A DNA stretch of 64,000 bases from an uncultured Chthonomonadaceae bacterium (GTDB lineage: Bacteria; Armatimonadota; Chthonomonadetes; Chthonomonadales; Chthonomonadaceae). How positions within the stretch are numbered: position 1 is the first letter of the stretch; each line of letters starts with the position of its first letter. The translations under genes were made by a program, and so were the position numbers. Positions 1-64,000 of this stretch are shown piece by piece. Under the pieces are notes generated by a model, which was given only the letters and a program-made list of their open reading frames with translations, was not told where the DNA came from and made no database searches. The DNA lies in assembly GCA_963817895.1 (NCBI GenBank), contig CAWFQB010000002.1, positions 96,001-160,000 of the forward strand. Reading direction: 5' to 3'.

Positions 1-1
1 T

Positions 2-199
2 GCCGATCCTCGTATTACAATTATTCCTCTGGATCGCGCCATTCTGGATATTTCGTTGACACTTACGAGTATTGGCGAAATGCACGACCGCCAGATTGCG
101 GCAACGGCTCTTTATCGCGCGAGTCAGGGCGTAAAAGTCGCCTTGCTGACGCGGGATGAGAACATTACGGCATCAGGGCTTGTTCCCGTGCTATGGTAA
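2..199 (+). CDS. PIN-domain (VapC-like) protein, C-terminal part, 5' end outside window
   Basis: Frame +2 reads ADPRITIIPLDRAIL...EMHDRQIAATAL...LLTRDENI...W*; the HDRxIAATA and LLTRD motifs are typical of PIN toxins. Not in the ORF track. Confidence 0.75.
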   Translation, partial: ADPRITIIPLDRAILDISLTLTSIGEMHDRQIAATALYRASQGVKVALLTRDENITASGLVPVLW

Positions 200-291
200 T
201 GCTGCTGTCCAATAGCATGGTAAGAAATGCCCGTACAACTATAGAAGTTGCGCGGGCATTTGTGTTCCATGACATTTCAGCCAACAGCAGT

Positions 292-1707
292 TTAGATGTC
301 GTAGTAGAGGAAGAATTCGTAGGGATGCGGGCGGAGGGCGACCTGCTTGAACTCCTGCGTCATCTTGTAGTCAATGTAGGTTTCAATCAGGTCTTTGCTG
401 AACACGCCGCCCTTGAGCAGGAACTCGTGGTCAGCTTCCAGCGCTTTGAGGCTCTCTTCCAGCGTTCCCGGCGTCTGCGCGATGTCCTTCTTTTCTTCCG
501 GCTCCATCTCGTAGAGGTCTTTGTCAACCGGCGCGGGCGGCATGATCTTGTTTTCGATGCCGTCTAAGCCTGCCAGCAGAAGCGCGGCAAACGCGAGGTA
601 CGGGTTAGCAGCCGGGTCGGGCGCGCGGAATTCGACGCGCTTGGCTTTCGGCGACTTGCTTACGAGCGGGATGCGGACACACGCCGAGCGGTTGCGCGCG
701 CTGTACACCAGATTGATGGGCGCTTCGTAACCGGGAACCAGACGGCGGTAGCTGTTGGTCGTGGGGGCGCAGAAGGCGAGCAGGGCGGGCGCGTGTTTCA
801 GCAGGCCACCGATGTAATGCACGGCCATTTCCGAGAGTTGGCCGTAGCCGTTTTCATCGTAGAACAGGGGCTGGCCGTCTTTCCACAGCGATTGGTGGAC
901 GTGCATCCCGCTGCCGTTGTCCATGAACAGGGGCTTGGGCATGAACGTGGCCGTGTAGCCGTTCTGAATGGCCGTGTTCTTGATGATGTACTTGAACTTT
1001 TGCAGGTCGTCCGCCGTCTTCAGCAGGGGGCCGAACTTGAAGTCAATCTCCGCCTGTCCGCCCGTGCCCACTTCGTGGTGCTGCATTTCCACTTCGATGC
1101 CCGCTTCGATCAGGTTGAGCATCATTTCGGTGCGCAGGTCTTGCAGGCTGTCGTTCGGGGGAACGGGATAGTAGCCGCGCTTGTAGGGGTTTTTGAAGCC
1201 TAAGTTGGGCTTCTCGTCGCGCCCGGAGTTCCAGATGCCCTCGTCGCTGTCCACGTAGTAGAATCCTGAGTGGCTGGTCTGATCGTAGCGCACATCGTTG
1301 AAGATGTAGAATTCCGCTTCCGGGCCGAAATAGGCTGTGTCCGCAATTCCGGTGCTTTGCAGGTACGCTTCGGCTTTTTTGGCGATCTGGCGCGGGTCGC
1401 GGTTGTAGCGTTCGCGGGTAATCGGGTCTTCGATGTCGCAGGTAAGGACCAGCGTGGTCACGTCGAAGAACGGGTCAATGAAAGCCGTGTCCGGGTCGGG
1501 AATCAGGATCATGTCCGACTCGTTGATAGCCTTGAAGCCTCGAATGGAAGAGCCATCAAAGGCCAAACCGTCCGCAAACTTGTCCTCGTCGAGATTGCCG
1601 GCGGGGATGGAAAAATGCTGCTGCTGGCCGATCAGGTCGGTAAACCGCACGTCTACGACTTTGGCTTCTTTCTCGCGAACCATGTCAATAATGTCTTTGG
1701 GCGTCAT
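292..1707 (-). CDS. glnA: Type I glutamine synthetase
   Basis: [51 protein letters not shown] adenylylation-site loop; 471 aa; GAAGGAG RBS. Confidence 0.98.
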
Positions 1708-1984
1708 GCGCGCTCATCTCCTTCAAATATGGTGACTGACAACAATCTGCGCCCGGCGTATAATCCGAGCAGGGCGGCGAAGTTCGATTCGCCGGAGGAC
1801 AACCAGAAGCGCCGCAACCCTGAAAATCATGTGAGACGCATGAAAATTCTGGGCGGCAGAAACTTAGCGTGGAACGCTACCGGACAAACAACGCTGTTGT
1901 GTTTGCCCGCGCGATGCTACCAAAACAGGGGTGAACGCGCAAGCCTCATTGCCTGTGCGCCGATTTTTCGCGTGGATTGGGTAA

Positions 1985-2014
1985 AGTATAGCAGTGTGCG
2001 CAAATTCATGTCAA
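1985..2014 (-). promoter_or_regulatory. Sigma70-type promoter for glnA
   Basis: Minus strand TTGACA (2014-2009), 18-nt spacer, extended -10 TGcTATACT (hexamer 1990-1985); implies a ~270-nt leader. Confidence 0.6.
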
Positions 2015-2071
2015 CTGCCGCGCCGCGTAAACCTTCAAAAACTACACATAAACTACGAACGAGAGGTGATA

Positions 2072-2776
2072 GTGGAACCTGCGCATGATCCAAAAGGCGG
2101 GCCGGCGCGTAAAAAGTCCGGCGATATTGTGGAAGACCCGGAACCCCGCTGGCCCGCGATTGTCGCGGTGCTGTGCGCGGGCGGCCTGAACTACGCGCTG
2201 CCGCATCAACTGATTATTGGGCCGCGCTGGCTGCTGTTCGCGATAGTCTCGATTCTGCTCGTGCCGACCGTTGTGCTGCACCGGGCGGGACACCATCGTC
2301 TGAACACGATTATCGGGCATCTGATAGCCGGAATTATGACCGGTTTTATGATCTGGTCTATTGTGCGGTTGGTTCAAGCGCTGGTATATGGAACCTACAA
2401 AGTTCAACCCGTAGACCTGCTGCACTCGGCTGTTTTTCTCTGGACGACCAACATTCTGGTGTTCGGGCTGTGGTACTGGCGGATGGACGCGGGCGGGCCG
2501 AATGCGCGCGACCTGCGCGTGGGGCATCCCTGCGGCTCGTTTGTGTTTCCACAAATGACCCTTCAGGAGGATTTTGATGCGGACCGAACGGGTAAGCCCT
2601 GGGCGCCGCAATTTGCCGATTACCTGTTTCTGGCCTTCAATACCAGTACCGCCCTGTCGCCCACAGATACCGCCGTCCTCTCAAGATGGGCAAAATTGCT
2701 GATGATGCTGCAATCCGCCATTTCGCTGACCATCATCGTGCTGCTCGCCGCCCGCGCCGTCAATATTTTGCAGTAG
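2072..2776 (+). CDS. Membrane protein, DUF1345-like
   Basis: Several TM segments; DYLFLAFNTSTALSPTD and FPQM motifs; GTG start after GAGGTG. Confidence 0.7.
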   Translation: MEPAHDPKGGPARKKSGDIVEDPEPRWPAIVAVLCAGGLNYALPHQLIIGPRWLLFAIVSILLVPTVVLHRAGHHRLNTIIGHLIAGIMTGFMIWSIVRLVQALVYGTYKVQPVDLLHSAVFLWTTNILVFGLWYWRMDAGGPNARDLRVGHPCGSFVFPQMTLQEDFDADRTGKPWAPQFADYLFLAFNTSTALSPTDTAVLSRWAKLLMMLQSAISLTIIVLLAARAVNILQ

Positions 2777-2881
2777 ATACGAGATAGGAGATACGAGATA
2801 CTACCTTGTGATTTCTTATACTTCTGAAGAGTAGAGCAAAGCAGGTAATAACTCGTATCTCCTATCTCGTATCTCTTATCT
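2775..2881. repeat. Heptamer (AGATAGG/AGATACG)n inverted-arm element
   Basis: Arms at 2775-2800 and 2852-2881 are reverse complements; the inner sequence is shared with the copy at 7766-7875. Confidence 0.85.
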
Positions 2882-3625
2882 TCTTCCCCAATTCAGCAAC
2901 TTTCCCACTGATTTCAGCAGGGACGGCCCGTTTGTATCGGCATTGGGTTTGCGTTCGTGACGGCACAGCAAAATGCCGATGTCATCCTGAAACTTACCGG
3001 AGGGGAGGCGGACGAGTTCGAGTAATTGCTGCGCGGCGTGTTCCACATCCGGGTGGCGGGCGGCTTCGGCGATACGGGCGGCATCGGCGTATTTGAACAG
3101 GCCGTCCGTGCCGAGCAGTAACGTTCCTTCGTTCCAGTCACATTCAAAGGGTATGGGAAGGGCCGCGCCCCATCCCAAGTACGGCTTGCCTGTCTGTCGC
3201 TGCGTCAGATTCTCCACGCGGTCTTCCATAATCAGCCACGCGCCCGAATCGCCTACGCTCGCGCCCACAATCTTGTCCAGACGCCCGAAACCGTTGGAAG
3301 TGACGGCGGCGACAACAGCGGTGGTTTCGCCCGTATTCTTGTCCCGCTGCAACATGCGGTCAATGCCTGCAAGCCGCTCTGTCCAGATTTGCGCCTCATC
3401 GTTAGGACGTTCGCCTCCAACCGCTTTCCGTACAATATCAACCGTTTTCTGCGCCGCCGCTCCGCCGTTTGCCCGCCCGCCAACCCCGTCCGCCACCACC
3501 AGAACCAGCGTATCCCCGGCCTGAATAATCTCGGCGCGATCCTCATTCTCCTGCTTGTAATCGTCGCGAACGCCTTCCAGCCTCTTCGCTGTTATCCATT
3601 TACCCATAAGCAGTTTTCTCACCAT
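2876..3625 (-). CDS. PP2C-family Ser/Thr phosphatase
   Basis: NEDR, VVADGVGG, VGDS, GTDGL and DDI motifs; start may be 3607. Confidence 0.9.
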   Translation of the reverse strand: MVRKLLMGKWITAKRLEGVRDDYKQENEDRAEIIQAGDTLVLVVADGVGGRANGGAAAQKTVDIVRKAVGGERPNDEAQIWTERLAGIDRMLQRDKNTGETTAVVAAVTSNGFGRLDKIVGASVGDSGAWLIMEDRVENLTQRQTGKPYLGWGAALPIPFECDWNEGTLLLGTDGLFKYADAARIAEAARHPDVEHAAQQLLELVRLPSGKFQDDIGILLCRHERKPNADTNGPSLLKSVGKLLNWGRR

Positions 3626-3654
3626 TCGCGTTTATTCGCGTTCATTCGCGGCTA
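3624..3654. repeat. 10-mer tandem repeat (ATTCGCGTTY)x3, inverted partner of 11513-11543
   Basis: 30/31 nt match to the reverse complement of 11513-11543. Confidence 0.85.
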
Positions 3655-3663
3655 AACTTGTTT

Positions 3664-5778
3664 TTAGCGCAGGGGCGGAACCGTAGCGCCGATGGCGTGT
3701 TGAAGCGTGACGCGGTACTGTTCGACGGCGTTCTGGGTGTTGACGACGTTGGTGCGGGCGGTCAGCAGAAAGGCCTGCGCGTTGATGATGTCCAGAAACA
3801 GCCCTAGTCCGGTTGCATAGCGTCCGGTCGCGATGCGAACGCCCTCCTCGGCATTGGCAACGTCGGCAAGGGCGATATTCACCCGCGCTTCCGCCGAACG
3901 CAGGTTGACAAAGGCCGTTGCCACATCCGAAGTGACGTTGAGCTGGGCGGCGTTCAATTGCGCCTGCGCGATGGCGACATTGCCCCGCGCTTCCTGCACC
4001 TGCCCGCGCCGAACGCCGCCGTCAACGGGCGTCCACGTCAGGCCGATACCGACTGTCAAATCGGTTTCCTGCGGCAAAAACTGGTCGCCCCGCGAATACA
4101 CGCTGGCATTGGCGGTGACAGCGGGGGCGTTCACGCTGCGGGCCGCGCTCACGCCGTATTGATAAGCGCGCAGGGTGGCTTGCGCTTGCAGCACTTCGGG
4201 CCGCTGGCGCAGGGCGATTTGCGCCAGCGCGTTGATGTCCGTAGCAGGCGCGGGCGCCTCGCCCGATTCTGCCGTCAGCAGGGGCGTGCGCGGGTCAATC
4301 CCCATCAGCAGGGCAAGGTTGATACGCGCCTGCTCCGCATTGGCCTGCGCCTGACTCAGCCCCAAAATCGCTTCGGCTTTGGCGGTCTGCGCGTTGACAA
4401 TATCAATCGGCAGTCCCAAACCGACGTTGAACCGCGCTCGCGCCAGATCTAACTGCGACTGCCGATTGGTCACTTCCAACTGCTGCACCTGAACCTGCTG
4501 CTGATCCTGCACGAGCAGGTAAAACGCCTGCTTCACTTCCTCAACCGTATCCGACTGAACCCGCGACAGGTTCTGCGTGGCGGCTCTTTCCAACTGCGAA
4601 CTCTGCCGGACGAGATCGAGCGTGTGGTTGAAGTCGAAAATCAGTTGGCGTAAGGTCGCCTGCGACAAAAATCCCTGTATCAGCCCGGAAGCGTTCCCGC
4701 CTGCGGACGCGCCGGAACCCGTTGTGGTGACGCCCGTACTCGTCTGCCCCGGCGTGGTGGCTCCGGTGGTGGTTTGCCCGCTGCCGCCCGATCCCATCTG
4801 CGTCGTGCCGGTCGTGGTTCCCGTCGCCCCGGTGGACGTTCCGGTTCCGGTTGTACCCGCGCCGCCCGTGCCGCTTCCTGTTGTGGTTCCCGTGCCACCC
4901 GTTCCGCTTCCGGTTCCGGTTGTGCCTCCGGCGGTTCCTGTGCCGCCGGTGGTTCCCCCGCTTCCGCTGGTGCTGCCGCCATTGCCGGAAGTGGACGTTC
5001 CGCCGGTTCCAGAGTTCGTGCCGCCACTCCCGCCCGTGCTGCCTGTTCCGGTTCCGCCCGTTCCGGTTGTGCCGCCGGTTCCTCCTGTGGTTCCGGTTCC
5101 CGTGCCGCCCGTGCCTGTCCCCGTGCTTCCGCTCGAAGTCGTGCCGCCGGGTCCGCCATTGCCGGATGTGGCCGTTCCGGTTCCGCCGCCCGTAGTTCCC
5201 CCGGTTGTGCCGGTTCCTCCGGTTGTCGTTCCTGTCCCGGTTCCTGTACCGGTTCCCGTGCCTGTCCCGGTTCCTACTCCCGTTCCGGTTCCCGCGCCGC
5301 CGCCGACAAGACCGCCGCCTCGTCCCGCATGGGTCAGGTTTTGCAGGAACGTATAGCCCGTCGTGACGGTCACTTGCGGATTCAGCGCGGCTCTGATTTG
5401 CCGCGTTCGTCCCCGTTGCGTTTCGATGCCGCCCCGCGCAATGGCGATGTTGGGCTGTAGGCGCAGGGCGATACGGGCGGCGTCATCGGCGGTCAGGGGA
5501 AGCAGGGGCGCATCCGGCGCGGTTTGCGGCGGGGCCGGAACGCCCACTGCCGGCGGCACGGTGGTTTCCTGAACATGCGGCGGCGTAAGCCGGGGATCGC
5601 GCGGCGGAACCGGCCCCGGCGTTTGCGGCAGGGCCGGAAGCGCGACGGGCGGGCGGTTCGGCTGCTGAGTTGGATTTGCCGCAGGCGCGGTTTTGGCGAC
5701 TGCGGGGTTTGCATTTTGCGCTGTAGCCGCCTGCGCCAAAAGGCATGCGGCGCACAGCATAAGCGATGAACGAAACAT
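3664..5778 (-). CDS. TolC-family outer membrane efflux protein with a very large Gly/Thr-rich insertion
   Basis: Signal peptide, Pro-rich linker, LTADDAARIAL..QP, LRQLIFDF, RPE and GLGLFLDIINAQ OEP repeats; G/T tract at about 4690-5325; ATG 5778 after GGAG. Confidence 0.9.
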   Translation of the reverse strand: MFRSSLMLCAACLLAQAATAQNANPAVAKTAPAANPTQQPNRPPVALPALPQTPGPVPPRDPRLTPPHVQETTVPPAVGVPAPPQTAPDAPLLPLTADDAARIALRLQPNIAIARGGIETQRGRTRQIRAALNPQVTVTTGYTFLQNLTHAGRGGGLVGGGAGTGTGVGTGTGTGTGTGTGTGTTTGGTGTTGGTTGGGTGTATSGNGGPGGTTSSGSTGTGTGGTGTGTTGGTGGTTGTGGTGTGSTGGSGGTNSGTGGTSTSGNGGSTSGSGGTTGGTGTAGGTTGTGSGTGGTGTTTGSGTGGAGTTGTGTSTGATGTTTGTTQMGSGGSGQTTTGATTPGQTSTGVTTTGSGASAGGNASGLIQGFLSQATLRQLIFDFNHTLDLVRQSSQLERAATQNLSRVQSDTVEEVKQAFYLLVQDQQQVQVQQLEVTNRQSQLDLARARFNVGLGLPIDIVNAQTAKAEAILGLSQAQANAEQARINLALLMGIDPRTPLLTAESGEAPAPATDINALAQIALRQRPEVLQAQATLRAYQYGVSAARSVNAPAVTANASVYSRGDQFLPQETDLTVGIGLTWTPVDGGVRRGQVQEARGNVAIAQAQLNAAQLNVTSDVATAFVNLRSAEARVNIALADVANAEEGVRIATGRYATGLGLFLDIINAQAFLLTARTNVVNTQNAVEQYRVTLQHAIGATVPPLR

Positions 5779-5855
5779 CAAAACTCCTGAATCATAACAC
5801 CGGTCAACCGGCTCATAAAAGCCGGTTGAAACATGCTGTCGGCATGATAGCAAAA

Positions 5856-7754
5856 CTACTTCGCGGCTGAAGTGGGAGGCGTACCCATCTGGCCGGTTGG
5901 CGGCTTGCCGGGTTCGGCTTTCGGCCCGCCGCCCTGCTGTCCGCCACCCGAACCACCGGCTGGCCCGCCAGTCGCGCCGCCGGGACCGGGCGGGGGCGGC
6001 GGGGCCTGCTTCGGCGTGACCTTTTCATTCTCGACCAGATCATCCGTCGGGTTGGAAACCAGTGCCTCTTTGCCCGTTAAGCCCTCCGTCACCTCCACAT
6101 CCGTACCGAAATCGCGGCCTACATGGACGGGAACGAAATGCAGTTTGTTTTCAGGCGTCACAATCGCCACTCGCGTACCCTGCGCGTCGAACATCAGGGT
6201 ATTGGACGGGATGCGCAGCGACCCGCGCGTTTTGGGCAGATTGAAATGCACCTGCACGTACATACCCGGCAGCAGCGTTCCCGTCGGGTTGGGAATGTGA
6301 ATTTCCGTCAGCAGAGTGCGGGAAACCGCGTCAATCGCGCCCGCAACGTGGTGAATGGTTCCCACAAACGGACGCCCCGGAAACTCGCGCACAAAAAGGT
6401 CCGCGGTTTCATTGGGATGCATCAGGGGCGCATACGTTTGCGGCACACTGACCAGAACCCGCAGGGTGTCCGTGCGGGCAAGCCCGAACAATCCGGCTCC
6501 CGGCGTGGTCGAGGGGGTAGACGTGCCGGAAGCCGCGCTTCCCTGCACCGCCGCGCTTCCCGACGTGCTGGTTGATGTTGCCGAAGACGCGCCCGCCGAA
6601 CCACCCCCCGCGTTGACGAGCGAACCAACATCTATATTACGGGCGGTAATCACGCCCGCGAATGGCGCGGTGATGCGGGAAAAGCCGGAAATCACGCCCG
6701 CCCGCTGCTCATTAGCCCGCGCCGCCTGCACCGCCGCCTGATCGGACTGCACAACGGCCTGCGCGCTCGTCACATTGGACTTCGCCGCCTGTACCGCCGC
6801 CTGCGCTGAACCGACCGTAGATTGAACCGCTTTCACATTCTTCTGCGCGGCTGTTACCTGCGCCCGGAACGCTGTGACATTGGAGCGCGCGCTTTCCACC
6901 TGCGATTGCGCCGCCTGCACATTGGCTTCCGCGCCGCGCACGTCCGCGCTTGCCGAGTTTACAGCCGCTTTCGTCGTGTCATAATTGGCCTGACTCTGAT
7001 CTACGTCCTGAAGCGCCACATACCCGGCTTTGAGCAGGGTTTGGTAGCGTCTCAAGGTAACATCCGCAAGATCGAATTGCGTTTGCGCCTGCTTTAACGC
7101 GGCCCGTTTAATATCTACGGTTTGCTGCGTTTGCGCGAGTTGCGACTGCGCGGTTCCCACCTGCGCCTGCGCCTGCGCCAGTTTGGCTTCGGCGTCCGCA
7201 AGCTGCGCCCGCGCGGTTTCCACGTTAGCCGCTGCCTGCTGCACGGCGGATTGCTGCTGGGCCACGGACGCCCGCCGACTCGACACGTCCGACTCGGCCT
7301 GATGTACTGTTGCCTGCACCTGTACAGTCTGCTGCCTTGCCTGCTGCTCCTGCGCCTCGACATCCGGCGACTGGATCACGGCCAGCAGTTGCCCCGCTGT
7401 CACCCGCGTCCCGATGTCCACCAATCGCTGCGTGACATACCCGGTGGAACGCGCCCCGATAGTCGCGTCTGCAATCGCCTGCATGGTTCCGGGCAGGGTC
7501 AAATCCGCGTCCGGCGAAGGTGTGGGCGAAACCACCACCACTTGCGGAACCGCATTCTTCTGCTTTGTGGATTCTTCCGCCAGCGCGTGGTTTTGCTTCA
7601 TGCGCGGCAGGATACCGAAGAAAATAATCCCCACTATCGCGATCACGGCGACAGCGGCTGCAATAAAGGTCATGGGAATGCCCTTTTTCCCGCCGGAATG
7701 GTGTTGAGGCGCGGGATGGGCAGTATTCTGTTGTGGTGTTGCTGCTTGTGTCAT
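5856..7754 (-). CDS. RND periplasmic adaptor (MFP) with a very long coiled coil
   Basis: N-terminal TM; ARSTGYV..RLVDIG, ITAPFAGVIT, LLPGMYV, VGRDFG motifs; about 200 aa Ala/Gln heptad hairpin. Confidence 0.92.
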   Translation of the reverse strand: MTQAATPQQNTAHPAPQHHSGGKKGIPMTFIAAAVAVIAIVGIIFFGILPRMKQNHALAEESTKQKNAVPQVVVVSPTPSPDADLTLPGTMQAIADATIGARSTGYVTQRLVDIGTRVTAGQLLAVIQSPDVEAQEQQARQQTVQVQATVHQAESDVSSRRASVAQQQSAVQQAAANVETARAQLADAEAKLAQAQAQVGTAQSQLAQTQQTVDIKRAALKQAQTQFDLADVTLRRYQTLLKAGYVALQDVDQSQANYDTTKAAVNSASADVRGAEANVQAAQSQVESARSNVTAFRAQVTAAQKNVKAVQSTVGSAQAAVQAAKSNVTSAQAVVQSDQAAVQAARANEQRAGVISGFSRITAPFAGVITARNIDVGSLVNAGGGSAGASSATSTSTSGSAAVQGSAASGTSTPSTTPGAGLFGLARTDTLRVLVSVPQTYAPLMHPNETADLFVREFPGRPFVGTIHHVAGAIDAVSRTLLTEIHIPNPTGTLLPGMYVQVHFNLPKTRGSLRIPSNTLMFDAQGTRVAIVTPENKLHFVPVHVGRDFGTDVEVTEGLTGKEALVSNPTDDLVENEKVTPKQAPPPPPGPGGATGGPAGGSGGGQQGGGPKAEPGKPPTGQMGTPPTSAAK

Positions 7755-7765
7755 GGCTTCATTCA

Positions 7766-7875
7766 GATACGAGATAGGAGATAGGAGATACGAGTCAATA
7801 CCTGCTTTGCTCACTTTTGCGAGAATTAGAACAAAAAGATAGTTCCTCGTATCTCGTATCTCCTATCTCGTATCT
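7766..7875. repeat. Heptamer (AGATAGG)n inverted-arm element, second copy in opposite orientation
   Basis: Arms at 7766-7793 and 7846-7875; GAGCAAAGCAGGTA.T.ACTCGTATCTCC is shared with 2835-2862. Confidence 0.85.
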
Positions 7876-10800
7876 ACTTCCCTTCCAGCGAGGCAATCGC
7901 TTCTTCCCGGCGGCGTTTCACCAGATTGGCTTCGTCCTCGATAAATTTCTCGATTTCGGCTTCGTTCTCGTTGATGGCGACCTGCTTGTGGCGCATAACC
8001 GTGTACATGATAGGCACGAAGAACAGCGTGGTCAGGGTTGCCAGCGTGGAACCGCCGATAACGGCGCGGCCAAGCGGGGCGTTTTGTTCGCCGCCTTCGC
8101 CCAATCCGAGCGCCATCGGCAGCATCCCCAGAATTAGGGCAAGGGCGGTCATCAGGACGGGGCGCAGGCGCGTGAAGCCCGCCGCCATTGCCGCCTGCAT
8201 CGCCGTGTCGCCCTCCAGACGCCGCTCATTGGCGAACGTAATCAGCAGAATGGAGTTGGAAGTGGCGACGCCGATGCTCATAATCGCGCCCATCAGAGAG
8301 GGAACGTTGAACGTCGTCCGCGTCGCGAACAGCATCCACAAAATACCCGACAACGCGCCCGGCAGCGCCATGATAATAACCAGCGGGTCTACCCACGACT
8401 GGAAGTTGACCACCATCAGCAGGTACACGAGCGCGACCGCGAAGATCAGGCCGACGCCCAATCCCAAAAACGACGAGTTCATGCTTTGCACTTGCCCGCG
8501 CACTTCGATGGAGTTGCCGCCCTTCAGTCGCTTGTTGAACGGCTCGATGGTTTTGTACACATCGCTTGCCACGCCGCCCAAATCCCGGTTTTCCGTATTC
8601 ACATACACGTCATAGACCGGCAGAATATTGTAGTGGTTGACCACCTGCGGCGTTTGCGAGTGCTGGAAGTCGGCAAGGTTGGACAGCAGTTCTGGCGTCT
8701 GCGCGCTGGCCGAAGTCACCTGTGACGGGGTTGTCGCGCTGGGCAAAATGGGCGTGTTCGCTAAATCTTCCACGCTGCGTATATCACGCTGCGGCGTCTG
8801 GATGTTGACGCCATAGCTGACGCCGAGTTTCGGGTCTACGAAGAAACTCGGAGCTGATTGGCCGTTTCCTGTCAGCGACAGCAACACGTTATTGGCCGCG
8901 TCGCGCTCCGTCAGTCCCAGCAATCCTGCCTTCGTTCGATCTACCTTAACATCGATCTGCGGCGCATTGACCACCTGATGCACCTGCACGTCCACCGCCC
9001 CGGGTATCAACTTTACTTTATCCGCAATGTCTTTGGCGATCTGGTAATTGCCTGGATCGCGCCCGTTCACCTGAATGTCAATCGGAGACGGGATGCCGAA
9101 GTTCAGAATCTGCGTGGTGATGTCAGCGGGCAGGAACGAGAACGTCGCGTCGGGAAAGTCGTGATGTAATCTGCGGCGCAAGGCCTGAATGTACTGCTCA
9201 GTCGGGCCGTGTTCGCCCTCCTTAAGCGCGATTTGCATATCGCCGTCCAATGAGCCAATCGTGGAAATATCGCTGAAAGCCAGATTGACGCCGCCAACCG
9301 GCAAGCCGATGTTGTCAATAATCGTTTGTATCTCATGGTTCGGAATCACCTGCCGAACCACGCCCTCCACGCGACTGAACAGGTGTTCGGTCTCTTCCAA
9401 TCGGGTTCCGGGCGGCGCTTTGACGTGCATTCGAATCAAGCCGGCATCTACGTGGGGGAAGAAATCTTTGCCGATAAACGGCGCCAGGCAACCCGAAATC
9501 ACAAAGAAGATTCCGAAGGCAACCCCGACAAGCAGCCGATGCTCCATCGTCCACTTCAAGCCCGTGCAGTACCGCCCCCGCAGATGCTCGAACAGAATAT
9601 TGAACTTGTGGTGAACGCGCCAGAAGATGTCGCCCTTGTCCTCTTTGTTCTTGTCTTTGCGCGGCAGATGGTCATGCGGCAACCCATCGCCCTCGCCCAC
9701 GCGCCCATTCAGGACCGGCCCGCCCTTGTCCGTGCCGAACGTATGCTCACTGGCAAGCGAATCATCGTACACCCGCGCCCCGTTCTGTAAACGCGGAATG
9801 GCGTTCTCGTTGGCAGGCGTGTTGTCGTAAACCCGCGCCCCGCCGATTGTGGATTGTGGATTGTGGATTGTGGATTGGCTCTCCTTTTCTCCTTTTCTCC
9901 TTTTCTCCTTTTCTTTCTTCGCTCCCGGCTCATCAGGCAACTCCGGGCAATTGTGCTGTTCCCCGGCTTCTTCGGCGACGATGCGATCCACGTCTTTGGG
10001 CAGCAGGAATTGCACCATGACGGGGACGAGGGTTCGCGACAGCAGGTAGGAACTCATCATGGCGAACACGACGGCCAGCGCGAGGGGCGTAAACAGGTAT
10101 TTGGCAACGCCGGTCAGGAAGAAGACCGGCACGAACACGATGCAGATAGACAGAGTGGCGACGAGAGTCGGCACAGCAATCTGGTTCGCGCCGTCCAGAA
10201 TGGCGCGAGTCAGGGATTTGCCGCCCATCGCCAGGTTGCGGTTGGTGTTTTCGATTTCAACCGTCGCGTCGTCTACGAGGATGCCAACGGCAAGCGACAG
10301 CCCGCCCAATGTCATGATGTTGATCGTCTGTCCGAGCGCGCCCAAAATGGTCAGCGAAGACAGAATAGACAGCGGAATGGACGTGGCGACAACAAGCGTG
10401 CTGCGCCAACTTCCCAAAAACAGCAGAATCATCAAGGCCGTCAGACACGCGGCGATAATGGCTTCGCGTATCACGCCCTGCACGGACGCTTTCACGAATA
10501 CCGACTGGTCGAACAGCAGTTGCAAATCCAGTTCTTTGGGAACGGACGCCCGAACGCTCGGCAGTTTCGCCTTCACGCGATTGACAACATCCAGTGTGGA
10601 CGCCTTGCCGTTTTTCAGAATCGTCAGCAGGGCCGCGCGGTGTCCGTCCTGATTAACGAGGTTGCTCTGCACCGCGTTGCCGTCATGCACGAACGCGACA
10701 TCTTTGACATACACGGGCGCGCCGTTGACCACGCGAATAGGAATGTTGTTAAGTTCGTCCACCAGTCCCGGCTGGCTGTTCAAGCGGACAAAAATCTCTT

Positions 10801-11473
10801 TGTCGCCGATTTTTATGGTTCCGGCAGGCAGAATAATATTGCCCGCGCCAATCGCGTTGCCCACATCGGAGGGGGAAAGCCCTTTGGATTGCAGGGCTTG
10901 AATGTCCAAATCCACGCTCACCTGGCGCGGCTTGCCGCCATACGGGAGCGGAATGGAAACGCCCTGTTGCGTGACGAACTGGGTGCGGACGGTGTTCAAA
11001 CTGAGGTCGTAGAGCTGCTGTTCGCTCAGGGTTTTGCTGCCCACGCCCACCTGCACAACCGGCACGTTGGAAGCGTTGTACTGCAAAATCAGCGGGGGCG
11101 TGGTTCCGGGCGGAAACGCGCGCAGCAGGGTCTGACAGATAGCCGTGATCTGCGCCACGCCCGCCTGCGCGTCCGCATTGGGCTGGAAAAACACCTTGAT
11201 GACGGCCACCCCGGGGAGGGACTGCGACTCGATGTGTTCAATGTCGTTGACCGTTGTGGTCATGGCGCGTTCGTTGGTGAACACGATGCGCCGTTCCATG
11301 TCTTCGGGCGACAGGCCGCCATACGACCAGATCACGCTGACGACAGGCACGTCAATGACAGGGAAAATGTCGGTTGGGGTGCGAAAAATGGTCAAAATGC
11401 CGAGCAGGGCGATAAACAGCGACATGACCACAAACGTATATTTGCGCCGGAGCGCAAGCTGTACAATCCACAT
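7874..11473 (-). CDS. RND efflux permease (AcrB/NolG-like) with a ~120-aa central insertion
   Basis: MWIVxLALRR start, GILVDDATV, RLRPVLMTA, APLGRAVIGG; 1199 aa. Confidence 0.95.
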   Translation of the reverse strand: MWIVQLALRRKYTFVVMSLFIALLGILTIFRTPTDIFPVIDVPVVSVIWSYGGLSPEDMERRIVFTNERAMTTTVNDIEHIESQSLPGVAVIKVFFQPNADAQAGVAQITAICQTLLRAFPPGTTPPLILQYNASNVPVVQVGVGSKTLSEQQLYDLSLNTVRTQFVTQQGVSIPLPYGGKPRQVSVDLDIQALQSKGLSPSDVGNAIGAGNIILPAGTIKIGDKEIFVRLNSQPGLVDELNNIPIRVVNGAPVYVKDVAFVHDGNAVQSNLVNQDGHRAALLTILKNGKASTLDVVNRVKAKLPSVRASVPKELDLQLLFDQSVFVKASVQGVIREAIIAACLTALMILLFLGSWRSTLVVATSIPLSILSSLTILGALGQTINIMTLGGLSLAVGILVDDATVEIENTNRNLAMGGKSLTRAILDGANQIAVPTLVATLSICIVFVPVFFLTGVAKYLFTPLALAVVFAMMSSYLLSRTLVPVMVQFLLPKDVDRIVAEEAGEQHNCPELPDEPGAKKEKEKRRKGEKESQSTIHNPQSTIGGARVYDNTPANENAIPRLQNGARVYDDSLASEHTFGTDKGGPVLNGRVGEGDGLPHDHLPRKDKNKEDKGDIFWRVHHKFNILFEHLRGRYCTGLKWTMEHRLLVGVAFGIFFVISGCLAPFIGKDFFPHVDAGLIRMHVKAPPGTRLEETEHLFSRVEGVVRQVIPNHEIQTIIDNIGLPVGGVNLAFSDISTIGSLDGDMQIALKEGEHGPTEQYIQALRRRLHHDFPDATFSFLPADITTQILNFGIPSPIDIQVNGRDPGNYQIAKDIADKVKLIPGAVDVQVHQVVNAPQIDVKVDRTKAGLLGLTERDAANNVLLSLTGNGQSAPSFFVDPKLGVSYGVNIQTPQRDIRSVEDLANTPILPSATTPSQVTSASAQTPELLSNLADFQHSQTPQVVNHYNILPVYDVYVNTENRDLGGVASDVYKTIEPFNKRLKGGNSIEVRGQVQSMNSSFLGLGVGLIFAVALVYLLMVVNFQSWVDPLVIIMALPGALSGILWMLFATRTTFNVPSLMGAIMSIGVATSNSILLITFANERRLEGDTAMQAAMAAGFTRLRPVLMTALALILGMLPMALGLGEGGEQNAPLGRAVIGGSTLATLTTLFFVPIMYTVMRHKQVAINENEAEIEKFIEDEANLVKRRREEAIASLEGK

Positions 11474-11512
11474 GGGCGGAAAACTTCCTGATTTACCAGG
11501 CCATTGGTGAAA

Positions 11513-11543
11513 TAGCCGCGAATGAACGCGAATGAACGCGAAT
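11513..11543. repeat. 10-mer tandem repeat (CGCGAATGAA)x3
   Basis: Read directly from the sequence; inverted partner of 3624-3654. Confidence 0.85.
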
Positions 11544-11841
11544 ATCGAAAGGTCGGGTTACGAACGGATGGAAAAGGAATGAGCGTCTGAACGCAAAGTG
11601 AGAAACGGGGTTACGCGCCGATGCGAACCACATACTTCTGTTACGAAGTAGTTCAGGGAAAAGTTGTTCGGGCCGCGTCGAAATGGGAAGTGTCAATATA
11701 GCCCCACAGAAAACAAAAATAAAATTCGACCATTTGTATTTTTGGCCCTTCCTTCGTTCTCTCCTGTCGCGTAGGACAATATCGCCTGGTGTGCGGGACT
11801 GAAATTGCCCGCGCAGCCTTTTCGCGCAAGGGAGACAAAAA

Positions 11842-12354
11842 ATGAAACGTGGCTATGACATGATGGGGTTTGCGGCTTTGTTGGGGTTGCTGGCGAGCGG
11901 AATAGCGATGCCGGTTCTGGCGCAAAATGGCGGCGGCGGGGGCAATACGGGCGGTGGGGGCGGCGGCGGAAACACGGGCGGCGGCGCGAATGCGCGGCAC
12001 GGCGGCAAGTACAATATCATCTGGGACGCGGCGCAACCCATCAGCGGCAGAACGCCCCGCGCTATCGGCGCGGTGAATGTCTCCACTTATGTCACAACCA
12101 TCAATCTGGATGTGCGCCTGATTGGTGTCAACCTTCCCGATAACACGCCGCTTACGGTCACGGCCTACGCAATGGACTACTTTACGGGCCTGCCCTGGTT
12201 TTCCCAAAATGCGGGAACCATTTACCTGAACGGGCAGGGCGGTTCGCTGTTAGTACCCGGATTGTGGGTCACGGCTCCCGGCTATCTGCCCATCGTCACC
12301 GGTGTCGTGGTCACGCAGGCAGACGGCACGGTCGTTATCAGCGGCCACCCCTAA
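11842..12354 (+). CDS. Secreted hypothetical protein with GGGGGNT repeats
   Basis: GGAG RBS, signal peptide ending VLA-Q, Gly repeats, beta-rich C-terminal domain. Confidence 0.7.
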   Translation: MKRGYDMMGFAALLGLLASGIAMPVLAQNGGGGGNTGGGGGGGNTGGGANARHGGKYNIIWDAAQPISGRTPRAIGAVNVSTYVTTINLDVRLIGVNLPDNTPLTVTAYAMDYFTGLPWFSQNAGTIYLNGQGGSLLVPGLWVTAPGYLPIVTGVVVTQADGTVVISGHP

Positions 12355-12388
12355 AGAAAACCATCAGCATACGCCAGTAGCCTTGAAC

Positions 12389-14692
12389 CTACGGTTCGCC
12401 GAAGAAGGGGCTTGCCCCCTTCTGCCACTCGCTCCATTCCGAGGACAGGCCATTGGCGTTGATGGCCCGTACTCGCCAGTGCAGCGTAGAGTAGCGCGCG
12501 ACGTTTTGCAGCAAAAAGTCGCGCTCACCGGTCTGCGCCTGATTGCGGGGAATACGGAAGACCAGCCGCATTTTGCCTGCCGGGTTCAGGTCGGCATTGT
12601 CACTGTTGCGGAAGACGACCTGATGGTACGCCTCGGCAGGCAGGAAGCCCGCATCGCCGGGAAATACATCGGTCAGTTGCACGGCGAACTCATAAAAGAT
12701 CGGGCAGTCACTCGTCGCGCCATCCACCGGCGACACGGCGAAAGCGAGGTCGCGATTGGTGGAGCCGTAGCCGATCTTTTGCAGCCGGGGCGTGTTCGGG
12801 GCGGGCTGAGACGCGCACTTGGGGGAAAGCATCATGCCGATGTGGCTGAACACGACGCTCATTTCCCGCGCGGAGGGCGCCTTCGGCAATTTTTGCCCCC
12901 TGGGAATGGTCTGGTAATTTGCAATCGCGTTGGGGGAGGTCTTGCCCTGAGCAACGGCGGCGCGAACCTTGCGAGTGAGACTGCGAACCCGGAACAGGTA
13001 CTCAGCGGGAGAGGCTTTGCCCGCCACCAACTGCTGCGCCATGCGCGCATACTCCACCCGCGCCGCGCTTTCGAGCGCGCTCGGCGCTCCGGCCCCGGCG
13101 AGTACGAATTTATTCGGCGCATCGGGCGTAACCACTGCCAATCGCGCTGGCGCTGTCTGTGGCAGGCCATCAAGCGGAAGCGGCGAGGGCGCGTTCTGGA
13201 CGATGCCATTCGCCTCGACCGCCGACATCAGGAAGGCGAGTTGGGCGGCGATACCGTCCTCGATAAGCGGCGCGACGAGGGCTACGGCGTCCGAGCGGTC
13301 CCGGTACAGGGTGTTGGCGTCGTTCTCGCTGACCGTGTGCCAGAGGAGAGATGCGGCATCGTTGAAGGGCCAGGGTTTGAGGGGTGACGTTAGAAGGGTC
13401 TGCGCCTGCTTTGCCCGGCTGTAATCAAACGTATGGCGGGCGACCTCGCGCACCAGTCGCCGGACGGGAATATCGCCCGCATGCCCCTTCGCCCGCCACT
13501 GCAGAATCTCTTGCCGATAGCGGTAGGCTGCCTGCAAAATGCGCTCGTCACTGAGGGCGGCGGTCAGCTTGCCGTTGTTCCATAGCTGCTCCTGCGCGTC
13601 CTCAAAGGGGCGGTGTCCATACGAGGTCGTGCCGGTAACGTGCATGGGAACGGTCGCGTCGCCCATCGCGTGGAGCGGGAAACCCAGGTTTGCGAGGTCG
13701 TGGCCGTTGTCGCGGAACTGCCGCCAGCCGTAGAGCGCGAGATTGTCCACGGACGTGAACGGCGTATGCCCCATCGGATATTTTTGCCACTCCGCGTTGC
13801 TGCGCTTGACGCTGCCCTTGTACGTGTCGCCATCGGGGAACCCATCACCGGGGTTGACGATCTCGTAATGCTTTACGCCGTCACTCTTGTCGGGGTTGAC
13901 ACTCAGGCCGATCAGGTCGGTTCCGGCCATGATCGCCAGGTCTATCGCGCCCGGAACCTGATCCGGGCCGGCCGCCTCGTACAGAATTCCCTGATGGTCG
14001 TCGAAGGCGTTCTCCACGAGTGGCGAGGAGGACATATTGATAAAGTGCCACAGGCCCGTGAACTGGCTGCTGGTAATATCGCCGATGCCGGGGATCAAAT
14101 TCAGCAAGTCGTCGGGAGTGGGCGTTTTGTTCGCCAGATTTTTGGCGTTCTTCACGCACTCCTCGCACGTATCCCCACCGAACCCGAACAGGTTCGCAAG
14201 GCAACTGGCAAGGCAAACAATAGGAATCAGCAGTGCCGCAACTCCGGCCTTGATCGCCTCATCCACCACCTTGTTCGCCGCGCCCGCGCCCAGTACGCTG
14301 CTTGCCTTCACGAACAGGTGTGTATCATCCTTGTGATCGTCGGGAGCCGCGGCCGCTGTTGCCAGCGCGTCCGACGCGCCCTTGTTGCTCAGGTCGCCGG
14401 GGGCCGGGTCGCCTGCCAGCGTATCCAGCTTTTTGCGCGCCGTTGCGATGTCATGCTGGAATGTTTTCCACTGTGCCGCGCTCACCCCCTGCGGCGGTAC
14501 GCCCAGTGTCTGATTGGACCGGCTCGCCCGATCTACGAACCGCATGATCTGATACGCCCGCGCCGCCATTCCCTGATGCACGGCGGCATTGTGCGCGCAG
14601 GCGGGCCGGACTGACCACAGGGACAGGCAAACCATCAATCCGGCTGCAATGCCCCGCCGCCTGCGCTGCATAGACCTCATCATCGTCCGCAT
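12389..14692 (-). CDS. Secreted zinc-dependent phospholipase C / S1-P1 nuclease-like protein with a C-terminal FN3-like domain
   Basis: Signal peptide then HNAAVH, APDD, WHFIN, LHAMGDATVPMH, GHRPFE; C-terminal WRVRAINANGLSSEWS. Confidence 0.65.
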   Translation of the reverse strand: MRTMMRSMQRRRRGIAAGLMVCLSLWSVRPACAHNAAVHQGMAARAYQIMRFVDRASRSNQTLGVPPQGVSAAQWKTFQHDIATARKKLDTLAGDPAPGDLSNKGASDALATAAAAPDDHKDDTHLFVKASSVLGAGAANKVVDEAIKAGVAALLIPIVCLASCLANLFGFGGDTCEECVKNAKNLANKTPTPDDLLNLIPGIGDITSSQFTGLWHFINMSSSPLVENAFDDHQGILYEAAGPDQVPGAIDLAIMAGTDLIGLSVNPDKSDGVKHYEIVNPGDGFPDGDTYKGSVKRSNAEWQKYPMGHTPFTSVDNLALYGWRQFRDNGHDLANLGFPLHAMGDATVPMHVTGTTSYGHRPFEDAQEQLWNNGKLTAALSDERILQAAYRYRQEILQWRAKGHAGDIPVRRLVREVARHTFDYSRAKQAQTLLTSPLKPWPFNDAASLLWHTVSENDANTLYRDRSDAVALVAPLIEDGIAAQLAFLMSAVEANGIVQNAPSPLPLDGLPQTAPARLAVVTPDAPNKFVLAGAGAPSALESAARVEYARMAQQLVAGKASPAEYLFRVRSLTRKVRAAVAQGKTSPNAIANYQTIPRGQKLPKAPSAREMSVVFSHIGMMLSPKCASQPAPNTPRLQKIGYGSTNRDLAFAVSPVDGATSDCPIFYEFAVQLTDVFPGDAGFLPAEAYHQVVFRNSDNADLNPAGKMRLVFRIPRNQAQTGERDFLLQNVARYSTLHWRVRAINANGLSSEWSEWQKGASPFFGEP

Positions 14693-14710
14693 AATCGTCG
14701 CTCCCTTCAA

Positions 14711-15109
14711 TTACACTTCCGCCAGTACCCCGCGCAAAGGTTCCCCCTGCGCCCCAAGCCGCGCATTCTCCTCGTCCGTAAACAGGCGCGAATGGGTGAC
14801 AAAGCGCATGCCTTCGGGCGCTTCCAGGGAAAAGCCTGCTCCCCGCCCCGGCACAATGTCTATGGTGAGATGCGTGTGCCGCCAGTACGCGAACTGCTGC
14901 CCGCCAATATAAAACGGGCAGCCCGCGATTTCCCCGAGAAACACATCGTTCGCGCCAATCCGAAAGTCGCCAAGCGGATAGCACATCGGCGCGCTGCCGT
15001 CACAGCACCCTCCCGACTGATGGAACAGGAGAGAGCCGTGTAAGGCTTTCAGTTTTTCGACGAACGCCGCCGCTTCGGGCGTAATGTCCACTCGTTTGAC
15101 GGGATTCAT
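14711..15109 (-). CDS. DUF779 protein (aldehyde-dehydrogenase associated)
   Basis: FHQSGGCCDGSAPMCYP, PGRGAGFSLEAPEG; directly downstream of aldB. Confidence 0.92.
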   Translation of the reverse strand: MNPVKRVDITPEAAAFVEKLKALHGSLLFHQSGGCCDGSAPMCYPLGDFRIGANDVFLGEIAGCPFYIGGQQFAYWRHTHLTIDIVPGRGAGFSLEAPEGMRFVTHSRLFTDEENARLGAQGEPLRGVLAEV

Positions 15110-15112
15110 TTA

Positions 15113-15305
15113 CCTCACCCCAACCCCTCTCCTTGCCGCGCAACGCGCCAGGAGAGGGGCTACTGCTTGCTTGCTTCTCCTGGCTGATACTGTATTGCCA
15201 GAAGAGGAGGCTTTTCAGGCTCATCTTCCAATCTATCAGTCTCCCCTCTCCCAGGCTTTTTTGGGAGAAGGGGTTATGTCCACAAGTGGACGCCCGGGTT
15301 GAGGG
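15113..15305. repeat. CCTCACCCCAACCCCTCTCC...GGAGAGGGG-type palindromic intergenic repeat pair
   Basis: Two opposed purine/pyrimidine hairpin units; related units near 42128-42168 and 55235-55310. Confidence 0.55.
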
Positions 15306-16826
15306 CTAGAAGAAGCCCATCGGGTTCGGGTCGTAAGAGACGAGCAGGTTTTTCGTCTGCTGATAGTGGTCGAGCATCATCTTGTGGTTTTCGCGCCCGA
15401 TGCCGCTCTGCTTGTAGCCGCCGAAGGCCGCATGCGCCGGGTAAAGGTGGTAACAGTTCGTCCAGACTCGGCCCGCCTGGATTGCCCGTCCCATGCGGAA
15501 GGCCGTACTCATGTCCCGCGTCCACAATCCCGCGCCCAATCCGTACAGCGTTTCATTGGCGATTTTCAGGGCGTCCGCTTCGTCCGTGAACTTTGTTACG
15601 GACACGACGGGGCCGAAAATCTCCTCCTGGAAAATCCGCATCTCATTGCGCCCCTCGAAGATCGTCGGCTCGATATAATAGCCGCCCTGCAAGTCCGAAG
15701 AAACGCTCGCTTCCCTGCCGCCAATCAGAACTTTCGCGCCCTCCTGCCGTCCTATCTCGAAGTAGGAGAGTATTTTTTCGCGCTGATCGTTGGAAGCCTG
15801 CGCCCCGATCATCGTGTCCGTATCCAGCGGGTTCCCCTGCTTGATGCGGGCCACGCGCTCAATCGCGTGGTTCATAAACTCGTCGTAGAACGATTCCTGC
15901 ACAAGCGCGCGGGAGGGACAGGTGCAGACTTCGCCCTGATTGAGCGCGAACATGGCGAACCCCTCCAGGCTCTTTTGCGCAAAGGCGTCCTGCCGCGCGA
16001 ACGTGTCCGCGAAAAAGATGTTGGGGGATTTGCCGCCCAATTCAAGCGTAACGGGAATGATGTTTTCCGAGGCGTACTGCATAATCAGCCGCCCCGTCGT
16101 GGTTTCTCCCGTAAACGCGATTTTGGCGATGCGCGGGCTGGACGCGAGGGGCTTGCCCGCTTCCGCGCCAAAGCCGTTGACCACGTTGACCACGCCGGGA
16201 GGAAGCAGGTCACCGATGAGTTCCATTAGCAGGAGAATGGACGCGGGCGTTTGTTCCGCAGGCTTGATGACCACGCAGTTACCCGCCGCCAGCGCGGGGG
16301 CCAGTTTCCACGTCGCCATGAGAATCGGGAAGTTCCAGGGGATAATCTGCCCCACAACGCCGAGCGGCTCATGGAAATGATAGGCCATCGTTAAATCGTC
16401 AATGGGGGCGATGCTCCCCTCCTGCGCCCGGATGCACCCCGCGAAATAGCGGAAATGGTCAATGGCGAGGGGCAGGTCGGCGGCGAGGCTTTCGCGAATC
16501 GGCTTGCCATTATCCCACGTTTCCGCGACGGCCAGCATTTCCAGATTGGCTTCCATTCGATCCGCGATTTTGTTAAGGATATTGGCGCGAACCGCATACG
16601 AGGTTTTGCCCCAGGCGTCTTTCGCTTTATGCGCGGCATCAAGGGCGAGTTCGATGTCTTTCGCGCGGGAACGGGGGATTTCGCAAAACGTTTTGCCGTT
16701 GACGGGGCTGACGTTCTCAAAGTAGTCGCCATCGGCGGGCGGCACAAACTCCCCGCCGATATAGTTGCCATAACGCGATTGGAAGGCGACGAGGCTGCCT
16801 TCTGTATTCGGAGCCGCATAGATCAT
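15306..16826 (-). CDS. aldB: Aldehyde dehydrogenase, AldB family
   Basis: [63 protein letters not shown] at 16826 with GGAG RBS. Confidence 0.95.
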
Positions 16827-16944
16827 GTTCGTATCACTCCTTTGTAAGTCGAAACGTTGACTGTAGACTGCGCCACTACGCCCTATTGCTGCAAACCCCG
16901 GCGACTCTCCTCCTTGCCAGGTCCTCTCTTTCCTTTTGAACTCC

Positions 16945-18075
16945 CTATCTAATTTTGAGGGCGAGCAGGCCCTCGCTCCAACTGGCCGAATACAGGATGT
17001 GGTTGGCGGCGTCGTACCCCATTTCAAATGGCTCTTCAGAAAACGTCTGCGCCCCGTTTCCATAGGCTGTCCAGGTCACGCCGTCCTTTTCGGGGGAGGT
17101 GAAGAACGGCTGATGGGCGTTGACGCAGCCGGTATACAAATTCTTCCCGTCGCCGCAGATCCCCATGTACCAACTGTACACAAGCCCCTGCTTGAGCGGC
17201 TGCCAACTCGCGCCGTTGTCTACGCTGCGTACCGGATATTGATACGCGCCGGCGTACAGAACCCCGTTTTTGGCGCGATAGAGTTGATTGCCGCCATGTG
17301 TCATTTGAAGCGGATACACTTGCGACCATGTGGAACCCGCGTCCGTCGTTCTATAGAAGCCACCCGCCTGCGCAGTGAACAGCCAGGTGTTCTTATCTCC
17401 CTGTTTGGTGATGGGATCATACAGGAAGAACACCGCCATGCCGTAACCCTTTGCCGAACCAGCGGGAGGATTATGGCTAACCCAGGTGGTTCCCCCGTCG
17501 CGGCTTTCCAGAACGCCACAATTGTTGGAGCCACTCCAGGGCGAATGGAAGCTGACCAGCACATGATTGAAATCCGTCGGATCCACGGCGAGGGAATACA
17601 GGTCTCGCGTTCCCACCGGGGGTTGCGTTGCCGCCGCAAAGCCGGGAGGCAAGGTCCAGGAAACGCCGCCATCGGTGGAAATCCAGAATCCCTGTGTGTT
17701 CCCCCGCACCCCGTCCACACAATACAAATGATTGGAATGATGCGGGTCAACGGCGATATGGATCGGTTCATCAAGGTTCCCAATCCTGGACCAGTGAGAA
17801 CCCCGGTCGGTCGTCTTATACAATCCGCCTTTGGTTACGTCATAAGCGCAGACGCAAAGATACAGAGTGGAGGGACGCTTCGGATCGATAGCCATGCCCT
17901 GACAAAACACATGATTGGCCGCGCTCATGGTGACGCCCGCAGGCGTGATGCTCTTCCAAAGGCCGACTGTCAGGGGCGGCGTGTCGGCTCCATGAGAAAC
18001 CACGCTCAGGAGAAGGAGCAACAGGATGCCCCATCCTTTCACAGCGCAGGGTACGTGTTTCATAATGCCTTTCAT
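16945..18075 (-). CDS. Secreted BNR/Asp-box beta-propeller protein
   Basis: Signal peptide; repeated S/T-x-D-G-G-x-S/T-W boxes. Confidence 0.8.
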
Positions 18076-18097
18076 TCAGCCCTGAACAGCGTGTTGG

Positions 18098-19080
18098 CTA
18101 TCGCTTGATCGTGAACAGGTGAAGCCGTCCGAATTTGCTCCACTCGGAAACCACTACATTACCGGCGCGGTCGAATGATATTCCGTGCGGGGAGTTGAGA
18201 ACGCCCTCCGTCCACTGCGCCGGTTCCAGCCCGAAGTTGGCGCGCTGCGCGGCGTTGGGATTGTCCCCGATTTGAGCGACGATGCTGTTATCCTTGCCCA
18301 GTATCGTGACGCGCCCCCGCAATTCGGCGATAGCGATGTAATCGCCCGCGACATTCACGGCTGCCGGCATACGCAGGTTGCGCTGCAGCACTTTCACCAG
18401 ATTGCCATCCGTATCCCACTGCTCCACGCGGTCACTCTCCCGGTTGCAGACAATCAGCATCGGCTTTGAGCCGCGCATATCCACCGCAAGGCCATGACAG
18501 CGGTTGAACTTGCCGTCTTCCGCCGGAACTCCCCCGGGCCGCCGAACGACTTTACGTACTTGCGGTCACGGTCGTACTTGTGAATGTAATTCTTGCCGTA
18601 TCCGTCCGCGACAAAGATCGTGCCATCCGGCAGGGCCACTATATTCGTCGGGTTGAACTCTTCGGCTTTCGCGTAAATGCCGGACTCTGCCGGGTAGCTC
18701 ATCGTCCAGACCGACGTTCCATCAGTTTTGATTTTGAGAACTTCGTGGAAATTGGGGCGGGCGGCATACAGATACTCGCCATCGCGCTCGCGCGTCAGGA
18801 ACAGGCCGTGAATCTGCTCCGGCCCGAAACAGCGCCGATATTTGCCGTCCGGCCCGAAAACCAGAATACCGCGCGGGGTGTCCGTACTGATGTAAACATT
18901 CCCGGCGCGATCCACCGCCGCCCCGCCATGTACCGGCCCAATCTGCTGGTTGTCAGGCTGCGCGGTAAAGTGGTTGGGAACATACGTAACTCTCATCTCT
19001 CGCGGCGAAAACGCCATAAGAGGAACAGTCAGGCAAATAAGAATCAGAGACAGAAATTGCTTTCGGCTGCATCGCGTCAT
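18098..19080 (-). CDS. NHL-repeat (peptidylglycine lyase-like) beta-propeller protein; frameshift near 18530
   Basis: VADGYG, CHG, CNRE and PHGI motifs continue across two ORFs; C-run at the junction. Confidence 0.8.
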
Positions 19081-19139
19081 AAGTTTTTCTTCCTCGCTAC
19101 TGGACATGGATGGTAAATTGTGGCCTCACGCAAATAATA

Positions 19140-19175
19140 CCAGAACACCCGTCACAATCAGGGCGGGTGTTCTGG
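19140..19175 (-). terminator. Intrinsic terminator after fba
   Basis: CCAGAACACCCG/CGGGTGTTCTGG stem with a T-rich tail on the minus strand. Confidence 0.65.
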
Positions 19176-19201
19176 CAGTTGCGGTGGATGTGAAGCGCAG
19201 G

Positions 19202-20162
19202 TTAATGCTTTGATTTGGCGTGTTCGCGGGCGGCGGTCAGTTGTCCCGCGCTGCCGAGGTACTGGTTGCGGCTGACGATGAATTTAGCATATTCGGCCAT
19301 AAAGATTTTACCGGGCGGGCGCAGGTCGAATTCGGCGGGCTTGTCGCGGAAGAACTCGCGGTGAACCCGCGTCCATACCAGACGGCCATCCGTATCAATG
19401 TTCACTTTGCAGACGCCCAATTTGGCGGCGGGAAGGTACTGCTTCGGGGTCTACGCCCTTCGCGCCCTCTTTCAATTGCCCACCCGCCTGATTGATGCGG
19501 TGTACTTCGTCCTGCGGCACGGATGACGAGCCGTGCATCACGAGCGGCGTGTTGGGGATTTTGGACTGAATGGCTTTGATGCGGTCGAAGTGCAGACCCT
19601 GCCCGCCCGAAAACTTATACGCGCCGTGACTGGTTCCGATGGCGCAGGCGAGGCTGTCGCAGCCGGACTGCTGTACGAACTCCTCGGCTTCGTCAGGATC
19701 GGTCAGGCAGGCGTTCTTTTCATCTACCTTGATGTCCTCTTCCACGCCTCCCAACATCCCCAATTCGGCTTCCACGGAGATGCCTTGCGGATGGGCCGCA
19801 TCCACCACCCGCTTCGTAATCGCGACATTCTCTTCAAATGACTCGTGGGAAGCGTCAATCATCACGGACGAGTAAAATCCGCTGGCAATGCACTCCATGG
19901 CCGTTGCTTCGTCGCCATGATCGAGATGCACTGCAAACAGCGCTTCGGGAAAAATCTCATCCGCAGTGCGGATAATGGCTTCCAGCATGCGCTTGTCGGT
20001 ATATCCCCGCGCGCCTTTGGAAATCTGGATGATAAAGGGGGCCTGCGAATCAATGCAGCCCTGAAACAGCCCCATTGTCTGTTCCAGGTTGTTGATGTTG
20101 TACGCGCCCAGGGCATAGTTGCCGTAAGCGTGTTCAAACAGGGTGCGCGTGGGGACGATCAT
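19202..20162 (-). CDS. fba: Class II fructose-bisphosphate aldolase; 1-nt indel near 19446
   Basis: HLDHG, SVMIDAS, EAELG, IGTSHGAYK, LVMHGSS, then KVNIDTDGRL in the next frame. Confidence 0.93.
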
Positions 20163-20178
20163 GAAGGTTCCTCCGGGT

Positions 20179-20355
20179 CAGGTTGTCAGGTTGTTAGTTG
20201 TTAGGTTGTTAGTTTGTCAGGCGTTCAGGTCTGATCGGCTTCATTATAGCCGTTAAGTTGGCGTGGATACAAGTCTTTCCATGAGATAAGGAAAAAGAGG
20301 GCAGAAGACACAAACCTGATGAACTAACAACTAACAACCTGACAACTAACAACCT
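20179..20355. repeat. (GGTTGTYA/GTTGTTA)n inverted-arm element
   Basis: Arms at about 20179-20221 and 20322-20355; same family at 43295-43405. Confidence 0.8.
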
Positions 20356-20475
20356 ACTCATTGGTAATAGTGCTTGAATATGTGCCCTGCGCCATAAATG
20401 CCGCACTTTTACCTGCGCCAGGCGCGAAAATATAATGAATAATAAGAATACTTCCTCTGAAAGGAGAGTGGCTCG

Positions 20476-20745
20476 ATGAATGACAATGTACACGATGTCG
20501 CGACCGCATCCCCGTGCGGTTCCTGCGGCGGCGCCTGTGAGTCCCAACGTATCGCCTTAACATTGAGACGGACGGCCAGCACCTTCGTGCTGATACGGGA
20601 CGTGCCTGCGGATGTCTGTCAGGAGTGTGGGGAGACGTTCTTCTCGCTCTGGACGGCAACCCAGGTGATAACAGCGCTACAGCTCAAACACGCGCCCGAC
20701 AGCATGGCCGTGATGCCCATCTACGACTATCCGCTTGCCGGGTAG
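20476..20745 (+). CDS. YgiT-type zinc-finger protein
   Basis: CGSCGG...IRDVPADVCQECGE; AGGAG RBS. Confidence 0.8.
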   Translation: MNDNVHDVATASPCGSCGGACESQRIALTLRRTASTFVLIRDVPADVCQECGETFFSLWTATQVITALQLKHAPDSMAVMPIYDYPLAG

Positions 20746-20923
20746 AAGTGGAGAGCGCCACGCGCCGGTAAGTCGGTTCGGCAGACTGAATTCGTGTCCC
20801 TTTTCGCGCCGTTCGGGCAGTGCCAACTATCCTGAACGTCGTACTCGTCGGCCCTCAAAACACTATCCTTTTGGATTCGCTCCTGTGTCCGCAAAGACAC
20901 AGGAGTTTTTATGTTCAAGGTTG

Positions 20924-23105
20924 TTAGTGTCCGGTTCGCGCCCGGTCACTCCACTTGTGCCACATAGCGGGATCGGCCAGCATTTTAATCGCCAGCCCGC
21001 CCACAACCGAACGCGCCTGAAACCCGACGTAGTTGGCGTCCGGCGTATTGAACCAGTCTGTGAGCGGAACGCGCCGATTGGTGGCGTTGACGAAATCGTA
21101 CAGGGGCGTCACGAGCGAACGGAAATCTTCGGGCGTGGTGGCGAGCGTGGCTGTCCAGACCGTCCAATCCAGTTTGGTATACGCCTTACGGTTGTCGAGC
21201 GGCAGGCCGTACTTGTTCTGCTTCGTCTTATAAAACTCCACTTCCGAATTCGCGACATTGGTGGGAAACAGGTTCAGGCCGAGCAAACGATCCCATACGA
21301 GATTGTACTTCTGGCTCCACGTTTCCGGGCTGCCGTCGAAGGTCAGCTTGTAGTGGTCAGCGGCCTTTGCCATATCCTGCCAGCGCGCGGCGAACTCCCG
21401 CGCGATTTTGCGGTACGCATCGCCCTCGTCTTTATGCCCGGTCATATCGCACAGCAGGGCATACCCGCCCAACGCCTCAATCGCTTTGAGAGACAAATTG
21501 GTGTTGTGGGCGAGATGCCCCGCAAAATCGTCCGTGCAGAGTTGATTTTCGGGGTCAAGTCCCCTGTCGCGCAAATACGCGGCCCACCGGGTCAGAACGG
21601 GCCAGTATTTGTTGGCGTAATCGGCGTTGCCATCCGCCTTCGCCATTGCCGCCAGCATCAGGATCATGTTGCCGGTTTCTTCTACGGGCATCTGGTCGCG
21701 CTCGTCGCGTTCGCCGCCGCCATACACCTGCCCATTGGCAAGCGGGTACTGGCCCAGATCGTGGGGCGCGAAGGGGAATGTCCAGCGGCTCGACCGGGAG
21801 TAATCCAGCACGGGCGTCAATTGCGCCCGCAGCAGATTGGTGTTGAACAGCAGGAAAAACGGCGAGGACGGGTACAGCACATCTACAGTCGAAATGCAGC
21901 CGTTGCTGAAGTTCTCTTTCGGGAACAGCAGGGGGTTGCCCTGCGCGTCGGCAGCCAACCCGTGCGCCGCCCAACACTCCCGATACGCGAGGGCGACCAG
22001 TCGCTGATACCGTTCGCCGCCCTGTTTCGCAAGGTCGGCCATGAGTTCGCTGTCGAACTTTTTGCACTGCGCGTCTACGGTTTTGTACTGCTGTTCGGCT
22101 GTTGTCAGCAGTTGTTCCGCCGTCATGCCGTTGCGTTTCCAGTAGGGCAGCAGATTTTTGCCAAGCAACTGCGCTTCGTACAATTCGTCATAGGCCAGCA
22201 GAATGTGGCGCGACACGGGATTTTTGCCCACCGTGCCGAGCGAAATGGTGTTGGTAATGGCGGGCCAGCCGTTGCGGGCGGGGCGCGGAAACGTCAGCAG
22301 TTCCAAATCCGGCTTGCTCAACCCGGCGAAAATATCGCGGCTCGCATCGGCAGGCATAACGCCCTGCTTCGGGCTGCCCTGATTTTGCGGCACGGCCACA
22401 TAGAAATAGCCATAATCAATGCGCAGGTTGTCGCCCGATTTTGCCAGAACCTTCTGGTCTTCGGTTCCGATTTTGCCGACAAGCAACCCATTGCGCGTGA
22501 ACGTGGTTTCGTTGACGGCCTGATCGGTCGTGTTGACCGCCCATTCGCCCGTGCAATCGAAATACAGCGTTGCCGGATGGCTTTTGCCGTCAATGGATTC
22601 CGCGCTCCACGTTACATAGGTGACGGGGCGCGACAGAACTTCCAGATTGGTGGGCAGAAGCGGCGACAAAAACGTGACGTTGAGCCGAACTCCGCCGCCC
22701 TCCATGTGGTAAATGCTGCGCGTGGGGTAGATTTCCAGCCCGGTAAACGCCATAGCAGGCACGGCTTTGGGTTCCGGCCCCGCCCAGCGATAAGGCTTGT
22801 CGTCAATGCGGATTAAGCCCTCCAGCGGCTGCACGGCCCCGGTCCAGTGCCGCGTAAAGTCATCCGTCAGGCTAGTTGGCGTTCGACCACACGCTGAAAT
22901 AGGGGCTGTGGGTAACGAGCGGCACAGAGGGGGGGCGAAAATCCCCACGCTCTTCAGTGGGAGATTTGGGTATGTTGCGTTTCTGCGCGTCCGCGTTTAG
23001 TGGCAACGCGAACAGGGACGCGGACAACGCGAACGCGCATGCCGTCAGCGACAATCCACTCCGTTTACCATCTCCTGTGCGCCTTAACAATTGAAAAAGC
23101 CTCAT
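20924..23105 (-). CDS. Glutaminase GtaA-like (DUF5127/DUF4965) secreted protein; frameshift near 22935
   Basis: [72 protein letters not shown]-run at the junction. Confidence 0.88.
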
Positions 23106-23166
23106 GTTTAGTCCTTATATCCGTTGCATTATATGCAATAACACTCTAACACGATAGAATGCACAG

Positions 23167-23245
23167 GTAGGGGCGTTGCTTGCTGCGCCTTCTTCGAGGA
23201 GGGTTCAGCCTTCTTCGAGGAGGGTTCAGCAAGCAGAACCCCTAC
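23167..23245. repeat. REP doublet (GTAG...CTAC, REPIN-like)
   Basis: GTAGGGGCGTTGCTTGCTGCGCC ... GGGTTCAGCAAGCAGAACCCCTAC with an internal 21-bp tandem duplication. Confidence 0.75.
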
Positions 23246-23285
23246 AAATTATCCTTACATTCTACCAGTTCAGAGTAATAGGTTC

Positions 23286-24234
23286 TTAGAGACGGCCACT
23301 CTGGAGGGCTGTTTCCCCGGCTTTCCCCAGATACTTGTCGAACCAGTCCGCCAGTTTGGGGAAATCCGTTTCAATACCGGGCCAGCCGTGCGCTTTGCCG
23401 GGCCGTATTTCCAACTGGTGTGGAACTTTCAGCGTTTCCAACTTCGCCATGAGAATCTGGGACTGCTGGTAGCGGTACAAGCATGTCGGCGTCGCCGTGA
23501 ATGATGAGCGTGGGCGGCATTTTGGCCGTGACGCTGTAAATCGGGGACGTTTCGCGCGCGATGCGCTCACGGTCGGCTTCGGGAGTTGCGTCGGTCACGC
23601 CGAAGGCCGTCCAAAAGCCTCGAAGCGTGTCAATCTTGACGGCGTTGGCTCCGGTCTTGCCGTAATTGAGAAAATCTGTTGGCGGAAAGAAGCAGGCAAC
23701 GGCCTGAACGCGGCTGGAAACGCGGTCTACCGGGTCTTTGGCAGTGGGGGAACCCTCGGTTCCCAACGCGCCTGCCATGAGGGACAAATGCCCGCCCGAA
23801 CTTGCGCCCGAAATGCCAAGCCGGTTCGGGTCAACTCCATATTCCGCCGCATGAGTGCGGATAAAGCGAACGGAGCGCTGAATGTCCTGCACGATTTCAG
23901 GGATGGTGAATTTGGGCTGCGTTCCGTGAACAACCTCGAACACGGTCTGCCCCCTGTCCGTAAAGAACTTCGCCACGCCAGGATTGATAGCCTCATGCGA
24001 GGACACCCATCCGCCGCTGACCATGAAGAGGACGCCGATGCCATTGGGTTTGGCAGGCTTGAAGACATCCATCGTCAGCGCGACGCCCATCTTGTGTCCG
24101 TAAATAACGTCGCTAATGCGCGTAGGTTCGCCCTGCCGCGCTCGAAAAGCCCCGTTTTGCTGCGCCCGCGCCCCGCATCCAGGCAGCAGCAACAGCAGCG
24201 CCCACGCCAGAAATCCCCATCGTAGTCTACGCAT
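23286..24234 (-). CDS. Alpha/beta hydrolase (esterase/lipase, BD-FAE-like); frameshift near 23475
   Basis: SGGW, GASSGGHL nucleophile elbow, HGDAD, and GKAHGW in the next frame. Confidence 0.88.
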
Positions 24235-24429
24235 CCTCTTGTACCTTTCTGTGATTGTTGATGTTCGGCAAGAATATACCCGAAAATAGGAGACTCGGTG
24301 GAACGTCACTAAAGACAGGCGTTTTCAACGCCCGGTCAGCCAGAAGGTGTCTTTTATTGTACGCATACAGGCCGGGAGTGTTTCCGCCGCGCAAGTTGCC
24401 GGGTATACTGGAAGGGAAAAGGGAAGAGT

Positions 24430-24494
24430 AGATAGGAGATACGAGATACAAGCCCAACACCCGAACGCCTGAACACCGAACACCGAACACCGAA
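24430..24494. repeat. Heptamer tandem repeats (AGATAGG, then CCGAACA)
   Basis: Read directly; the CCGAACA/TTCGGTR family also occurs at 38502-38543 and 44433-44463. Confidence 0.8.
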
Positions 24495-24517
24495 AGTTGT
24501 AGGAAAGAACATCTACT

Positions 24518-25360
24518 TTGAAGATTACAAAGGCTGTGATTACGGCGGCGGGGCGCAATCAACGCGCCCTGCCCCTGCAAATGCTCATAGATCGCGATGG
24601 GACGCAAAAATCCGTGCTTGCCATTCTGCTGAACGAGACGTGGCAGGCGGGCATGGAGGAGTGCTGCGTTGTGGTTTGTCCCGGCGATGAGGCCGCGTAC
24701 CGCGACGCGGCGGGCGAACACGCGCCGCGCCTGCACTTTGTCGCGCAATCCGAACCGCGCGGCTACGGCCATGCCGTGTACTGCGCCCGCGATTGGGTGA
24801 AAGACCAGCCGTTTCTGCACATGATCGGCGACCACATCTTTGTCAGCGATACAGGCGATTGCTGCGCGCGGCAATTAGTAGAAACCGCCGAATCGCAAGC
24901 CTGCGCCGTGTCCGGCGTACAGCCCACGCGAGAAACGCTTCTGCCCCTGTTCGGCACGGTCGGCGGGCAGCGCGTAAAAGGCACACAGGACTTGTTCACG
25001 ATTGAACAGGTCATAGAAAAGCCCACGCCCACGCAGGCCGAGCAGACCCTGTTCGTGCCGGGTTTGCGCACGGGACACTATCTGTGCTTTTTCGGCATCC
25101 ACGTCCTCACGCCGCTTGTGATGTCTCTGCTGGAACAGCACATTGCGGACGCGCCGGATACCGCTTCTATCGCCCTGTCGCCCGTCCTCAACGAACTGGC
25201 GCAGCGCGAACGCTATCTGGCTCTGGACACGCAGGGACGCCGCTATCCCCTCGATGCCCGCTACGGCCTGCTCACCGCCCAACTCGCCCTCGCCCTCAAC
25301 GGACAGGACAGCGAAGAGGTTCTCGCCGGTTTATGCGAACTGCTGGCGCAACGAAAGTAG
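24518..25360 (+). CDS. Sugar-phosphate nucleotidyltransferase (GalU-like)
   Basis: [22 protein letters not shown] and IEKP motifs. Confidence 0.85.
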
Positions 25361-25384
25361 GGTTTTAGGGTTTTAGGGTTCTAA

Positions 25385-26513
25385 TGGACTAATCAGTTAA
25401 ACATGGTACATAGCACTGGAAAGTTGTGCTGTTCCAGAAGCGAGCAAGGAAATTCTGCTGTCTTCAAGTAGGTTTCGAACTCTTCAGCTAAAACGGCAAG
25501 CGTCGCACATTGATGGTTGTGTCCGACCGCTTTTCTGGCGGCTTTCCAGACATGTTCCTGCGGGTTCAACTCCGGGCAACCGGGTGGAAACCACAGGACT
25601 TCCAAGCGCGGGTTCGCTTCCAGAACCGCGCGAACCGCTTCGCCTTTGTGCCAGGGAGCGCGATCCCATAACAGCAGAAGAGGTAAGTTCGGGTAGGCGT
25701 CGAGCAACTTCTGCAAGAACAAGGCGGATACCTCGCTGTTCATCAAGGCGGAGCGCAACAGGGTTTCCTTGCCGGTTGCCATATTGAGTGCTCCGTAGAA
25801 GTGCGTGTTGTCCCGACTGGCACTTACGGGCACAACCGGCGTGTGGCCTTTCTTGGCCCACACGCGCATCAAGGTGGCTTGCAGGTACGCGCTGGCTTCG
25901 TCGCCCGCGAGTAAGATCGTCTTGGGCGCGTTTAACGCCACATCGAGGATTTTTTTTCCAGGTGTTTCTCGAATTCCATGAGCTTGGTCGCGTTGTGGCT
26001 CTTATATTGTTTCTCAGGACGCTGGTAGCTCATCTCGCAGGTACGCAGCAGGGTGCGTAAGGACGTCCGGCTCTGGTATACAACGTTGTAGTCACGGGCT
26101 AAGAGGGTGACAAGATCGGAGACACTCCAAAACTGCCCGTCCCCCTGACATTTCTCCTTGCCCAACAACTGAGTGGGAGTGTAGCGATGCAACTGGTTCT
26201 GCAAGGCTTCGAGTTGTTCGCCCGATAGACGCGCCCGGTTGCCGCCGCGTCGGGCATCCACGAGCGCGGTGAGGCCGTGTTCCTGATAGGCGCGTGTCCA
26301 GCAGAATAGGCGAGTACGGCTACACCCGCAGATGTCTTGGATTTCGGCAACAGAGTAGCCCAAGCCATACAGACGAACAGCTTGGTAGCGGCTTTTAGTG
26401 TTAGCATCCTTGCAATGCAGGTATGCAGCGTTCAATGCGTTGGCGTCGGCTTCATTGAGGTGAAAAGTTCGTTGGCTCATACCTCAGTGTACCATGTTTA
26501 ACTGATTTGTCCA
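25385..26513 (-). mobile_element. IS630-family insertion sequence
   Basis: 26-bp terminal inverted repeats TGGAC(T/A)AATCAGTTAAACATGGTACA; TAA on both flanks (25382-25384, 26514-26516); HTH orfA plus DDE orfB. Confidence 0.93.
25393..26480 (-). CDS. IS630 transposase, orfA/orfB joined by a -1 frameshift at A8 (25950-25957)
   Basis: Winged HTH, GDEAS, LWDRAPWH, PELNPQEHVW; a -1 slip gives LEKKILDVALNAP; the stop lies inside the left inverted repeat. Confidence 0.9.
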
Positions 26514-26596
26514 TAAGGTTTTAGGAATGGGGTTCAATTTTGCTGATAACCTGTTCCCTGTTACCCAACATCCTAAAACCCTAAAACCCTAAAACC

Positions 26597-29500
26597 ATGA
26601 CTCACCACCTTGTAAACATCATCACGTCCGCCGATCCCGACATGCGCGACCGTTCGCTGGCGGAGTTTGCCGAACGCGCCTCTTTGGAAGAACTGCTGGC
26701 GGAGTGTGATGCGCTGGAAACCCTGCGCAGCCACAGCGAGAACCTGTACGAACGGGTTCGCGCCTGCTTCTTTTTGTATGCCATTCACCGCTTTCATCTG
26801 CCCGCCAAACCCGCGCTACCACCAAGCGGGCATTTGCCGTTCGACAGTTACCTGTTGCTGCTGGAACGCCGTTTTGAGGAGGCGCTGACCCTTCTGCTGC
26901 ACATTCAGCGCGAACAGGGGCCGAGCGACACCCTTTCCAGCGCCCTTGCGTCGGCGTACCATCGTCTCGCGTTCCAGAATCTGGCGGATCAGGTGCGGCG
27001 CAGCGTCCGCTCGGCAAAGGGCAACCAGTGGATGTTCCGCATCGGCCATCCCGCCGACCAGCCGCTTTGTATCCGCCCCGAACTGACCCAAATCGCGCCC
27101 GGAAGCCCGTACCCCATCCTGCGCGAAACCACCCCCGTCCGCATGGACCTGACCCATAGCGCGTGGAGCGACATTTTTTTCCTCGGCATGGACTACCCCG
27201 AAGGCGCGCGCGTCCTGAACGTGTCCATTGATCTCGCAGTGCGTGGGGAAGAAAAGGAGAAAAGGAGAAAAGGAGAAAAGGAGACAGAAGAAACCGATTC
27301 ATCCCTCATCCCTCATCCCTCATCCCTGAATATCCCCCGTCCGCCTGTTGAGGCTTACCTGCGCGTCATTGAAGAGCCGGTTCTGCGGCTGGCGAGCGTG
27401 GATTTGGGCGTGTCCGCCGATATTACGCATCTGGACGAGGTGTTCGACTTTGCGCGGGATTATCTGGGACTGCTGAAAGCCGCGCTGATCGCGTCCGGGC
27501 TGGTTCCGCCGGGAATCGAAGGCTCGGAGCAGGATTTGGGCGATTTGCTGGCGCGGCTGGTGGGGCCGGGTAAGGGGCTGGAATTGGTCAGCAACGTCAA
27601 CGGCATCCCCAAAGGTTCGCGCCTTGCCGTGTCCACCAATCTGCTGGCCGCGCTGATTACGGTTTGTATGAGGGCGACAAGTCAGACTGGCGATATTGAA
27701 GGGCCATTGCAGGAGAATGAGCGGCGACTGGTTGCGGCCCGCGCTATTTTGGGTGAATGGCTGGCGGGTTCCGGGGGCGGCTGGCAGGATTCGGGCGGCG
27801 TGTGGCCGGGTATCAAACTGATTGAGGGGCAGGATGCGCGGGAGGGCGATCCCGAATGGGGCGTCAGCCGGGGGCGATTGTTGCCCACGCACAGGATTCT
27901 GGATCGGCAGGACGCATCGGACGAAACCCGGCGCAAATTGCAGGACAGCCTTGTTCTGGTACACGGCGGCATGGCGCAAAACGTCGGGCCGATTCTGGAA
28001 ATGGTCACGGAAAAATACCTGCTGCGCGAACAGCCGGAATGGACGGCGCGGCACGAGTCGCAGCAGGTGCTGGAAGACATTCTTGTAGACTTGCAGAGCG
28101 GCGACATTCAGGGACTGGCGGACGCGACCACGCGCAACTTCTTCGGCCCCATACAAACCATTATTCCGTGGGCAAGCAACCTGTATACGGAAACTCTGAT
28201 TGAGCGGGTGCGGCAGGAATTCGGCGCGGATTTCTGGGGCTTCTGGATGCTGGGCGGCATGTCGGGCGGCGGCATGGGTTTCATCTTCGCGCCCGAACGC
28301 AAACAAGAGGCGCAGGCAAAACTACAGCAGATTATGTCGCAAACGCGCCGCAAGTTGGAACACGCCCTGCCGTTCGCCATGGAACCCGTTGTGTATGATT
28401 TTGCTATTAACGAACAGGGAACGACGGGTACGCTGCTGAACGCCTTGAACGCGCCCCTGCCACCCGCCTACTACACCATGATGATTCCCCAACTCATGCG
28501 TCTCGACCCGCGCAGCCTGTCACTGTCGCGCCGCGCGGAACTGGAAGCCTTCGGCGCTGCCTGCCGGACGCGCCCCGAACTCAGCGGCACGGTGCAAACC
28601 CTCGTTGACCGACTGCTGCCCGAACAGGCGAAAGAGGCCGGAACCAGGCAGGACTTGCAAACCTTGCTGCGGGAAAACGGCTTCGACCCGGTTCAGCACG
28701 AGCGCATCCGGCAGGACTTGCGGCATGGGCGCATCGGATTGGCGCAAAATCGTCTGCCTGTCAGCAGCGACATTCGGGACGTGGAACCCGGCGATGTTCT
28801 GGACGGCATAAGGGCGGTTTCGGACGATATGCGGCTGTTGGGGGAACAGGCGTTGCGGGCAGGACAGGTTGCGGTTGTCACGCTGGCGGCAGGCATCGGC
28901 AGTCGGTGGACGCAGGGCGCGGGCGTGGTCAAAGCCTTGCATCCGTTCGCCAAACTGGGCGGCAAACACCGCGCGTTTATTGAAACCCATCTGGCGAAAA
29001 GCCGCAAAACCGGGACGCAGTTCGGGGCGGATTTGCCCCACATTTTCACCACAAGTTATATGACGCACGGGCCGATAGAGATCGTATCTGAAGGCAGAAA
29101 ACAACTACGGTTATGCCGGCCCGCTGTTGCTGTCGCCCGGACGCGCCATTGGCCTGCGCCTTGTGCCGACCGAGCGCGATTTGCGGTTCGCGTGGGAGGA
29201 GATGCCGCAGCAGATGCTGGACGCGCAGGCGCAAAAGATGCGCGAAAGCGGCCATGTCGCCCTGATCGGTTGGGCGCACAGCGTGGGTGAAGCCTCCGAC
29301 TACACGGACAACCTGCCCGGACAGTGCCTGCATCCGGTCGGCCACTGGTACGAAATTCCCAACCTGCTACGCAACGGCGTCCTCGCCGGCCTGCTGCAAT
29401 CCCGACCCCAATTGCAATATCTGCTGATGCACAACATTGACACCCTGGGCGCGAACGTGGATGCGGGACTGCTTGGCGCATTTATTCAACAGGGCGCGAC

Positions 29501-29990
29501 GCTTGCCATTGAAGTGATGCCGCGCCGTCTGGAGGATCGGGGCGGCGGGCTGGCGCGCGTGGACGGCAAATTGCGGCTCGTGGAGGGGCTGGCAATGCCC
29601 CGCGAAGAAGCCGAGTTCGCGCTCACCTACTACAATTCGCTGACAAGCTGGATACACATTGACGGCCTGCTGTCTGCCTTCGGCCTGACTCGCGACACCC
29701 TGCATGACGAAGCGCAGGTGACGGCGGGAATCCGCGCCCTCGCGTCCCGTATGCCCACCTATGTAACCTTGAAGGACGTAAAAAAACGGTGGGGACACGG
29801 ACACGAAGACGTATTCCCGGTTACGCAATTCGAGAAACTATGGGGTGACATGACTGCCCTGCCCGACCTGAACACCCGCTTCATCGCTGTGTCGCGGATG
29901 CGCGGGCAGCAGCTCAAAGAGCAGGCGCAACTCGACGGCTGGCTCCGAGACGGCAGCGCGGCCCACATCGAATCCCTCTGCCAGTGGTGA
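26597..29990 (+). CDS. GHMP sugar kinase fused to a UDP-sugar pyrophosphorylase domain; frameshift near 29080
   Basis: [31 protein letters not shown] (GHMP); [30 protein letters not shown] (UDPGP-like). Confidence 0.8.
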
Positions 29991-30039
29991 AACAACGTTC
30001 GTCCAAACCGAAAGTTTTACTGATAGGAGTACCAGAAGT

Positions 30040-30583
30040 ATGGAAGATGACCTGACAGAAACAGACAAAGTTCGCTTTCTCCGTCTCACGAATGTTACGC
30101 GCGAAGAGGACGCGCTACAGAACTGCATCCTTGCCGCCTTTCGGCGGAACAAAATCTACCAAGACAATGTTTTGCAGTCCGAGCGTTATGAACTACGCAA
30201 TGATCTCAAAGCGGAGTTACGCAACTTATCAGGATCCTACCTGTTGGGTGGGGTTAGTGAAGCTGATCATGAGGCAAACATTCAGCATTTATCGGATGTG
30301 CTTTCTGCAAAACATGGCGCAATGTTGACAGATGGCAGATTCAAGATTGGAACAAGCCAGAAGGCTTTGAATCTTTACCTCAAGTTTTTGTGGTGCCTTG
30401 ACCACTTGCCTGATGAACCCGTACACTGCCCTGTTGACCGAATTATCCTTACAAGAGTTCTCATTTACGGGGCGTGGACTCAACTTGATGACATTCAGAG
30501 CTACCGCGAATGGATCAGCAGAATACGAGCCGCAGTCGAACCTCAATCTCTTTTCAACATGGGAACTTGGCGCATGGCGGTGA
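30040..30583 (+). CDS. Hypothetical protein with QKALNLYLK/HCPVD motifs (possible HhH-GPD-like fold); probable indel near 30551
   Basis: GGAG RBS; lower GC; removing one T from the T-run gives the C-terminus PQSLSTWELGAWR* at 30583, whereas the uncorrected ORF runs to 30678. Confidence 0.6.
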
Positions 30584-30717
30584 CATTAGCGGCAAAGAAG
30601 CAACGCCATAATGGTTCTATGATCTACTTAACATGGCGACTTTGGCGGGCTAATGAGCAAAGCGCAAACAGGAAGTAAGGAAAAGCCGCTTGACATCTCT
30701 TACAGCGCGTGTTTTCG

Positions 30718-30726
30718 TGGTATAAT
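30718..30726 (+). promoter_or_regulatory. Extended -10 promoter of the RES toxin-antitoxin operon
   Basis: TGGTATAAT 33 nt upstream of ATG 30760. Confidence 0.55.
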
Positions 30727-30759
30727 GAAACTAATACGGCTGTGAGGGGGAACGCTTTA

Positions 30760-31413
30760 ATGTCTGAACAGGGTTTGGCGACATTATCGGCGCGGCCACG
30801 CGGGAATGGCAAGATTGCCGCGCGGCGGCAGATGGTCGAGCAGGTTTTACAGGAAGTGCGGGTTCGTTTGGAACGCGCGCCGGCAGTGGAACTGGAACAG
30901 GTTCTTGCCCGCTGGAAGCAGATGGCTTCCGAGCAAACGCGCGCGGCTTCCCATCGCGTCTCTGACGAAGACAAGCTGGTACTCGCGCTATCGGAGGGAC
31001 AAACGTATTCGCCCGATGAAGAGCTCCGGCTGGAAATCGAAGCGCAGCAGCGCGCGTTTGCCTGCCGTGAAACCCTGCTGCGGGGTTCGCTGACCGCGCC
31101 ACAGGTGGCGCGTCTGTTGGGTACGACCCGGCAAACACCGCATGACCGCGCGAAAAGCCTGACGCTTCTTGCCGTAGAAGATCGGGGCAGCCTGCGGTTC
31201 CCCTACTGGCAATTCGACGCGAACGGCCCCAATGGTACTGTGGCCGGCCTGCCTGCCGTTCTGAAAGCGCTGGACATTTCTCCGCTCGGCAAAGTCAGTT
31301 GGCTGACGCGCCCCAATCCCTCTCTGGAAGGGCGAACGCCACTGGAAGCACTGAAAGCAGGCGAAGCCGAGCGCGTTGTGGATCAGGCGCGAGCTGTGGG
31401 CGTGGGCGGCTGA
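30760..31413 (+). CDS. Antitoxin, HTH plus Xre/MbcA/ParS-like C-terminal domain
   Basis: LTAPQVARLLGTTRQ HTH, FPYWQF, SWLTRPNPSLEGRTPLEAL; one base before the RES gene. Confidence 0.8.
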   Translation: MSEQGLATLSARPRGNGKIAARRQMVEQVLQEVRVRLERAPAVELEQVLARWKQMASEQTRAASHRVSDEDKLVLALSEGQTYSPDEELRLEIEAQQRAFACRETLLRGSLTAPQVARLLGTTRQTPHDRAKSLTLLAVEDRGSLRFPYWQFDANGPNGTVAGLPAVLKALDISPLGKVSWLTRPNPSLEGRTPLEALKAGEAERVVDQARAVGVGG

Positions 31414-31414
31414 A

Positions 31415-32047
31415 ATGGTACTCATCGCGCAACCTCCGCCTGCCACGCCACCGCATCCTTTGTTCCACGTCATTCCCACCGACACCTATCTGGTACGGTT
31501 GTTCAATCCCACACGCTTCGGCACAACGGCCCTGACCTTCAACCACTACGGCCCGCTCAACCGCTTTGATCATCACCGTTTGCCTCCGCCCGGTACGGGA
31601 ACAGGGCAGATTGACCCTGACCGGGGCATCTATTACGCCGGATTCACGCTGTCGTGTTGCCTTGTCGAAGTGTTTGGCGACTATCGGCTGATTGACAATC
31701 CCGCTTTTCACGTAGCGCGTCTGCGCCTCATTCGCCCTCTGCGCCTGCTCAATCTATGTGATAACGGAGCCATGCGCGCCGGTTCCGTGACGGCTTTGTG
31801 CGGCACGGCGGATCGGAGTTTTTCGCAGCAGTGGTCGCGCTATTTTTATGACACGCCGGAGTATCAGCAGTGCGATGGCTTGCTCTTTCACGGCGCGCAC
31901 AACAATGAAAGCGCGGTCGCGCTTTACGAACGCGCTCAGGACGCGCTCGAATGTCCGCCCCAACAGGTGATTGCCCTCAACGCGCCAGCCCTGCGCCCCC
32001 GCCTACTCGACATCGCCGCGCGGCATGATATGGCTGTCCTGATTTAA
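31415..32047 (+). CDS. RES-domain toxin
   Basis: GPLNRFDHH, IYYAG, CLVEVFG, SQQWSRYFY, DGLLF, VALYERA. Confidence 0.85.
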   Translation: MVLIAQPPPATPPHPLFHVIPTDTYLVRLFNPTRFGTTALTFNHYGPLNRFDHHRLPPPGTGTGQIDPDRGIYYAGFTLSCCLVEVFGDYRLIDNPAFHVARLRLIRPLRLLNLCDNGAMRAGSVTALCGTADRSFSQQWSRYFYDTPEYQQCDGLLFHGAHNNESAVALYERAQDALECPPQQVIALNAPALRPRLLDIAARHDMAVLI

Positions 32048-32088
32048 CACCCGGACGTTTCCGCCGGAAGATTACTGTCAAAAACAAA

Positions 32089-32123
32089 CAGGCCGGACAA
32101 CAGAATTTCTGTTGTCCGGCCTG
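32089..32123 (-). terminator. Intrinsic terminator of the tRNA gene, possibly bidirectional
   Basis: CAGGCCGGACAACAGAA-T-TTCTGTTGTCCGGCCTG palindrome followed by TTTGTTTTT on the minus strand. Confidence 0.85.
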
Positions 32124-32138
32124 CGCGCAAGCGGACTA

Positions 32139-32480
32139 TGGGCCCAGCAGGAGTCGAACCTACAACCAACCAGTTATGCGTACCGCTGCGGCTTTCACCG
32201 CCCCTTTCGGGTTTGCAGTCTGGACTCTCTCTTCGCCCGTTTCGGAAAACGGAGCGCCTGCCGTCGAGTCTCTACACCTTCACGTATCCTGACAGGAAAC
32301 GCGCTTGGCTCGGGATTACCCTGCTGCAATTGCAGTGTAGGCTTCCCCGAATTTGACAGGTTACATCTGCCGACTTACGCCGACAGCGGCCCTACTTACG
32401 TTCCCCATGTCCAGACAATGCCTGCCTGAATTTAGACAAACCCGCTTGAGCCGGGCGCTCTGCCATTGAGCTATGGGCCC
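32139..32480 (-). tRNA. tRNA with CAT anticodon, most likely tRNA-Ile2; exons 32480-32449 and 32178-32139
   Basis: Spliced sequence GGGCCCA TA GCTC AATGGCA GAGC G CCCGG CT/CAT AA CTGGT TGGTT GTAGG TTCGACT CCTGC TGGGCCC A; G1-C72 pair, C4/C5, A73, no encoded CCA. Confidence 0.9.
32179..32448 (-). ncRNA. Group I self-splicing intron (IC3-like), 270 nt, no ORF
   Basis: 5' exon ends in U and intron ends in G; P AAATTCGGGGAAG, Q AATCCCGAGC, R GTAGAGACTCGACGG, S AAGAGAGAGTCC; P2 with GTAA loop; P3 CCTGTC/GGCAGG; P9 CCC-GAAA-GGG. Confidence 0.93.
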
Positions 32481-32499
32481 CAATGCTTGCGACACCCAC

Positions 32500-32528
32500 A
32501 GTGTACCTTTGCGAACGCGCCTTGTCAA
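32500..32528 (-). promoter_or_regulatory. Sigma70 promoter of the tRNA gene
   Basis: TTGACA-17 nt-TACACT on the minus strand, ending 19 nt before tRNA G1. Confidence 0.8.
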
Positions 32529-32702
32529 GAACAATCGCCGATTCCGTTTTGCAGGCTGCGTCACTTGACAACTTCGCCAAAGTTGTTTTATACTGGACTC
32601 GCCTCGCAATTATCTTCGCAGTAACCAACTTGTATCCGAAGTGTGCCGCTTCCGGTTTCTTCCCCGTTGAACGGAACCACGTTCCTTCCAGGAGATATGT
32701 TT

Positions 32703-34055
32703 ATGATCGTTTCTCGTTTCATCCATTGTTCCCGCCGCGCGTTGAGCCTGCTGCTTGTTTCCGCCTGCGCCATAACCGCCGCCCACGCCCAAACCCCATC
32801 CCCCTCAACCCTCAACTCTCAACCCTCAACGCCTTTACCAGCCACCAATCGCCAACCACCAACCGCCAACGAACTGCGCGGCATGTGGGTTATTTGCGAC
32901 AGTCTGGAGTCGCCCGCGTCCATTCATCAGGTGATTGTCACGGCGAAAAAGTACGGGCTGAACGCCCTTTTCGTGCAGGTGCGGTCACGGGGCGATGCCT
33001 GGTACAACTCGCCCTACGAACCCCGCGCCGAGGGCTTGAGCCATCAGCCGCGCGAATTCGATCCCCTGACGCAAATGGTGGCGGAGGGGCATAAAGAGGG
33101 GCTTGAAATCCACGCCTGGCTCAACACGTTTATCACATGGAGTAAATCGAAGCGGCCTCGCAGCTCGCAGCATGTGTGGAACGCGCACCCGGACTGGTTC
33201 TCTCACGACTGGCACGGCAGTCTTTCCACCGCCAATACGCAGGACTGCGAAGGCGTGTTTATGCAGCCGAGCAACCCGCAGGTACAGCAGCATCTGTTCA
33301 ACGTGTTTACGGATGTCGCGTCGCGCTATGATGTGGACGGAATTCACTTCGATTATGTGCGCTACCCGAACAGCACGTATGACTTTTCCCCGGTCACCGT
33401 CGCCCGCTTCAATGCGTATATGCAGCCGCAACTCGACGCGCCCCTCACGCAGAAACTCGACGCCCGCCTGAAACATGACCCCAAAGCCTACGTTCATGCG
33501 TTCGGCAAGGAGTGGGAAACATGGCGGCGGGCGCAGGTGACGGGACTGGTCACGCGCATCTCGCAGGCCGTGAAAGCCAATAAGCCCTGGATGCAGGTAT
33601 CCGCAGCCGTATTTCCCGACGGCAAGGACGCTTCCGAAGACCGGGGGCAGGACTGGATGCATTGGCTGCGCGACGGGGTACTGGACTCGGTTTCGCTCAT
33701 GGCTTACAACACAAGCACGGCGCGGATTGTGGAACAGACGAAACGCGCGGTTGCTATCGCGGGCGACCGTAAAGTATACACGGGCATCGGCGCATGGCGC
33801 TTATCCGCCCACAACGTCGCCGCCAAAATCGCCAGAGTGCGGCAGGCGGGCGCGTCCGGCGTGAACCTGTTCTCCTACGACGAGGTTCACAACCGCCGCG
33901 AGTATCTGAGTACCCTGTCGCGCGGCGTGTTCGCAAGCCGTTCCGCCCCCCCGCGCATGGGCTGGCTGCCGAGCCGAAGCGGAAGCGTCAATCGGGAGGG
34001 AGCCAACCCGGAGCAACCCAAAACGGATGCCGCGCAGCCTGATGTAAAACGTTAA
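32703..34055 (+). CDS. Glycoside hydrolase-like 10 (YddW/DigH-like) secreted protein
   Basis: ELRGMWV, NALFVQVRSRGDA, FDPL, IHAW, YDVDGIHFDYVRYP, QDW, MAY. Confidence 0.9.
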   Translation: MIVSRFIHCSRRALSLLLVSACAITAAHAQTPSPSTLNSQPSTPLPATNRQPPTANELRGMWVICDSLESPASIHQVIVTAKKYGLNALFVQVRSRGDAWYNSPYEPRAEGLSHQPREFDPLTQMVAEGHKEGLEIHAWLNTFITWSKSKRPRSSQHVWNAHPDWFSHDWHGSLSTANTQDCEGVFMQPSNPQVQQHLFNVFTDVASRYDVDGIHFDYVRYPNSTYDFSPVTVARFNAYMQPQLDAPLTQKLDARLKHDPKAYVHAFGKEWETWRRAQVTGLVTRISQAVKANKPWMQVSAAVFPDGKDASEDRGQDWMHWLRDGVLDSVSLMAYNTSTARIVEQTKRAVAIAGDRKVYTGIGAWRLSAHNVAAKIARVRQAGASGVNLFSYDEVHNRREYLSTLSRGVFASRSAPPRMGWLPSRSGSVNREGANPEQPKTDAAQPDVKR

Positions 34056-34171
34056 TTGCGCAACGATTGGGGTTTTACAACAAAAAGACAAACTCCCGCG
34101 TTTTCCACAGCCAGCATCGGCAGCGAACGCGGGAGTTTGCCTGTTCAGACACAACGGCCTGTCAAGACTTC

Positions 34172-34621
34172 TTAGTGGTGATCCGTATGGTCGCGATGAT
34201 CGGCATTGTCGCGATGGTCTGTGTTATTGCGATGATTAGCGTTGTCGCGGTGATCTGTGTTGTTGTGCTGACCAGTGTTGTTGCGCTGACCAGTGTTGTC
34301 GTTATGGTTCGTTCTGTTGTTATTCCACTGTCCCGATTGATTGTGCTGATAACCCGAATTGCCACGGGCATATTGGGAATTGCTCGCATTCGCCTGATCC
34401 ACATGCCACGCCCCGGTATGCACAGGAAGGTCTCGACCGCGCGTTGTTATGATCCGCGTTGTTGTATTTCGCCTTGACGTGGTTCGATGGTTACGCGCGT
34501 CGTTGCGGTGGCGGCGAACCCGATCATCGTGCGCGTCGGCGGAAGCGGGCGCGAGAGCCTGTGAAACCAGTACGGCGGCAAAGCCGGCAACTGCCCTCAG
34601 GGGCAGCCATTTGCTGTTCAT
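34172..34621 (-). CDS. Secreted low-complexity protein with His/Asn/Asp hexapeptide repeats
   Basis: GGAG RBS, signal peptide ending ADA, 18-bp tandem repeats encoding NNTGQR/NNTDHR/DNADHR. Confidence 0.7.
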   Translation of the reverse strand: MNSKWLPLRAVAGFAAVLVSQALAPASADAHDDRVRRHRNDARNHRTTSRRNTTTRIITTRGRDLPVHTGAWHVDQANASNSQYARGNSGYQHNQSGQWNNNRTNHNDNTGQRNNTGQHNNTDHRDNANHRNNTDHRDNADHRDHTDHH

Positions 34622-34809
34622 AATTTTTCTCCGATATGAAGGTGCGCTGGAAGCATAATCAGATCGCACAAAAACGATATGACCGCTCATGACACCCATT
34701 GTCTTAAACGCGAACAACGCCGCGTCTGCAAAGGCAAGACGCGGCGCTGCCGCAAGTTGTTCCTGTTTGTTCTGAAATCTATCTCAACAAGTTCCCCTTT
34801 CCCATGAGG

Positions 34810-35397
34810 TCACTTTTTCTTGTCTTCCTTGCCTGCGTCTTTGGGAGCGCCCATGCGGACGGAAGTAATCACGTCGCCAATGGCAAGCTGATCGGCGAGG
34901 TTCGCGCCCTTGATGATTTTGCCGAAGGCGCAGTAGCCGGCGTCCAGATTGTGGTTGGCCTTCAGGTTAATGAAAATCTGGCAGTCGCCGCTGTCGGGCG
35001 ATTGTGAGCGAGCCAGCCCAAGCGTATATTTTTCGTGCAGCATTTTGGCTTCCAGCGGAACCGGATGCCCGGAATCGTGTGAGCCGACGCCATTCGCGTC
35101 GAACTGCGCCGGGGTGAGCTTCTTGCTTTCCGGGTCGCCCCACTGTACCACGAAGTCGTTGACCACGCGGTGAATCTTGATGCCATCGTAGAACTTCTGC
35201 TTGACCAGTTCCACGATATGCGCGACGGTTTTGGGAGCCATATTCGGGTATAGTTCCATGACCATCGTACCCCTTTTGGCAACCACCATTGTAATCTTTG
35301 GGTTGTCGGCGCGGGCCGAAGCCACGCTTGCCAGCGCAAACAGCAGTGTCAGCAGCAGCCATCCGCCGCGCATCCAGTTACGAGTCTCTTGTTTCAA
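34810..35397 (-). CDS. Cyclophilin-type peptidyl-prolyl isomerase, secreted
   Basis: APKTV, FYDGIKIHRV, FVVQWGDP, GLAR, QIFINL, YCAFG. Confidence 0.93.
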   Translation of the reverse strand: MKQETRNWMRGGWLLLTLLFALASVASARADNPKITMVVAKRGTMVMELYPNMAPKTVAHIVELVKQKFYDGIKIHRVVNDFVVQWGDPESKKLTPAQFDANGVGSHDSGHPVPLEAKMLHEKYTLGLARSQSPDSGDCQIFINLKANHNLDAGYCAFGKIIKGANLADQLAIGDVITSVRMGAPKDAGKEDKKK

Positions 35398-35449
35398 TCG
35401 CTTCTCCTTGTAAATTCAGGGTTTCAGGTGTCAGGGCGATCCTGCCTTA

Positions 35450-35608
35450 GAGCCTATCCCAACAGGCGATTGCATTTGCGTCCGAAGGAGGACATAACAT
35501 GTTCTACAGGACATAACAGTTCGTAGGAGGACATAACATGTTATGTCCCTACGCCGCAGGCCACTCAGACGGGTACGTTCTCTGTACGCGACCTATTGGG
35601 ATAGGCTC
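35450..35608. mobile_element. MITE (159 bp) with IS5-family-like ends
   Basis: 17-bp terminal inverted repeat GAGCCTATCCCAAYAGG (1 mismatch); TTA duplicated at 35447-35449 and 35609-35611; internal GTAG...CTAC palindrome. Confidence 0.8.
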
Positions 35609-35656
35609 TTAACAAAGCATTTTCCTGATACCTGAAACCTGACACCTGACATCTAT

Positions 35657-36424
35657 TTATAGCGGTGTGAGGGAGGTAATCACATCTCCCTTTTCGATTT
35701 TGTCTACCACATCCTGCCCCTCCACGACCATGCCGAACACGCAGTATTTGCCGTCAAGAGCGGTGTTGTCATTGAGGTTGAAGTAGAACTGGCTGTCGCC
35801 GCTGTCGAGCGCCTGCGAACGGGCCTGCCCGATGCTGTACTTCTTGTGAAGCAGATGCGCTTCCAGTGGTACAGTCGTTGTGCCGGAACCGTGCGTGCCG
35901 ATTCCTTTGGCGTCAAATTCGTCTACGGCGGCGTTTTTGCTTTCCGGGTCGCCGCCCTGCACCACAAATCCGGCCTCCAGACGATGGAACTTGATGCCGT
36001 CGTAAAAATGTTTGCGGCAAAGATCGAGGAAATGCGCGACTGTTTTGGGAGCCGCTTTCGGGTACAACTCCATCACGATTTTGCCCCGGCCCTGAACCTG
36101 CATCGTCGCTTTTACCGCGCCCTCCTTCGCCTGATCGAAGGTCATAGTCGTGGTGTCCGGCGTTGCTGTGGGTGTCGTCTCATCAACAGAGAGTGTTTTG
36201 GGGGAGGTCTTGTTCGTGGCGGACTTCTTGTTGTCGGCAGGTGGGGTTTTGTGAGTGGCGTTGTACTTGTTCGCCTCTTCGATCTGCTTCTCCTCGTCAA
36301 TTCTGGCCTGTTCCGCGGGCGGAATAGCGCCGTCATTATGGTGTTTGGAAGAGATAAGGCTGGATGCCAGCACCGCAGCCAGTATCAACGCTACAAAACC
36401 CCACATCGGGCTGATGGATCGCAT
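35657..36424 (-). CDS. Cyclophilin-type peptidyl-prolyl isomerase, membrane-anchored
   Basis: N-terminal TM, Thr-rich linker, FYDGIKFHR, QGGDP, SQFYFNL, YCVFG. Confidence 0.93.
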   Translation of the reverse strand: MRSISPMWGFVALILAAVLASSLISSKHHNDGAIPPAEQARIDEEKQIEEANKYNATHKTPPADNKKSATNKTSPKTLSVDETTPTATPDTTTMTFDQAKEGAVKATMQVQGRGKIVMELYPKAAPKTVAHFLDLCRKHFYDGIKFHRLEAGFVVQGGDPESKNAAVDEFDAKGIGTHGSGTTTVPLEAHLLHKKYSIGQARSQALDSGDSQFYFNLNDNTALDGKYCVFGMVVEGQDVVDKIEKGDVITSLTPL

Positions 36425-36666
36425 AAAAATTCTCCTCTGCCCCCTGCTGAAATCGCGCGTCTAAAATCGCAAGGGTATGCAAATATTTAAGTATGGGAAA
36501 TAAATCGCGTGGCAGGGGCAGTCTGTCAGAGCCACTGCGCGTATGCTATAATGATGTTTACCGCGTTCTTCTATGGTTTTTGTTCCCGGCGGCGTGGAAA
36601 GCGCGATTCAGGTGTTTCAAACCTATCTCAAGATACTTTTCAAGAAACTCAAGGATATTCTACCCG

Positions 36667-37437
36667 ATGTTAGCTTCCCGCGTGATTCCCTGTTTGGATG
36701 TAAAGGCCGGGCGTGTCGTCAAAGGCGTGAATTTCGTCAATCTGCGCGACGCGGGCGACCCCGTGGAACTGGCCGCGCGGTACGACGCGATGGGCGCGGA
36801 CGAACTCGTGTTTCTGGACATCACGGCCAGCCATGAGCAGCGCGATGTGATTGTGGACGTGGCGAGGCGGGTGGCCGAACAGGTGTTTATCCCCTTTACG
36901 GTCGGGGGCGGCATCCGAACGGTAGACGATTTTCGCAAAATATTGCGGGCGGGCGCGGACAAGGTAGGCGTCAACAGCGCGGCGGTGAAGAATCCGGAGA
37001 TGTTGACGCAGGCGGCGGAGCAGTTCGGGCGGCAGTGCGTGGTGATTGCCATTGATCCGAAGCGCGTGGGCGAAAAACCGGATGGTTCGCCGCATTGGGA
37101 AGTGTTCATCAACGGGGGACGAACCGCCACCGGGCTTGACGCGCTGGAATGGGCGCAGGAGGCCGAACAGCGGGGCGCGGGCGAAATCCTGCTGACAAGC
37201 ATGGATCGGGACGGAACGCAAATCGGCTATGACCTTGAATTGACGCGGGCAATTGCCGGTATCGTACAGATTCCCGTGATCGCTTCGGGGGGCGCGGGAA
37301 CGCCGCAGCACTGTCTGGAAGCCGTCACAGAAGGCCACGCCGACGCCGCCCTGATCGCGTCCATGGTGCATGACGGCCACTACACCATCGAAAACATCAA
37401 ATCCTACATGCGCGAACACGGCGTTTGCGTCCGATAG
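36667..37437 (+). CDS. hisF: Imidazole glycerol phosphate synthase cyclase subunit
   Basis: [49 protein letters not shown]. Confidence 0.97.
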
Positions 37438-37502
37438 ATAAGGGCTTTATTGTCTGCGCATAGCCACCATCCGCCTGCCTCCACTTCCTCATTTCCAGAA
37501 AT

Positions 37503-37535
37503 AAAGCCGCGCGTTTTATAAAAATGCGCGGCTTT
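37503..37535 (+). terminator. Terminator-like hairpin after hisF
   Basis: AAAGCCGCGC...GCGCGGCTTT stem. Confidence 0.6.
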
Positions 37536-37728
37536 GCTATAACGTTTCCCCACCAAACTGCCGAACATCGGAGTGAGATGCGCGTACCAAAAGTCCGCGA
37601 CACGCTCACCGCATGTTCCGCGAACAACATGCGCCGCCTGTTTCCCGCCGAAACAGGTTCCTCACTCATACAGGCGCCTGTCATGGATTGACGGGCCGAT
37701 TTTCGCCTGAACTCATGGAGGTATTATC

Positions 37729-38490
37729 ATGGGCGAAGCGCCAATGTCACATCTTTGGAAGCAGTACAAGCAGCACAAAGATCAGGATGCGCGCAGTCAG
37801 ATTATCCAGCGGTACGCGCATCTCGTGTCTATTACCGCCGGTCGCCTGTTCGGGCCGATGCCCGGCGGCGTGGAGCGCGATGACCTTGTCGGAGCGGGCG
37901 TTGTCGGCCTTGTCAAAGCCGTTGACCAGTTCGATCCGGGCCGGGGCATCAAGTTTGAAACCTACGCGATCACCCTGATACGCGGCGCGATTCTGGAGAT
38001 GCTGCGCGGCGACGACTGGGTTCCCCGGCTTGTCCGCGATCAGCAAAAGCAGTTGAAGCAGGCGTACATGCGATTGGAAGCCAAACATGGACGCCCCGCC
38101 ACCGAAGAGGAGGTGGCGGAAGAGATGGGCATTACTCCCGAAAAACTCGATAAGATGCTGACCAACAACGGGCGCACCAACCTGTTGTCGCTCGACGACC
38201 TGCGCATGGGCAGCGAACAGCAGCGACTCGTGGATATGATCCCGACCGACGACCTTTCTCCTCTGGAGAGCGTCGCCATGCGCGAAAAGCAGCGCGCCCT
38301 CGCCACTGCCGTAGACAAACTTCCTGATCGCGAACGCACCGTAGTTGCCCTGTACTATCACGAAGGCTTGACCTTCAAGGAGATCGGAACTGTTCTGACC
38401 GTTTCCGAATCCCGCGCCTATCAACTCCACTCGCAGGCTGTGACGCGCCTGCGCGGGTATCTCAACCCCGAAGTAGAACTGTTTCCCTGA
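37729..38490 (+). CDS. fliA: FliA/WhiG-family sigma factor (sigma28)
   Basis: DDLVGAGVVGL, FDPGRGIKFETYA, IRGAILEMLR.DDWVPR, LYYHEGLTFKEIG, VSESR. Confidence 0.92.
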   Translation: MGEAPMSHLWKQYKQHKDQDARSQIIQRYAHLVSITAGRLFGPMPGGVERDDLVGAGVVGLVKAVDQFDPGRGIKFETYAITLIRGAILEMLRGDDWVPRLVRDQQKQLKQAYMRLEAKHGRPATEEEVAEEMGITPEKLDKMLTNNGRTNLLSLDDLRMGSEQQRLVDMIPTDDLSPLESVAMREKQRALATAVDKLPDRERTVVALYYHEGLTFKEIGTVLTVSESRAYQLHSQAVTRLRGYLNPEVELFP

Positions 38491-38776
38491 CCGACAACCG
38501 AGTCGGTGTTCAGGTATTCGGTGTTCGGTATTCGGTATTCGGTTGTTTGGATAACCGGCGCTTATATCCGCAGCCATAATTAAAAACAAAACTCCCGACC
38601 CGCGCGAGGCTGTGCTTACAAGCTCGCGCCGGTGGGGAGTTTTGGCTTTTTTGTCGTTTTATGCAACAGAAGATATTAACAATTATTTCGTTGCTACAAG
38701 CAGGAATATAAAGGTTGAACAGAGAACCTCCGGGTAGCATTTTGAAACTAATGATTACCTGTGGAGGATTACGGTT

Positions 38777-40387
38777 ATGTACGGTCGGATAACTTTTGCG
38801 GCATTGCTGTTGTGCCTGTTTGCGCTTCACGGCTGCGGCGGGAGCGGAAAGGGTATCAGCAAAACCACGCCCGTTAAACTGAGTATTACGTGGGGTGAGC
38901 GCAGCCGCGCCCTCAACGCGCCCTCTTCGGCCCTTTCCGCTGTTGTCACCCTCGCCAACGCCAATGCTACCGGGGGTGATTTTACCTACAGCGTCAACCG
39001 CGACCCCGCGCCGCAAGCCTTTACCGGCAACTACACTTCCACAAACAGCGCGAAAACCGGAGGGGCAAATCTCACCGTACGCTTTTACGCGCAGACGGAA
39101 GGCATCGGGGTGGTTGTCGGCATAGCGCAAGCGAAAATTACCCTTCTACCGGACGGTACGGGCATCGGAAATGTTGCGACGGCGAACAACATCTCCTCCG
39201 TTTCCATACCTGCCGGACAAACGGTACCGGTCGGGCAAACGACTGAACTGACATTCACGGCGCGGGACGCGAAAGCCAACCTTGTCGCGGTAACGCCGGG
39301 TTCCGCCGTTTTTACAGTTAGCAGCGGAAGCGACAAACTTCAAATCGTCAACGGGCAGGCGAAAGGACTGGCAGCCGGCGCGGCTACCGTTCGCGCAACC
39401 CTTGATGGCAACAACAGCGCGGATACGCCTGTCACCGTTAATCGTCTGACGCCGCTCGCTTACGCCATTACGGAACTGCCACCCCTTTCCGGCGATACCA
39501 AATCAATGGCGACAAGCCTCAACACGCAGGGGATGGTTGTCGGCGTGAGTACATCGCAGTCGGGAACTCGGAGCGCGGTAGTGTGGAGGAACGGCAACGT
39601 CAGTCTGCTTGGCGTCTCCTTAACCTCCGAAAACAGCAGTCCTGTTCAGATCAATGAGGCCGGACAGGTAATCGGCACGGTGGGCAATCGCGCTTTCTTC
39701 TGGCAGAACGGCGCAACAACAGACATGGGCACGCTTAACGGAGTCACGATTTACCCGCAGTCCATCAACAACAACGGCGTTGTTGCCGGCTACTCCTCCG
39801 CGTATGGCTCCATTGCCGGGGATCACGGTTTTCTATGGCAAAAGGGAACGCTGACCGATCTGGGACAACACTTCAGACCCCGAGCGATTAACGACGCCGG
39901 TGTCCTTGCGGGAAGCAGTGACATGGCTAAATTCAGTCCTGATACCGCCGCGCAGTCGCAGAATGGAACCGTTGTCAATCTGCCCGGAGAACCCAGCGGC
40001 GTATTTAGCTGGGCGACGACGATTAACAATGCGGGACATATCGCTGGTAGGTCTTACGGCTACTTCGGGGATGGTTTGTTCTGGAAAGACGGTACGGTTA
40101 CTCAACTCCCCTTGAACAAGAGTATAACATCTAACTACTATTACACATGGCCCAACAGTCTCAACGATCTGGATCAGATTGTAGGCGAACAGGGCCGTGA
40201 CACCTCAGACCCTGTGACCAATGCGTTTCTTTACAGCGAGGGCAATCTCATAGACCTTCAGACCCTCCTCCCCGCCAATTCCGGCTGGCAACTTGAGTCT
40301 GCCGCCGGCATCAACAACAACGGCCTGATTGTCGGCGTCGGCCTGCACAACGGCAGCCGCCGCGCGTTCCTGCTGACACCGCAATAA
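38777..40387 (+). CDS. Lipoprotein with an Ig-like domain and HAF extracellular repeats
   Basis: Lipobox LHGC; repeats of INxxGxVVG and (H/R)AFxWxxG.xTDLG; DLQTLLP..SGWQL..A.GINNNG.IVG. Confidence 0.85.
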   Translation: MYGRITFAALLLCLFALHGCGGSGKGISKTTPVKLSITWGERSRALNAPSSALSAVVTLANANATGGDFTYSVNRDPAPQAFTGNYTSTNSAKTGGANLTVRFYAQTEGIGVVVGIAQAKITLLPDGTGIGNVATANNISSVSIPAGQTVPVGQTTELTFTARDAKANLVAVTPGSAVFTVSSGSDKLQIVNGQAKGLAAGAATVRATLDGNNSADTPVTVNRLTPLAYAITELPPLSGDTKSMATSLNTQGMVVGVSTSQSGTRSAVVWRNGNVSLLGVSLTSENSSPVQINEAGQVIGTVGNRAFFWQNGATTDMGTLNGVTIYPQSINNNGVVAGYSSAYGSIAGDHGFLWQKGTLTDLGQHFRPRAINDAGVLAGSSDMAKFSPDTAAQSQNGTVVNLPGEPSGVFSWATTINNAGHIAGRSYGYFGDGLFWKDGTVTQLPLNKSITSNYYYTWPNSLNDLDQIVGEQGRDTSDPVTNAFLYSEGNLIDLQTLLPANSGWQLESAAGINNNGLIVGVGLHNGSRRAFLLTPQ

Positions 40388-40502
40388 CAAAGGATGAGGG
40401 ATGAAGGATGAAGACAATGCCCGTTCGTCTGAAAGTGTTTCCGCAGCGTCAATCTGACAACGCAGGAGCATACAGGTGAGAGTTTTAACCCATTTTCCTG
40501 TA

Positions 40503-40531
40503 TTGACTTGCCATGCGGATCGTGATATACT
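40503..40531 (+). promoter_or_regulatory. Sigma70 promoter of the Doc-type toxin-antitoxin operon
   Basis: TTGACT-17 nt-TATACT, with a TG extension. Confidence 0.7.
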
Positions 40532-40601
40532 GACGTTGTTTAATGTACGGCATGTCATGTAAATACAGGCTGTTTATCATGGAAAATTTGGAAGACGCGA
40601 G

Positions 40602-40922
40602 ATGAAGACAAGACAAAAACCAAAAGGTTTGCAGCGAATTCGCGCTCGTGGCAGGAACAGTGCTGGAACATCCATGCCGCAAATGCTCACGTATACCGTC
40701 TGTAACCCGAAGACGCAGGCTGCTATGCAGGAGACTAAAGTGGTTCTGAGCAACAGCAAAGACGCTATTACAATACTTTTTTCGCCGGAGAATGTTTCCG
40801 AGCGGAGCCTGCTTCCCCCTGCCGCGATGGCGCAAGCAGCCATTGACGCAGAAGCATTAGAAATTGCAAGACGGCGCATGAAGCGACACGCGAAAACATG
40901 GACGGAACTCGCCAATTACTGA
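40602..40922 (+). CDS. Putative antitoxin of the Doc-type toxin
   Basis: Overlaps the toxin start; C-terminal ALEIARRRMKRH..TWTELAN resembles Doc-antitoxin helices. Confidence 0.55.
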   Translation: MKTRQKPKGLQRIRARGRNSAGTSMPQMLTYTVCNPKTQAAMQETKVVLSNSKDAITILFSPENVSERSLLPPAAMAQAAIDAEALEIARRRMKRHAKTWTELANY

Positions 40923-41345
40923 AAGTGCCGAGCGTTGCGGTGATCGTTGAAATCAACAGAATGTTTATCGAAGACTCCGGGGAAGAGTTCATCGGAAGTG
41001 ATAATCTTCTGTACCGCACCTCACTGGATTACATTCTGGCAGAGATACAAACCATTCGCTTCGGAGAAGACCGATTTTCAAGTCTCTTTGACAAAGCGGC
41101 AGCGATTGCGGAACGGATCATTGTCAATCATATCTTTTGTGGAGCCAACAAGCGGACAGGCTTGTTGGCTTGTGTTACGTTTTTAGAGTTGAATGGCTAC
41201 GACATGCAAATCTACGATGGGGATCGCTTTGATGAGGAAGCCATTCAGGTAGCATTGGCATTTCAGGAAAAGCAGATGTCTCTTGAGGAGTTTACTGACC
41301 TGGATACGAGCAAGGACTATCCCTCTAAGGCGCCCAACGCCCTAA
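40898..41345 (+). CDS. Fic/Doc (death-on-curing) family toxin; probable indel near 41299
   Basis: LFDKAA, NHIFCGANKRTG, FLELNG; removing one C gives EEFTDWIRARTIPLRRPTP*. Confidence 0.8.
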
Positions 41346-42100
41346 CCGCGCATGTCTACGCCGCCGTCTACCGTCACGGTTGTGCCGGTGATGAAGCCGG
41401 ACAGGTCGCTTAATAGAAAGACCGTTGGGCCGGCTACGTCGTCGGGGAGGCCGATGCGTCCGAGCGGGAAATTTTTCGCTACCTCGTCGCGTCCCGCCGC
41501 GTCCAGACTGGGCGCGGCCATGTCCGTGTCCGTCCATGCGGGCGCGATGCAGTTGACGCGAATGTTGTCGGGCGCGAGTTCTTTTGCCATCGAGCGCATA
41601 AACAGGATTTGCGCGCCTTTGGACGTGGCATACGCCGAATACACGTTGGAGCCGCGCTGACCCGCCGTAGACGTGTAAATCACCATGCTGCCGCCCTGCC
41701 CCGCCTTACGCATGTGCCGAGCCGCCGCCCGCACGGTCAAAAATGTGCCGCGCAGGTTGATCGCCATCGTCCGATCCCAGAATTCCAGCGTCATCTCTTC
41801 CAGCGGGCAGCCCTCGAAAATTCCAGCGGAAATCACCATGCCGCGCAGCGGCCCAAGCGCGGACACGGCCGCATCTACCGCCTTATCGGTTGCGGCTTCG
41901 TCGGAAATGTCCGCCTGAACCGCAAACCCGCGCCGCCCCATTCGCTCAATATCCGCAACAACCGCGTTTGCCGCTTTCGCGTCGCGCAGATAATTGACGG
42001 ACACATCCGCCCCGCACTTTGCCGCCATGCGGGCGGCAGCCGCGCCGATGCCCCGGCTGCCGCCCGCAATGAAAATATGCCGTCCTGTCAAATCAATCAT
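41342..42100 (-). CDS. Short-chain dehydrogenase/reductase
   Basis: GGSRGIG, YATSK, IRVNCIAP, VDGG. Confidence 0.93.
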   Translation of the reverse strand: MIDLTGRHIFIAGGSRGIGAAAARMAAKCGADVSVNYLRDAKAANAVVADIERMGRRGFAVQADISDEAATDKAVDAAVSALGPLRGMVISAGIFEGCPLEEMTLEFWDRTMAINLRGTFLTVRAAARHMRKAGQGGSMVIYTSTAGQRGSNVYSAYATSKGAQILFMRSMAKELAPDNIRVNCIAPAWTDTDMAAPSLDAAGRDEVAKNFPLGRIGLPDDVAGPTVFLLSDLSGFITGTTVTVDGGVDMRG

Positions 42101-42174
42101 GGTTTGCTCCAAATCAGGGTAACAGTCACCCCTTCTGCCGGAACAGGGAGAAGGGTCAGGGGATGAGGACTTTG

Positions 42175-43281
42175 TTACGGATGCGTGGCGGGCAGGGGTT
42201 TGGCAAGCGGATTGAGATCGCCGAAGTTCTTTTTGATGTAATCTTTGTACCACTTCGTCTCTTCGCCCTGATCGGTTTCACGCGGATAAATGGCGTCCAC
42301 GTTCGCTTTGGTCACGACTTCCGTGCCGACATTGACCCACCCTTTGGGCAGGGGCGTTTTGTCGCGCAGATGATGCACAAGCGCGACAACGGGCAGATAC
42401 CCCTGTAGATACGGATGCTGTCCCAGGCTGATTTGCGTGGTTCCCGCCTTGATGGATTCGACCGTTTCCCGTTCCAGATCGTAGCCGCCGATAAGCCATG
42501 CGCCCTTCGAGCGCAGTTTCAGTTGGGACAGGTTGGGAATATCCATCGAACATACGCCCACAGTGGCAACCGCATCCGGGTTGGCCGTTGATTGATTTTC
42601 CCACTCAGAGTAGTTGGCCGCTTTTTCCGTACCCACGTTTTTCGGGTCGGTCACGGTATACGCGCTGCCCTCCAGCCCCTTTTTGAAGCCTTTGTAACGC
42701 TCGTCCAGTACGGCAACCCCCGGCTTGCAGTTGCCTGCCACGATTTTGCCGCTCTTTTTGCCCTCGGCGTCCAGCATCTTGCGTAGTTCGGTCGCCAGAA
42801 TCACGCCGCTCTGATACTCGTCCTGCCCGAACCACGAGGACGCGCCCAATTCCGCGCTCGTAATATTGGCGGTGACAACCGGAACCCCCGCCGCCATCGC
42901 CTCCTTGATGGGCTTGACCCACACTTCCCCCGGCATGGGAATCACGACAAGGCCGTCCTTCTTTTTCTGCACCATGCCCTCGAACATGCCAATGGCTTCC
43001 GTCGCGTCGAAACTGGCCGGCCCTGTCACTTCGACATCCACGCCAAGGTCGCGCCCCGCCTGCTCCGCTCCCCTCTGAATCACAGCCGTAAAAGAGTTCT
43101 GGCCGTGCATCACATAGCCGATTTTCAGTTTAGGCTGCCCCTTGCTGTCCACAGCGGATTGGGCAGGGGCCGCTTCGCCCGTCGTGGAAGATCCGGACGA
43201 CGCAGACGTGTCGGCAGGCCGATTGCAAGAAGCCAGCAGCAGAAAGGGAAAGGCAAGCAAAAGCGGACGCAGGCGTTTCAT
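42175..43281 (-). CDS. Sugar ABC transporter substrate-binding lipoprotein (RbsB-like)
   Basis: Lipobox LASC; periplasmic binding protein features GVPVVT, GQDEY..G, GGYD, QHPYLQGY. Confidence 0.9.
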   Translation of the reverse strand: MKRLRPLLLAFPFLLLASCNRPADTSASSGSSTTGEAAPAQSAVDSKGQPKLKIGYVMHGQNSFTAVIQRGAEQAGRDLGVDVEVTGPASFDATEAIGMFEGMVQKKKDGLVVIPMPGEVWVKPIKEAMAAGVPVVTANITSAELGASSWFGQDEYQSGVILATELRKMLDAEGKKSGKIVAGNCKPGVAVLDERYKGFKKGLEGSAYTVTDPKNVGTEKAANYSEWENQSTANPDAVATVGVCSMDIPNLSQLKLRSKGAWLIGGYDLERETVESIKAGTTQISLGQHPYLQGYLPVVALVHHLRDKTPLPKGWVNVGTEVVTKANVDAIYPRETDQGEETKWYKDYIKKNFGDLNPLAKPLPATHP

Positions 43282-43294
43282 AGGAAATTCCTTT

Positions 43295-43405
43295 AGGTTG
43301 TTAGTTGTTAGGTTGTCAGGTTGTTAGTTGTTAGGTGAGGAGGGAATACTGCTGTGAGCGCGTTCATACAACCTAACCACCTAACAACTAACAACCTGAC
43401 AACCT
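43295..43405. repeat. (GGTTGTYA/GTTGTTA)n inverted-arm element
   Basis: Arms at about 43295-43335 and 43368-43405. Confidence 0.8.
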
Positions 43406-44390
43406 ATTTCCGCCGGCGCACGAACGAATCAATGGCGACGGCGACAATGATGGCGATGCCGGTGACGGCGATGTCGGTATTGGACGGGGCGCCGAGCAGA
43501 ACCAGCCCATTACGGATGACATAGATAATCAGCGCGCCCAATATGGCTCCGGGAACCGAACCCCTGCCGCCGCTCAGGGCCGTGCCGCCGATAATCACGC
43601 TGGCGATGACCCACAATTCATAACCGGGGCCGGTGCTGGGGTCGGCGGACTGCAAAAAAGCGAGCGCGGCGATTCCGGCAAGGGCGGCAATCGCGCCGTT
43701 GAGCGTCATCACGCCGATACGAACGCGGTCAAGGGCAAGCCCGGACAATCGCGCGGCAACGGGGTTGCCGCCAATGGCTTCAATGCGCCGTCCCACAATC
43801 GAGCGCGTCAGCGCAATCCAGCCGAGTATGGCGATGAACAGCATCAGGATCGCGCTGGTGGGCAGGCCGAAAATCTCGCCGCCGCCAACCGTGAAAAACC
43901 ACTGTTCTTTGGAAAACTGGCTGACGGGCGCGTTGTTGCACAAAATCAGCGCGACGCCGCGATAAATGCTCAGGGTTCCGAGCGTGACAATAATCATCGG
44001 GATGCGCAGCAACACGGCGAGAACGCCATTGGCAAACCCGCAGACCGCGCCCATTCCCAACCCAATCAAGAGAGCAACGGGGAAGGGCAAACCGCGCTGC
44101 AATGCCAGTCCGGTGACAACATTGGTGAGCGTGAAGATGGAACCGACGGACAAATCAATGTCGCCCATCGTAATCACAAACACCATGCCGACCGCCATGA
44201 TGCCGATGTATGAGGACTGCCGCGCCACTTTCAGCAGGTTGAGCGCGGTGGGAAACGTCGGCGTGGCAATGGCAAGCGCGACGCACAGCGCGACAAGCGC
44301 GATCAGTACGCCTATCTCCTGCAAAGCGCGAATCCGCTGATACGCCTTCTGCGCCCCACTCGATACGCCTGAAACCGGATTGTCATTCAT
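43404..44390 (-). CDS. Sugar ABC transporter permease (RbsC-like)
   Basis: GDIDLSVG, IVTLGT, AIGGNP.AARLSG, IIGGTALSGGRG. Confidence 0.93.
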   Translation of the reverse strand: MNDNPVSGVSSGAQKAYQRIRALQEIGVLIALVALCVALAIATPTFPTALNLLKVARQSSYIGIMAVGMVFVITMGDIDLSVGSIFTLTNVVTGLALQRGLPFPVALLIGLGMGAVCGFANGVLAVLLRIPMIIVTLGTLSIYRGVALILCNNAPVSQFSKEQWFFTVGGGEIFGLPTSAILMLFIAILGWIALTRSIVGRRIEAIGGNPVAARLSGLALDRVRIGVMTLNGAIAALAGIAALAFLQSADPSTGPGYELWVIASVIIGGTALSGGRGSVPGAILGALIIYVIRNGLVLLGAPSNTDIAVTGIAIIVAVAIDSFVRRRK

Positions 44391-44471
44391 AGCAGCACCA
44401 AGAGCGCAGCGAAAGGCAAGTAACGCATGTGTCCGAACACCGAACACCGAACACCGAATACCGTATGTTGG

Positions 44472-45374
44472 TTATTGTTCATCAAGCAGATGCGCCATTG
44501 TAACGAGATGGGACATTTTGTGGTCGGCGAATGTCCAGACGACTTTCTTGTCGCGCGTGACCTCGAAAAAGTGAACGCCCGTACCCTCTTTGCCCTGCAA
44601 GAAGTTGGCGACGACTAAGTTGCCGTTTTTCAACTTCTGGATGCCCGTAATCCAGAACATGCCGAGTTCCGGCGCGTCTTTGGGGCCGAACTCCCACGCG
44701 ATTTCACCTTTGGGCGTAATTTCCATTACTTTCGCGGTTTTGCCGCCGCCGACAAGCGTGTTGCCGTTGGGCAGGCGCGCGGCTTCAAACACGCTGTCCA
44801 CGCCGGGGTGTTCCCACAAAACTTTGCCCGCAGGATCATATTCGCGGATTACGCCGTCCCCCTCATGGCAGGCGAGAATGTTGCCGTTCTTCAGTTTGTG
44901 CAGCGAACGCAACTGCCGATGCGCCCCTTTTTCGTTCGTCGTCAGCGGCGTAACGTGGACTTCCTCGCCCTTGCGGTTCACTTCGACGGCCTGACACGGC
45001 CCCTCCTCGCCCACCAGAACATTGCCGTTGCGCAGCCGCTCGAAACCAAGCACCTGTTCGCATTTCGCCGTGTAGTTCCACACGACATGGTGTTCGCGAT
45101 CCACCTCCTGTACGCCCGTCGGGTTGCCGCCGTAAGCGTACATCACGTTGCCGTTTTTGGCGACATCGAACATCACGGCCAGACTCGGCACAGGATGTTC
45201 CCACAACACCTGCCCATCCTCGGAAAGTTCAATGAGTTTGTTTCCGGGCGAGTATTGCATAAACATGAAATGATGGCGTTTAAGCGGAGGCGTGTCGGCG
45301 CGGGGCGCGGAACCGGTCATGCCGAGGCACAGCAGCGCAAGGGGAAGCATTAATTTGTGGGACGCGAAGCGCAT
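44472..45374 (-). CDS. Secreted PQQ-like/arylsulfotransferase-like beta-propeller protein
   Basis: Signal peptide; repeated L.NGN.L and E...G.V.W units; start could be 45389. Confidence 0.75.
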   Translation of the reverse strand: MRFASHKLMLPLALLCLGMTGSAPRADTPPLKRHHFMFMQYSPGNKLIELSEDGQVLWEHPVPSLAVMFDVAKNGNVMYAYGGNPTGVQEVDREHHVVWNYTAKCEQVLGFERLRNGNVLVGEEGPCQAVEVNRKGEEVHVTPLTTNEKGAHRQLRSLHKLKNGNILACHEGDGVIREYDPAGKVLWEHPGVDSVFEAARLPNGNTLVGGGKTAKVMEITPKGEIAWEFGPKDAPELGMFWITGIQKLKNGNLVVANFLQGKEGTGVHFFEVTRDKKVVWTFADHKMSHLVTMAHLLDEQ

Positions 45375-45487
45375 AGGGCGTATCTCCAAAACTCGGAATC
45401 AAGACCATGAAATCCGAACAGCAGCCTTGCAGTGGAGGAACGGGCAGACATTCAACATAACAGGTAATAATTCCTGCTTGTTTGGCC

Positions 45488-47469
45488 CTATTTTTTCGCA
45501 ACCAAAAGCGTAATGGCGGGAACGAGGCTGACGGCGTTGCCCACATGCGCCTGCACGATGATGTTGGCGGTGTCGGCGGGGGCGTCGGGCGCGGCGGACA
45601 GGGTTATTTTGCCGTCTGTTTGCCCGTCGGGAATGGAAGTGGCTTTGAGGGTTACTTTGGGCGGCAGGTTACGGGCGTCCAGCGTGATTGCGCCCTTCGC
45701 GTTGGGTTCGCGCGTTATATGAACGGGAATTTCCATGCTTGCGCCGGGTGTCAGCGTCAGCGTAGATACTGTTGTTGTTGCCGTAATCGCGTCGGTGCGT
45801 TGCGTCACGCCCAAAACCAGCATATCCCATAAATGATGCGGGCGCGTGTAGCTGAACTCAACCGACAGCGACAGGTCAATGGAACGATGCTCGTACCGTT
45901 CCCACGCGGGCGCTTCCTGCGCGACGATTTTGCCGCCAATGTTCGCTTCGCCCCGAATGTGTATATCGCTCGCAACAATCGCAGTATTGGGCGCAGCCGT
46001 TAGAGTCAGTTCCGTTGTGGTTTTACCGGGCGCAATCAGGCCGCCCGCGCAGGTTACGCCGGTTGGCAGGTTCGCTGCCGTCACCGTGACCGGGCCGTTC
46101 CAGCCGCCCAAACGTTCCAGCGTAACCGGAAGCGCGACGGTTCCGCCAATCGGCACGGCAAGTTTATCTGCAGCAATCGCCAGCCTGAAATCCGGCACAA
46201 CGGGGCGCGCAATCAGCCGATAGCCGCAATCCGCGCCGACAACCTCTTCCACGTTGCTGAGTTCGAGCGTGTAATTGCCGTCTGCGGGCGGAGCAAACTC
46301 CAAACGCGCGTCCTTGCCTAAATCTGGCGCGTCGTCGTTGGCAGCCAGTTCCTTACCCGCCGCGTCCAGAATACGGATCGCGCCGTCAATGCGCGAGCCG
46401 ATACGCCGCCCCAACAGATCGAACAGAATATGGGTTTTAGGGGAAGCGTGGAAGGTGAAACGCGCGTGGGGCGTCCGGGTAAACACGCCATCCAGAATTG
46501 CGGGCAGGGCCGGCAGGGATTGAACGGCCACGCTGTCGCCAACGTTCTGTACGGTTTCCCGGCTTACCATCAGCGGCACAAGCAGGCCATTAAGGGCGGC
46601 ATCCGGGGCTTTTCCATTTGCAATATCCGCCCAAACCATACCGGAAGTTGGCGCCTCCGCAGGCAGCGTAACCGTCGAGTTCGCAGCAGTCAGATTCACG
46701 CCCTGCAACGCCAGCGTAATCGTTTGTCCCGGTTGGCCGCCACGCGGCAGGTAATTCGTGACCAGACTGCCCCGTCCGGCAAGCAGGCGATACGTATAGT
46801 TCGGCCCGCCGTTGTACTCCGAGTCGCGGACGGTGAGGAGATACCGGCCCGATTTGGCAAACGTATACGCAAAACGCGGGTCGCTTTCCCACGTAGACTG
46901 CGCCAGTTTCACACTCACGCCCGCCGCGTCCGTAATTTCTAAAATGGGGTCGAAACCGAGAACGAATGCGATCCGCAAAGCAATCAAACGTCCACGTTTC
47001 GCCCGCGCCTGCATTGAAAGCAAACTGGTCGCGCCCCGCTTTCGCGGTAATGCGGCCATTGATAACTTCATGCCCGCTGCCGTCCAACTCCATCGGGGCC
47101 GCGCTTTCCACTAACGTCTGCTCTAACACGCGGTTCGGTTTGGTATCCACCCAGAAGCGCAGCCCGCCCGAAACCCCTTTGGGCGTGGTCACGCGCAATT
47201 CATGCGGCCCCAATCCGGCTCCCGCCTGCACGTCCAGTTCCGCCGTCAGCGCATTCCCATCCGGCGCGGCCTGCACCGATTTGACAGTTACGCCTCTTCC
47301 ACTCACCTTCAAAGCTGCTTCCCGCCAGACTCTTGCCGTCAATCCGTACCCGCGTCACCTGTCCGCGCGGCCCGCCACCGGGAAGGACGCCGCCGACTTC
47401 GGGAGCCTGCGCGAGTACCACAGAAGAGGAAATGCAGAGGAGAGAAACCACGGGGAACACGGGGGACAC
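45488..47469 (-). CDS. Planctomycete-type PPC-domain secreted protein; two frameshifts (near 47315 and 46960), start uncertain
   Basis: PGGGPRG..TRV, GPHELRV, INGRI...GRD.F.F, YTYRL, PRGGQPG, GSRID, LAANDD..GKDARL, PDFRL. Confidence 0.75.
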
Positions 47470-47694
47470 GGGGAGAGAAAGGGGAAAAGAGAATAAACCA
47501 CGGAGGACACGGAGAACACGGAGGGGGAAGAGGAGACAACAGAAAGAGGCAGATTATCAACAAAGGCATGGATTGCCCTCAACATATCGTAGTCCACAGC
47601 CTTATTTTCTTTGTTGGTAATCCTGTTAATCCTGCTCATCCTGTTAATCCTGTCTAAACTCTTCCCCTTCTTCTCCCCGTGTTCCCCGTGGTTT
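47445..47694. repeat. 9-mer tandem repeat cluster (CACGGRGRA; ATCCTGYTM) with inverted arms
   Basis: AAACCACGGGGAACACGGGG (47445 on) is the reverse complement of CCCCGTGTTCCCCGTGGTTT (about 47675-47694). Confidence 0.75.
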
Positions 47695-47699
47695 AAGTC

Positions 47700-49043
47700 C
47701 TACGAGAACAGGCCGGGGATGCCCGGAGAGTCGCGGACGATGCGAGCTTCGCGCAGGCGGGCGGACACGTCCATGTTGAGGATTTTGGCGACGCTCATAT
47801 ACGTGTCTTCGGGCGTCACGGGCAGTTCGGCGGGGTATTTGGCCTGCGCGTCACTGGAACCAATCACGCGCCCGCCGGGGATTCCCGCGCCCGTGATGAG
47901 GTAGGAGTATACGAAAGGCCAGTGGTCGCGGCCTGCCGCGCCGTTGACGGTCGTGCGCCCGAACTCGCCCGTCACGAGTACGAGGGTTTTCTTGTTCAGG
48001 CCGCGCTGGTACACGTCTTCAATAAGCCCGGATACGGTTTTATCCATTTCGGGCAGTTGGCGCTTGCACCGGTTGAAGTTGTCGCCATGATTGTCGAAGC
48101 CCATTTTATCCACGTCGTCGTTGATGGGATGCGCCCGCCAGTTCACCTGCACAAAGCGAACACCCGATTCAATCAGCCGCCGCGCCATCAAACAACCCTG
48201 CCCGAACTGCGTCATGCCATACCGTTCGCGGGTTTGCGTTGTTTCTTTGGTCAGGTCGAACGCTTTCTTGGCTTGCGGCGACGTAACGAGCGTGAAGGCC
48301 TTTTCATACGCCGCGTCGTGGATGCGCGTGTCGCCGGATTCGATGCTTCGCTGGAAGCCGTCCACCTGTTTGTACAACTCGTGGCGCAGGTTGAGGCGGT
48401 CGCCGGTCATGCCGGGGGGCGGGGTTAATGCGGCCAATTTGTCAACCGGCTGCGTTGAGTCAAGGACGCGGAAGGGCGAACTCGCGTTGCCCAGAAAGCC
48501 GCCGTCCTGTCCAAGCGGCCCGTTTCCGGCAGTATCGTACATGCGCGGGCCGATGTGAATGGCAGACGGCAGGGCATTGCGCTGCGGCATGAATTTGGAG
48601 ATCACGGAGCCGATGTTGGGGGCTTCGCGTCCGGGAGCCGGTTTGTTGCCCGTGAGCGTATAGTGCGCAGCCTGCGCGTGAACCGAAAGGTCGTGCGTGG
48701 CCGAGCGGATAATGGTGTACTTGTCGGCCATGCGGGAAAGCAGGGGCAGTTGTTCGCAAATCTGGATGCCGGACACGTTCGTATTGATCGGCTTGAAGAT
48801 GCCCCGGACGGCTTCGGGCGCATCCGGCTTCATGTCGAACGTGTCCTGATGCGGTGGCCCGCCCCACAAAAACACGAGGATGATGGACATCTCGTTGTCG
48901 CTGTTGGTGTCCCCGTTCGCCTGCTGTGCCGCGAACAGTCCGGGCAGCGTCAGGCCGAGAAAGCCCGCCGACCCGATCTGCAAAAACTCCCGCCGCGTCG
49001 GGCCATCGCACGTATTTACGGTTTCGTGTCCAAATTCAATCAT
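47700..49043 (-). CDS. DUF1501 domain protein (Tat-like RREFL motif)
   Basis: CDGPTRREFLQIG, LWGGPPHQDTFDMKPDAP, RERYG, ARRLIESGVRFV, GEFGRT, GRDHW. Confidence 0.92.
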   Translation of the reverse strand: MIEFGHETVNTCDGPTRREFLQIGSAGFLGLTLPGLFAAQQANGDTNSDNEMSIILVFLWGGPPHQDTFDMKPDAPEAVRGIFKPINTNVSGIQICEQLPLLSRMADKYTIIRSATHDLSVHAQAAHYTLTGNKPAPGREAPNIGSVISKFMPQRNALPSAIHIGPRMYDTAGNGPLGQDGGFLGNASSPFRVLDSTQPVDKLAALTPPPGMTGDRLNLRHELYKQVDGFQRSIESGDTRIHDAAYEKAFTLVTSPQAKKAFDLTKETTQTRERYGMTQFGQGCLMARRLIESGVRFVQVNWRAHPINDDVDKMGFDNHGDNFNRCKRQLPEMDKTVSGLIEDVYQRGLNKKTLVLVTGEFGRTTVNGAAGRDHWPFVYSYLITGAGIPGGRVIGSSDAQAKYPAELPVTPEDTYMSVAKILNMDVSARLREARIVRDSPGIPGLFS

Positions 49044-49222
49044 AAGTGTTTTCCGCTTTGTGATCGTTGATTGCAAGCTGGCCGGAGTGATGACGCTTGC
49101 ATTTCCAGACAAGCGACTCTCCTGTAATATAATGTACCTGAGAATTCGGACACTTGAGTCTGCGATAAAGTTACGTAAACCTTTCAAACTACCCGCATCC
49201 TGAACCCTAAAACCCTAAAACC

Positions 49223-50746
49223 TTACAAAATGTAGCGGCTCAAATCCTCATCCTTTACGATGTCGTCAAGACGGGAGCGGACGTACGCGGCGTCTACATG
49301 CAGGTTCTTGTCGGTCAAATCGGGCGCATCGAAGGATACGTCTTCCAGCAGGCGTTCCAGAATGGTGTGCAGTCGCCGCGCGCCGATGTTTTCGTTGCGG
49401 CGGTTCACTTCCGCCGCGATGCGGGCGAGTTCCACAATGGAATCATCCGTGAACGTCACGGTCACGCCTTCCGTTGCGAGGAGGGCGACGTATTGCCGGG
49501 TCAGAGCGTTGCGCGGTTCGGTCAAAATGCGCTGAAAGTCGGCTTCCGTCAGGTTTTCCAGTTCCACGCGAATCGGCAAGCGTCCCTGCAATTCGGGAAT
49601 CAGATCGGACGGCTTGGACACATGGAACGCGCCCGCCGCGATGAACAGAATGTGATCGGTTTTCACCGGGCCGTATTTGGTATTGATGGTAGAGCCTTCG
49701 ATGATGGGCAGAATGTCGCGCTGCACGCCCTCGCGGGATACGTCCGGCCCACCCCCGCCGCCGGGACCCCGCCCACCCCCGGCGATTTTATCTATTTCGT
49801 CCACAAAGATAATGCCGGTCTGCTCGGCCCGCTGAATCGCTTCCCGCGTCAGGCTGTCGCGGTCAATCAAATTCTGCGCCTCCTCCTGCGTGAAGATTTT
49901 CTTCGCTTCCGCGACAGTCACCTTGCGCTTTTTCTGCTTGCGCGGCATCAGTCCGCCCAGCGCGTTCTGCATGTCCATGTTCATCTCGTCCATGCCCTGA
50001 TTGGAAAACACCTGCATGAACGGCGGGCCGGAGTTCTCCTCGACCGAAATTTCGATCTCCTGCTCGTCCAACGCGCCGCTCGCCACCTGTGGGCGCAGGC
50101 GTTCGCGGATACGCTCGCGCCGCGCCGCGTCCTTGCTCTCCTCATCCTCTTCGGGCGGGGGGAGCGGTTCCGGTTTGGCTTCCCGATTGGGAGTGATCTC
50201 CACGACCACCGGGCCACTGTTCGGCCCCATGTTGGGAAACATCTGCTGCCACATGTCGCGTAGGCTGCCCGCCATATCGGGCGACTCGGCCTCGTTTTTT
50301 CGGCGGCTGCGCCCTGCCCGTTCCGGCTGCAAAATGCTGACGATTCGACTTACCGCCCGCTCTTCCGCTGCCGCCTGCACTTCGGCAACCTTTTCGGTTT
50401 CCACCAGCCGGATAGCAACCTGCACCAGATCGCGCACCATGGAATCCACGTCCCGCCCCACATACCCGACTTCGGTAAATTTCGTGGCCTCTACCTTGAC
50501 AAAGGGCGCGTGGGCAAGCGTGGCGAGGCGGCGCGCGATTTCGGTTTTACCCACGCCCGTCGGCCCGATCATCAGAATGTTCTTGGGAATCACCTCATCG
50601 CGCAGGTCTTCGCCTAACAATCGGCGGCGATAGCGGTTGCGCAGCGCGACCGCGACCGCCCGCTTGGCGTTGCGCTGTCCCACAATATACTTGTCCAGTT
50701 CGGCAACGATCTGACTGGGCGTTAAATCTTCGGAAAAGTCCGCCAT
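49223..50746 (-). CDS. hslU: ATP-dependent protease ATPase subunit HslU
   Basis: [55 protein letters not shown]. Confidence 0.97.
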
Positions 50747-51724
50747 GTTACCTGTACTTCCTGTGTTTTATTGATGTGCCGCGCGGCTGTTTTCGTGTCT
50801 TGTGTCGGCTTCACTTCCGCCTTATGTTCTTGCAGCCTGCCCGAATGGAACAGAAACAGGATTAGCAGGCCGAAAGCGATGCGGTACGCGATGAAAATGT
50901 TCGTGTTGTGTTCCTTCATGTAGCCCAAAAACCACCGTACCACACCATACGCGAACGCGCCCGCCACAAATGCCGCCAGCAGATATTTGGCGGTTTCGCC
51001 GTGCAGTTCGTGGGCTTTGACCACTTTGAGCAGTTTGTACAATCCCGCGCCCGTAATGGCCGGAATGGACAGCAGGAAACTGAACCGCGCCGCGCTTTCC
51101 CGGTCCAAGCCGAGCAGCAGCCCTGCCGTAATCGTCGAGCCGGAACGGGACGCGCCCGGAACCAGTCCCAACACCTGCGCCAGTCCGATGGCAATGCTTT
51201 GTTCCAGCGAGATGCCTTTCAGCGATACCTTTTTCCTGCCCACCCGTTCCGCATACCACAGCACCAGCGCGAGGACAATCAGGGCTATCGCAACCACGTC
51301 CAGCCTGCCGAAAATGCGTTGTCAATGTATTTTTCCAGCAGGACGCCCGCCACGAAAATCGGCAGGCTGCCGATAATGGTATACCAGCCCAATCGCGCGT
51401 CCACATCGTCGTCCGGCAGGTTGGCTTCTGGAGAAGGCTCGCGTGGCAGGTTCCAGATGCGGGGCGGGCGTATGCTTTCAGCCGCAGAAACTTCATCGGG
51501 TTGGGATGCCGCAAAATGCCCTTCACATACCGCGTCAAATCTTTGCGGAAGTACGCGATGATGGCGACAATCGGCCCCAACTGGCACACGGCGGAAAACG
51601 CCGCGCCGGGATCGGCTGCCCCGAACAACTGCGGAATCACATCCATGTGCGCCGTACTGCTGACCGGCAAAAATTCCGTCAGCCCCTGTAACAATCCCAG
51701 CAATATCGCTTGCAGCCAACCCAT
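50722..51724 (-). CDS. uppP: Undecaprenyl-diphosphatase; two frameshifts (near 51485 and 51305)
   Basis: [44 protein letters not shown]. Confidence 0.92.
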
Positions 51725-51931
51725 AGTATGGTAAGTCTCCTTATGTTCAATAATACGGGCATTGAGGGGTTGAAGATGTCATGGTGGGCAGTTCGAACGA
51801 CTGTTTGACATGTCTTGCCTCCGGCTTGGCGGAACGCCTCAGACAGGTATCTTAATACCAGTGTTCTCCTCGCTGCAACTAAGTCTACCCCACACCCGAT
51901 ACCTACCCCTGCACCTTTTTTCCCCCTGCAA

Positions 51932-51960
51932 TTGACAGTCTTCCCCTAAATCTGTATACT
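51932..51960 (+). promoter_or_regulatory. Sigma70 promoter for murA-mreB
   Basis: TTGACA-17 nt-TATACT. Confidence 0.75.
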
Positions 51961-52162
51961 TAAACAGGTCTATTAAAAGCCCAAACCGAATTTTTCCCGG
52001 TTGGAAGTTCGCCTTCTAAGCCGGAAAATACCCGAATAGAAGAAAGATAACAGGCGTGAAGCCTGAAACCCTTACAGATGGAACACCGGTATGAATCGTC
52101 TGGAAAGTTCCACATTCCCCCCAACAATCGAGCCGCGAACCGGAGCAGAGAGGCATTTTCAC

Positions 52163-53444
52163 TTGGATACGATTTGCATACACGGCGGCAAGCCGCTGAC
52201 CGGCGCTGTCACAGTGGGCGGCAGCAAAAACGACGCGGTTGCCATCCTTGCCGGAACCCTCCTTGTTCCCGGCAAGACCGTCCTGCGCAATGTTCCCCGC
52301 ATCAGCGACGTGGACACGCTGACGGAAATTTTCCGGCGGCTGGGCGCGGTCACAACGTGGCGCGACGAGGACACGCTGGAAATTGACGCGGGCAACCTGA
52401 CGACAACCGACGACTCCCCACGACCTGGTGCGGCAAATGCGGGCCAGTTTCAACGTGATGGGCGCGCTGCTGGCGCGTTTCGGCGAAGCGTCCGTCGCCA
52501 TGCCCGGCGGCTGCGACATCGGAACGCGCCCGGTCAACTTCCACATCAAGGGACTGGAACAATTCGGCGCGAAACTGCATCTGGAACACGGCATCTATCA
52601 CGGCAAAGTGAAGCGACTGCGCGGGGCCAACATCTATCTGGAATTTCCCAGCGCGGGCAGCACGCAGCATCTGATGATTGCCGCCAGCCGCGCGCAGGGC
52701 CGAACCGTGATTGAAAACTGCGCGGCGGAACCCGAAGTGGTTCACATGGCCGAATTCCTCAACGCCTGCGGCGCGCAGATTACGGGCATGGGAACGCCGA
52801 CCATTGTGGTAGACGGCGTGGAAGAACTGCATCCGTGCGAATTCAGCATCCTGCCCGACCGTCTGCAGGCCGGAACGTATGCCATTGCGGCCGCGATTAC
52901 GGGCGGCGATGTGGTGATAAAGCGGGCCGTAGCCGAGCATCTGCGCCCCGTCATCAGCAAACTGACCGAAATGCGGCGTGGAAGTGACCCGCGAACCGGA
53001 CGGCCTGCGCGTTCGGCGCGTGGGCAAAATCTACCCGACCGACATCAAAACCATGCCGCATCCCGGCTTCCCCACCGATATGCAGCAGCCGTTTACCGCG
53101 CTGCTGACCCTGGCGGACGGCGTTTCGCATTGTGACCGAAACCGTGTACGAGAGCCGCTTCCGCTACACGACGGAATTGGAGCGCATGGGCGCGGATATT
53201 CGCGTGGAAGGGCAGACGGCGGTGATTCACGGCGTGGAGCGGTTGACGGGCGCGCCCGTGAAGTGCATGGATTTGCGGGCGGGCGCGGCGGTCGTCGTGG
53301 CGGGGCTGGCGGCGCACGGCGAAACCACCGTCACCAACCTGCACCATCTGGATCGGGGCTACGAGAACATCGTTTCCAATCTGCAATCTCTGGGCGCGGA
53401 TGTGCGGCGCAGCGAAGACGCGCAGCCGGAAGGAGTCCGACTAG
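52163..53444 (+). CDS. murA: UDP-N-acetylglucosamine 1-carboxyvinyltransferase; several indels (near 52410, 52975, 53130)
   Basis: [50 protein letters not shown] across frames. Confidence 0.92.
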
Positions 53445-54454
53445 TGTTCAGCCTCGTCCCGGAATTGGGCGTGGATTTAGGCACGGCGAATATCCTTGTC
53501 TATGTGCGCGGAAAAGGGATTGTGCTGCGGGAGCCGTCCGTCGTCGCAATCGCGGCGCACAGCAAAAGAGTGCTGGCGGTGGGCGAAGAGGCGCGGCTGA
53601 TGCTCGGACGCACGCCGGGCAACATCGTCGCCATTCGTCCCATGAGCGACGGCGTGATCGCCGATTACACGACCACGAAGAAGATGCTGGAGTACCTGTT
53701 CAACAAAGTGGTGGGCAAGCGGCAAATGGTGCGTTTCAAGCCGCGCGTTCTGGTCTGCGTGCCCTCGCAGGTGACGAGCGTGGAGCGTCGGGCCGTGATT
53801 CAGGCGGCGAAAGAGGCGGGCGCGCGCGAAGCCCACACGATTGAAGAGCCGATGGCGGCCGCGATTGGCGCGGGGCTGCCGATCTCCATGCCCGGCGGCA
53901 ACATGGTCGTGGACATCGGCGGCGGCACAACCGATATTGCCGTCATTTCGCTGGACGGCATCGTGACCAGCGAAAGCCTGCGCGTGGCGGGCAACCGCAT
54001 GGACGAGGTGATTATCCGGCACGTCAAATCCGTGTACAGCCTGATGATCGGCGACCGCACCGCCGAAGAGATCAAAACCAAAGTCGGCTCGGCGTATCCT
54101 CTGGAGCAGGAACTGAGCCTACAGGTGCGCGGGCGCGACCTGGTTGCGGGCCTGCCCAAAACCGTCGAAGTCACGTCCGTCGAAATTCGCGAAGCCCTGT
54201 CCGAACCCGTGCTGGCGATTGTGGAAAAGGTGAAGCGCGTTCTGGAGCAGACGCCCCCGGAACTGGCCGCCGACATAATCGAGCGCGGCATTGTGCTGAC
54301 GGGCGGCGGCGCGCTATTGCGCGGCCTGGACCGACTGCTGACCGCCGCAACGGGTATTGAGGTTCACGTCGCCGAAGACCCGCTCTCCTGCGTCGCCATC
54401 GGCACAGGCCGCGCGCTGGAAGAGTGGCGGGCGATCAGTGAAAGCGACTACTGA
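53444..54454 (+). CDS. mreB: Rod shape-determining protein MreB/Mbl
   Basis: GTG after [47 protein letters not shown]. Confidence 0.95.
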
Positions 54455-54482
54455 GGAAGGGAAGAGGGATGAGGGATGAGGG

Positions 54483-55215
54483 ATGAAAAAGCCACGTTAC
54501 CATTGATTTTACTGACTTGGAATGTTTGTCAGCATGAGTCCGTGTCAGGCAACAGGATTCATCCCTTCCTCTTCATCCCTTATCCCTTCATCCCTCTTCC
54601 CTTCCTCCCGATGTGCGTCCCAACCACTGGGCCGCGTCGTATGTGCAGGAGGCCCTGGACAACGGCGTGATGGCGTTGCCGGACGGCAAAGAGTTTCACG
54701 GCGAGGCCAAAATGACGCATGGGCAGGCGGTGATTGCCCTTGCGAAACTGGCGCAGATGCTGGAAGCGGGAACGTGGAAAGGTGCGCCGTCGCGTCCGGT
54801 TCCCGACAGCGTGCTGAAACCGCTGGAACATGGGGATTGGAAGACGCAGCGCGTGACCCGCTACGAAATGGCAAAGGTGCTGGCGAGCATGGGCGATTAC
54901 GTGGCGCATGGCCTGCCTCGCCCTGCCCCGAACGCTAAAAATTTGGGGCAGTCCGAGATATTCCCGCCCAAACCGAAAATCGCGCTGCCCAAAACCCACC
55001 CGGCGTATGCCGCCCTGGCGTACCTTGTGGACAACAGCATGGTTCTGCCCAAATCGCCCCTGCTGACCGCTGACGAAAAGCCATTATTGGGAAGTGAGTT
55101 GAGTCATGCCGTTGCGGATATGGCGGTCGGCGTGACCAATCGCCTGACCGAAGTGGGCAAGGACGAAAACGGCGAAACGCCCGACGCCAGTTTCCACAAG
55201 AAGCCGCAAAAGTAG
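54483..55215 (+). CDS. S-layer homology (SLH) domain protein; 5' part disrupted by indels
   Basis: DVRPNHWA...V..GV...F.G...T and VTRYEMA motifs; signal peptide can be pieced together from MKK.TLPLILL.GMFVSMSPCQA. Confidence 0.75.
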
Positions 55216-55342
55216 ATCGCGCCTATTATGAATAGCCCTCAACCCCTGCCCCCTTCTCCTACAAAACGTATTTCCAATCGAAGCCGAAATACGGAACCTG
55301 GGGGAAGGGGAACCTCTTGAGAGCCGTTAGGCGTCCAGCATG

Positions 55343-55385
55343 AAAAGGACAAAGATACGGGGGTATCTTTGTCCTTTTTGTTTTA
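55343..55385 (+). terminator. Intrinsic terminator
   Basis: AAAAGGACAAAGATAC-GGGG-GTATCTTTGTCCTTTT followed by a T-rich tail. Confidence 0.8.
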
Positions 55386-55479
55386 TTTCGGGGTAGGAAA
55401 GTCGGCGGCTGGTGTGGAAAAGTAACGGTGGCTGATGCGCCGCGCCATCGTGAGACGAGTTGGAAGCAGGAGGATTAAA

Positions 55480-55701
55480 ATGGCTGTCCTTGTTACTTTA
55501 TTCGCCGCTATAGTCGCTGTAATACTGGTACTGTTGTGCCTTGTTGGGGATTATCCGTGGGAATGGTTGGTGATGAACCCTTTTACCGGAGCGCTGGGCG
55601 GCTATGTGGGTATGGCGCTTCGACACTGGATTCAGGAATCGCGCGCGGGGCGTGATGCGCGTGACGCGAGAACGTCCGGCAGCCGCGAAACCGGGAAGTA
55701 G
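55480..55701 (+). CDS. Small membrane protein
   Basis: AGGAGG RBS; two hydrophobic segments. Confidence 0.6.
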   Translation: MAVLVTLFAAIVAVILVLLCLVGDYPWEWLVMNPFTGALGGYVGMALRHWIQESRAGRDARDARTSGSRETGK

Positions 55702-55751
55702 GAACACGCCGGGGGTTGCGGCAGTGTTGAGAGGGCGAAGGAGGCACAGCA

Positions 55752-56225
55752 ATGGAGCCGAAAACGACAGACAAGCGAATTGTGAGTAAGAGCGCGTATG
55801 TGGCTATTCGTATTGCGCAAGGCAGTCTTTACGTGTCAGGAATCAGCCTGATGGCAATTGCGGGTCTGAGTTTTTTGACGTCGGCTGCATGTGGCCTCCA
55901 TTTCATGCGCTGTATTGCCCTTCTTGTGAAAACACTGGACAGAACGCTATTTGTCAACATCAGTCTTTACGGAACCGCAATGGGCATGTTGGCAGGAGCA
56001 GCGTACCTGCTTGGAAAGGCAGGGTACATGGCCGTAACAAAGGCTGAGAACCTGCCTGAATTTCTTCCTCTTACCCCTGAAACGGTCGAGGCCACTCCTG
56101 CCCTGAACAGTTTGGTACGCGCCAGTGAAGAACCGAGTCAGGTTCAGGAAGCCGTGTTGCTCCGCGCTACCATACAAGAGCAGGAAACGCCGCCTGAGCA
56201 GTTGGTACGCGCTTCTGTGGGATAG
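55752..56225 (+). CDS. Membrane protein with a triple C-terminal L(L/V)RA motif
   Basis: GGAGG RBS; 2 TM; SLVRAS...VLLRAT...QLVRAS. Confidence 0.7.
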   Translation: MEPKTTDKRIVSKSAYVAIRIAQGSLYVSGISLMAIAGLSFLTSAACGLHFMRCIALLVKTLDRTLFVNISLYGTAMGMLAGAAYLLGKAGYMAVTKAENLPEFLPLTPETVEATPALNSLVRASEEPSQVQEAVLLRATIQEQETPPEQLVRASVG

Positions 56226-56344
56226 GAGTGAGTCATACAGGCGCAAGGGAGGAACAGTTATGAGAATCGCGCTTGTCATACTGCTTGCTGTCATTGGGCT
56301 TGTGGGACTAATCGCGTCACTGGTATTGGAGGAACGCAAGGAAG

Positions 56345-57607
56345 ATGAGCCTCTCATTAGGCGATCTATTAAGGGATTGGCGAAAGAACAAGCGGCTCTC
56401 CTACAAGGAACTTGCCGGTTTAGCGGGAGTCAGCGAGGCGACGCTGGCGCGGTGGGAAAACGGGCGAACCCAGCCACGCCTGGCGGAACTGGAAGCGGCG
56501 CTGACGGCGCTGCAGGTTTCGGCAAACCAGCGGCAACAGGCTCTGGCCGGAATGCAAGCCCCGCGCGCTGTAAAGCGCCTGCGGACAGAAGCGGATGGCA
56601 ACGTCCCCGTCAGTGGCGATCTGCTCCGGGCGATGCGGATGCGCCGAGGGTGGACGCAGCAGGAGACCGCGCAGCAGGCAGGTATTTCACAGGGAACGCT
56701 TGCCAAATGGGAACGCTCGGAGGATTGGCCTGCCGTCGAGCGCCTGCATACCTTGTGCTATCTGCTGCAGGCGCAGGAGGCAGAACTGATCGCGCTGACG
56801 CAGGGGCTGCGCGTCGAGACATGTCCGTCCCCGGAACCAGACAGCCGTGAAGAACTGGAATACCGACTGGGGCAGATACTGTTCGCTTCTGCTCTGGCCG
56901 ATCTGGAATTTCTGGAGATGGAGAGGCTGCTCTGGGGGCGCGCGCAGCAGCGCGAGGCTGCGCTCGTAGACCTGAATTACGTTTATGGCTGCCATGCGCG
57001 CTTTCTGGCGGAGCGCGGGCGGTATGTGGAGGCGGCGGACTATGTGCGCCGCGCCGGACAAAGCGCGCGAGACGGGTTTCGGGATGTCGTCGGATGGCAA
57101 TCGGCATTGCTCGCCGCCGCGCGGATAGCCGGCAACAGCAGGCGGCCCGATCCAGCGCGCGGTATTAAAATACTGCTCCCGTGGCTCGACAACATACCCT
57201 CCCAGGCTTCCCTCGGACATCATGCCTGGATGTACAGTGAAGTCGCCCGCTTAATGGTCAAACTGGATTACAAAGAACAGGCGCTGGCATGCAGCAGGCG
57301 GGCCATTCGCATGGTGGAGTCAGCCAGTCCTATGGAATGGTGGCATCGTCGCGCCGATCATGTGCGACTTTTAGTGGAAATGGGGCATTACCACGCGGCT
57401 CTGGAGGAGTGTGATTGGTGCGTAAGCCACCGGGCAGTCGGCGCGGAGGGGCTTCCCCTGTGGCTCACCAGAGCGAAAACGCTGCTCGCCCTACGCAAAA
57501 CAGCGGAGGCGCGCGAACAGTTGCAGCAAATTGATGCGGGCATTAACGCCTATACTCACCTGAATCATTTTCGCGCCGAGGCGGATGCGTTGGCCGAAGC
57601 GCTCTGA
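56345..57607 (+). CDS. Regulator with tandem XRE-type HTH domains and a TPR-like C-terminus
   Basis: LSYKELA..AGVS..TLARWENG; WTQQETA..AGISQGTLAKWE; helical repeats. Confidence 0.85.
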   Translation: MSLSLGDLLRDWRKNKRLSYKELAGLAGVSEATLARWENGRTQPRLAELEAALTALQVSANQRQQALAGMQAPRAVKRLRTEADGNVPVSGDLLRAMRMRRGWTQQETAQQAGISQGTLAKWERSEDWPAVERLHTLCYLLQAQEAELIALTQGLRVETCPSPEPDSREELEYRLGQILFASALADLEFLEMERLLWGRAQQREAALVDLNYVYGCHARFLAERGRYVEAADYVRRAGQSARDGFRDVVGWQSALLAAARIAGNSRRPDPARGIKILLPWLDNIPSQASLGHHAWMYSEVARLMVKLDYKEQALACSRRAIRMVESASPMEWWHRRADHVRLLVEMGHYHAALEECDWCVSHRAVGAEGLPLWLTRAKTLLALRKTAEAREQLQQIDAGINAYTHLNHFRAEADALAEAL

Positions 57608-57770
57608 CGTAAGGCCGTGACTTGAAAACTGTTGTGTCGCGACTATTCCCGTACACTCCGAAACTTTGTCGTCAGCGCAACGGCACAGGGAAAGGCCGGA
57701 TATGAACAGAGCCACAGGAAACGCGCAAACGTCTTCTGTGGCTCTGTTCGTATCCGGCGCTTTATGGTCG

Positions 57771-58358
57771 TCAGGCGACTTTGTTGGCAGTTTTGCGGCG
57801 GCGCAGGAAGGCGGCGGCAGTGAGGGCAGAACACGTCAGGAAGGCGAGAGAAGAGGGTTCCGGTGTCACCTGGCCGGTAATGGTGGCGCTCAGGATACCG
57901 CTTGTCGCGCCTGTAAAGGTAGCCGCGCCCGTAGCCGTGAACAGGCCGGTGGCCTGGGCAAACGCCCCGGTTCCCCCGTTGAAGTTGCCATTGAGGATAA
58001 AGGTTCCGGCGTTCGTCGGGTACGGCAGGTTGAATGTCCCCGTGAAAACCCCCAACAACGTATCTGAACCTGTTCCCGACAGTGTAAGCGCGCCGTTGGA
58101 TACGGTCTGATTCTCAAAGAAAGGGTCCAGAGCGGTGGCATCGAACGTCGTAGAGATGTCTACCAGACCGTACGGGGCGTCGATACTGGTTCCCGTCCCT
58201 TCGTCATGGACAGTGGCGGCGCCGGTGGGCGTGATCGTAAACGTTCCGTTATAAGTTCCGGTGACGGGAAGCCCTTGCGCGAGGGCAGAACCACTGAGGG
58301 ATGCTGCGACGAGCAGGGTCGCTAAAAGGGGCAGGCGAACAGGACGTAGGCAACGCAT
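57771..58358 (-). CDS. PEP-CTERM sorting-signal surface protein
   Basis: Signal peptide, Thr/Gly-rich beta domain, TPEPSS + TM + RRRK. Confidence 0.88.
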   Translation of the reverse strand: MRCLRPVRLPLLATLLVAASLSGSALAQGLPVTGTYNGTFTITPTGAATVHDEGTGTSIDAPYGLVDISTTFDATALDPFFENQTVSNGALTLSGTGSDTLLGVFTGTFNLPYPTNAGTFILNGNFNGGTGAFAQATGLFTATGAATFTGATSGILSATITGQVTPEPSSLAFLTCSALTAAAFLRRRKTANKVA

Positions 58359-58440
58359 AAGCAACGGTCTCCTTCTAAAGAGAGAAACTAAAGAGAGAAT
58401 ATCAGGTCGAAGACGAAAGGACCTGTCAATAGTATCTTCC

Positions 58441-58456
58441 TGCAAGAATAATGCCA
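58441..58456 (-). promoter_or_regulatory. Candidate sigma54 (-24/-12) promoter of the PEP-CTERM gene
   Basis: TGGCAT-TATTC-TTGCA, exact -24/-12 spacing. Confidence 0.5.
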
Positions 58457-58472
58457 GGAGTGTCGCGCGTCA

Positions 58473-58510
58473 GTAACATGCGCGAAAGTGAGGTAATATG
58501 CGCGAAAGTG
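58473..58510. repeat. 18-bp direct repeat with 20-bp period (possible operator)
   Basis: GTAAYATGCGCGAAAGTG twice, plus an inverted half-site at 58516-58525. Confidence 0.7.
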
Positions 58511-58637
58511 TCGGGTTTCGCGTGTGCAATGGAGCGCGGTGTTGGGGATAGATGCTTAGAGGCGCGTGCAGGGGCGGAAAGTAGGACATAGAGGAATATG
58601 AAAGCCCTCTTTATACTCTATTATTGAGAACATACCC

Positions 58638-58844
58638 ATGTTGAACTATCGTTTACGGAACGCTTCCCCGGCTGGTATTCGGTTAGTGGGAGTGATTTGG
58701 CTGGTGTTAGGCGCAGCTCTCATCGTGACTAAATGGCACTCTCCCCGAGCGCTTCAGGGGAGTTGGAACACCCCGTTCACCTATGTCATCGAAGCGGGCA
58801 TTATCGGCATGGGATTGTACCACTTGCTGACCGGGAGACCTTAG
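58638..58844 (+). CDS. Small membrane protein
   Basis: 68 aa with two hydrophobic segments. Confidence 0.45.
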   Translation: MLNYRLRNASPAGIRLVGVIWLVLGAALIVTKWHSPRALQGSWNTPFTYVIEAGIIGMGLYHLLTGRP

Positions 58845-59140
58845 ACATTGGCGGGGCAGGAGGCGCAGAAGTGGAATCAAAGACAGGCAAGGGCTGGCGT
58901 ATGGAGCCGACCCCATCCATCCAAACGGGCAGGGCGTCACCGCACTCCAGATAGCGCGACAGCAACACCGTCCTGACATTGCAGCGTTGCTGCGCAGGAG
59001 TACAAAATAGCATAAAGACAGGGGCTATTTGTCTATCAGAGGGCGTAATATTTGGCAGGAGATGTTACTCTGCAAGGCGAACAGGCTTGCGGGTTTGCGG
59101 AGCCACTCGATTTCTATTAGGGACTCTCAACAAAATAACC

Positions 59141-59209
59141 GTTCCAGTCCGCGCAGGCGGACTTTGTTACCACAGCCGCGCAATTTATTGCGCGGACTCC
59201 AAGTGGAAC
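59141..59209. repeat. REP-like double hairpin
   Basis: AGTCCGC-GCAG-GCGGACT and CCGCGCAAT/ATTGCGCGG inside GTTCCA/TGGAAC. Confidence 0.55.
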
Positions 59210-59248
59210 AATTTAATCCTTGAGAGTCCCTTAGAGAGGAGAAAAACC

Positions 59249-60139
59249 ATGTTATTCGTAAGAAACACAGGTGTACTGTTGCTGTCCGTGGGCGCGGGAT
59301 TGGTGTTGACAGGCTATGGCGTTCATAGTCAGAACAAGCCGGCGCCCAAACCAGAGTCGCCCGGTTCCCTGTCGGGAACCATCACGGATGAGAAGAAGCA
59401 ACCCGTCAGTAACGCCTTCGCGCTGATCCGCAGCGGCGTCGTGATCACTGCCGAAGAGCAGCAAAACTCTACCATTCGCAACCCCGACGCCTCCGGGCGC
59501 AGCATCTTAGGCGGGGGCGAAGCCGCGGGACACCGCGTACAAAGCGATGCCAATGCGGGGGGCCTGTACACGCTGGACAAACTGAGGCGCGGCGTCTACA
59601 ATCTGATGGTAGAGGCGGGCAGCGGCAGCGATAACAAGAAATATCGCCCACAACGCCTCATGAGCGTGGTGGTACATTCCGGCAAAGAGACGACGCTCGA
59701 TATCACGCTGCACGAGGGAACCACGCTGGAAGAAGTGGGAGAGCCGGCAGTCAGCAACCCGGTGGCGAAGGAGCGCGGCTGGCTGGAAGGAACGCTCACC
59801 AGCGCGGAGGGTTTGCCCGTCACCAGCGCGCAATCCCTGGTTCGCGATGGGATTACCATCACGGTTAAAAAAGGCTCTGAAGCGGTGGGCAACGTCAAAA
59901 CCGATGTGATGGCGGGCGGTTTTTTCAGCGTCCAGAACTGCTATCCGGGAACCTATTCGCTGGTGATTCCCGCCGGACAGCTTCCCGGAAAGAATTATCG
60001 TCCCATGCTGCTCAGTAATGTTGTCGTGAAGCCCGGGCAACGTACCCTCCTCAACATCGTCATGCCGGAGGGAGCAGGTCTGGAGCGCGTGAGCGCGCCC
60101 CCGGTGAAGATGCAGCCGCTAAAATTGCTGACGGAGTAG
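59249..60139 (+). CDS. Secreted protein with two carboxypeptidase-regulatory-like beta-sandwich domains
   Basis: AGGAG RBS; internal duplication G.L.GT.T...PV..A...GG.Y/F...G.Y.L...K.YRP..L..VVV..G..T.L.I...EG..LE.V. Confidence 0.75.
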   Translation: MLFVRNTGVLLLSVGAGLVLTGYGVHSQNKPAPKPESPGSLSGTITDEKKQPVSNAFALIRSGVVITAEEQQNSTIRNPDASGRSILGGGEAAGHRVQSDANAGGLYTLDKLRRGVYNLMVEAGSGSDNKKYRPQRLMSVVVHSGKETTLDITLHEGTTLEEVGEPAVSNPVAKERGWLEGTLTSAEGLPVTSAQSLVRDGITITVKKGSEAVGNVKTDVMAGGFFSVQNCYPGTYSLVIPAGQLPGKNYRPMLLSNVVVKPGQRTLLNIVMPEGAGLERVSAPPVKMQPLKLLTE

Positions 60140-60391
60140 CGCAGCCCTGTCGTTGAGAAGGAATACCGTTTGTCATGGCGAACGAACACAACCCGGTGAG
60201 CGATCTTCGCAAAATCAAGCGGCGCATATACGCTTCCACATCAGCCACAATCCTGTATATATGGATTGTGGCTATTTTATATCAGGGTTGGCAGGAGATA
60301 TTGTTCTGCAAGGCGAATAAGCGCACAGGCTTGAAGTCCAGAAAGAAACCGGCGGAAACAGCGCGTTACGTGGAAAGGGAGACCAGCGAAA

Positions 60392-61314
60392 ATGCTTGCT
60401 CATGTACAGTCGAGCGCGGTGTTGGGGATAGATGCGTATGAGGTGCGCGTGGAGGTGGATGTCAGCAACGGCCTGCCGTCCATGTCCATTGTCGGCCTGC
60501 CCGACGCGGCGGTGAACGAGAGCAAGGAGCGGGTTCGGGCGGCGATCAAGAACAGCGGCTTCTTAATGCCCTACGATAAGAGGGTTACGATAAATCTGGC
60601 CCCGGCGGATGTGCGCAAGGCGGGGCCGATCTTCGATTTACCGATAGCCATCGGGCTACTGGTTGCGACGGGGCAACTCTCGGGCGAAAATCTGGAGGGC
60701 GCGATTCTGGTGGGCGAATTGTCGCTGGACGGCAGCGTTCGCCCGGTTACGGGAGCCTTGCCCATCGCGATTGGGGCGCGGGAGCGGAAGCAATCGCGCC
60801 TGTACATCCCCGCCCTGAGCGCGCGGGAAGCGGCGATTGTGGCTGGCGTGGACGTGTTTCCTGTGACCACGCTTGCGGAGATGGCGCGGGCGTTGGAAAT
60901 GCCGTCTACCCTGTCCGCGCTGCCCTGCGATTTATCCCTGTTGCAGCCGGACGCGCCGCTTTATGGACAGGATTTTCAGGATGTCAAAGGTCATGCCCAC
61001 GTCAAGCGCGCCCTGGAAGTGGCGGCTGCGGGCGGGCATAACGTGCTTTTGCTAGGTCCACCCGGCAGCGGCAAGACCATGATGGCGCGTCGCCTGCCCT
61101 CCATTTTGCCGCCCCTGACCATTGACGAAGCGCTGGAAACCACCAAATTGTACTCGGTCGCGGGTCTGCTGTCTTCGGATACCGCCCTTGTCAACACGCG
61201 CCCGTTCCGTTCGCCGCACCATACCGTTTCTACCGCTGCACTGGTCGGCGGCGGCTCGGTTCCACGTCCGGGCGAGGTGAGTCTGGCCCATCACGGCTGT
61301 TTGTTTCTGGACGA
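60392..61314 (+). pseudogene. comM: ComM/YifB AAA+ ATPase, 5' part, interrupted at Walker B by an integrated element
   Basis: [54 protein letters not shown], then abrupt loss of similarity and a stop at 61357. Confidence 0.9.
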
Positions 61315-61381
61315 CTTCAACGCTATTATGATGCCCCATGATACTGTCATGCTGTAGCCTGTGCAGCCATCAATCGCAATA

Positions 61382-63118
61382 CTAATCCACTGCTGTGATA
61401 GTTCGCTCTCCTGTATAGCGTGCGTCATGCAGGGGCGCGAGAAACACACGCTTGCCATTCGCGTCCGTGTACTTCATTGTCACCCGCACAAACCTTCTTA
61501 GCCCGCCGCTGCGCGGCACCAATTCTCCGGTCGTGACATTGGCATCTACCCGCTCGACAGTCAACAGAACCAACTGGCGCAACTCCTCGCGTTTCGGCTC
61601 CCCGCTTCCATCCGCCAGCGCCCGGACAGCATCGAGGGCGGTAGGCTGCGCTTCCTCGCGTTCCCCCGCCATGATCGTTTCGCGCTCCTGCGCAAGCGCC
61701 CGATACTCCCGGTCGTAATCCACTTCCTCAACCCGTCCCTGGGTGTAGAGTTTGAGCAGTCGCGCGATCTCCTCGTCTATCTGTTCCAGTGTGCGTGTGT
61801 GCTTTCGGGCAGGCTTGCGGGCGGGTTTATTCGGCTTGGTCTTGGGTAAAAACTCCAGAAAATGGCGGACGACGCGCAGTACGGCATCGTGCATCACGTC
61901 GGCGGTGACTTGTGTGCCTGCGTCGTGCTTGGTTGGATTGGTGCGCCATAACGCGCATTCGTAGGCGTGCCGCCCGCATCCCTTGTCCCGCGCCGTCATG
62001 CGCTGTCCGCAGGTACACCACGTAACGCCGCTCACCAGATAGTCGGTGTCCGTGCTGAGGTGGGTGTTTTTCCGCTTGGCCTTGTTGGTTGCCCAGGTGT
62101 TCCCCGTCTTCCCCAGTGCGTCAGGCAGGGGCGCTTTGCGGTAGAGCGCCTGCACATGGCGCAGTTGCTTGGCCTCCTCCTCACTTATGATCTGTGGAAA
62201 GTAATTGGGTATTTCTACCCGGTCGTGATCGCCTTTGGGGAGGTCGTGGTTGATGAAGGCGGTTCCCAACATCCGCTCGATCCATTCGTCCTCCATGTAT
62301 TTCCAAATTTTGTCTGGTCGCCACAAATTACCTCTAGGTGTTCGGTATCCTTCAGCATTCAGGCGGCGTGTGATCGTTGTCTGACCGCCCTGGCCTGTCA
62401 CCCGCAATTCGATCATGCGCCGTATAGCCTCAACCGTGGGGCCGTGCGGCAGGATTACGCCGTTGTCCCTATACAGCCAAACGGGGAGGGCCATATTCGG
62501 CAGCGATACGTCTTCGGGACGGCCCTGAGCGATGGCCTCCGCGCTTGCTTTGGCACGCTTAGTGATGCTGTCAGAAATGTATTCGCCGATCTCCTCCGCC
62601 TGCATTTGTGCCACTGCCAGCATGATCGTCCGCACCATTTTCCCAGCCGCCGTGGTGGGGTCAATGCTGTCCGAAACAAACGCCAACTGCACACCAGTGG
62701 CTTCAAACGCATCTATCAGGTCAAGCGCCTCACGCACATTGCGGGCCAAGCGGCTGATTTTGTAGAAAATTAAAAATTGGAACTCGCCCCGCTTCGCTGC
62801 CTCGTAATGAGCCATCATCCCTGGCCTCGAACGCCAGGGCTTCCGGCCCGACACGTCCAAGTCACGATATTTCCATGAATTCTCTTTATCAAATGTCCAA
62901 TCCCTGATAGCGCAGAAATGTTCGGCTTTTGATAGTTGGACGCCGGGGCTGACAATTCCACGGCTGGCGTATGCCTCCTCATTCCGTTCCTCGCCGCTGC
63001 TCTCCGCCGCTATTTCGCGCTTCTTGTCGGCCTGGATATGGCTCACGCGGATCGCCGTCCGCGCGACGGGTTGCGCCTGCGTCTCGCGCTCCTGTTGTGT
63101 ATATCTTCGTCTCGCCAA
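61382..63118 (-). CDS. Large serine recombinase (integrase)
   Basis: AIRVS, SG..RPG, YKISRLARN, RRLNAEGYRTPRG, PQIISEE, zinc ribbon WCTCG..M..YEC, coiled coil; TTG start after GGAG. Confidence 0.92.
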   Translation of the reverse strand: MARRRYTQQERETQAQPVARTAIRVSHIQADKKREIAAESSGEERNEEAYASRGIVSPGVQLSKAEHFCAIRDWTFDKENSWKYRDLDVSGRKPWRSRPGMMAHYEAAKRGEFQFLIFYKISRLARNVREALDLIDAFEATGVQLAFVSDSIDPTTAAGKMVRTIMLAVAQMQAEEIGEYISDSITKRAKASAEAIAQGRPEDVSLPNMALPVWLYRDNGVILPHGPTVEAIRRMIELRVTGQGGQTTITRRLNAEGYRTPRGNLWRPDKIWKYMEDEWIERMLGTAFINHDLPKGDHDRVEIPNYFPQIISEEEAKQLRHVQALYRKAPLPDALGKTGNTWATNKAKRKNTHLSTDTDYLVSGVTWCTCGQRMTARDKGCGRHAYECALWRTNPTKHDAGTQVTADVMHDAVLRVVRHFLEFLPKTKPNKPARKPARKHTRTLEQIDEEIARLLKLYTQGRVEEVDYDREYRALAQERETIMAGEREEAQPTALDAVRALADGSGEPKREELRQLVLLTVERVDANVTTGELVPRSGGLRRFVRVTMKYTDANGKRVFLAPLHDARYTGERTITAVD

Positions 63119-63246
63119 TAAATTTCTCCGAACCCAATTCCCATGTGTGCCATTTCCCATTGATAGGCACGAGCATAGCATACAGTTTCGCGCGGGGGGT
63201 CTATATGCTTGCGCGGGAAACAAGTCTATCACCCTGGAATTGAGCA

Positions 63247-63452
63247 TGAGTAACACGCTTATTGTACCCGACACCGCCGAGCCGCAACGCTCTTACGATG
63301 ATGCCATATACGCACACATACCCGCAGACGCCCGCGCTGCACTTCGGGCAAGCGGCGACGTGATTAGCCGCTTTCTTGCCAGTCCCCTGGGACGGCGTGA
63401 AGCAAAGACATCTACGCCGAAAGCACGTACCATCAAACCCTACGCTAATTAG
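63247..63452 (+). CDS. Small hypothetical protein divergent from the integrase
   Basis: ATG AGT AAC... MSNTLIVPDT; 67 aa; no recognisable motif. Confidence 0.35.
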
Positions 63453-63549
63453 TGTAGGGTTTGATTTGTTGTAGTGGGAGGATTTTACCGCAGGCGCGGC
63501 GAACGATGGGATCAAACTTTGATCCCATCGTTCGCTTGAAGGACTGGAA

Positions 63550-63891
63550 ATGGACGAATACAAAACAGGCATGATCAACGCCCACCTTTCCCTTATGAGG
63601 GATGCCCAAGAAGATATTGGCTTCGCACGCCGCACGCAAGATGACGTGGCGGCAGCGGAAGATGCCATGCGCGATGCTTCCTCAAAAGTCTATTCCGAGA
63701 TCAAAACCGCTGTGGATGAGGGCTTTGTGGTTTTTGTCCACCGGCGCGGTGGCGAAGCAGAACATATCGTCCAGATCGGCGGCTTTGATGCCAACATGCA
63801 CAGTTTTTTGTACTCGCCATCTACCACAGTTGCGCCCTATCGGATTTGTAATTTGCAAATCGCTGACAACGTGGAAATATCAGAGCCATGA
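63550..63891 (+). CDS. Hypothetical element-borne protein
   Basis: AAGGA RBS; 113 aa; its stop overlaps the next ATG (ATGA). Confidence 0.6.
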   Translation: MDEYKTGMINAHLSLMRDAQEDIGFARRTQDDVAAAEDAMRDASSKVYSEIKTAVDEGFVVFVHRRGGEAEHIVQIGGFDANMHSFLYSPSTTVAPYRICNLQIADNVEISEP

Positions 63892-64000
63892 ACATGAAAA
63901 CACGAGAAGATAGGCAGTTGACGCGGCACATGCGCCCGCGCCTGCACAGTGAGCATTATGGAATCGTGGCCCTCACTGTCGCTGTCGGGCTGTACCTACT
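63888..64000 (+). CDS. Hypothetical membrane protein, 3' end outside window
   Basis: ATGA overlap; MNMKTRED...GIVALTVAVGLYL open to the end of the window. Confidence 0.4.
   Translation, partial: MNMKTREDRQLTRHMRPRLHSEHYGIVALTVAVGLYL

What the first reader, a model, noticed from the sequence alone, without database searches (positions are those of the whole stretch)
32139..32480. Group I intron after U33 in an Ile2-like tRNA(CAU)
Seen: two tRNA halves separated by 270 nt with P/Q/R/S elements, a U at the end of the 5' exon, a terminal G, and a possible P1 (GGCUC/GGGUU) with a U33-G pair. The gene has its own promoter and terminator. Established: the classic bacterial tRNA introns lie after U34 in tRNA-Leu(UAA), after U33 in cyanobacterial tRNA-fMet, and after anticodon base 36 in Azoarcus tRNA-Ile(CAU) and alphaproteobacterial tRNA-Arg(CCU). 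Inference: this tRNA is not an initiator (G1-C72, no three consecutive G-C anticodon-stem pairs) and has Ile2-like C4/C5. An intron at the fMet-type position in an Ile2-like tRNA is a combination I do not recall. The splice site directly precedes C34, the lysidine target, so AUA decoding would depend on splicing. Standard tRNA callers may miss the gene.
Basis: partly seen in the sequence, partly recalled or inferred. Interest (0 to 1): 0.85.

Follow-up and report, generated by a model that had tools for sequence, protein, structure and literature searches.

The report
Self-splicing intron in tRNA-Ile2 gene
The gene for the tRNA that most likely reads the AUA isoleucine codon in this soil-type bacterium (phylum Armatimonadota) is split just before its anticodon by a 270-base self-splicing-type (group I) intron; it is real and hidden from standard tRNA finders, but it looks like one more example of an intron class already on record.

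Summary
On the minus strand, window 32480..32139 is a 72-nt tRNA(CAU) gene split after U33 by a 270-nt group I intron. Rfam RF00028 scores it 53.1 bits against a cut-off of 50. Intron-less alleles in 17-18 family relatives, two with 100% identical exons, fix the junction.

The core (P2-P9, with the P3/P7 pseudoknot) is backed by covariation across 22 related introns: 95.9% of cells paired, 23 compensatory pairs.

The guide sequence is an invariant GGGC that lies after an L1 hairpin, and it gives U33·G in 22 of 22 introns.

The tRNA is not an initiator. It carries G3-C70, C4-G69 and C5-G68, the published tRNA-Ile2/TilS marks. The genome has tilS and uses AUA at 6.4 per 1000 codons. Whole-sequence similarity, however, does not separate Ile2 from Met.

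The organism is a Chthonomonadaceae member. The intron is patchy in the family (7 of 25 genomes) and present in other Armatimonadota. It is closest to the classical tRNA-fMet intron at the same site. In some relatives it carries an antisense HNH homing-endonuclease gene.

Splicing is not shown; one metatranscriptome contig is unspliced.

Earlier notes of this scan found the same design on other DNA and say that Williams 2020 lists it as 'Ile2.2Ug'. I could not see that table.

Verdict: a new member of a known kind, of modest interest.

The parts
32500..32528 (-). Promoter-like site, TTGACA-17 nt-TACACT. It ends about 20 nt upstream of the tRNA 5' end.
   Evidence: 10 of 12 matches to the consensus. 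Shuffles give 0.4 such sites in the region. Consensus match only.
32449..32480 (-). 5' exon of tRNA(CAU): acceptor 5' strand GGGCCCA, D arm, anticodon-stem 5' strand, C32 and U33.
   Evidence: Identical to the 5' half of the intron-less alleles L010 and L011.
32179..32448 (-). Group I intron, 270 nt, with no ORF of homing-endonuclease size. It ends in the terminal G (omega-G) at 32179.
   Evidence: Rfam RF00028 53.1 bits. Core helices are supported by covariation.
32448..32453 (-). P1 5' strand: exon C29-G30-G31-C32-U33 plus the first intron base.
   Evidence: Pairs with 32392..32387. G31-C, C32-G and U33·G hold in 22 of 22 aligned introns. The pairing is in the minimum-energy fold.
32393..32447 (-). 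L1 hairpin, an extension inside the P1 loop. In relatives this is where the antisense HNH gene sits.
   Evidence: fold. (place of the ORF in L059, L040, L037 and L041).
32387..32392 (-). Internal guide sequence GGGCCG (P1 3' strand).
   Evidence: GGGC is invariant in 22 of 22 sequences.
32367..32386 (-). P2 hairpin.
   Evidence: 8 pairs, 7 of them with compensatory changes (helix 2).
32355..32360 (-). P3 5' strand CCUGUC. It pairs with GGCAGG at 32262..32257.
   Evidence: 6 pairs, 5 with compensatory changes, 100% of cells paired (helix 3).
32310..32350 (-). P4 (UCGGGG/UCCCGA) enclosing P5.
   Evidence: Invariant and 100% paired (helices 4-5). Matches the Rfam consensus.
32276..32309 (-). P6 and P6a.
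   Evidence: helices 6-7. P6a has 5 pairs with compensatory changes.
32223..32270 (-). P7 (GACUC at 32270..32266 with GAGUC at 32227..32223), enclosing the P3 3' strand (32262..32257) and P8 (32256..32234). P7 crosses P3 to form a pseudoknot.
   Evidence: helices 8-9: P7 100% paired; P8 has 3 pairs with compensatory changes.
32183..32218 (-). P9 domain (P9, P9a, P9b with GAAA loops).
   Evidence: helices 10-12.
32139..32178 (-). 3' exon: C34-A35-U36 anticodon, A37, A38, anticodon-stem 3' strand, variable loop, T arm, acceptor 3' strand and A73. No CCA is encoded.
   Evidence: Identical to the intron-less alleles L010 and L011.
32088..32124 (-). Terminator-like hairpin (17 pairs) followed by a T run.

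Best explanation
Window 32480..32139 (-) is the organism's tRNA-Ile2(CAU) gene. It is interrupted between U33 and C34 by an ORF-less group I intron of the bacterial tRNA-intron type.

Inferred mechanism:
1. The gene is transcribed from its own promoter.
2. The intron folds into the P3-P9 core.
3. The exon end C29-U33 pairs with the guide sequence GGGCCG, which lies after an L1 hairpin. This places U33 in a U·G wobble.
4. An external guanosine cuts after U33. The terminal G (32179) then takes the guanosine site, and the exons are joined to give the loop CUCAUAA.
5. Only after that can TilS turn C34 into lysidine and IleRS charge the tRNA for AUA codons.

The intron belongs to a lineage that targets the CAU anticodon loop. 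It is found here in Ile2 genes of Armatimonadota and is closest to the classical tRNA-fMet intron at the same site. In some relatives it is mobile through an antisense HNH homing endonuclease in L1. The copy in the window has lost, or never had, that gene.

Shown: the gene structure, the junction, the conserved fold and the distribution. Inferred: self-splicing, lysidine formation and the Ile identity.
For: Intron and junction:
- Rfam hit above the gathering score.
- The spliced form is a canonical 72-nt tRNA(CAT).
- Contiguous intron-less alleles occur in relatives, two of them with 0 mismatches.
- On 22 related pre-tRNAs the named structure has 95.9% of cells paired, against 34-50% when slid. 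23 of 57 pairs have compensatory changes, and 0 of 500 shuffles reach any measure.
- U33·G holds in 22 of 22, and the first intron base pairs with the first G of GGGC in 21 of 22.
- P1 is present in the minimum-energy fold.

Isotype:
- G3-C70, C4-G69, C5-G68, C11-G24, U12-A23, A37, A38 and A73 are read.
- Silva 2006 says G3/C70 mark tRNA-Ile(CAT), and that A11-T24/G12-C23 mark fMet.
- PMC12514573 gives C4:G69/C5:G68 as the dominant E. coli TilS elements, and G3:C70 (Ile2) against C3:G70 (Met) in Burkholderia.
- Of the genome's other CAU tRNAs, one is initiator-like and one has C3-G70, G4-C69, G5-C68 and C38. C38 conflicts with the 36-UAA-38 requirement for t6A (abstract of PMC13276492).
- The first four acceptor pairs equal those of the genome's own tRNA-Ile(GAU).
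- tilS is present at 175 bits against a cut-off of 93.6.
- AUA is 6.4 per 1000 codons in 1911 long ORFs.

Lineage and mobility:
- 7 of 25 family genomes carry the intron and 18 do not.
- 23 of 33 hits of a species-wide pattern scan are Ile2-type split genes, 4 are fMet-type and 6 are chance.
- In the tree the Ile2 group (86/85) lies next to the fMet group (88/77), and the genome's own tRNA-Leu intron is far away.
- The antisense ORFs match PHROG HNH families at E 1e-20 to 1e-22.

Transcription:
- A weak hint only. In a metatranscriptome, a 344-nt contig covers 32138..32480 at depth 50.
Against: - No splicing is shown. The RNA contigs laid are unspliced and no joint was seen. Contig ends at the tRNA borders could also come from assembly breaks where the flanks differ between strains; the flanks are not shared with relatives.
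- The Rfam score is only 3 bits over the cut-off.
- The P1 core is invariant, so it has no covariation.
- Isotype rests on a few discriminator positions. Whole-sequence identity does not separate the classes: this tRNA is 0.66-0.69 identical to E. coli Ile2-type tRNAs and 0.59 to E. coli tRNA-Met, but the genome's other elongator-type CAU tRNA gives 0.69-0.70 and 0.58.
- The best E. coli BLAST hits of both tRNAs are 'tRNA-Ile' with CAT.
- The anticodon stem has a C27×U43 mismatch and a G30·U40 pair.
- A tRNA-Ile(UAU) gene exists in an accessory tRNA array, so AUA reading may not hang on this gene alone.
- tRNAscan-SE isotype models were not available.
Confidence: 0.82

Rival explanations
1. 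The split gene is the elongator tRNA-Met (a 'Met.2Ug' case). The other elongator-type CAU tRNA (G000 C3:474051-474124) would then be the Ile2 species.
For: Whole-sequence identity and BLAST against E. coli do not separate the two. C3:474051 is 0.69-0.70 identical to E. coli Ile2-type tRNAs and its best hits are 'tRNA-Ile' with CAT. Silva 2006 says the Met/Ile distinction needs profiles more than single positions.
Against: The split tRNA has G3-C70. Silva 2006 gives this as a complete negative mark for Met and fMet. It also has C4-G69 and C5-G68. C3:474051 has C3-G70, G4-C69, G5-C68 and C38, which does not fit the U36-A37-A38 requirement for t6A (abstract).
Confidence: 0.1
2. The gene is a decaying relic. 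The intron no longer splices, and AUA is read by the tRNA-Ile(UAU) of the accessory tRNA array.
For: A tRNA-Ile(TAT) gene lies in a 16-tRNA array at C4:227906-230044. Only unspliced RNA contigs were seen. No homing-endonuclease gene is left in this copy, and none was found in the genome.
Against: The window copy carries every column that is invariant across the 22 introns, because it is row 1 of the alignment, and all core helices pair. Its exons are identical to the intact alleles in G010 and G023. The promoter-like and terminator-like sites are intact. tilS is kept. No other Ile2-type gene was found among 67 tRNA calls. The same intron is kept in 3 of 3 genomes of the genus.
Confidence: 0.05
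3. The resemblance to a group I intron is chance, and the two tRNA halves are unrelated fragments.
For: The Rfam score is close to the threshold.
Against: Homologous split genes occur in at least 27 other species with compensatory changes in P2, P3, P6a, P8 and P9. Relatives have intron-less alleles that equal exon 1 plus exon 2.
Confidence: 0.01

Closest known systems
Cyanobacterial tRNA-fMet group I intron (class 'fMet.2Ug' in Williams 2020, bioRxiv 10.1101/2020.01.27.920355; Biniszkiewicz et al. 1994 as cited in PMC8450103)
   Same: Same insertion point, U33|C34 of a CUCAUAA loop, with the same U before the cut and G at the end. The same invariant guide sequence GGGC follows an L1 hairpin. 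It is the nearest intron group in my tree. Four such fMet introns (3 cyanobacterial or uncultured, 1 Chloroflexota) share the 14-base core word used in the scan.
   Different: The host tRNA is the initiator (C1/U1 mismatch end, A11-U24, GGG/CCC stem). Here it is an elongator with Ile2 marks. By recall and earlier scan notes, the endonuclease known from that intron is the PD-(D/E)XK enzyme I-Ssp6803I on the sense strand. Relatives of this intron carry an antisense HNH gene. The fMet rows were picked by a shared word, so their closeness is partly by selection.
[quoted passage not shown]
   Same: The same host isotype (tRNA-Ile2) and the same general kind of small bacterial tRNA group I intron. 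By recall, its core sequence motifs around P3, P4, P6 and P7 are very similar.
   Different: It is inserted after U36 (position 5), not after U33 (position 2), so its exon guide pairing uses CAU. By recall, it lacks the long P9 domain and the L1 hairpin. No Azoarcus sequence was compared here.
Class 'Ile2.2Ug' said to be listed by Williams 2020
   Same: By its name it has the same isotype, the same position (2), the same U before the cut and the same G at the end.
   Different: I could not see it. The preprint's text names only the four classical classes and says 17 new ones exist. A full-text search for 'Ile2.2Ug' or 'Met.2Ug' found no paper. Which phyla it covers is unknown to me.
[quoted passage not shown]
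   Same: Same kind of element and the same P9-domain layout. Rfam scores it 58 bits.
   Different: Different tRNA and site (U34|A35), and a short P1 loop. It is far from the CAU-site introns in the tree, with a branch of 1.45. Its region is AT-richer, at 48% G+C.

Membership tests
Group I intron (Rfam RF00028) | Covariance-model score at or above the curated gathering score | tested here: met
   53.1 bits against 50, E 1.2e-10, full model 1-253. The same hit appears in the whole-genome search.
Group I intron (Rfam RF00028) | Conserved core helices P3-P9, including the P3/P7 pseudoknot, kept by compensatory changes | tested here: met
   57 pairs, 95.9% of cells paired, 23 pairs with changes on both sides, 0 of 500 shuffles as high, slid controls 34-50%.
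Group I intron (Rfam RF00028) | U at the end of the 5' exon in a U·G wobble within P1, and G as the last intron base | tested here: met
   U33·G108 in 22 of 22 and a terminal G in 22 of 22. The pairs never vary, so they are conserved but carry no covariation.
Group I intron (Rfam RF00028) | Guanosine-dependent self-splicing | not testable with these tools
   RNA contigs show only the unspliced form and no joints.
Subgroup IC3 (bacterial tRNA introns) | Assignment by the subgroup-specific peripheral layout, as in the group I intron database | not tested
   No subgroup models were at hand. Williams 2020 says the four classical tRNA classes are all IC3. Likeness to the Azoarcus and Anabaena sequences is recalled, not computed.
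Bacterial tRNA-Ile2 (CAU, lysidine type) | CAT anticodon and elongator features: no 1-72 mismatch, and not A11-U24/G12-C23 | tested here: met
   G1-C72, C11-G24 and U12-A23. Rule from Silva 2006.
Bacterial tRNA-Ile2 (CAU, lysidine type) | Acceptor-stem discriminators against tRNA-Met: G3/C70, C4-G69, C5-G68 | tested here: met
   The acceptor stem is GGGCCCA/UGGGCCC. Rules from PMC1635315 and PMC12514573.
Bacterial tRNA-Ile2 (CAU, lysidine type) | Closer to Ile2 than to Met by whole-sequence profile or distance | tested here: inconclusive
   Identity is 0.66-0.69 to E. coli Ile2-type and 0.59 to E. coli Met, but the genome's other CAU elongator gives the same pattern. BLAST hits are weak, at E = 2. 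tRNAscan-SE and TFAM profiles were not available.
Bacterial tRNA-Ile2 (CAU, lysidine type) | TilS encoded in the genome | tested here: met
   TIGR02432 scores 175.4 bits against a cut-off of 93.6 at C3:34524-35075.
Bacterial tRNA-Ile2 (CAU, lysidine type) | Lysidine at C34 and charging with isoleucine | not testable with these tools
   Needs tRNA mass spectrometry or sequencing.
Class 'Ile2.2Ug' (Williams 2020 nomenclature) | Ile2 isotype, intron after the 2nd anticodon-loop base, U before the cut, G at the end | tested here: met
   That the class is listed in the preprint rests on earlier scan notes, not on anything I could read.

The most novel reading that the evidence does not exclude
One intron lineage is aimed at the ten bases GGCUCAUAAC that tRNA-fMet and tRNA-Ile2 genes share. 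It hops between these two essential genes and across phyla (Cyanobacteriota, Chloroflexota, Armatimonadota, Acidobacteriota), driven by an antisense HNH endonuclease lodged in the P1 loop. In Armatimonadota the host has come to use it. Because the cut lies directly before C34, lysidine formation, and so all AUA reading, is gated by ribozyme folding. The end-trimmed but unspliced precursor seen at high depth in a metatranscriptome would then be a regulated pool.
Probability: 0.12. Interest if true: 0.55.

Novelty: new member of a known kind. Interest (0 to 1): 0.3.

Why it matters
For annotation, this genome and at least 20 other Armatimonadota species would be scored as lacking tRNA-Ile2 by standard tRNA finders, and so as unable to read AUA.

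For biology, this is a clean natural series. Within one bacterial family there are intron-less alleles, ORF-less introns and introns that carry an endonuclease gene. The same intron lineage sits in two different essential tRNAs that share an anticodon loop. That makes it useful for studying the homing cycle and target choice of tRNA introns.

It does not open a new kind of system.

Tried and rejected
Rejected. It is not conserved in the closest relative and not in the minimum-energy fold.
- **RNAalifold pairing of GGGC with GUCC.** RNAalifold paired the invariant GGGC with GUCC of the P7 3' strand. I set this aside because P7 (GACUC/GAGUC) needs that strand, and RNAalifold cannot draw the P3/P7 pseudoknot. 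The hand-named structure was then tested.
- **Isotype by BLAST or identity to E. coli tRNAs.** Not discriminating.
- **TmcAL (PF05636) as a side mark for the Met tRNA.** Not found in the genome, which is 81% complete. This says nothing.
- **Synteny of the flanks with relatives.** No tblastn hit of the two neighbouring ORFs in 52 loci. Orthology therefore rests on the tRNA itself.
- **Pfam for the antisense ORF.** Only sub-threshold HNH hits of 13-15 bits. NCBIfam gave none. PDB sequences gave nothing meaningful. PHROGs gave the HNH call.
- **HNH homologue in the own genome.** Not found with this query.
- **RNA evidence for splicing.** No joints in 4 metatranscriptome runs. All were contigs, which cannot show rare or short forms. 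No silent control stretch could be laid because the cap is one call. The parts of the stretch without cover in those runs say nothing.
- **Own covariance model.** The alignment has 441 columns, over the 400-column limit, so none was built.
- **Literature.** A search for 'Ile2.2Ug'/'Met.2Ug' found no paper. 'Group I intron' plus 'Armatimonad' found 1 paper, on inteins. 'Group I intron' plus 'Ile2' found 13 papers, of which 11 were listed, and none describes this site by its listing.
- **tRNAscan-SE 2.0 supplement.** It names Chthonomonas once and Fimbriimonas twice, in a version-comparison table only. The file was cut when stored.
Full report
**What is there**

The feature lies on the minus strand. 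Reading 32480 down to 32139 gives three parts:
- A 32-nt 5' half of a tRNA, GGGCCCA...CCCGGCU.
- A 270-nt insert, starting CAAGCGGG and ending GGUACG.
- A 40-nt 3' half, CAUAACUGG...UGGGCCCA.

Rfam's group I intron model matches 32445..32198 (-) over its full length. The score is 53.1 bits against a gathering score of 50, with E 1.2e-10. It is the only Rfam hit in the 64-kb window.

Default ARAGORN calls no tRNA in the window. Once the insert is removed in a script, it calls a 72-nt tRNA(CAT) with a normal cloverleaf.

With its intron option, ARAGORN places the cut at the archaeal/eukaryal position and so miscalls 'Leu(CAA)'. The cause is that 'CA' is repeated at both junctions, so cuts after U33, C34 or A35 all give CUCAUAA. 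Only the cut after U33 puts a U before the 5' cut and a G at the intron's end, as group I chemistry expects.

A promoter-like site (TTGACA-17-TACACT, 32528..32500) and a 17-bp terminator hairpin with a T run (32124..32088) flank the gene on its own strand. No CCA is encoded.

**Proof that the halves are one gene**

I searched 40 relatives with the 342-nt stretch. All 24 genomes of the same family matched, and none of the 16 from two other families of the order did.

Locating the exon halves in the fetched loci gave two groups:
- Intron-bearing alleles in six relatives: G002 (281-nt intron), G015 (260), G024 (258), G021 (246), G001 (641) and G011 (630).
- Contiguous 72-nt alleles in twelve loci, with five more genomes showing abutting exon matches.

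Two intron-less alleles (G010 and G023) are identical to exon 1 plus exon 2 of the window.

So 7 of 25 family genomes, counting the window's, carry the intron. This includes 3 of 3 genomes in the window's genus.

**Who the organism is**

One scan of 185,579 species genomes used a 14-base core word, a gap and GCATAA. It returned 33 loci, which I sorted as follows:
- 6 have no tRNA around them. These are chance matches inside coding-looking DNA.
- 4 are initiator-type split genes: two cyanobacteria, one uncultured and one Chloroflexota.
- 23 are split genes of the window's type.

The 23 break down as:
- Chthonomonadaceae/Chthonomonadales: 6.
- Capsulimonadaceae: 6.
- Armatimonadales: 5.
- Other Armatimonadota: 4.
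- One 'Janthinobacterium lividum' MAG contig whose tRNA is of the Armatimonadota type, probably a binning error.
- One Pyrinomonadales (Acidobacteriota).

Several of these are the same contigs as the unnamed relatives, so the window comes from a Chthonomonadaceae bacterium. The genome is 7.48 Mb in 14 contigs, 57% G+C, and scored 81% complete.

In an even sample of 301 Armatimonadota genomes (at least 80% complete), 14 gave a BLAST match joining the intron to the 3' exon. These were 2 in the window's family, 10 of 22 in one other family and 2 in a third. This is a lower bound at BLAST sensitivity.

**Structure**

I aligned 22 pre-tRNAs with introns under about 400 nt: 18 of the window's type and 4 fMet-type. 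This was 22 of the 28 split genes in hand.

RNAalifold found P2, P3, P4, P5, P6/P6a, P8 and the P9 domain, but it cannot draw the P3/P7 pseudoknot.

I named a structure with P1, P2-P9 and P7 as a crossing helix, and counted it:
- 57 pairs, with 95.9% of cells standard pairs.
- 34-50% paired when the 3' partners are slid by 1-3 columns.
- 23 pairs with changes on both sides.
- 0 of 500 shuffles reached any of the five measures.

P2 (7 of 8 pairs), P3 (5 of 6), P6a (5 of 6) and P8 (3 of 5) carry the compensatory changes. P4 and P7 are nearly invariant.

**The P1 helix**

In the closest relative (82% identical overall) that stretch reads GAUAGUUU. In other family members P2-like pairing starts there, and in the fMet-type introns there is no room for a guide sequence before the first hairpin.

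Instead, a GGGC after that hairpin is invariant in 22 of 22 sequences. It pairs with G31-C32-U33 and the first intron base:
- G31-C in 22 of 22.
- C32-G in 22 of 22.
- U33·G in 22 of 22.
- First intron base: U·G in 11, C-G in 10, unpaired in 1.

In the window the helix extends to C29-G and G30-C (guide sequence GGGCCG, 32392..32387). It is the outer helix of the minimum-energy fold of that region, at -23.4 kcal/mol with a z-score of only -1.67.

The first hairpin is therefore an extension inside the P1 loop (L1). Because the exon side is fixed by the tRNA, these pairs never vary. They are conserved but give no covariation.

**Which tRNA**

It is not an initiator. It has G1-C72, C11-G24 and U12-A23, and no run of three G-C pairs in the anticodon stem.

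ARAGORN finds 67 tRNAs in the genome, three of them with CAT:
- C14:593210 has A11-U24, G12-C23 and GGG/CCC. It is initiator-like.
- C3:474051 has the acceptor stem GGCGGAA and the loop UUCAUAC.
- C3:373662 is an odd 79-nt call.

Published discriminators point to Ile2:
- Silva et al. 2006 (PMC1635315, passages read) state that Met and fMet genes usually have C3-G70, and that G3, A3, C70 or T70 indicate tRNA-Ile(CAT). [quoted passage not shown]
- PMC12514573 (passages) reports C4:G69 and C5:G68 as the dominant E. coli TilS elements. It also reports G3:C70 (Ile2) against C3:G70 (Met) as a discriminator in Burkholderia.

The split tRNA has G3-C70, C4-G69, C5-G68, A37, A38 and A73. C3:474051 has C3-G70, G4-C69, G5-C68 and C38. 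C38 does not fit the 36-UAA-38 requirement for t6A named in the abstract of PMC13276492.

The first four acceptor pairs of the split tRNA equal those of the genome's own tRNA-Ile(GAU). The genome encodes TilS, at 175 bits against a cut-off of 93.6.

Evidence against, or neutral:
- Whole-sequence comparison does not help. Both elongator-type CAU tRNAs are nearer to E. coli Ile2-type tRNAs (0.66-0.70) than to E. coli tRNA-Met (0.58-0.59).
- Both hit 'tRNA-Ile' with a CAT anticodon in E. coli BLAST.
- Isotype-specific models were not available.

I put Ile2 at about 85%.

**How much depends on it**

AUA makes up 6.4 per 1000 codons, or 14% of Ile codons, in 1911 long ORFs. This is a crude ORF set.

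A tRNA-Ile(UAU) gene exists, but it sits in a dense array of 16 atypical tRNA genes within 2.1 kb (C4:227906-230044). This looks like accessory or mobile DNA. It may or may not relieve the dependence on splicing.

**Mobility and kinship**

The two long family introns (G001 and G011) each carry an ORF on the strand opposite to the tRNA, inside L1. So do a Capsulimonadaceae intron and the Pyrinomonadales intron.

Two of these proteins (123 and 122 aa) were scanned:
- PHROG HNH-endonuclease families match at E 1e-20 to 1e-22.
- Pfam HNH models match only below threshold.
- NCBIfam gives nothing.

The window's intron has no such ORF, and the protein was not found elsewhere in the genome.

In a maximum-likelihood tree of the intron cores (28 rows; L037 was dropped because the anchor motif was not found), four things stand out:
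- The window groups with the two other genomes of its genus (99/99).
- The Armatimonadota introns form a group (86/85).
- The four fMet introns form the neighbouring group (88/77).
- The genome's own tRNA-Leu(UAA) intron is very distant (branch 1.45).

This fits one intron lineage tied to the CAU anticodon loop, since GGCUCAUAAC is shared by both targets. It also fits vertical descent within the genus with loss of the endonuclease gene in the window's line. One caveat applies: all rows except the Leu intron were selected by a shared 14-base word, which favours close kin.

**Expression**

Word search found 20 runs holding part of the stretch, none with half of its words or more. I laid four metatranscriptome runs, all of them as contigs:
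- One 344-nt contig (96% alike, depth 50) covers 32138..32480, which is the unspliced precursor to within two bases at each end.
- A second run of the same study has a 307-nt contig inside it.
- No joint across the intron was seen.

This is a weak hint that a relative's allele is transcribed and end-trimmed while still unspliced. Three points limit it. Contigs cannot prove ends. DNA in the library was not excluded. Assembly breaks at the borders of a conserved element in variable flanks would look the same, and the flanks are indeed not shared with relatives. The result says nothing for or against splicing.

**What is known**

- Williams 2020 (bioRxiv 10.1101/2020.01.27.920355, whole text read) names four classical tRNA group I classes: Leu.3Ug, Arg.5Ug, fMet.2Ug and Ile2.5Ug.
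- The tRNAscan-SE 2.0 paper (PMC8450103, passages) notes 36 genomes where fMet or Ile2 is missed because of group I introns. It names Acidovorax and Burkholderia for Ile2. The part of its supplement that I could search names Chthonomonas only in a version-comparison table.
- Full-text searches found no paper that names this site and isotype, and none that links group I introns with Armatimonadota apart from one intein paper.
- Earlier notes of this scan report the same design (Ile2-type tRNA, intron at 33/34) in a CPR bacterium and in several large phages. They also report an antisense HNH gene in L1 in 'over 70 species'. Three of them state that Williams 2020 lists the class as 'Ile2.2Ug' with a seed sequence. 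I could not test that statement. I weigh it as likely true, since 17 unnamed classes exist.

**Verdict**

The main interpretation stands: a group I intron after U33 in an Ile2-type tRNA. The proposed P1 is corrected. The novelty claim probably falls.

What this window adds is a well-sampled example:
- It extends the design to the phylum Armatimonadota.
- Presence and absence vary within one family.
- A clear sister relation to the fMet-site intron.
- An antisense HNH gene in some copies.

It is a new member of a known kind, of modest interest.

Noticed in passing
G000 C14:652702-653020 (outside the window; locus L001): A second group I intron in the same genome. It sits in tRNA-Leu(UAA) at the classical U34|A35 site, is 238 nt long and scores 58 bits in Rfam. 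Its region is AT-richer (48% G+C) than the genome (57%).
   Followed up: partly
G000 C4:227906-230044 (outside the window): A dense array of 16 tRNA genes in 2.1 kb, all on one strand and many with atypical sequences. It includes tRNA-Ile(UAU) and a second tRNA-Ile(GAU). It looks like an accessory or mobile tRNA array and could give a lysidine-independent way to read AUA.
   Followed up: partly
L040:1265-1633 (+), L041:1243-1608 (+); also L059 and L037: Relatives' introns carry an HNH endonuclease gene on the strand opposite to the tRNA, inside the L1 hairpin. It is found in Chthonomonadaceae, Capsulimonadaceae and one Acidobacteriota genome. An antisense homing-endonuclease gene in a bacterial tRNA intron is unusual. 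An earlier scan note reports the same layout.
   Followed up: partly
L029 (record titled Janthinobacterium lividum MAG): This contig holds a split tRNA and intron of the Armatimonadota type. The tRNA is nearly identical to the Capsulimonadaceae/Armatimonadales alleles. The contig is probably mis-binned into a betaproteobacterial MAG.
   Followed up: no
L048 and L051 (Armatimonadales / Armatimonadota): These introns have about 200 extra bases inside the catalytic-core part (core 428 and 436 nt against about 210-250). The script found no ORF on the antisense strand like the HNH one. The place and nature of the insert were not worked out.
   Followed up: no
window 31376-32047 (+) and 32643-34055 (+): The neighbours of the tRNA gene are a RES-domain protein (toxin-type domain, 41.5 bits) upstream and a GHL10 glycosyl-hydrolase-like protein (146 bits) downstream, the latter with its own strong promoter-like site at 32565-32594. 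Neither neighbour is found beside the tRNA in relatives.
   Followed up: partly
window 32179 (run X14): One metatranscriptome contig follows the intron from 32368 down to exactly the 3' splice site (32179). It then runs on for 65 letters unlike the 3' exon. This suggests a related intron in a different exon context in another organism.
   Followed up: no
G000 C11:90528-90599 and C1:603139-603212: ARAGORN calls a tRNA with anticodon CUA (labelled Pyl, that is, an amber-suppressor-like tRNA) and a tRNA-Cys(ACA). Neither call was checked.
   Followed up: no
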